The notes: generated from the sequence alone by a model not told the origin. A DNA stretch of 63,661 nucleotides, filler included, from Octopus bimaculoides (GCF_001194135.2; 8 parts of 8 records of this genome joined end to end with filler, not necessarily neighbours in it), one strand, 5' to 3'; positions 1-63,661 are shown, numbered from the whole stretch's first letter. Numbers and translations: made by a program.

Positions 1-37
1 TGCGTGTGTGTGTGTGTGTGCGTGTGTGTGTGTGTAT

Positions 38-190
38 ACGACGGGCTTCTTTCAGTTTCCCTCTACTAAATCCACTCACAAGGCTTTGGTCAGCCCGAGG
101 CTATAGTAGAAGACACTTTCCCAAAGTGCCACGCAGGAACCCGGAACTATGTGGTCGTGATGCAAGCTTCTCAGCACACAACCACGCCTG
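38..190 (-). mobile_element. tRNA-derived SINE, family C (CORE-like)
   Basis: Reverse complement has a tRNA-like head followed by (ac)tttgggaaagtgtcttctactatagcc, resembling the CORE motif. Related copies are near 11345-11535, 18830-18995, 22960-23118, 26700-27000, 28066-28405, 39195-39330 and 51520-51680. Confidence 0.75.
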
Positions 191-418
191 CGCTTGTGTA
201 TGCATGTAGTGAGTGCTTTTTCCTCCTGTTTTTTCAAATGTGCGTGCATTTCTCTCTTTCTTTCTGTCTCCCTCTCCGTCTCTCTTTCTGTCTCTTTCTC
301 TCCCCCTCTCTCTTTCTTTCTGTTTCTTTCTCTCTCCACCTCTCTCTCTGCTTGTATCTTTATGTATGTGTTTGTCTGACTGTCTCCTCTCTATAGTTTG
401 TCCTAACAGAACACCTAC

Positions 419-1496
419 GTTTAAGTAGGCGTAAATATTACTCCCGGTATTAATACTGCCTCTGTCGCTGATATATATAAAACATACAATGAAACATAAA
501 AGAAAGCATGATTTTATTTAACAGATTGTTACAAATTAATACACTTCAAAAGCGGAGAATGTTTAATTTTTATCAATATACTTAAAAAAGTAAAGAACAA
601 AACTAGTTTTAACACACCGTACGCAACAACTATTTCAAAAATATACGTTTTTTTGGTAATTCCAGATTTCTGAAAGCCGGATAAGTGCTCCGACACTAAT
701 ACATATTCCTGCGTAATGTGCAAGGGAGATAAATTAACCTATAATTAACTCCCTTGAGCAAAAAAAAAAAATCATTGGGTTACATTTTTTAAATAACTAG
801 TTTTTTTTATTGTTGAATCTCATAACACACCAGGAAGTTATAGCATCGATATTTATTATTTTTTTTACTTTATGGGACTAATACCTATATACTTTTTCCA
901 TACAGTGCATTAAATATTTATTTTCCCCTTTACATGTTTTCGCCATGAGTTGTCTACCTTGAAGTCCTGGACACGTTTTGAAAATGAATCAAGCTTTAAA
1001 TAATTCTGGATACCGTCACACTTAGAATTTGTAGTTGTTATTTATTAATTTACTTACGTAAGTATTGGAAATTATTTTTAATGTGTCTATAAACAAAAAA
1101 TAAGTTATATTTACTTTTATGATTTGAAATATAATTACATATATTTATTTCTATAACCTGGGTTCGTTATTCTTTGTCCATTGTACGGTCTGTTGTGGCA
1201 ACGGTTTGTTTGAAAATTACGATTTAGTTTTAATAATAATTTCTCCATTATAAAGTCATTTAAACTTGTAAATAATGAGTTTTATTGAGTTTAACAAGCG
1301 GAAATAATACAGTATGGGACATAAATGAGACTGCAACATTTAGTTTTGTCATACTATGATGAGTGCATATCCGGCATCGAGTAAACTTCTGTGGTCGCAC
1401 GTCTTGCTAGAAATAGCAGTCGAATCTTCAAACCCTACCCTGATCGTCTTGGGAAAGAAGGATACATTAGGTATTTCAGTCATGGATGTACTGCGT
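419..1496 (-). other. Candidate multi-exon gene of unknown product, head-to-head with MUS81
   Basis: Chain of AG/GT-bounded segments on the - strand: 1496-1355, 1189-1158, 1086-1058, 708-647, 467-419. The first four join in an open frame from ATG at 1483. No recognisable homology. Confidence 0.25.
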
Positions 1497-4400
1497 CTGG
1501 AGAAAAAAATTGAGTCGAAGCTAAATAATAACAATCAGACAGATCTGAGGTTAATAACAACTAAAACAACAATACCGACTCTTTCATACTTCCAGGTCCT
1601 GTATTGTAACTATTGGTAACAGATCCGAGTTCATTCAGTTTACTCTACGCTTTCTTTATAAAAGTGTAGAACTTCGAGGGACATCTATTCCAGAATTTCA
1701 CCAAAATATTGATTTCATTCCGTGTGTTATTTAGTTATACGTCTTTACGTTTTAAGTTCAAATCCCGCTACGGTCAAATTTGCCTTCATTCATTCACAGC
1801 CTGTCTCTCGCTCGGCATCGATAACAGGAAAGGGCTATCATGAAGTACACGACCAAAACGTTTTGTGAAAAAGTCGAGTTTAACATTATGAAGTTATGGT
1901 AATTAAAGTTCTGTTGTCCGAACTTGTTTCTTTCAATATATATACATATATAAATATACACACACAGCCAGCCGCAATGTGTTGAAATGTACACATTTTG
2001 GGCCGCATGCATCCTAATAACTAAATAAAATAGCAGTTGAGAACTTATATATAAAATACCTGAGATCTAAATGGAATTATAATTAAAAGTATTAACTTAT
2101 TTTATTAACACGTTTTATCTTCGAACACTTCAGCGGCGTGCAAAATCTTCCGTGTCACTTTTCAAAATAATTTTTAAAATCTTTTATCACCGAAAACCTC
2201 AACAATGTTTCCAAATACTACAAGGGAATATGTTAAAAGTGCTATGTTGTTTACATTACGTTGTAACTCATTTTCCATCTTTAATTAACGAAATAACAAA
2301 AACAATCTATGTATCCTAGCGGAATACAAACTAAATATTACTTTCACTTTATTTTAAACGGAAACTAATTTAATTCTATTTGCCAACATAAAGTGGCAGT
2401 CCTGATTAGGACAATTTTACTACCTTTTTTAACACCAGGAAAACATCTTTTCCATCTGGCTACTGACGCACAACTGCGTCCTTATTCTTCAATACTTCTC
2501 GCTCAGAGATTTAAAACTAATTATTTTCCTCCTTAATTTAATTCTACTTTTTACTTATGAATATTTTGAATATTTGTCGTTTGTATATGTGTATAATGTA
2601 TTAATGCGTTTACTTTTTTTTAATATAGTATTTAAATTATGCATTTTAATGTTTCTTTTAAGTATAATATCTTAATTTTGTGTTTGGGAAGGGTATAGAA
2701 AACTAAGTTTTGTCTTCTAATTGTTTGGATAATCGCTCACTATATTAAAATCCTATTTTACTTTTAATATAGGTTGAGATCTAATCAAAGTGTTTGAATG
2801 CATGTTGTGCTATTACGTACGCACATAGGCATACAATTTTTCTTTTTTTTTACTTGCTGCATCTGGAGGAAGGAATGGTTTTCGTATTTATACAGGCCCT
2901 CTTTGACAGGTTATTTGATGCTTTTGTGAGTCAACATCTGCCAGAATGACGTCCTAAGAAGGAAGGAAGAACTGGGCATAGTGATTAATGCGGGGCCTGC
3001 CTGGGGAGTTGGACACAACAAGGCTGGTGGGAGATGAAGAACAGTCACTTCCAAAGGCCATTATAGTAGCAGTAAAAAAGGCACAGAGAGGCGACAACAT
3101 GCCTTGTGGGCAAGGGGTTAGGACACGTCTATAAATGACTCCAGGAATTCCTGCTAACACTGTCACCTCCAAAGAGCAAAGTCCATTATAATAGCAGTAG
3201 AAAAGGCACAGAGAAGAGAAAGCATGCTTTGTGAGCAAGAGGTTAGGGCACATCTATGAGTGATTTTATGCCAATCAGTCAGGTAACCCTTTTTGTCCAA
3301 CACATCTGTGTGTTGAACAACAATGCTGTCACAGATGGAAGAGCTAATACTCCATTCTGAGATCTCCTAAGTTTTATAGAATATCAATAATTTAGAGTTG
3401 GGGAGGGGAAATTATCATCTGACCAGTCTTTGGAATATGACTATAGTTATGTTAATGATGTTCATTTACCAGGGATAGATCCTCAGTCTAAGTGAGACCC
3501 AATAATTGAAGTGATTTAGAATGCTGAGAACTGCTCATGATTGAAAAAAGGTGTGGAGTTGGCTGCAAAGCAGACGGTGATGGTGGAGGCTTTCTCTGTA
3601 AGAGTACTGCTCACAGAACAATCTGTATTATGAAGTGAAGAGAAAGAGAAGGCTTGGATTGATTACAGGATCCAATGTGTCCAAAGACTGCATAATGCTC
3701 CAATGTCTACTTTAGTATAGTTTGTATGGCTGGATCCCCCTTTCTAATGCCAACCATTTTACAGCATGTACTGAGTGCTTTTTTTGTGCCATCGGCATTA
3801 TTTAAATCATCTTGCAGTTTTGCAAGAGTGCAAATCCCAAAGGAGGAGGTGACTTTAGTATAAGTCGTGAAGGCAGATCTGGTTCTTGTAGAAGAACTGC
3901 ATGGTTATTCACATTTAGTAGAGGATGGAGAGAATGATCAGTCGAAGCTGTGACCAGATAGACAGTGGCAATGAGATGTCCACATGGCCCCTCAAGGCGC
4001 GAGCTGAGTAGAAGAGGATGGTTGAGGTGTTTGCAAGATTGTATGGGGAGCAGAAGATGAGGCGATGTAAAAAAAAGTTGAGTTGGGTTGAAGGAAGTCA
4101 TGAGATGGGGAAGATTGGGGAATGCAGAAGAGACCAGGTGGAGACAGAGCATAGCAAGATGGTAGCGATGTTCGTTTACCCAAGCTAGCATAGGTTAGCC
4201 CAGTGTTTCTCAACCATTTTTTACCTATGAATTGAATCCCTTTGGTTACTATTTGATTCCAGTGGATCCCACCCATAACCATTCAATGTTTAAAATCTGG
4301 TTTTGTACATCCTTCTTTCAAAATTTCTATTTTGTTTTTCGCACAATCACTTGTGTATATTTGCAATAAGCACTTGCTGAGAGAACATGTTTCATTGACC

Positions 4401-5638
4401 AGAAACATGTTAAACTATGTAAAACATGTGACCTTGTGTACCCCAACACTGTATACAGAATTGTTTGAGTTGTTCCCACAATGGTTGCACGCTGTTTACA
4501 TGAAGGAATGCACGGTTGAGCCACAGCTATTGATTCCAAACTGAAATATCCCATGACATGTTGTTTCCAAGCACTTCCTTGCCAATCCCACCCCCTTTAC
4601 CACATCATTTCTCTTGTAGATTTTTCTCATGCGGAATCCATCACATAGATGTAATTCTTATGTCTGCTAATTGTTCAGCATGGTAGCAGCAACACCAATA
4701 GCCGCAAAGGAGAGTATATCCACTGACAGCTTTTTGGTGTGTTCAAGAATCACATCCCCCCCACACACACACACACACACTTTTCCATGACAAGGTTAGG
4801 GCCTGGAATCTTTCAAACAGATGCACGACACGTCACTTAGTCGAAGTAGCCCTTCATTTACTCCACAAATGTTTTGTTGTCAATGCTGCACTTCCCTGTA
4901 TCACATGTTTCAACTTAACTGTACCATATATACAAACTATGCCAATTAAATCCCAGCAACGCCCGGTATGTCTGCTAATATATATATATATGAATTCTTT
5001 TTTTTTTGTTCATAAACTATAAGAATTTTCTTGTTCACAGATCCGACATTTGTTTTTCTAGATTGTATTGATATTATTTATCTTAGGGATTAGTGACAAC
5101 AAGGTGAATAAAAGGAAGAAGACAAGGAGAAACAGGAAAAATTGTTTGGCATGATGAATAGACAAGTAGCTGGAAGGCATAGCATGGTCGGAAGGAGGGA
5201 GATTTCAGGATACAAGTGAAGACACGGAAGATAGAATCAGTGAGACAATAGAGTTAGTGGAGAGAATGACAATGAAAAAAATAACAAGTTTTGATTTTTT
5301 ATTCAAGTTAAGAGAATTAAGTGGTTTATTATATATTCTTAAAATTTTTTGATGATGAAGATTAAACCAACAGAGAGCCAATAATAATGGTAATAATATA
5401 TTCTTTTTATTTGCCACATTTACAACAAAAGTATAAACATTACAATACCATACAAAACTATTCTGTTTGCTTAGTAACTTTGTGGTAATGAATTCGATCC
5501 CACTATACAGCATCTTGAACAATAACCTCAGGTTTATAGATGTGATATGAAAAGGATTCTACTATAGCCATTGGCTGTTCAATACCCTGAAATGTGGTAG
5601 ATAGAAACACACGTATATATATATATATATATAACATA

Positions 5639-6008
5639 GTTGTTGGCATTCCGTCGCTTACGACGTTGAGCGTTCCAGTTGATCCGATCAATGGAACAGC
5701 CTGCTTGTGAAATTAACGTGCAAGTGGCTGAGCACTCCACAGACACGTGTACCCGTAACATAGTTCTCGGGGATATTCAGCGTGACACAGTGTGACAAGG
5801 CTGACCCTTTAAATTACAGGCACAACAGAAACAGGAAGTAAGAGTGAGAGAAGGTTGTGGTGAATGAGTACAGCAGGGTTTGCCACCATCCCCTGCCGGA
5901 GCCTCGTGGAGCTTTAGGTGTTTTCGCTCAATAAACACTCACAACGCCCAGTCTGGGAATCGAAACCGCGATTCTGCTGCCCTAACCACTGGGCCATTGC
6001 GCCTCCAC
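5639..6008 (-). mobile_element. tRNA-derived SINE, family A, (CAA)n tail
   Basis: Reverse complement of the element at 26246, 35081 and 59715: head gtggaggcgcaatggcccagtggttagggcagc, end ...cgacgga(a/g)tgccaacaac. Confidence 0.9.
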
Positions 6009-6094
6009 ACATATAATATAATACATAATATATATATACTTATATATGATATTTATTATATCCCTTCATTGGAAATGGTGATATATATATATCA

Positions 6095-6260
6095 CCCACT
6101 ACAGTCTCAGAGTGGTTGGCATTAGGAAGGGTATCCAGCTGTAGAAATTCTGCCAGATCAGATTGGAGCCTGGTGCAGCCTTCTGGTTCACCAGTCCTCA
6201 GTCAAATCATCCAACCCATGCTAGCATGGAAGGCGGATGTTAAACGATGATGATGATGAG
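6095..6260 (+). mobile_element. SINE/LINE 3' segment, family D, (GAT)n tail
   Basis: ...ggaagggtatccagctgtagaaa...catgctagcatggaaggcggatgttaaacgatgatgat. Copies are near 10030-10152, 13165-13350, 19010-19240 (-), 20325-20575, 22730-22950 and 29325-29510 (-). Confidence 0.8.
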
Positions 6261-7328
6261 ATAGCCACATCTGGAATGACTTTGAATCATAAGTCTATTT
6301 GATCAGAGTTTATGTAGAGCTAAATACCACAATACAAGCCGTTGAGCGAGCAAACTGAAATTGTAGCCAAATCTCCCTCAAAATCCATTTTAGAATCTTA
6401 TGTTAAAGAGTGTTGTAGGTTCCCTACATCCATAAGAAGAAAGACAGGGTGGTCACAGATGGAGAACTTATGATTATAGATTTGATTGTCAAGACATGTG
6501 GCCTGATGGCTAGAGTTGCACTAAAAATCTTATGATCATGATTCCAATATCCCAACTAGGCCATGCATTGTGTTATGTTCTTCAGCAACACACTTCATTT
6601 CATAACGCTCCAGTCCACTCAGCTGTAAACAAGTCCCAGCAATAACTGGTGAGTTAACCTAGTGAAGGACTTCCATCCCATTGAGGAAAAGAGGGACATT
6701 GTAGTAATTTCACTCACTCATATACCACAAAGATCAGGTTAAGTCAGGCTTTATGAGTCTTAAAACTCATGATAGAGCTATAGGTTTGATAGATCAATAT
6801 TGACTGATGTTGTTGGTAGTGGTAGTGGTGAAGGTGGTGGTGGATAAACACTACCAACAACAACAACAACGACATTAAGGACATGAATAATTCGATCCAA
6901 TTCACTTTAAGACATGTCTCCCAAAGATTCTCTGTCATTTATTATCCTCTTATATATTATAGATGTGTGTTCTTTCTCTTCACACTTTAATTTTCTTCAC
7001 AGTATATGACGTCATTATGTTACCTTCATGATTTGCATAGCGTGCAGGTGTGTGTATATTTATATATATATATGTGTGTGTGTGTTTATATATATATAGA
7101 TAGATACATATATCCCTCCTCCTCCCAGGAAAATAATTTCACCACCACCATTGTCTCCCATGGCAATCTACTGTTGACTGACTCCTCTTAGTTGAGTTGG
7201 TGTACTTGCAACACTCTCATCTCTTGTCAGCACTTCTAATCTACTTAGCTTGGATTAGGAACTAAAAGTTTTCTAGTGACCTTCCCCACTCCTCATATGC
7301 AGTGTATATAACGCGTGTGTGTGTATAC

Positions 7329-8478
7329 CTCTCAGCCCTCCAACACTTCCTTGACCGCCGCCCTGACCCCACACCTAGCACCTCTACCCTGCTTCGTCTG
7401 GCAGAACTCATCCTCACCCTTCTCTGGGGTCGCGATGGGAACGAGAATGGGTCCCAATTATGCCAACCTCTTTGTTGGTTACATTGAGGCCCAAGTATTC
7501 TCCCAATTCTCCGGTCCGACCCCAGAACTATACGGTCGCTACATAGATGACTGTATAGGAGCCACCTTCCTCTCCCGCGAACAGCTCTGCCTTTTCATCT
7601 CCTTCCTCTCTAACTTCCNNNNNNNNNNNNNNNNNNNNNNNNNNNNNNNNNNNNNNNNNNNNNNNNNNNNNNNNNNNNNNNNNNNNNNNNNNNNNNNNNN
7701 NNNNNNNNNNNNNNNNNNNNNNNNNNNNNNNNNNNNNNNNNNNNNNNNNNNNNNNNNNNNNNNNNNNNNNNNNNNNNNNNNNNNNNNNNNNNNNNNNNNN
7801 NNNNNNNNNNNNNNNNNNNNNNNNNNNNNNNNNNNNNNNNNNNNNNNNNNNNNNNNNNNNNNNNNNNNNNNNNNNNNNNNNNNNNNNNNNNNNNNNNNNN
7901 NNNNNNNNNNNNNNNNNNNNNNNNNNNNNNNNNNNNNNNNNNNNNNNNNNNNNNNNNNNNNNNNNNNNNNNNNNNNNNNNNNNNNNNNNNNNNNNNNNNN
8001 NNNNNNNNNNNNNNNNNNNNNNNNNNNNNNNNNNNNNNNNNNNNNNNNNNNNNNNNNNNNNNNNNNNNNNNNNNNNNNNNNNNNNNNNNNNNNNNNNNNN
8101 NNNNNNNNNNNNNNNNNNNNNNNNNNNNNNNNNNNNNNNNNNNNNNNNNNNNNNNNNNNNNNNNNNNNNNNNNNNNNNNNNNNNNNNNNNNNNNNNNNNN
8201 NNNNNNNNNNNNNNNNNNNNNNNNNNNNNNNNNNNNNNNNNNNNNNNNNNNNNNNNNNNNNNNNNNNNNNNNNNNNNAGGGACGTTCGGCTAGGTTCGGA
8301 GTCCCCCGTCGGCCGTCACTTCCAACTGGCCAACCACTCTCCCTCTAACATCTCCGTTTTCGGCCTCGTCCTGCACCATGGGTCCACTCCCTCGCGACTC
8401 CACTTGGAGCAACGCTACATTTTCAACCTTAATTCTTCTTTCTCCTTCGGACTCATCGCAGCCCTCTCTTCCTTATGA
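7329..8478 (+). mobile_element. Penelope-like retroelement, 5'-truncated (RT + GIY-YIG end, gap in middle)
   Basis: LSALQHFLDRR...LLRLAELILTL, then (frameshift) SGVAMGTRMGPNYANLFVGY...LYGRYIDDCIG, typical PLE RT motifs. After the gap, SPVGRHF...LEQRYIFNL matches the GIY-YIG C-terminus. Confidence 0.85.
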
Positions 8479-8635
8479 CTCTCCCCTTTACGTCCCTGCA
8501 ACACTTTTCTTTATTTTTTATTTTATTTTTTATTTTTATTTTTTTACCCCCCCTCGTCCCCTTTACATTATATCCATTATTCTCTTGTTATTACACTCAC
8601 TACCTTTTTCCACTTTTTATCTCACCCCTTCCTAC

Positions 8636-9490
8636 ACGCACACATACCCACACACAAAAAATACACGCACCCATACACACACATGTAAACACACCTACAC
8701 CCAACACACCACACACACACAACACATGCATGCACTTACACGCTCAGACTCGCCCACACACTTATACAAACGACATACACACGCACACTTGCGCATACAC
8801 ACACACGCTAACAATCACGCAAACACACACACACACACCCAAGCATACACACCCTTGCACACATAACCCACATATACCCCCATTCACAAATACCTCCCAC
8901 ACACCTCCCACACACCTTACATATATATACCACCCACACACATGACAGACATACATGCGCGCCCTCACACACACATATAGACGAAAGCACATATACACAC
9001 ACACACAGACGCACAGTGGTAGAGACACACACCTTACACAGCCCTATACACACACACACCCATATATACGCGCACGCATACATGCACGTACATACACAGC
9101 CGCATACACATGCACACACACACACAGGAGTGCACACACAAAATAACACACATACCTGGCACTCATCCTTACGCTCTCACACACATACACACGCACACAC
9201 ACATACACATACACACACACACATCTCACATACACAAACACACACATACACGTACACACATACACATATACACACATGCACACACGCACACACACTTCTC
9301 ACCAACACAACACACTCACACAGACACGCATACAATCACACACACATGGGCAAAAACAACACACGCACATACAATAGCAAACGCACGGACACACACATAC
9401 ACAGCAATGCACATATACACAACATACACATACATACAAACACACATGCATGCACAAAAACATACACATACACACACGCACACGTACAAA

Positions 9491-9530
<40 letters not shown>

Positions 9531-9585
9531 ACCCAACACCTACAACCCCACACAAACACACACACGAACACACACATACTCAAAA
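8636..9585. repeat. Long degenerate (CA)-rich simple repeat
   Basis: About 950 nt of cacacac/catacac variants, running into an N gap. Confidence 0.9.
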
Positions 9586-9848
9586 NNNNNNNNNNNNNNN
9601 NNNNNNNNNNNNNNNNNNNNNNNNNNNNNNNNNNNNNNNNNNNNNNNNNNNNNNNNNNNNNNNNNNNNNNNNNNNNNNNNNNNNNNNNNNNNNNNNNNNN
9701 NNNNNNNNNNNNNNNNNNNNNNNNNNNNNNNNNNNNNNNNNNNNNNNNNNNNNNNNNNNNNNNNNNNNNNNNNNNNNNNNNNNNNNNNNNNNNNNNNNNN
9801 NNNNNNNNNNNNNNNNNNNNNNNNNNNNNNNNNNNNNNNNNNNNNNNN

Positions 9849-9960
9849 CTTTCCGTCTTTCCGACGAAGGGCTCCGCCCGAAACGTCATACTCTCTCTCT
9901 TTCCTTTCCCGAGCGTCCAATAACACTATCCGTATCACGTCCTCACTTTGTTGGTTTTTT
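9849..9960 (+). mobile_element. Penelope-type terminal repeat with minimal hammerhead-like motif
   Basis: CCGACGA-A-GGGC-TCC-GCCC-GAAA-C-GTC at 9861-9887. Homologous to the reverse complement of 45890-46050 and downstream of the PLE at 7329-8478 in the same orientation. Confidence 0.6.
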
Positions 9961-9977
9961 TTGTGTTTTTTTTAACC

Positions 9978-10012
<35 letters not shown>

Positions 10013-10150
10013 GTGTGTATGCATATATGTGTATATATATATATATATAATCAGACTGGAGCCTGGTGTTGCCATCCGGTTTCACCAGTCCTCAGTCAAA
10101 TCGTCCAACCCATGCTAGCATGGAAAGCGGACGTTAAACGATGATGATGA

Positions 10151-10215
<65 letters not shown>

Positions 10216-10409
10216 TGTGTGTGCTTATATATATATGCATGTATATATATATATGTGTGTATGTATCTATATTTGTGTATATATGTACATTTATGTCTGT
10301 ATGTGTATATATGTTTATGTATGCATATATGTTTATATATATGTGTGTGTGTGTATGTTATAGTATGCTCTAGCTTCACCATGCTATTTTATATTTGCAG
10401 TGCGTAAAG

Positions 10410-10574
10410 ATGAGTAAAAGGAGAGGAGAACCAACAACAACCATGGCAAGAAAAGGTGTTAAGAAAAAGAAGATCCTACCATCCAACCCAAATGCTCTGC
10501 TTGTCAAATGGCTAAAAGAATGGCAAGCAGAAGCCAATGAAAAAGGCAGCAAAGTTCAATATACTTACAGCAAG
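10410..10574 (+). CDS. MUS81: MUS81 coding exon 1 (N-terminal HhH region)
   Basis: MSKRRGE...PNALLVKWLKEWQAEANEKGSKVQYTYSK matches the MUS81 N-terminus. Acceptor ttgcag ends at 10400 (so an upstream UTR exon exists); donor AAG|gtagct, phase 0. Confidence 0.92.
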
Positions 10575-10714
10575 GTAGCTTCAAATATTGTCACTGGCGC
10601 CACATGGTTGAAAGACGTTCTGTGCACACAGATCCCTCTCACTCTGACAGTCATTATTTTTTTTTCCATTACTGTGATTGCTTAACTGTTTCTTTTGTTG
10701 TATGTTTTTATTTG

Positions 10715-10930
10715 TTTCAGTTATTTGACTGTGGCCATGCTGGAGCACTGCCTTTCTATTTTTTTTATTTTTTTAGTTGAACAGATCAACCCCAGGACTT
10801 ATTCTTTGTAAGCCTAGTATTTATTCTATTGCTCTCTTTTGCCGAACTGCTTAGTTACAGGGATGTAAACACACCAACATCGGTTGTCAAGTGATGGTGG
10901 GGGCAGGCACAGACACACAAACATATACAT
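10715..10930 (-). mobile_element. SINE family E
   Basis: cagttatttgactgtggccatgctggagcactgcc...gacttattctttgtaagcctagta...ttttgccgaactgc. Copies are at 15515-15720, 27845-28060 and, inverted, at 55380-55580. Strand is inferred. Confidence 0.7.
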
Positions 10931-11129
10931 ATATAAATTCGAATTACGATAAACGTTAACAAACAAACGAAGTTTGCTTTTAGAAGCGTTGAAATGTCTT
11001 AGAAAGTTAAGGAAGTGATTTTAAATTCTCAAACGCAGGCTAATGCAAATAATATAGCCTGAACAGGATAAGCTACCCCTATTTTNNNNNNNNNNATATA
11101 TATATGACAGGCTTTTTTCAGTTTCTTAT

Positions 11130-11343
11130 TTCTTTATTACCCACAAGGGGCTAAACATAGAGGGGACAAACACATTAAGTCGATTATATCGACCATAGTA
11201 CGTAACTGGTACTTATTTAATCAACCCCGAAAGGATGAAAGGCAAAGTCGATCTCGACGGAATTTGAAGTCAGAACGTAACGGCAGACGAAATACTGCTA
11301 GGCATTTCGCCCATTGTGCTAACGTTTCTGCCAGCTCGCCGCC
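11130..11343 (-). mobile_element. SINE family B (ggcg(gcg)agctggcagaa head)
   Basis: Shares ttgcctttcatcctttcgggg(t)cgataaat(t)aagtaccag with copies at 17784-17985 (+), 20035-20245 (+), 20760-20955 (-), 23790-24118 (-) and 40288-40830 (+, tandem partial copies). Confidence 0.8.
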
Positions 11344-12258
11344 TTTCAGTTTCCGTCTACCAAATCTACTCACAAGGCTTTGGTTGGCCCAAGGCTATAG
11401 NNNNNNNNNNACTCACAAGGCTTTGGTTGGCCCAAGGCTATAGTAGAAGACACTTGCCCAAGGTGCCACACAGTAGGACTGAACCTGGAACCATGTTTGA
11501 TAAGCAAGCTACTTACCACACAGCCACTCCTGTTTGTATGCTCTCCCTTCTCATAATTTTTCCTGTTTACCATTCAGTCGTGTGACTTTGTCTTTTCTTG
11601 TTATTATACTTTATTTTCTTGTTATTATACATTATTTTCTCCATGCATGTTTTTGTCTATTATGTACACTCATTTATACCCCAACAGCCTATGTTACCGA
11701 CACTGCCAAATTGAACAACATTACTGAAAGGTGTCGAAATTATAATGATACTTGATCAATAACTGATGAGGGGTCAAGCATGTCAGCGTCCGTTGCGTGT
11801 GATTTTTTCCCTTATCTTTCCATATGTTCCTTTGTGGTTCTTCTGTCCCACATTTCATATTTTCACATTCTGTCCCACATTTCATATTTTCATATTTTGT
11901 ATGTGTAGTTGTAGACACAGTATGGCTGAAGTGTTAAGAAGTTTGCTTCACAACCACAAGATCCCAATTTCAATCCCATTGTGTGACATCTTGGGCAAAT
12001 GTCATTTTCTTTGGCCTTGGTTTGACTCATACATTGTGAATGATATTGGGTAGAAGGAAACTGTATAGAAGCCTGAAAGGTGCACATGTCTGTGGACTAC
12101 TCATTCACTTACATGTTAATTTAGGAGCAGATAATTCAGTTGATATCAAACAACTGAATACTCATAGACAAACAACAAAGATCCATTAATGTGTGGTTGC
12201 ATGATTGCATATGTAGTTGTATGTGTGTATGTTTATGTGGTTGTGTGTATATATGTGT

Positions 12259-12297
<39 letters not shown>

Positions 12298-13731
12298 CAT
12301 AGTTCTCCATATACGTTTGTGTGGTTAGCTGCATATGCATGTGCAGTTGTTTGTATCTGCATGTTTAGTTACCTGTATGTGTATTTTTGGCTATCTGAAT
12401 TTGTGAATGTGTGTCTGCACTTTTGTGTGTGTGTGTATGTGTGTTTGATGATGGCAAGAATTGAGCAGTTCTGTTAATTTGGACATTATTAAGAATTCTT
12501 GAAATATTGATTAACACATAGTAATCAACTAGAATATATGATGAACACACATATACATACATGCACACACAACAGACAAGCACATGGCATACTAATACAA
12601 ACACATGCATACATATGCATGCAAACACACACACACATACATATAGGTTCATACACAACACTCTGTGTTTAACAAAAGGAAAATGAATATTAAAAATGAT
12701 AAAATGATCTATACATATCATCATCATCATCATTATAACATCCACATTTTCTATGCTAGCATGGATGACATGAAACTTACTGAGGCAGATTTTCTACAGC
12801 CAGGTGTTCTTTCTGTTACCAAAGATGGTAATATTTCCTTTGGTCCTTTGAACAATGAACAGCTCAATAGCTGGACATGTTTTTGTGGCAGATTGTAAAC
12901 AATGGCAGCATTTATATGAACAATGACCTTGCATTTTATGCAATGCACAAACAACAAGATAAACATTCAGATTCTTCCGTCAAACAATGCAAAGAGGCAA
13001 AGTGGCTGAGTTCGTTTCAAGCATTGGGCCTCACAGTGGCAGTGATCGAGAGTTTTGGCATTATGTCATGCTTAAGAAGAAGACCCATCAAGTCAAGCAA
13101 AATCACAGTTATGGCAGATACTGGTATCACACAAATTTGCCACAAGCACCCGTGCTGGTAGCACATAAAAGCACCCATTACACTCTCAGAGTGGTTGGCA
13201 TTAGTAAAAGCATCCAGCCGTAGAAAAACCATGCCAAATCAGACTGGAGTCTGGTGCAGCCTTCCAGCTTACCAGCCCTGGTCAAACCATCCAACCCATG
13301 CCAGCATGGACAATGGGCGTTAAATGATGATGATGATGATGATGATGATTCACATTAATTTGAATTGATCATGCATTATCTTATAGCTTCAAGAGTTCAG
13401 TGGTGTCGTCATTTATTTCTAGAATAACATTGTAGTGTAGGTGTGAGATGTCAGATCTGGCCAGTCTGAGTATAAAAAAGGTAGAATATTTGGGCCGGAT
13501 ATGGCCAGTTCAAATGCTATACAGTTAAGAAAAACAAGTTCCTTTACATTTTTCATACATTTTTTTTTTTGTCCACCAGGTACATTTCTATATTGAAAGC
13601 CATACACTTAGAAACTGATACACCCTTTGGTTCTTTGTTAATTTTCTTTAATTTTCTTTGTAATTTTTTCATCTACAAAAATTCTATTCTTCAAATTAAC
13701 TAACTCATTCTGTTCTTGTTCTGTTTTGTAG

Positions 13732-13804
13732 GCCATAAATTCATTAAAGAAATATCCTCTCCCTCTAAGAAGCGGTAATGAATGTCTCATTTTAGAAAAC
13801 TTTG
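13732..13804 (+). CDS. MUS81: MUS81 coding exon 2
   Basis: AINSLKKYPLPLRSGNECLILENFG, the conserved YPLPL..G HhH segment. ttgtag| acceptor, G|gtttgt donor, phase 0 to 1. Confidence 0.95.
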
Positions 13805-15353
13805 GTTTGTATTTTGCATTTTTTTATTCATTCTTTTATCTTAGAATAGAATCATAAATTCCCAGCAAACTGTGTTCACAATCAACTCTCTTTTTATCTC
13901 AAGTTCAAACCATGTTAATGTATTTTGCATCTTTGATAATAAATGCCAAAACGAATTTCTGTGTATCAGTGTGTCACACTTTGATCCCCCCTCTCTCTCA
14001 CTATTCAATGACACTTCTACTATATCTCATGTTAGATTGAGAGTAATAGTAGGCATAGAGACGGTTGTGATGGTAACAGGGTGATAGTAATGGTATGAGT
14101 TGTAGTTGTGATAGAGGCAAGAACGGCAGCGATGGTGGTGGTTTTGGTAGCTGAGGCGGTCAGGGATGACGATGATAGTAAGCAATGTGAAAGACACTGG
14201 TGATGGTGGTAGAGGGGAAGGTAGCAAAGTCAAAGGTATTGATGGTGGTGGCGTCAGAAGTTTGAATGGTGTGTGTATGACAGTTGTGGTGGCGATGGTG
14301 GTGGTACTTGTGATAGTGATGGTTGAAAACAATCAACAGAGAGAAAGAAAGAGGTTAGATAAAAAAAAGATTGTACTGACCCCTTGAATGGGAAGACAAC
14401 AAATGTTGTTTATCATGCTGCTTTGCAATAAGTTCCAAGTCGACAAATTATATCATTGTTTTGATGAAAATTGTTCATTGCTTGAAAAATATTGGTCAAG
14501 TTTAATAAAATTTAATATGTACTCAACGCATGAAGTGTCATTGTTGGGCCCAAGGCCCAATGAAGAGCCTGCCACAAGAGCAAGCTTAAAAGCCACTGTA
14601 TCGGACAGCTTTTAAGCTAGCTGTGAATAATTTTTAAGAAAAACTATGAACATCCTACTTTGCTTGCCTTGTACTACTCTTTTGTATAATGCCCTTTTTC
14701 CATGCTAGCATGGGCTGAACAAGGATTTGAAGCACCATTTTACAGCTGTGTGCCCTTCCTTTCACCAACCCTTACCTGTTTCTCAATTTTTTTTTTATTC
14801 TGCTACTTTTTGAAAGCATAGACAGACTGGTCCTAATATCAACAAGGAATGTAAACATCGTATCACCATTTTGCTGATAGAGTGACAAGAGAAAATTGGG
14901 GCATTTATGTACACACATACATGCATACACATGTCAAGTCACTGAGAACTACTGGTAACATGTAATCCAGAGCACCATTTTACATAGCCTGGTTAGAAGG
15001 ATTACTAGAGGCCCTGACATAACAGGACAAAGACAAAACCAAGCAAAAAGATGGATGAACCCAGCATTGAGTCACTGACTATCTAGCAAGAACACATGAG
15101 TACTACTTTGAAAAACTCCCACAAGAGTTCCACATAGGAAGTTGCATCTCATGCCTTATTCTAGCAAAGTAGGAGTAAACTAATTTTAAAATCTCAACTA
15201 TGGTCACATGTAGTTTATTATGATCCAATGGTACCAATCCTGTGCAGATGGTACAAACCTATCTTACTTCTTAACCTTTAGCATTTAAACCCTCCGTATC
15301 CAGCCCTGATATTCTTGATAGGTATAACCTGTTGATAAACAAATCTTTTGTAG

Positions 15354-15410
15354 GGAAGAAGGTTTGTGAGATGATTGATGAGAAGATTGCTCAACACTCA
15401 GCTGAGACAG
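15354..15410 (+). CDS. MUS81: MUS81 coding exon 3
   Basis: (G)KKVCEMIDEKIAQHSAET completes the HhH helix. ttgtag| acceptor, G|gtaaga donor, phase 1 to 1. Confidence 0.92.
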
Positions 15411-16438
15411 GTAAGACTTGTTTTGATAGTAAAATAACGAAACAACTCTCTCATATTTTCATTCTGATAGTCTGTCTAAAACTTCTTCCCTCTCTTTACT
15501 CTTTTACTTGTTTCAGTCATTTGACTGTGGCCATGTTGGAGCACCGCCTTTAGTCAAGCAAATTGACCCCGGGACTTATTCTTTGTAAGCCTAGTACTTA
15601 TTCTATCGGTCTCTTTTGCCAAACCGCTAAGTTACGGGGATGTAAACACACCAGCATCGGTTGTCAAGCGATGTTGGGGGACAAACAGAGACACACAAAC
15701 ATATACACACACACACATACACACATGTATATATATATATATNNNNNNNNNNNNNNNNNNNNNNNNNNNNNNNNNNNNNNNNNNNNNNNNNNNNNNNNNN
15801 NNNNNNNNNNNNNNNNNNNNNNNNNNNNNNNNNNNNNNNNNNNNNNNNNNNNNNNNNNNNNNNNNNNNNNNNNNNNNNNNNNNNNNNNNNNNNNNNNNNN
15901 NNNNNNNNNNNNNNNNNNNNNNNNNNNNNNNNNNNNNNNNNNNNNNNNNNNNNNNNNNNNNNNNNNNNNNNNNNNNNNNNNNNNNNNNNNNNNNNNNNNN
16001 NNNNNNNNNNNNNNNNNNNNNNNNNNNNNNNNNNNNNNNNNNNNNNNNNNNNNNNNNNNNNNNNNNNNNNNNNNNNNNNNNNNNNNNNNNNNNNNNNNNN
16101 NNNNNNNNNNNNNNNNNNNNNNNNNNNNNNNNNNNNNNNNNNNNNNNNNNNNNNNNNNNNNNNNNNNNNNNNNNNNNNNNNNNNNNNNNNNNNNNNNTTT
16201 TAATTTTACATCCATATTTCCATGTTTACTTTCATACATTGTTATATTGTGTTGCGGGAAGTTTTTACAGCTAGTTGTTCATTTTGTAATTGAAGACATT
16301 ACAGAACGTAAACAAATGATAGAGTAAGGAATTAAAGTTTTTGCTTTCAGATTAGCAAAGTTCATAACTTACTTTAAAACAACATTCAAACAAAACTGTT
16401 TTAATTCAGGCAATTTCAAGTGGTCTTGGACTCAGAGA

Positions 16439-16661
16439 TACGATGGTGTGCTGAAAAGTTCCTGGCTCTAAGGGTTTCACAAAAGGCTTGGTTGGAGGCC
16501 CAACCTTCCAAGTTCTTTTACATGGCTTAGGAAAAGTGAAGGACCACTGCAATAAATAAGTGTGAATCTAAGAGGGGAATATGTTAAATAAAATCCCAAT
16601 TAACTGATTCTCCTGTATTTTTCTTTACCCAAAGCCAGAAACTTTTCAGCACCCATTCATA
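16439..16661. mobile_element. Tc1/mariner-type MITE
   Basis: TIRs g(t)gtgctgaaaagttcctggct / agccagaaacttttcagcaccc, bounded by TA dinucleotides. Confidence 0.7.
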
Positions 16662-16859
16662 TTTGCACTGTCAGGCAGATTTGTATCATACAAGACTTAC
16701 AGTAACAGTAAACAGATATGAAATAATATCTCGTAAGTTTATAAAACACTAAATTAAATACAACACAAGTTATTCGCTAATGTAACCTCACCACATGAAG
16801 TGGTCATTAATATAACCACACCTATTGAGTTTCTTGCTTTCTAGTGTAACCTCGTTTCA

Positions 16860-17150
16860 TGACATGATAATGAATATAATCACATTTCAAGAATTAATTG
16901 ACAGTTTGATAATGTAGCGACATCATGAATTATTAATGATTGTAGCCACCCTTCAAGAATTGACAGTTCATTAATAACCACACCTTATGAGTTGATAATG
17001 AATATAGTCACATTTCAAGTATTGACAGTTCAATAATATAACCACTTCTCAGAGTTGATAATAAACATAGCCGTACCTCAAGAAGTAATTGGTAGTTCAT
17101 AAACATAGCCACATCTCATGTGTTGGTAGTGTGTTAGTTCACTATTGTAG
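16860..17150. repeat. Degenerate ~63-bp tandem repeat
   Basis: gagttgataat(g/a)aa(t/c)atag..ac.tcaag recurs at 16989 and 17052; further decayed units lie on either side. Confidence 0.55.
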
Positions 17151-19400
17151 CCACAGCATATAAGGTAAGGAAAATAAGTGTGGTAGTAATAATGATTTTA
17201 TATTTTGGCACAAAGCCAGCAATTTTAGGCAAAGATTAAGTCGATTACATGAATCCCAGTGCTTGACTGGACTTTATTTTATCGACCCTGAAAGGATGAC
17301 CAGCAGAGTTGACCTTGGTGGAATATGAACTCTGAACGTATAGAGCCAGAAGAAATATCAACAAGCATTTAGTCTAATGTACTAAAGATTCTGCCAGCTC
17401 GCTGCCTTACTGACTGAAGCCCCAGCAGTTTTAAGGGAGGGGGCTAAGTCAAGTAAACCGACCCCTACAGTACTCTACTGGTGCTTATTTGATTAACCCT
17501 GAATGGATAAAAGGCAAAGTTGACCTTGGCAGAATTTGAACTCAGAACATAAAGAGCCAAAAGAAAAGCTGTTAGGCACTTTGTCCAATGTGCTAACAAC
17601 TCTGCTAGCTCAGTTCCTTAATGATTTCAAATGTTGGCTCAAGGCCAGAAATTTTAAGAGAAAGGGTGGATCACGTACATTGACCCTCCCACTTCCTTCC
17701 CCAGTGCTCAATAAGTACTAGTCTTGTCAACACTGAAAGAATGAAAAGTAAAGTTGACCTTGGCAGAATTTGAACTCAGAGGCTGCGAGCTGGCAGAATT
17801 GTCAGCACGCCGGGCGAAATGCTTAGTGGTATTTCGTCTGCCGTTAACGTTCTGGGTTCAAATTCTGCCGAGGTTGACTTTGCCTTTCATCCTTTTGCAC
17901 TGGGGTCGATGTAATCGACTTAATCCCTTTGTCTGTCCCTTGTTTGTTCCCTCTATGTTTAGCCCCTTGTGAGCAATAAAGAAATAAGAATTTGAACTCA
18001 GAACATAAAGTGTCAAAAGAAATGCTGCTAAATATCTTTTTCTGACTCGCTAATTATTCTACCATTTGCTGTCTTCAGCAATGTTGATGATGATGATGAT
18101 AGTGGTAAGATTGATAATGACAATGATGATGGTGGTGGTGATGCTGCTGTTGGTGGTGAAGATGATGCTAGTGCTGGTGTCAGTGATGTTACAGTTGTCA
18201 ATGTGTAATATTACATGGTCATAAGAACTCTATTAACAAGAATGTTTACACTAGTGTAAATTCTGTTATCTGAGTAACTGAAGTGGAACTGATACAGAAT
18301 TCAGTGATCAATGCAGTGATTGGGTGTTTGTAATTAATTAGTTGTTGGTTGGCAAACAGTATGATGATTAAACAGAGACATAAAGTCATCATCGTTATCA
18401 TCATTGTTTTTACATCCGCTTTTTCCATGCTTAGATGGGGCAGGCAGAATTTTGATAAGGCAGATTTTCTACGACCAGATGCTCTACCTATCACCAACCC
18501 TCTCCTGTTTACAACTAAGGTAACATTTCTCCTTAACGTGATAAGGAATTAGAAACAAAAGACACTTCTTGCGTGACGGTGACATTCATAATTATCACAC
18601 AATGTCAAGGCAGAGAGACAGCAACACACACACACCATGCAGTAGGATTGAACCCTGGGCCATGTGACTGGGAAACAAACGTCTTGCCACACAGTCACAC
18701 CTGTACCTATACCACACCTGTGCCTATAAAATGATCACACACATACACACACATTCAAACACATACCTGCACACAAATGGAGGCTTGAGGACTGGTGGCC
18801 AGTGCTGGTTTCATGATCATACACACACACATATGACAGGCTTCTTTCAGTTTCTGTTTACCTAATCTGCTTACAAGGCTTCGGTCATCTCAGGCCTATC
18901 ACAGAAAACACTTGCCCAAGATACCATGCAGTGGGATTGAACCCTGAGTCATGTGACTGGGAAACAAACTTCTTAGCATGCAGCCACACCTGTACCTATA
19001 CCATAGTTCATCATCATCATCATCATCATCATCGTTTAACGTCCGCTTTCCATGCTAGCATGGGTTGGACGATTTGACTGAGGACTGGTGAAACCAGATG
19101 GCTACACCAGGCTCCAATCTAATTTGGCAGAGTTTCTACAGCTGGATGCCCTTCCTAACGCCAACCACTCAGAGAGTGTAGTGGGTGCTTTTACGTGTGA
19201 CCCGCATGAAAACGGCCACGCTCGAAATGGTGTCTTTTATGTGCCGTGCCTATTAATGTAGGTTTACTTATTTCCAACATATTAACTGGCACTATATCGG
19301 TTTGAGGGTTCCAGTAGTCTTTCTTTTCATTAGATTTACGTATTTATTTATCTATTTATTCTTATTCATTAAATTTCTCTGTGTTGTTTTGATTCCCTAG

Positions 19401-19648
19401 GAATGGAAATATCCGAAATGTTTGATGCTGAAAGTGGGACGTCGAGACCGGAAAATGTAACTAAAACGACCCAGAATCCCAGTACTGATGAGAAACTTGA
19501 ACTGTGTTCTAGGCTGGCAGTTCACACTATTAGCAGCTCAGATGAAAATGACACAGAAGAAGATGAAGGAGGAGAAGAAGGAGGGGGTGGAGGAAAAGAC
19601 GCTCCTCCATCTGTTGTCCCCCAAATTGATAGTTTAACATCCATAAAA
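19401..19648 (+). CDS. MUS81: MUS81 coding exon 4 (acidic low-complexity linker)
   Basis: ccctag| acceptor, phase 1 in. Open frame MEISEMFDAESG...SDENDTEEDEGGEEGGGG...LTSIK. AA|gtttgt donor, phase 0, matches exon 5. The 3' boundary is less certain than the others. Confidence 0.75.
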
Positions 19649-19732
19649 GTTTGTGCTTCATTTCTATTCATTCATTCATTTATTCATTCATTCATTCATT
19701 CATTTTATTAGCTGTTGTTGTTGTTGTTATTA

Positions 19733-19734
<2 letters not shown>

Positions 19735-19802
<68 letters not shown>

Positions 19803-19820
19803 TATTATTATTATTATTAT
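19735..19820. repeat. (ATT)n microsatellite, preceded by (TCAT)n at 19668-19700
   Basis: Direct reading. Further (ATT)n tracts are at 19979-20028, 20246-20310 and 62260-62312. Confidence 0.95.
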
Positions 19821-21374
19821 TTTATGTTTGACTTTTGTTTTGCATTTGTACAAGTTGGATCCAAGTCTCACCCAGAGACCTCAAGAGACAACAAGTTAGA
19901 AGTTCATGTAGGTGTTATGCCTAGGGTACCATATATTTGGATTTGTACAGTTTTGTTCAAGTGAATGTTTAAGAAACCATATTATTATTATTATTATTAT
20001 TATTATTATCATTATTATTATTATTATTAAAGACAGCAAGCTGGCAGAATTGTTAACATGCTGGATGATGAAATGCTTAGTGGTATTTTGCCTGTTGCTA
20101 CGTTCTGAGTTCAAATTCTGCTGAGCTCAACTTTGCCTTTCAGCCTTTCGGGGTCAATAAATTAAGTACCAGTGAATCACTGGGTCAATGTAATTGACTT
20201 ACCCGCTCCCAAAAATTTCAGGCCTTGTACCTTTAGTAGAAAGGATTATTATTATTATTATTATTATCATTATTATTATTATTATTATTATTATCATTAT
20301 TATTATTATTAACCACGCCAGTGCCGCTGGACTGGCTCCTGTGCAGGTGGCACGTAAAATACACCATTTTGAGCATGCCTAACTGGCCTTCGTGCCGGTG
20401 GCACGTAAAAGCACCCACTACACTCTCGGAGTGGTTGGCGTTAAGAAGGGCATCCAGCTGTAGAAACTCTGCCAAATCAGATTGGAGCCTGGTGTAGCCA
20501 TCTGGTTCACCAGTCCTCAGTCAAATCATCCAACCCATGGAAAGCGGACGTTAAACAATGATGATGATGATGATTATGGATGACAGACTGGCAGAATCAT
20601 TAATGCTGCAGACCAAATGTCATTGGGTAGGATACAATAAATTCCTGTTAGATTTTTCTGAATATTCTAGGTATACGATGTACATTATTTTCCACCAATC
20701 AAATTATCAGATTCCAGGGAATGCAAGCGTAAATCTGTAATATTCTTTTCTACTGTAGACACAAGGCCCAAAATTTTGTAGGAGGGGCCAGTCGATTAAA
20801 TCGACCCCAGTACACAACTGGTACTTAATTTATTGACCCCGAAAGGATGAAAAACAAAGTCAACCTCAGCAGAATTTGAACTCAGAATGTAACGACAAAT
20901 GAAATATCGCTAAGCATTTTCCCAGCATGCTAACGTTTCTGCTAGTTCGCCACCTTAACTTATAGGTAATATTACAGTAATACTACTAACAGCAATACCA
21001 ATAATAGAGTGAAGGGGACCTTCAGGGCACCCATAGTATTAATAAAAAAGAAACAACAATAAACAAAACATAATCTTATTTGAGTGACAGAGGTAGTTAA
21101 ATTTTTAAAAAAAGCCAAAATAGAAACAAGAAACTGAAGATGACTTTTACCAAACTGCTTTTTTTTGTGTGTTGGAACAGTGTTGTGTTGTGTTGGATTG
21201 TGATTTGTTACAGATGTATTGTGTGAGATGTATATTGTGTTGTGGGTTATGTGTTATGTTGTGTGTTGGAAGTTGTATAGTAATGTCATTGTATGGATAT
21301 ATATTGTATGGTTGTTTTTTTTGTTTGGTAAGTTACATGTTGCATTGTGGGTTCTATGTTGTATAACGGATTGT

Positions 21375-21870
21375 ATGTTGTGTTGTGAGTTGTATAATGT
21401 GTTGTGAGTTGTGTAATGTGTTTTGAGTGGTATATTGTGTTGTGAGTTGTATCCTGTGTGAGTCATGGATTGTGTTGTGTTGTGAGTTGTATACCATACT
21501 GTGAGTGGTGTATTATGTTGTGGGTTGTATCCTGTGTTGTGAGTTGTATACTGTGCTATGAGTTGTATATTACATTGTGAATGGTATGTTCTGTTGTGAG
21601 TGATATGTTATATTGTGAGTTGTATGCTGTGTTGTGAGTTGTATGTTGTGTTGAGAATGGTGTGTTCTGTTGTGAGTTGTATACTGTGCTGTGAGTTGTA
21701 TGTTGTATTGTGAGGTGAATATTGTGTTGTGAGTTGTATAGAATGTTGTAGATTATATGTTATGTTGTGAGTTGTAAATTGAATAATAGTGATATAGGTC
21801 TTTGTTGTATAATGAGTTGTATTTTGAGTTGTTTTGTTGTGAGCTGTATGTTGTTATGAATTGCATGTTG
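21375..21870. repeat. 19-bp minisatellite (ATGTTGTGTTGTGAGTTGT)
   Basis: More than 20 degenerate 19-nt units read directly. Confidence 0.85.
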
Positions 21871-21957
21871 TGACTTAAATGAGATCTAACACACATTACA
21901 TCACAAGCTAAACTTTACATGTCATATTGTTTCATATGATAATGGTTTTCATTGCAG

Positions 21958-22047
21958 TCTATCAGTGGCTCTAAAACAAAGGCATATGTTCCCAAATATC
22001 GTTCTGGTGCTTATGCAGTCTTACTAACTCTGTTCAGAAGTCAGAAG
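21958..22047 (+). CDS. MUS81: MUS81 coding exon 5 (winged-helix start)
   Basis: SISGSKTKAYVPKYRSGAYAVLLTLFRSQK, the conserved Y.P..RSG.YA.L..L motif. ttgcag| and AAG|gtaagc, phase 0. Confidence 0.95.
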
Positions 22048-23159
22048 GTAAGCATTACTTCTTTTATTTCTTTTAATGCTTTCAGTCATTGGACTGTAGC
22101 CATGCTGGTGTTATGCCCTTATAGGAAAGTGGGTTATACATCATTAGATGTACACCTGACTTTCCTATATTAAATTAGGAATTTGAACGGAACGCTGAAC
22201 TCCAGACTATCAACTCAACAATATTTATTTATGGTGGAAAATATACATCTTTAATCTTGTTTGTTGAGGCACCTTCTGTGTGTGAGGCATGGTTGTTGGG
22301 ACGTTGGTATATTGATGTGAGCTGTCTAGCGTGAGTTCGAAAGATGGAGAGACAGCTAGACACGTCCTTGCTCAATCGCTGGCCAGCAAGAAAGAGATCG
22401 ATCAAAGCGGGAAAGCTTGGTTGTTGAATTCCATGCATGCGTGAGACTACGCATGCGCATGGCGTTACTACACCCTCAATGATTTTTGTCAAATATCTTT
22501 TATCTTTCACCTGTTTCTGTAATTGAACTGTGGCCATGCTGGGGCACCACCTTGAGGGATTTAGTCAAGCAAATCCACTCTATTGCTTTTTTTTTGTGTG
22601 TGGTACTTATTCTAATGATTTCTTCTGCTAAATTCTTTTACCAAACCAATACTGGTTATCAAGTAGTTGTGAGAGGACAAACACAAAGACACACACCCAT
22701 ATACATAGATCCATCTACCACAGCAGAATTGATACTGGTGCTGGTGTCACATAAAAAGCAATCATATCGGTGCCACATTAAAAGCACTGGTGCTGGTGCC
22801 AAAGAAAAAGCACCCAGAGACCATGCCAGAAACCATGCCAGAACAGACAAGGAACCAGGTGAGGGCCCTGGCCTTACCAGCTTTACTCAAACCATCCAAC
22901 CCATGCCGCCATGGAAAACAGACATTAAATGATGATAATGATGATGATGACGTACTACAAGCTTCCATTCTGTTTCTGAGTGCTAAATTCACTTGAAATG
23001 CATTGGTCAGCCCAGAACTATAGTAAAAGACATTTATCCAAGGTGTCATACAGTGAGACTGAACCCAAAACATGTGGTTACAAAGCAAGCTTCTTAACCA
23101 CGTAGCCATGCCTGCACCTATACATTGAATCTAAGTGCCTTTGCCTTGTTATTTTAGAT

Positions 23160-23471
23160 CAGTGGTCCACAAAGTGGGCAGTATTGATCCCCTGGGGGTG
23201 GTAGAAAGTTCCAAGGGGGCTTTGAAGAAAAGTGGGGCAATAACAGGGTAACGATTCATGTAAAAATGGAGGCAATTATGGGGTGGTGAATCATGTAAAA
23301 ACAATTTTTAAAATGGGTTCATTAGGTTATGTTTTATTTGTGAAATACTGTTGCTTTGAATTTGCTTCAGAAAGAGGTTTGTGTTTGTGATGATTAGTTG
23401 GGGTGGGGGCGCTAGGAATGTGGCCCGGGTGTCTAGGGGGTGGCAGCCCCAAAAAAGTTTGGGAACCATTG
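23160..23471. mobile_element. hAT (Charlie/Buster-like) MITE with perfect 8-bp TSD
   Basis: TIRs cagtggtccacaaa / tttgggaaccattg. TSD TTTTAGAT at 23152-23159 and 23472-23479. Confidence 0.85.
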
Positions 23472-24400
23472 TTTTAGATGGATCAAACCTCAAACCAGTC
23501 AATGGCTGTGAAGCACATTACTTAACCATACAGCTGTGCCTGGAACCATTAGCCAAATTCTTTCTCCAAGTACAAACAAACATTATCTCTGATATGTGTA
23601 ATCACTAACACCTCAATAACAACATAGTAGAGTTAGAGAAAAGCATATGGGATCAGATCAGACATTTTATATTATATGTCTGCTTACTTATATGTCTTCT
23701 CACACACCATTATTGTTTGTGTCACCACCACTACAAACGTCCTCCATCATCATCATCATCATCATCATCAAAGCTCAACTGATGCTTATTTCATCGACCC
23801 TGGAAGGACAAAAGTAAAGTCAGCCCTGGCAGAATTTGAACCCAGAAAGAGAAGATAGACAAAATGTTGCTAAGCACTATGCCCTGCATGTTAACAATTC
23901 TTATTTCTTTATTACCCACAAGGGGCTAAACATAGAGGGGACAAACACATTAAGTCGATTATATCGACCCAGTGCATAACTGGTACTTAATTTATCGACC
24001 CTGAAAGGATGAAAGGGAAAGTTGACCTCAGCAGAATTTGAACTCAGAACGTAACAGCAGACGAAATACCGCTAAGCATTTCACCCTGCATGCTTACGTT
24101 TCTGCCAGTTCGCCGCCCTTTAACGATTTTAACAATTCTGTTAACAATTCTGCATGTTAACACTTCTACTAGTTCAACACCTTAAAAGTAATAAAAATTG
24201 TAGTAGTAGTAGTGGTGGTGGCGGTGGCGGTGGTGGCTGCGGCATCATTGTTGTTGTTTCAAGTTCCGGCATAAGGCCTGCAATTTTGGGGTTGGAGTTA
24301 AGCCTCAGCTGGTACATATATTATCAACCTTGAAAGAGTGAAAGGCAAAGTTTTAATAATAACGATAATAATATATATTTCTTGATGCCTTTTCTTCCAG

Positions 24401-24466
24401 GAATGCATGACCAAAGAAGAACTGATTCGTGAAGCCCAGCCACTAAGTGAGACATCATTTAAGTCA
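24401..24466 (+). CDS. MUS81: MUS81 coding exon 6 (winged helix)
   Basis: ECMTKEELIREAQPLSETSFKS. ttccag| and TCA|gtaagt, phase 0. Confidence 0.95.
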
Positions 24467-25624
24467 GTAAGTAATTTCTTAAGTTATTTATTGAATTAGG
24501 GAGATAATAAAGAGAAGGGAAAATGATTAAACCATTCATGACCATATTTCTAATGAAATACACTGTCTCCATCATCATTTTACTTCTGCTTTGTCTGCCG
24601 GCTTCAGTTAGATAGATGATTGAGATTCATGTCAATACTTATCCAGCCTTCGAAATTTTCATATTAAATAAATGTGAAAGCACATGGTGTAATAGTTAGG
24701 GTGTTGGACTCATGGTCGTAAGATTGTGGTTTCAATTCTTGGACCTGGCGATGCATTGTGTTCACATTGCTCAGCTGGTAAAAATGAGTAATCCTGCAAT
24801 GAACTAGCGTCCCATCCAGGGAGGGATATATGTACCAGAGAAACCAGGAAACCAGCTCTATGCTCCTTATGAAGTAATGTGGACCAACCATATTAACTAA
24901 GCAAGAATTTGAAGGGATTTAGTATAACTAACTGTCCTTCACTTTTACCATTGTCCACTTCTATTACTGTCCTTTGCTTCCACCTCACTTCAATCACTCT
25001 GTTTTTACCATCATATTCTTGTTCTCTTCACCCACCCACTCTAGTCCTTTTGTCTGTCTCTTCTATTCATTTTCTCAGTCACATTGCCTTGAGCAAACTA
25101 ACACATCATAGTGTAGTGAAGACTCTTCAGTCTTACAGGGTACAAGGCAACCTCACTAGTGCTGATGCCACAGCAAAATATACCCAGTGCATTGTGTAAA
25201 GCGGTTAGTAATAGGAATGATATCCAGATGTAGAAACCAAGCCAAAAAGGAGATAGTATGAACATGTCATGGCACTCCATCGCATGGCAGGAAGAGAATA
25301 CTAACTCCAAATAAGAACTGGCGCTGATTGTGATGACCCATCTAACTCATGCCGGTATAGAAAGCAGACATAAAATGTTGTTTTTGTTGAGGATGATGAT
25401 GATGGATTTTTGTTTTGTATTTGGTTTTTGTATCAACCACATCTTTAGCAATGAACTACACAAACAACCAAAAAATAACTATATTGTTATATAATGAAAG
25501 TCTTTTTTCTTTCTGACGCTGTGTCACATTGTATTGACAGACTTACACTTAACATTCCTGTGGTTTTAATGAAAACCTGGAAGTTACTATGGTCACAACA
25601 CTACCTACCTGTCTATCTTTCACA

Positions 25625-25690
<66 letters not shown>
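25625..25690. repeat. (CT)n microsatellite
   Basis: Direct reading. Confidence 0.95.
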
Positions 25691-25698
<8 letters not shown>

Positions 25699-25934
25699 CT
25701 GTCTCAACAACAACTTTTTCTCCTCCTCTTCTAAGCATACGTTGTGATGTATATTTTGATTCCTCCCATTCTTCCCTCTAATAGATGTTGTGACGGACAG
25801 ATAGATGTAGATCTGCTTCTCTTTTATAATATAAGATTACATTGCACATACAAACAAACAACAGTATCATGGCTCCTCTATAGTTCTTAAACTTGTTTGC
25901 AGTTCTTCAGTAGACTTTATCTTTTATCTTGCAG

Positions 25935-26020
25935 GTGGGAGATTCTTACTACACTGCTTGGTCCTCAGTCAGAAATCTAATAAAGAAAGAACTTGTTGTA
26001 AAACAAAACAGCCCTGCAAG
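25935..26020 (+). CDS. MUS81: MUS81 coding exon 7 (winged helix)
   Basis: VGDSYYTAWSSVRNLIKKELVVKQNSPA(R), with the conserved YTAWSS...L..K.LV....PAR motif. ttgcag| and AG|gtaagc, phase 0 to 2. Confidence 0.96.
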
Positions 26021-26245
26021 GTAAGCATTGCGTTTTACTACCATACCCACCCCAAACTCACCTAACATATACCTATTTTTATGGGATCAGGTCTGTGCTT
26101 ACAGGTTGAACTAAAACAGATTTGAGAAACACAGTTTGCCAAAAGATTTGAAATCTAGGAATCTTTAATCCAACAAAGTCTAGGTCTTGCTTCCAATTAA
26201 TCAATATTACTATTGTGTGTTTCCATGCTACCTATGGTCATTGAG

Positions 26246-26639
26246 GTGGAGGCGCAATGGCCCAGTGGTTAGGGCAGTGGACTCGCGGTCATAGGATCGC
26301 GGTTTCGATTCCCAGACCGGGCGTTGTGAGTGTTTATTGAGCGAAAACACCTAAAGCTCCACGAGGCTCCGGCAGGGGATGGTGGCAAACCCTGCTGTAC
26401 TCTTTCACCACAACTTTCTCTCACTCTTACTTCCTGTTTCTGTTGTGCCTGTAATTCAAAAGGTCAGCCTTGTCAATCTGTGTCACGCTGAATATCCCCA
26501 AGAGCTACGGCAAGGGTACACGTGTCTGTGAAATGCTCAGCCACTTGCACATTAATTTCATGAGCAGGCTGTTCCATTGATCGGATCAACTGGAACCCTC
26601 GACCTCGTAAGCGATGGAGTGCCAGCAGCAACAACAACA
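26246..26639 (+). mobile_element. SINE family A, full length
   Basis: tRNA-like head to (CAA)n tail, flanked by the near-perfect direct repeat atggtc(a/g)ttgaggt. Confidence 0.9.
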
Positions 26640-27506
26640 TGGTCGTTGAGGTAGTTGAGGTTTGACCATGCTATCTTTCTTTCTTTGTAGTTTAGAAACT
26701 TACTACTCAACTATGCAATCTTGAGTTTAGTCCCATTGCATGGCATCTTGGACAAGTGTCTTCTATTATAGCCCTAGGGTTGTTAAAGCCTTGTGTGTGG
26801 ATTTGGTAGATGGAAATTGAAAGAAGCCCATCCTAGGTGCAGGCATAGCTATGTGGTAAGAAGTTTTCTTCCCAACCACGTGATTCTACAGGTTCAGTTC
26901 CACTGCCTGGTATCTTGGGCAAGTGTCATCTACTATAGCTTTGGGCTGATCAAAGCTTTGTGTGTGGATTCGGCTGACAAAGATTAAAGAAGCCCATTGT
27001 ATATATACATAAACGATGATGATGATGATGATGATGATATATATACATCATCATCATCTTTTAACATCCGTTTTCCATGCTGGCATGGGTTGGACTTATA
27101 TATATNNNNNNNNNNNATATATATATATATATATATATAGATAATACAAATAATATATGAGTATATGCGTATATACGTACATGTATGTACATACCTACAT
27201 CTACCTGTATATATAGATGCATATCTGGGTACAGGACGTAGCACAAAAGTGTGGACAAAATGATAAACGCAGTACAGAAAACACACAGGCCACATAGAGA
27301 ACATTTCCTTCATCAGCTGCCACCATTCTAAAACTAAGCGTTTCGAAGAGGTACATGTATATATGTGTGTGTGTGTATATATATATGAATATATATATAT
27401 ACTGTTGTGTCTGGGGAGAGTCATTTTCTTATCGTGCCTTAAAATTTAACACACTCACCGTTAAAATCTTGCAAACCAAATCCAAAAACGAAATATATAT
27501 ATATAG

Positions 27507-27803
27507 CAGAGCTTTCCAAACTTACCACAGTGATAGCACAATGTTTAAAAATGGTTCACAACACATTAATTTGCTTTTGTTAACCAGACACAAAAATTAA
27601 CAATACTAATGAATAATTAAATACCTTATCACAGTATATCTCAGATATACTTCAAAGTATATCTGATATAAAAATTTTATGAATATTGATCTGAGAAACA
27701 ATATTCACAAAAATTCTTCAGATTTGACTTAGTTCTGTAAGGCGTACCTGGAGATTATTAGTGACACACTGAAGTGCCACAACAAACAGTTTGGAAATAT
27801 CTG
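27507..27803. mobile_element. hAT-like MITE, degenerate
   Basis: Imperfect TIRs cagagctttccaaact / agtttggaaatatctg. No matching TSD. Confidence 0.45.
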
Positions 27804-28800
27804 CTTTAATATCTTGGGAACTGTACTCCTTTACCCTTTACTTGTTTCAGTCATTTGACTGTGACCATGCTGGAGCACCGCCTTTAGTCAAACAAACTGA
27901 CCCCGGGAATTATTCTTTGTAAGTCTAGTACTTGTTCTGTCAGTCTTTTTTGCCGAACGGCTAGGTGATGGGGACATAAACACACCAGCATCAGTTGTCA
28001 AGCATTGCTAGGGGGACAAACACAGACACACAAACATACATACACACATATATATACATTCATATATACGATGGGCTTCTTTCAGTTTCCGTCTACCAAA
28101 TCCACTCACAAGATACCACGAAGTGGGACTGAACCTGGAACCATTTGGCTGATAAGCAAGCTACTTACCACACAGCCACTCCTGCACCTAGATAAAAATT
28201 TTGCACAGTATACACCAAGAGTCGATGACATGGCATCTTTTATTTTCAATTTAGATTTAGTAGGTGCAGACATGGCAGTGTGGTAAGAAGTTTGCTTGCC
28301 AACCACACTGTTCTGAGTTGAATCCCACCTTGAGAAAGTGTCTTCTACTATAGCCTCAAGTTAACCAAAGCCTTATGAGTGGATTTGGTAGAAACTGAAA
28401 GCCTGTTGTGTGTGTGTGTGTGTGTGTGTGTCTCCTTGCCTTAATATCATGTGATAGCTGTAAACAAATGTCACCTGCATGCAAGCGGTGTCCTTCATTC
28501 CCCATCTTCTGCAAAAATATTACCTTGCTTGGAAACAGGTGAGGGTTAGCAGCAGGAACAGCATCCAGATGTAGAAAACCCACCCTAAACAAAATTCCAT
28601 CTGACCCATGCAAACATGGGAAAGTGGATGTAAAAATTATAATGAAATGATGATGATTTACCTTGTAAGATCTTACCAACATGGTTCTACTTACTGTTTT
28701 CCTCATCTTATTTTATCTTCTCTTTTTTTTTGTTTTATCTTCTCTTTTTTTTTGTTTTATCTTCTCTTTTTGTTCTTATTTTCTTATTCCTATTCTCCAG

Positions 28801-29034
28801 ATACTCTTTGACAGATTCTGGGCAATCATTGGCCTCAAAACTTTCTCAGTCAGCACAAGACACCGAAAGCATTGTGCCTTTTCTATCTGGTGATGAACCT
28901 AGCAGTACCACATCAATTCCACCTGCAACATGTGAAACGTTCACAGTTCTTAACTCTGTTTCAAATGCCAGAAAATTCTCACCAATCAAAGAAAATTCTT
29001 CCAATCTGGATAAATTTCTTGGACAAAACTCTAA
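28801..29034 (+). CDS. MUS81: MUS81 coding exon 8 (WH end + Ser/Thr-rich linker)
   Basis: (R)YSLTDSGQSLASKL closes the WH domain (Y.LT..G..LA.KL). ctccag| and AA|gtaaat, phase 2 to 2. Confidence 0.9.
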
Positions 29035-29845
29035 GTAAATATCAACATTTGGTAATATTTCTTTTGAGCAAGTTGGCAAGCTGGTAGAATTGTTAACACG
29101 CTGGGAAAAGTGCTTGGCAGTAGGAAGGACATCTGGCTGTAGAAATCATGCCAAAACAGACATTGGAGCTCAGTAGAGTCTTCTAGCCTGTTGGTTCTTG
29201 TCACACCATCCAACCCATAACCAATGCCTGTATTGAAAAAGGGACGATGTGGTGTTGGCTGAGTGGAAAAATAAAATCAAGATGTTAATTACTTTTTATG
29301 AAAAATTAGGTCTTCGTTCATCATCATCATCGTTTAACGTCTGCTTTCCATGCTAGCATGGGTTGGACAATTTGACTGGGGACTGGCTAACCAGATGGCT
29401 ACACCAGACTCCAATCTGATCTGGCAGAGTTTCTACAGCTGGATGCCCTTTCTAACGCCAACCACTCCGAGAGTGTAGTGGGTGCTTTTTACGTGCCACT
29501 GGCACGGAAGCGAGACCGCTGCTCTGACAGTGATCCTGCTTGGTTGGTGCTGTTAGTTCTCTTTGTAAAACTCTATCAATGAGAAAAATTAACACTCCAT
29601 CAATAATTGTTATTTTTTATGCAAGAAAAAAAAAGCACTCCATTCTCTTTGTGATGTTCATCTTGTTTATATACATATATATATATTTTTTGTAGTATAT
29701 TGCCACTTAAGTGTGGCTGACCCCTAGGGGTGGATGTTACTGTTGCTTTTAGCCCCAGGAGGACATCTCCTCCAGCTGGCTTATCGACACACTACTGTGT
29801 CCTGTTTGCCAAGGGAAGTTATCCCTCCCATCATGATCTGTAGCA

Positions 29846-29890
29846 CGAACGGACCCGGGTTTCAGGGTTATTTCCCTTCGTCAGCGTCCG
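29846..29890 (-). ncRNA. Type I hammerhead ribozyme, canonical core
   Basis: CGGACG-CUGACGA-AGGG-AAAUAA-CCCU-GAAA-CCCGGG-UC-CGUUCG: 6-bp stem I, 4-bp stem II, palindromic stem III (ACCCGGGU) and a GUC cleavage triplet. Confidence 0.88.
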
Positions 29891-30612
29891 ATAGCCACTG
29901 ATCTTTGATGAGAGAGATAAAACCTTGGCAATCTTATATCTACTTTTCCAGTGAAATTCTTCACTGATATCGAAAAGGTGAAAACAAGCAATGTTAATTC
30001 TCTAAATAAAGTATTAACAGTAACTGCACGATAAAGTGTAGTATATTGCCACTTAAGTGTGGCTGACCCCNNNNNNNNNNNNNNNNNNNNNNNNNNNNNN
30101 NNNNNNNNNNNNNNNNNNNNNNNNNNNNNNNNNNNNNNNNNNNNNNNNNNNNNNNNNNNNNNNNNNNNNNNNNNNNNNNNNNNNNNNNNNNNNNNNNNNN
30201 NNNNNNNNNNNNNNNNNNNNNNNNNNNNNNNNNNNNNNNNNNNNNNNNNNNNNNNNNNNNNNNNNNNNNNNNNNNNNNNNNNNNNNNNNNNNNNNNNNNN
30301 NNNNNNNNNNNNNNNNNNNNNNNNNNNNNNNNNNNNNNNNNNNNNNNNNNNNNNNNNNNNNNNNNNNNNNNNNNNNNNNNNNNNNNNNNNNNNNNNNNNN
30401 NNNNNNNNNNNNNNNNNNNNNNNNNNNNNNNNNNNNNNNNNNNNNNNNNNNNNNNNNNNNNNNNNNNNNNNNNNNNNNNNNNNNNNNNNNNNNNNNNNNN
30501 NNNNNNNNNNNNNNNNNNNNNNNNNNNNNNNNNNNNNNNNNNNNNNNNNNNCGGATTTCAGAAGATATAAGATTGCCAGGTTTTTGTCTCTCTCACCAAG
30601 GTCAGCGGCTAT

Positions 30613-30657
30613 CGGACGCCGACGAAGGGAAATAACCCTGAAATCCGGATCCATTCA
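30613..30657 (+). ncRNA. Variant (probably impaired) hammerhead copy
   Basis: CGGACG-CCGACGA-AGGG-AAAUAA-CCCU-GAAA-UCCGGA-UC-CAUUCA: U4C core change, two stem I mismatches, stem III still paired. Confidence 0.7.
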
Positions 30658-30894
30658 TGCTGCAGATGTTGGTGAGAGGGATAACTACCCTTGGCAAACA
30701 GGACACAGTCGTGTGTCGATAAGCCAGCTGGAGGAGATGTCCTCCTGGGGCTAAAAGCAACAGTAACATCCACCCCTAGGGGTCAGCCACAATTAAGTGG
30801 CAATATACTACAGTTTATCGTGCAGTTACTGTTAATACTTCATTTAGAGAATTAACATTGCTTATATATTTTTTCTTTTTGGTTAATGAATCAG

Positions 30895-31098
30895 AAGGGA
30901 AGAAGTTGTTCTTGTGGATGATGTTGTCTGCATTGATGATGATGGTGATAATGAGAATAAGGTCTGCCAAACTGACCTTTGTGAAGAGGATGGTCCAAAT
31001 TTAGTTGTTACGAAAGCCACTATCAACCCAGAATTAGTACTACAACCCTACACGTTTGATATTATGCTTCTTGTTGATAACCGTGAGTTTTATGGTGG
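30895..31098 (+). CDS. MUS81: MUS81 coding exon 9 (start of ERCC4 nuclease domain)
   Basis: (K)REEVVLVDD...ELVLQPYTFDIMLLVDNREFYGG, the first strand of ERCC4 (L.VD.RE). aatcag| and GG|gtaagt, phase 2 to 2. Confidence 0.92.
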
Positions 31099-31145
31099 GT
31101 AAGTGCTTATTTTATATTTTTATTTGCTGTTGCTGCTGCAGCAGC

Positions 31146-31151
31146 AGTAGC

Positions 31152-31196
<45 letters not shown>
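31146..31196. repeat. (AGT)n microsatellite
   Basis: Direct reading. Confidence 0.95.
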
Positions 31197-31197
<1 letters not shown>

Positions 31198-31474
31198 CAT
31201 GCATACAAACACATTGAATACATGTATAAACATATTTGCAAACAGAGCAGACACAATAAACGATATAAAGAATAAAATGTTTTGAATGGTACAACACTGC
31301 ACTATAATACAAAAAATGGACTGTATACCTGTTGTAATTTAGTTATCTATAGTCTGATATGATATTTCGGAATAAAATTTCTTCTTCAGATATTCTTAGA
31401 TGGAGTTGTGATTATATGTATATATATATANNNNNNNNNNNNNNNNNNNNNNNNNNNNNNNNNNNNNNNNNNNN

Positions 31475-31486
31475 TTAATTAATTAA
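31475..31486. other. Artificial scaffold-join spacer TTAATTAATTAA (first of seven)
   Basis: 44 N + TTAATTAATTAA + 44 N. Identical spacers are at 37434, 47182, 52723, 57805, 60223 and 62510. Confidence 0.95.
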
Positions 31487-31754
31487 NNNNNNNNNNNNNN
31501 NNNNNNNNNNNNNNNNNNNNNNNNNNNNNNGATATATAAACGTATATATATATACATATTTATATTTAAATACATATATATGTGAGTGTGTGTGTCTGTG
31601 TCAGTATATATATTATGTATATATATATATATTTTTTATATATGTATATATACATAGATAGATATATAAACGTATATATATATACATATTTATATATGTA
31701 TACATATATACGTGTGTGCGTAAGTGTGTGTATGTGTCTGTGTATGTATATATA

Positions 31755-31802
<48 letters not shown>

Positions 31803-32263
31803 CATACGAGTGTGTGTGCATGTGTGTGAGTGTATGCGTGCGTTGTTTGTGTGTGTCTGTGCTCTTCCCATGAACACTCAATCTCTCACAGTTACTATAT
31901 ATTACCATTACAAATATACCGGAACACATACACACACCCTCAAACAATACAAGTATTTACTTAAATGCATCTGCACACTCAAACATACGCATACATTGTA
32001 AGTATTGTGTATCTGTAGACGTTCAGTTTATACATGTCATAAATAAGTGTAACGATGACCTTTTCTTAACAAAAATTAAATTGAAATTAGTATTATTTAT
32101 TTTACTCTAAATGTTACGTTGTTCATGAAATCTACATACAGAATGAACTTTATGCATTCAAATATACTTTCAGTGTTTTCAACGGTGCTTCTAGTTTGTG
32201 CACTGTCCGTAAGTAATGCTAGACTGTACTACATATTGTATTTATAGGTTTCTCTTAACGCTG

Positions 32264-33153
32264 TAATAGGTTAGCCAAAACGTCCGTCCGTTTTTTTTTA
32301 AAGTTAAAATAAAGCATGTTTTTATCACCAAATAATTTATTCATTTAATGATATAATTACCGTTTCGATCCAATCTCTTCCGTCATCGTATTAGCACATA
32401 CCTTTTTCCATCTCAAAGAATTTCTTTTCTTTACTGGCGAAAAACCCTTACAGGAGAAGTTTTACACCGTCTTCAGGGTTGAAGATCTGTCCCTTCAATG
32501 TATTTTGAAGAGATGGAAATAAGTAAAAATCTGAAGATACAAGGTAAGGGGAATATGGAGGATGAGGCAAAACTTCGTTGCCAAATCCCAGTGAGCTCTG
32601 CCGCTTTTGCAAAGAAGTGTTCAGTCTGGTATTGTCATGATGAAAGACAATGCCCTTATGATTGGCAAGTGCTGGACGCTGCTCAAGGATCGCTTCAATT
32701 AATTTGTCTAGGTGATCACAGTACATATCCGAATTGATGATCTTGTCCATAGGAAGAGGATCCATCCCACTAAATTGAAAACATAAGCTTTTTCGGATGA
32801 AGTCTTGAAAACCACACACGTTCCGAAGCAGCATCCTCTCTGTATACGGCGCATATTTTCCAACAGGCTTCCGCTGCACTCTTGCCTTTTTAAAATAAAG
32901 CAAGAATGAGACATGATAATGTTTGGTTTTGTTCTCTATTGTCGAGGTTATTCAAGTCACATAAAATATGATCTGTATAATCACAAGTTCTCGTTGATCT
33001 ATTTTGAGGTGTCAAATATCTGACGAGTGCGCATGTTCAAGGAATAACCTGAAGTAGAGCTGCTCTTTAGAGTGCTTCAACAGAGCTGCTTATGAGAATA
33101 GTTGAAGTTTAGTGTCAACAAAATACAGAACGGACTTTTGGGCCAAATCAATA
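32264..33153 (-). mobile_element. Internally deleted mariner transposon
   Basis: Transposase relic GIVFHHDNTR...VLPHPPYSPYLVSSDFYLFPSLQN (32448-32903). TIRs taataggttagccaaaacgtccgt (32264) and aacggacttttgggccaaatcaata (33129-33153). Confidence 0.85.
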
Positions 33154-34417
33154 ATAGACGTATGAAAATTATTTCACTTTGTATATTATATACGTGAATG
33201 TACACCAACGGTTCATTTCTTTGCTGTTTTTTTTTTCCTTTTCCTGAGATATAAACCACAGCAAATACGAATTATTAAATATATAGCTCATTAAAGAAGT
33301 ATTATAAAGTGATTTGCGATATGTACTACCTGTGGAATATCCCTAATTATTATTATTTTTTTGTTTTATTATATTAATTACATAACAATGGAGAAAAATA
33401 TATCATAAATTTGGTGTCAGTGAATTAGATTCACAAAACAAAGATTATAATCTTATATTCTTTCTCAAAATCATTTAATCTGAAAACAATGTTAGATTAT
33501 ACAAAGGGATATAACAAACATTTTGCTATGAATTTGATTTAGTAGTCTTTTATACTCTTCCGCGTGCGAATAAAAGACAGAAACATCAATATTTGCAAAA
33601 TAGTCATCAATTATGAAGTAGAGAACTTTAAAAAGGCTATAACGAGAATACTTTGCCAACATTTTAACAGCATTCTCGCTTTGGATCCTCGATGACAAGT
33701 AATTATGCTTTTTCAAATGAGACTGAAAATCATGAGTTTTCAGTGAAATTCTATAAACATTATTGTTTAGTTCATGAATATTTATAAATATTCTTAAAAT
33801 CCACTGTTTCCACATTTATTGAATTACTATTCAATTCTTTACTATATCAGTGATGGCTTAGTCTGCTCAGAAGTATTTAATTTCTAAAGAGAAAAATCTT
33901 AATGAATCATACTTTAGAAATGCTAGATTATATGCCTTCAATTGGCTTTACGATAATACCATCTTTACGATAATAACATTTATTCGACTGAGCTTGATGC
34001 AAACACGTTACGAAAATTAATGAATAAAAATAAAACGTTTTGTTTTCGAATGAGAGCCAATTTTTTCTTTTCCTAACTCCTTTGTCCCCTCTCTCTTCAN
34101 NNNNNNNNNNNNNNNNNNNNNNNNNNNNNNNNNNNNNNNNNNNNNNNNNNNNNNNNNNNNNNNNNNNNNNNNNNNNNNNNNNNNNNNNNNNNNNNNNNNN
34201 NNNNNNNNNNNNNNNNNNNNNNNNNNNNNNNNNNNNNNNNNNNNNNNNNNNNNNNNNNNNNNNNNNNNNNNNNNNNNNNNNNNNNNNNNNNNNNNNNNNN
34301 NNNNNNNNNNNNNNNNNNNNNNNNNNNNNNNNNNNNNNNNNNNNNNNNNNNNNNNNNNNNNNNNNNNNNNNNNNNNNNNNNNNNNNNNNNNNNNNNNNNN
34401 NNNNNNNNNNNNNNNNC

Positions 34418-34722
34418 GGGTACGTGTAAAAGATCGCGTTTACCTTCCGTCGCTACCCAATAACCTCAATGCCCTTAAGCTTCGAATAACAACAGCGATC
34501 AACTCAGTGTATTGTGATATGCTGATACGCGTCTGGGAGGAATTCTCTTATCGCATTGAAGTTGCCCGTGCTGCAGGTGGTGACCACATTGAACACTTCT
34601 AAGACAGGAAATAAAAGTTGATTGTGAGTAAATACTTGTAACTTAGCTGGATTTTTATATTGCTTTTCCTTATTAAAATATTTCCTAATGAAATCGGTTT
34701 ATTCTTTTTGATTAACCCTGTA
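34418..34722 (+). mobile_element. Tc1/mariner superfamily transposase 3' end with TIR
   Basis: GYV/KDRVYLPSLPNNLNALKLRITTAINSV..DMLIRVWEEFSYRIEVARAAGGDHIEHF* (stop 34600-34602, one frameshift). Ends in gattaaccctg-ta. Confidence 0.8.
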
Positions 34723-35080
34723 TATATATATTTTTCAAAATGTAACCACATATGACTCATTGGCGATATATTTTCCTCCATCTTCCTTTTCTATTGGACA
34801 TTCCTCTGCTTTTCATCCTTCTCCACAAGCGCTCATTATATTAAATACATTCATAATACACATATTAATATATATATGTGTGTATGTGTGTATATATATG
34901 TGCATATATATAATTATATATATAGATGCATACATTCATGCAGACATACATGCGTGTATTATCTCGTATTTCTGCATTATGACTGAGCTTTTCGAGTGTG
35001 TCCATCGTTGATTAAATACAGTCGAACTGATTTGGGTTGATGGTGATGCTGCTATATCTCATATGTCTAGTGTCTTCACA

Positions 35081-35482
35081 GTGGAGGCGCAATGGCCCAG
35101 TGGTTAGGGCAGCGGACTCGTGGTCATAGGATCGCGGTTTCGATTCCAAGACCGGGCGTTGTGAGTGTTTATTGAACGAAAACACCTAAAGCTTCACGAG
35201 GCTCCGGCAGGGAATGGTGGCGAACCCTGCTGTACTCTTTCACTACAACTTTCTCTCACTCTTACTTCCTGTTTCTGTTGTGCCTGTAATTCAAAGGGTC
35301 AGCCTTGTCACACTGTGTCACGCTGAATATCCCCGAGAACTACGTTAAGGGTACATGTGTCTGTGGAGTGTTCAGCCACTTGCACGTTAATTTCATGAGC
35401 AGGCTGTTTCGTTGATCGGATCAACTGGAACCCTCGACGTTGTAAGCGACGGAGTGCCAACAACAACAACAACAACAACAAC
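35081..35482 (+). mobile_element. SINE family A, full length
   Basis: Same consensus as the other family A copies. TSD agtg(t/c)cttcacag at 35069-35081 and 35483-35495. Confidence 0.9.
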
Positions 35483-60100: not shown

Positions 60101-61615
60101 AGTAATTAATGTACGAAACTATATATACGAAACTATATATATGTAAACATACATAAACAAATACAGCTCAATCAAACANNNNNNNNNNNNNNNNNNNNNN
60201 NNNNNNNNNNNNNNNNNNNNNNTTAATTAATTAANNNNNNNNNNNNNNNNNNNNNNNNNNNNNNNNNNNNNNNNNNNNGAGGTTGTATAATACTACAATA
60301 ACTACGAAATCATGATCTATAATTCAGTCTGTTTTTAAGGGGTTGGCTTTGAGAGTTGCATTTCCTCGCATTCGGTAAAAATGTGTTTTTTATGGTAGTC
60401 TGACCTTAGAGTCCCTCATAGCGTGAGGCGTTATTGTATAGTAATGCCCTTATATAAATATAAATATATATTTCGGGAATAAATGAGGTTTTTTTCACGC
60501 TAGCTACTTGATAAATTCTTGTAAAAGAATTCGTCCTGTAATTGAATATATATATATATATAATACGTGTGTGTCTGTGCCTGTGTGTATGTATGTATAT
60601 ATACAGACATATATATACATAGATATATATGTATATCTACAGTTATATGTATGCTTACACATAGATAGACACACACACAGACACACATATATATACATAT
60701 ATACGTGTATATGTGAGTATGTATCTAATTTACCTATCTATCTAACTATATAGACAAACAAATAGATAGATAGATACATACATACATACATACATACATG
60801 CATACATACATACATACCTACATACATACACATATATATAAAAATGCATATTTTAACTAACATAAACTTTGTTTATATATATATATATATATATNNNNNN
60901 NNNNNNNNNNNNNNNNNNNNNNNNNNNNNNNNNNNNNNNNNNNNNNNNNNNNNNNNNNNNNNNNNNNNNNNNNNNNNNNNNNNNNNNNNNNNNNNNNNNN
61001 NNNNNNNNNNNNNNNNNNNNNNNNNNNNNNNNNNNNNNNNNNNNNNNNNNNNNNNNNNNNNNNNNNNNNNNNNNNNNNNNNNNNNNNNNNNNNNNNNNNN
61101 NNNNNNNNNNNNNNNNNNNNNNNNNNNNNNNNNNNNNNNNNNNNNNNNNNNNNNNNNNNNNNNNNNNNNNNNNNNNNNNNNNNNNNNNNNNNNNNNNNNN
61201 NNNNNNNNNNNNNNNNNNNNNNNNNNNNNNNNNNNNNNNNNNNNNNNNNNNNNNNNNNNNNNNNNNNNNNNNNNNNNNNNNNNNNNNNNNNNNNNNNNNN
61301 NNNNNNNNNNNNNNNNNNNNNNNNNNNNNNNNNNNNNNNNNNNNNNNNNNNNNNNNNNNNNNNNNNNNNNNNNNNNNNNNNNNNNNNNNNNNNNNNNNNN
61401 NNNNNNNNNNNNNNNNNNNNNNNNNNNNNNNNNNNNNNNNNNNNNNNNNNNNNNNNNNNNNNNNNNNNNNNNNNNNNNNNNNNNNNNNNNNNNNNNNNNN
61501 NNNNNNNNNNNNNNNNNNNNNNNNNNNNNNNNNNNNNNNNNNNNNNNNNNNNNNNNNNNNNNNNGCACGCACGCACGCACGCATGCACACATACATACAT
61601 ACATACATACATACA

Positions 61616-61647
<32 letters not shown>

Positions 61648-61881
61648 CTTGTGCATGTCAATATATGTGGGTACAGATATATAACTATCTGTACATAAGG
61701 ATATCTATATGTACACACACTCCAGACCCAACAAATCATACGACATGACGAGGATCTACCCCATGGACTTACCCTTCAACAAAATGATACGTATCCTACC
61801 ACAGGCTGACAGTGAGACAGAGGCAAAGATTTCCTTAGCTAGAAATAGACTCCAACGCAACTTAAAGAATAATAATAATTG

Positions 61882-62253
61882 CTTAAGTAACGAGAAGATG
61901 GATTTGGTACTAATCTTTATTTTGTACAACGGCCGTTTCGACTTATCCTGCTACTGCCCCTTATAGGTGGGACTCCTTTCAACATGTTGTGTTGCATCAA
62001 TTTTCCAGTCTGGGTCTCATCATGTTATATGCTAGTCTGTCATATAACAGACGGGCATATAACAACATGACAGCCACAACTCGGTATCTTTAGTGAGAAA
62101 GAAACCTTTATGTATAGATGTACCTGATGACACCCAGATTGCTAAATTGATGCAACACAATGTGTTGGAAGGAGTAAGGGACAGTAGCAGGATGGGGCGA
62201 AATGACCGTTGTACAAAATAAAGATGAATACCAAATCTATCTCGTTACTTAAG
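61882..62253. mobile_element. Fold-back/MITE-like element with ~140-bp inverted arms
   Basis: 61882-62026 (cttaagtaacgag...atctttattttgtacaacgg...tcctgctactg...ttgtgttgcatcaattt...tctggg) is the imperfect reverse complement of 62120-62253. Confidence 0.75.
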
Positions 62254-62257
62254 AAAA

Positions 62258-62312
<55 letters not shown>

Positions 62313-62933
62313 GAGTGAGAGAACAGTGCATGCTATCAAAGTGACACTGGGGTAAAATATACGAAGCTCAGTATACCCATCATGACTACCCGTCTGATAA
62401 GGGTACACCAGGCAAATGCATCACAACCATATGTGCGCGACATGGTGATCTCATATCAAGATAAANNNNNNNNNNNNNNNNNNNNNNNNNNNNNNNNNNN
62501 NNNNNNNNNTTAATTAATTAANNNNNNNNNNNNNNNNNNNNNNNNNNNNNNNNNNNNNNNNNNNNACATATATATATACACACACATATATATATATATA
62601 CACTATCTTTTTGTTTCCTGTTCAGCCCATAGCTACCCATCTGCCATGCTGTCCAGGACTACCAACAGTGAAACAAAAGAGATGCTGTCATATGTATCCT
62701 TTTATTGTTTGTCTGTCTGTCTGTCTATGAATTAGTCGAACTTTGGAAGCGTCGAATGGTTTTGGTATTTTACAGAGAAGAAACTAAATTTCAAACGCAA
62801 TATAGCTGTGAAAAAACAGCAAAGAAGGACTGGCAATGTTTTTCCGTTTTTTTTAAGGCTAAATGCCTAATCTTTCTCTGCTGTTTGACAGCTATACTAC
62901 GTTCAGATTTGACTTTTTTGTCTGTAAAATATG

Positions 62934-62966
<33 letters not shown>

Positions 62967-63318
62967 CAATAAGAAAATGGAGGAGAATATGCAGTATCCA
63001 TCGACTTGCAGACAGTGTATTCCATTGAATTAATTTGTTTATTTTGTAACTAGAATGACAAAAGCCACATATAAAGTACATTTAGCAATTGGAGAATATA
63101 CAGAAACTTACAGCTGTTTCGGCCTAGCGTTGGCATGCCCCATTCTATCCCTATAGCTCCTGCGTGCCGGAATAATTGGCAGATGAAAATTATGTAATGG
63201 GGGTACATGCATGATTCGCTAGGCCTCTTCAGAGATTCACAAGGATTCAATACAGCAGTATATTGGATAGATACTATCCCTTAGTGGGTTGGATCCTCAA
63301 CCCCTAACTCTCTTGCAT

Positions 63319-63354
<36 letters not shown>

Positions 63355-63661
63355 GAATAGAGACAGCTGATGAAGGGATATTCCAAGGAGCTTTCCGTTT
63401 TCCTATGTGTTCGTTCCGTTGTCTGTAGTTTATTGTTCTAACGTCCTGTACCCTGATATGCATGTATATACACATGTAGATGTAAAGTATGTACATATAT
63501 GTGTGTATACATGTATATATCTTCTTTGTATTATTACATTATTGAACGCACACGTCCTATTTTACAAGTAAGTCTACTATTATTCTGACGTGACTATCTT
63601 TCTATCTATCTGTCTATCTATCTATCTATCTGTCTATCTATCTATCTATCTTTCTATCTAT

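What the first reader, a model, noticed from the sequence alone, without database searches (positions are those of the whole stretch)
29680..30874. Candidate cephalopod retrozyme: 346-nt ribozyme-bearing monomer in a divergent inverted array with a TSD, inside MUS81 intron 8
Seen: (1) a non-coding 346-nt period (29692 vs 30038); (2) one hammerhead in each sequenced monomer; (3) the right arm (30563-30863) is the reverse complement and reads through the monomer junction (...gcaatatactac|a(g/c)tttatcgtgcag), so the unit is circularly permuted, as expected from a tandem or circular template; (4) the whole structure is flanked by the direct repeat (T)ATATATTTTTT; (5) the arms are not identical, so this is not a trivial assembly inversion. 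Established: metazoan non-LTR retrozymes are tandem monomers of a few hundred nt with type I hammerheads, yield circular RNAs and are thought to be mobilised by Penelope-like elements, whose insertions often show inverted terminal repeats. Two or three PLE families occur in this window. Inference: this is a non-autonomous, self-cleaving, circRNA-forming element inserted in one event. I cannot check whether it has been described in octopus.
Basis: partly seen in the sequence, partly recalled or inferred. Interest (0 to 1): 0.9.

Follow-up and report, generated by a model that had tools for sequence, protein, structure and literature searches.

The report
Octopus hammerhead-ribozyme retroelement, inverted insertion
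An intron of the Octopus bimaculoides MUS81 gene holds an old insertion of a small non-coding mobile element carrying a self-cleaving hammerhead ribozyme motif, laid down head-to-head as Penelope-like retrotransposons do; it is a likely new cephalopod member of the known "retrozyme" class, but copy number and RNA products could not be checked.

Summary
The sequence observation holds. In a MUS81 intron of Octopus bimaculoides, an insertion of about 1.17 kb (29692-30863) is flanked by an exact 11-nt duplication (29681-29691 and 30864-30874) in a (TA)n tract. It has two inverted arms of a 346-nt non-coding unit around a 481-N gap.

- **Left arm:** on its minus strand it carries a complete type I hammerhead: every core base, helices of 6, 4 and 2 bp, and an 8-nt palindrome. 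A descriptor scan expects 0.01 such motifs per 37 kb.
- **Right arm:** its copy is degenerate (core CCGACGA, two helix I pairs lost).
- **Rfam:** it recognises neither copy, even at E<=10.
- **Arm divergence:** the arms differ at 20 sites. Three differences are compensatory double changes (P about 0.0005-0.004).
- **Fold:** the unit folds into a rod (z = -8).
- **Architecture:** inverted arms with 3' ends outward, a partial tandem, a 52-nt one-sided extension and a microsatellite target all match published Penelope-like insertion features.

Best reading: a fossil insertion of a retrozyme-like, Penelope-mobilised hammerhead element, a new member of a known kind. Not testable here: genomic copy number, array length, RNA or circRNA, self-cleavage, gap content and the empty site.

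The parts
29668..29686 (.). (TA)9.5 microsatellite forming the insertion target; overlaps the left duplication copy
   Evidence: TRF. (TA)n is a published preferred target of some Penelope-like elements (PMC8557442).
29681..29691 (.). Left copy of the target-site duplication ATATATTTTTT (12 nt if the T at 29680 is counted)
   Evidence: chance estimate.
29692..30037 (-). Complete 346-nt unit of the left arm. The ribozyme sense is the minus strand. Its 3' end (…AUAUACUAC) abuts the duplication.
   Evidence: Fold -128.2 kcal/mol, z = -7.96. GC 43.6%.
29846..29890 (-). Intact type I hammerhead motif. Helix I is CGGACG/CGUUCG, the core is CUGACGA…GAAA, helix II is AGGG/CCCU and helix III is A-U, C-G with a CCGG loop. 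The predicted cleavage site follows C17, between 29852 and 29851.
   Evidence: The double-hammerhead dimer is predicted at -40.9 kcal/mol against 2 x -17.7.
29800..29930 (-). Stem of about 40 bp that extends hammerhead helix I (the rod domain)
   Evidence: -61.4 kcal/mol, z = -6.77. Two compensatory pairs between the arms lie here.
30038..30070 (-). 3' end of a second, upstream unit of the left arm (partial tandem), cut off by the gap
   Evidence: 100% identical to 29692-29724.
30071..30551 (.). Assembly gap of 481 N. It must hold the 5' parts of both arms and the head-to-head junction.
   Evidence: The same gap is present in GCA_001194135.2.
30552..30811 (+). Right arm: a 5'-incomplete unit in ribozyme sense on the + strand, the same strand as the MUS81 pre-mRNA
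   Evidence: 91.7% identity to the left arm over 253 nt.
30613..30657 (+). Degenerate hammerhead copy. The core is CCGACGA, helix I is CGGACG/CAUUCA, and the helix III palindrome is kept as AUCCGGAU.
   Evidence: It fails the descriptor scan.
30812..30863 (+). 52-nt read-through into the start of the next unit. This is either a one-sided 'tail' or the junction of a tandem or circular template.
   Evidence: 98% identity to 29986-30037 reverse-complemented. The tail concept is from PMC8557442.
30864..30874 (.). Right copy of the duplication ATATATTTTTT. It now forms part of the pyrimidine tract 20-30 nt upstream of the 3' splice site (AG at 30893-30894).

Best explanation
This is a fossil insertion of a small non-autonomous retroelement with a 346-nt unit. 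Each unit carries a canonical metazoan type I hammerhead ribozyme, so it is a cephalopod counterpart of the non-LTR retrozymes.

Inferred life cycle:
1. Tandem units are transcribed.
2. Neighbouring ribozymes pair through their 8-nt palindrome into a double hammerhead. They cut after GUC (sense position 186) and release 346-nt monomers.
3. A host RNA ligase circularises the monomers into a stable rod.
4. A Penelope-like RT/GIY-YIG enzyme supplied in trans nicks a (TA)n tract and copies a longer-than-unit template from both staggered nicks.
5. The result is two head-to-head arms with 3' ends outward, a partial tandem, a one-sided extension and an 11-nt duplication.

Shown here: the anatomy, the motif, the duplication, the structure-preserving divergence and the absence of coding capacity. 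Inferred: transcription, cleavage, circularisation and the enzyme that mobilised the element. At this locus the element is probably inert, because the arm in the sense of the MUS81 pre-mRNA has a dead ribozyme.
For: - The hammerhead descriptor gives its only hit in 46 kb here, with 0.01 expected by chance and 0 of 300 shuffles at helix I >=6 and helix II >=4.
- Helix sizes of 6, 4 and 2 bp with a palindromic tetraloop equal the 'canonical metazoan type I' architecture in PMC4209133.
- Two copies cofold into the double hammerhead.
- Three compensatory double substitutions separate the arms, one of them in helix III. Expectation is 0.2-0.36, P 0.0005-0.004.
- The unit folds as a rod: z = -8 linear, and 63% paired as a circle.
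- Unit size, GC and lack of any ORF fit PMC7229834.
- The 11-nt duplication has an empirical chance of at most 8e-4.
- The target is a (TA)n tract.
- The inverted copy, the partial tandem, the one-sided tail and the short-read assembly failure are all described for Penelope-like insertions in PMC8557442.
- A Penelope-like RT/GIY-YIG fragment lies in the same window at 7312-8475.
Against: - No Rfam hammerhead model matches, even at E<=10 on an 81-nt slice.
- The base pair at the foot of helix II is A-U rather than the usual G-C.
- The monomeric ribozyme fold is poor: -7.4 kcal/mol against an alternative of -17.7.
- Only 1.1 and 0.9 units are sequenced.
- No second locus was found in 46 kb of this genome, in an Argonauta orthologous locus, in metagenome or viral DNA scans, or by a peptide proxy search. 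A family is therefore inferred, not shown.
- There are no RNA data.
- The arms differ by 8%, which is awkward for a single template.
- The extension is 52 nt, longer than the published 30-40 bp.
Confidence: 0.6

Rival explanations
1. The 346-nt unit is not an independent non-autonomous family. It is the terminal repeat (pseudo-LTR) of an autonomous Penelope-like element, present here as a heavily 5'-truncated insertion, or with its coding body hidden in an underestimated gap.
For: - Hammerheads normally lie in the pseudo-LTRs of these elements, and their insertions are often 5'-truncated, tandem and inverted (PMC8557442, PMC4209133).
- A 2026 preprint derives retrozymes from pseudo-LTRs.
- The gap content is unknown.
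Against: - In the left arm a complete 346-nt unit lies between a unit junction and the element's end with no ORF, so the repeating unit itself is 346 nt.
- The ribozyme is the canonical 6/4/2 type. It is not the minimal variant described for metazoan Penelope-like elements (helix II 7-8 bp, a bulged base, no helix III).
- The unit has no similarity to the Penelope-like fragment in the window.
- A coding body of 2.5 kb or more would need the 481-nt gap estimate to be wrong more than five-fold.
Confidence: 0.2
2. Assembly artefact: short-read contig ends were extended into copies of a dispersed repeat from elsewhere in the genome. The inverted pair, and perhaps the tandem junctions, then do not exist at this locus as drawn.
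For: The structure straddles a gap in an Illumina-based assembly. The chromosome-level version kept the same gap. Such structures are known to upset short-read assemblies.
Against: Each junction between unique flank and element lies well inside a contig that also holds a correctly oriented MUS81 exon. The exact 11-nt duplication at both outer boundaries is hard to produce by misassembly. The arms differ, so they are not one sequence used twice.
Confidence: 0.07
3. The element is a DNA-level structure, either a foldback or MITE-type transposon or a local inverted duplication, and the hammerhead-like motif is fortuitous and has no RNA function.
For: It has long inverted arms and a flanking duplication. 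Rfam does not see a ribozyme. One copy of the motif is broken.
Against: - The termini are not mirror images. The right arm ends 52 nt further along the unit than the left, which fits a tandem unit and not terminal inverted repeats.
- The motif is expected 0.01 times by chance.
- Compensatory changes preserve helix III and the long stem.
Confidence: 0.05

Closest known systems
Mytilus galloprovincialis non-LTR retrozymes (Cervera & de la Peña 2020, PMC7229834)
   Same: Both are mollusc elements. The units are non-coding repeats of about 350-390 bp with one type I hammerhead each, low GC and a highly self-paired predicted RNA. The mussel ribozymes also lack the archetypal loop-loop nucleotides.
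   Different: The mussel elements have about 5000 copies and abundant circRNAs shown by Northern blot. Here only one locus is seen and there are no RNA data. No sequence comparison was possible. An inverted head-to-head arrangement is not described in that paper.
Amphibian satellite 2 / axolotl retrozymes (HHR_Amex1 and HHR_Amex2)
   Same: Units are 330-350 nt. [quoted passage not shown] HHR_Amex2 also has a non-G-C foot of helix II, as this motif does (A-U).
   Different: These are vertebrate elements with 10^4-10^5 copies in long arrays. No sequence homology is claimed.
Penelope-like element insertions (Penelope/Poseidon, Neptune, Naiad; PMC8557442)
   Same: The insertion has an inverted 5'-truncated copy at the 5' side, a partial tandem, a one-sided tail, a variable duplication and a (TA)n target, and it breaks short-read assemblies.
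   Different: There is no RT/GIY-YIG ORF within the element. The unit is 346 nt against 3-4 kb. The ribozyme is the canonical type, not the minimal Penelope-like variant. The tail is 52 nt against 30-40 bp.
Rfam Hammerhead_1 (RF00163) loci annotated in the giant squid genome (235 hits, PMC6962438)
   Same: They show that type I hammerheads exist in cephalopod genomes.
   Different: Those match the Rfam model and this motif does not. They were never analysed as mobile elements.

Membership tests
Metazoan non-LTR retrozyme | A type I hammerhead with the complete conserved core in the repeat unit | tested here: met
   The left unit has C3-A9, G12-A14, A15.1-U16.1 and C17 all present, with helix I open. 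The right unit is degenerate (U4C). Caveat: the pair at 10.1-11.1 is A-U.
Metazoan non-LTR retrozyme | Recognition by a curated hammerhead covariance model (Rfam) | tested here: not met
   No hammerhead family was reported at gathering score or at E<=10, even on an 81-nt slice. Filter loss cannot be excluded.
Metazoan non-LTR retrozyme | Head-to-tail tandem repeats of 150-450 bp units (dimer or more) | tested here: inconclusive
   The 346-nt period rests on 34 nt of a second unit in the left arm and a 52-nt junction read-through in the right arm. The rest is in the gap. TRF finds no array.
Metazoan non-LTR retrozyme | Many dispersed copies in the genome | not testable with these tools
   No octopus genome or read search was available. 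There is no other copy in 46 kb. The proxy searches were empty.
Metazoan non-LTR retrozyme | No coding capacity, LTR, PBS or PPT; GC below about 45-50% | tested here: met
   The longest stop-free stretch is 62 aa. GC is 43.6%.
Metazoan non-LTR retrozyme | Target-site duplication longer than 4 bp when present | tested here: met
   An 11-nt exact duplication.
Metazoan non-LTR retrozyme | Stable, highly self-paired monomer RNA | tested here: met
   -128.2 kcal/mol with z = -7.96 as a linear RNA; -123.9 kcal/mol and 63% paired as a circle.
Metazoan non-LTR retrozyme | Expression as unit-length linear and circular RNAs; self-cleavage | not testable with these tools
Penelope-like insertion architecture | An inverted 5'-truncated copy next to the direct copy, with 3' ends outward | tested here: met
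   The arms have opposite orientation and both run 5'-ward into the gap. The junction itself is unseen.
Penelope-like insertion architecture | A one-sided tail extension of 30-40 bp | tested here: inconclusive
   The right arm extends 52 nt past the point where the left arm ends. The length is outside the published range, and a tandem or circular template explains it equally well.
Penelope-like insertion architecture | A variable-length duplication and a microsatellite, (TA)n, target preference | tested here: met
   An 11-nt duplication within (TA)9.5 T6. Literature.
Autonomous Penelope-like element | An ORF with RT and GIY-YIG endonuclease | tested here: not met
   There is no ORF in the unit. 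The only RT/GIY-YIG fragment is at 7312-8475 and is unrelated in sequence.
Minimal hammerhead of metazoan Penelope-like pseudo-LTRs | Helix II of 7-8 bp, helix I of 4-5 bp, an extra base before stem II, and no helix III | tested here: not met
   Here helix II is 4 bp, helix I is 6 bp or more, there is no extra base, and helix III is 2 bp plus a tetraloop.

The most novel reading that the evidence does not exclude
Octopus bimaculoides harbours a live retrozyme family that produces 346-nt self-cleaved circular RNAs. This locus would preserve the integration signature (double target-primed copying from staggered nicks in a (TA)n tract: inverted arms, partial tandem, tail). That would show structurally, not only by co-occurrence or phylogeny, that Penelope-like enzymes integrate retrozymes. 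In addition, the ribozyme lying in the sense of the host pre-mRNA may have been selectively inactivated while the antisense copy stayed intact.
Probability: 0.3. Interest if true: 0.55.

Novelty: new member of a known kind. Interest (0 to 1): 0.42.

Why it matters
Retrozymes are a recently recognised class of ribozyme-bearing mobile elements that produce abundant small circular RNAs. How they integrate is inferred mainly from co-occurrence with Penelope-like elements and from sequence relatedness to those elements' terminal repeats. A retrozyme-type insertion with clean boundaries that shows the full Penelope-like insertion signature would be direct structural support for that link. It would also extend the class to cephalopods; I found no paper describing retrozymes there. 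For the host, the element sits 31 nt upstream of a MUS81 splice acceptor. Its two arms would form a duplex of about 300 bp in the pre-mRNA, in an animal known for heavy RNA editing. If the unit proves to be single-copy or inactive, this is just one more decayed repeat in an intron.

Tried and rejected
- **Rfam:** searched at gathering score on the whole piece, then at E<=10 on 1.5 kb and on 81 nt. No hammerhead was reported.
- **Sequencing runs and read laying:** I did not try to get round this.
- **Newer assembly:** the MUS81 locus from GCA_001194135.2 is the same sequence with the same gaps.
- **Orthologous empty site:** only O. bimaculoides and a distant Argonauta hians MUS81 are in the protein collection. 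The Argonauta intron has no unit-like sequence but is too diverged to define an empty site.
- **Peptide proxy for other copies:** all seven stop-free translations of the unit were searched against 5.8 billion proteins, with no hit.
- **Exact DNA scans:** two metagenome scans and one viral-contig scan found nothing.
- **Penelope-like RT/EN fragment search:** it returned 268 proteins. The two contigs I fetched are not octopod, because they lack the octopod SINE, and they hold no unit. I dropped this route.
- **Foldback or MITE reading:** rejected because the termini are offset by 52 nt.
- **Selection for killing the sense-strand ribozyme:** I considered this, but the ribozyme's substitution density (5 of 45 nt) equals that of the surrounding region, so it stays speculation.

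Full report
**Origin of the window.** Exon translations match crossover junction endonuclease MUS81 of Octopus bimaculoides at 99% identity. The locus fetched from GCA_001194135.2 (CM046603.1) is identical to the window and has the same N runs. MUS81 lies on the + strand. The finding sits in the intron between the exon at 28745-29035 and the exon starting at about 30895. This is intron 8 or 9, depending on whether the short first exon of isoform X1 is counted.

**The gap.**
- The left contig ends inside the element, and its ribozyme sense is on the minus strand. The right contig starts inside the element, and its ribozyme sense is on the + strand.
- In element coordinates both run 5'-ward into the N run, so the two sides cannot be continuous. 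A head-to-head junction must lie in the gap.
- Frame is irrelevant because the unit has no open frame longer than 62 aa.
- Contig flipping cannot explain the inversion. Each contig also carries a MUS81 exon in the right order and strand.
- If the 481-nt estimate is roughly right, the insert is 1172 nt, about 3.4 units. That leaves no room for a coding Penelope-like body.

**Anatomy.**
- The direct repeat ATATATTTTTT lies at 29681-29691 and 30864-30874. It sits at the end of a (TA)9.5 tract.
- Across the window, an exact 11-mer at two boundaries 0.3-3 kb apart occurs with frequency 3e-5, or 8e-4 when the 11-mer is AT-only.
- The left arm (29692-30070) is one complete 346-nt unit plus 33-34 nt of a second unit, which is 100% identical to the first.
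- The right arm (30552-30863) is the reverse complement: 253 nt at 91.7% identity, then 50 nt at 98%. Those last 50 nt continue across the same unit junction.
- The outer termini are therefore offset by 52 nt. This rules out simple terminal inverted repeats.
- No other copy exists in the 46-kb locus.

**The ribozyme.**
- On the minus strand at 29890..29846 the sequence reads CGGACG CUGACGA AGGG-AAAUAA-CCCU GAAA C-CCGG-G UC|CGUUCG.
- All invariant core positions are present. Helix I is open, which makes it type I. Cleavage is predicted between 29852 and 29851.
- A descriptor scan found this as the only hit in 46 kb on both strands. It required the core, helix I of at least 4 bp, helix II of at least 3 bp, helix III of at least 1 bp and a UH cleavage site.
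- Dinucleotide shuffles gave 0.01 hits per 37 kb, and none of 300 shuffles reached helix I >=6 with helix II >=4.
- Helix sizes of 6, 4 and 2 bp with a palindromic tetraloop are those given for canonical metazoan type I hammerheads in PMC4209133. They are not those of the minimal variant found in Penelope-like terminal repeats.
- As a monomer the catalytic fold is weak (-7.4 kcal/mol against an alternative of -17.7).
- Two copies cofold into the classical double hammerhead with an 8-bp helix III (ACCCGGGU paired with itself), at -40.9 against -35.4 kcal/mol.
- Against membership: Rfam reports no hammerhead at any threshold tried, and the foot of helix II is A-U rather than G-C. Axolotl HHR_Amex2 also departs from G-C at that position.
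- The right-arm copy (30613-30657) has CCGACGA in the core and two helix I pairs lost. It is very probably inactive.

**RNA structure and divergence between the arms.**
- Helix I continues into a stem of about 40 bp (z = -6.8).
- The whole unit folds at -128 kcal/mol (z = -8). As a circle it is 63% paired.
- The arms differ by 20 substitutions. Three pairs changed on both sides and kept pairing: two U-A to C-G changes in the long stem, and C15.2-G16.2 to U-A in helix III, which keeps the 8-nt palindrome.
- Random placement of the same substitutions gives 0.2-0.36 such events (P = 0.0005-0.004). Total broken pairs are only mildly fewer than expected (P about 0.02-0.05).
- Divergence is uneven: 18 of 130 nt in the ribozyme half, against 4 of 175 nt in the 3' part plus extension (Fisher p = 1.7e-4).
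- Together these results argue that the arms descend from two structurally constrained variants of an RNA family, and did not decay from one copy in place. They also point to a conserved 3' region. This is indirect evidence for a family, not a count of copies.

**Comparison with what is known.**
- PMC7229834 defines metazoan non-LTR retrozymes as 150-450-bp tandem units with type I hammerheads. They have low GC, no LTR, PBS or PPT, duplications longer than 4 bp, self-paired RNAs and abundant linear and circular transcripts. The mussel units are 350-390 bp.
- PMC8557442 describes Penelope-like insertions as 5'-truncated partial tandems. They often have an adjacent inverted 5'-truncated copy, a one-sided 30-40-bp tail, variable duplications and (TA)n targets, and they cause trouble in short-read assemblies.
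- A 2026 preprint derives retrozymes from Penelope-like terminal repeats.
- This locus meets every structural criterion that could be tested.
- It leaves four criteria open: array length, copy number, expression and activity.
- Cephalopods are not mentioned in the retrozyme papers. The only trace I found is 235 Rfam Hammerhead_1 hits listed for the giant squid.

**Verdict.**
- The best reading is a fossil insertion of a retrozyme-type, Penelope-mobilised hammerhead element. That makes it a new member of a known kind.
- It has one modest point of extra interest: the complete Penelope-like insertion signature on a retrozyme-type element.
- The junction read-through does not prove a circular template.
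- The claims of a circRNA and of a multi-copy family remain untested.

Noticed in passing
window 7312-8475 (+), gap 7619-8277: A 5'-truncated Penelope-like ORF fragment (RT motif …YIDD… and the C-terminal GIY-YIG part) lies upstream of MUS81 and is interrupted by an assembly gap. It is 93% identical to an O. bimaculoides 'GIY-YIG domain-containing protein' (P0011). It shows no sequence similarity to the 346-nt unit.
   Followed up: partly
window 30864-30894: The insertion ends 31 nt upstream of the 3' splice site (AG at 30893-30894). The right copy of the duplication now supplies part of the pyrimidine tract, and the likely branch region (ttaatga, 30883-30889) lies downstream of the insert.
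   Followed up: no
window 29692-30863: Both arms lie in one intron, so the MUS81 pre-mRNA should fold them into an imperfect duplex of about 300 bp (92% identity). This is a plausible substrate for adenosine deaminases in a heavily editing animal. Only the dead ribozyme copy is in the sense of the pre-mRNA, and the intact one is antisense.
   Followed up: no
window 29318-29514; L001 and L002, many sites: A SINE-like repeat of about 190 nt just upstream of the insertion recurs at least 8 times in the 46-kb O. bimaculoides locus. More than 25 diverged copies occur in the Argonauta hians MUS81 locus.
   Followed up: partly
L001 36493-37649 (just beyond the window's right edge): The public annotation splits MUS81 into two gene models at an assembly gap. 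The N-terminal model has HHH_8 and WHD_MUS81 (420 aa) and the C-terminal model has ERCC4 and EME1-MUS81_C (272 aa). The Argonauta annotation is split in the same way.
   Followed up: no
window 31126-31197: A long trinucleotide microsatellite, (GCT/GCA)n running into (GTA)n, lies in the next intron directly after the exon ending at 31099.
   Followed up: no
L003 (ENA ERZ25067889 ctg50236, 4.5 Mb): The contig that carries a Penelope-like RT hit (P0069) also has densely packed genes with weak Pox_VLTF3 and Pox_A32 family hits. That suggests giant-virus-like sequence next to the RT-like gene. It is unrelated to the octopus locus.
   Followed up: no
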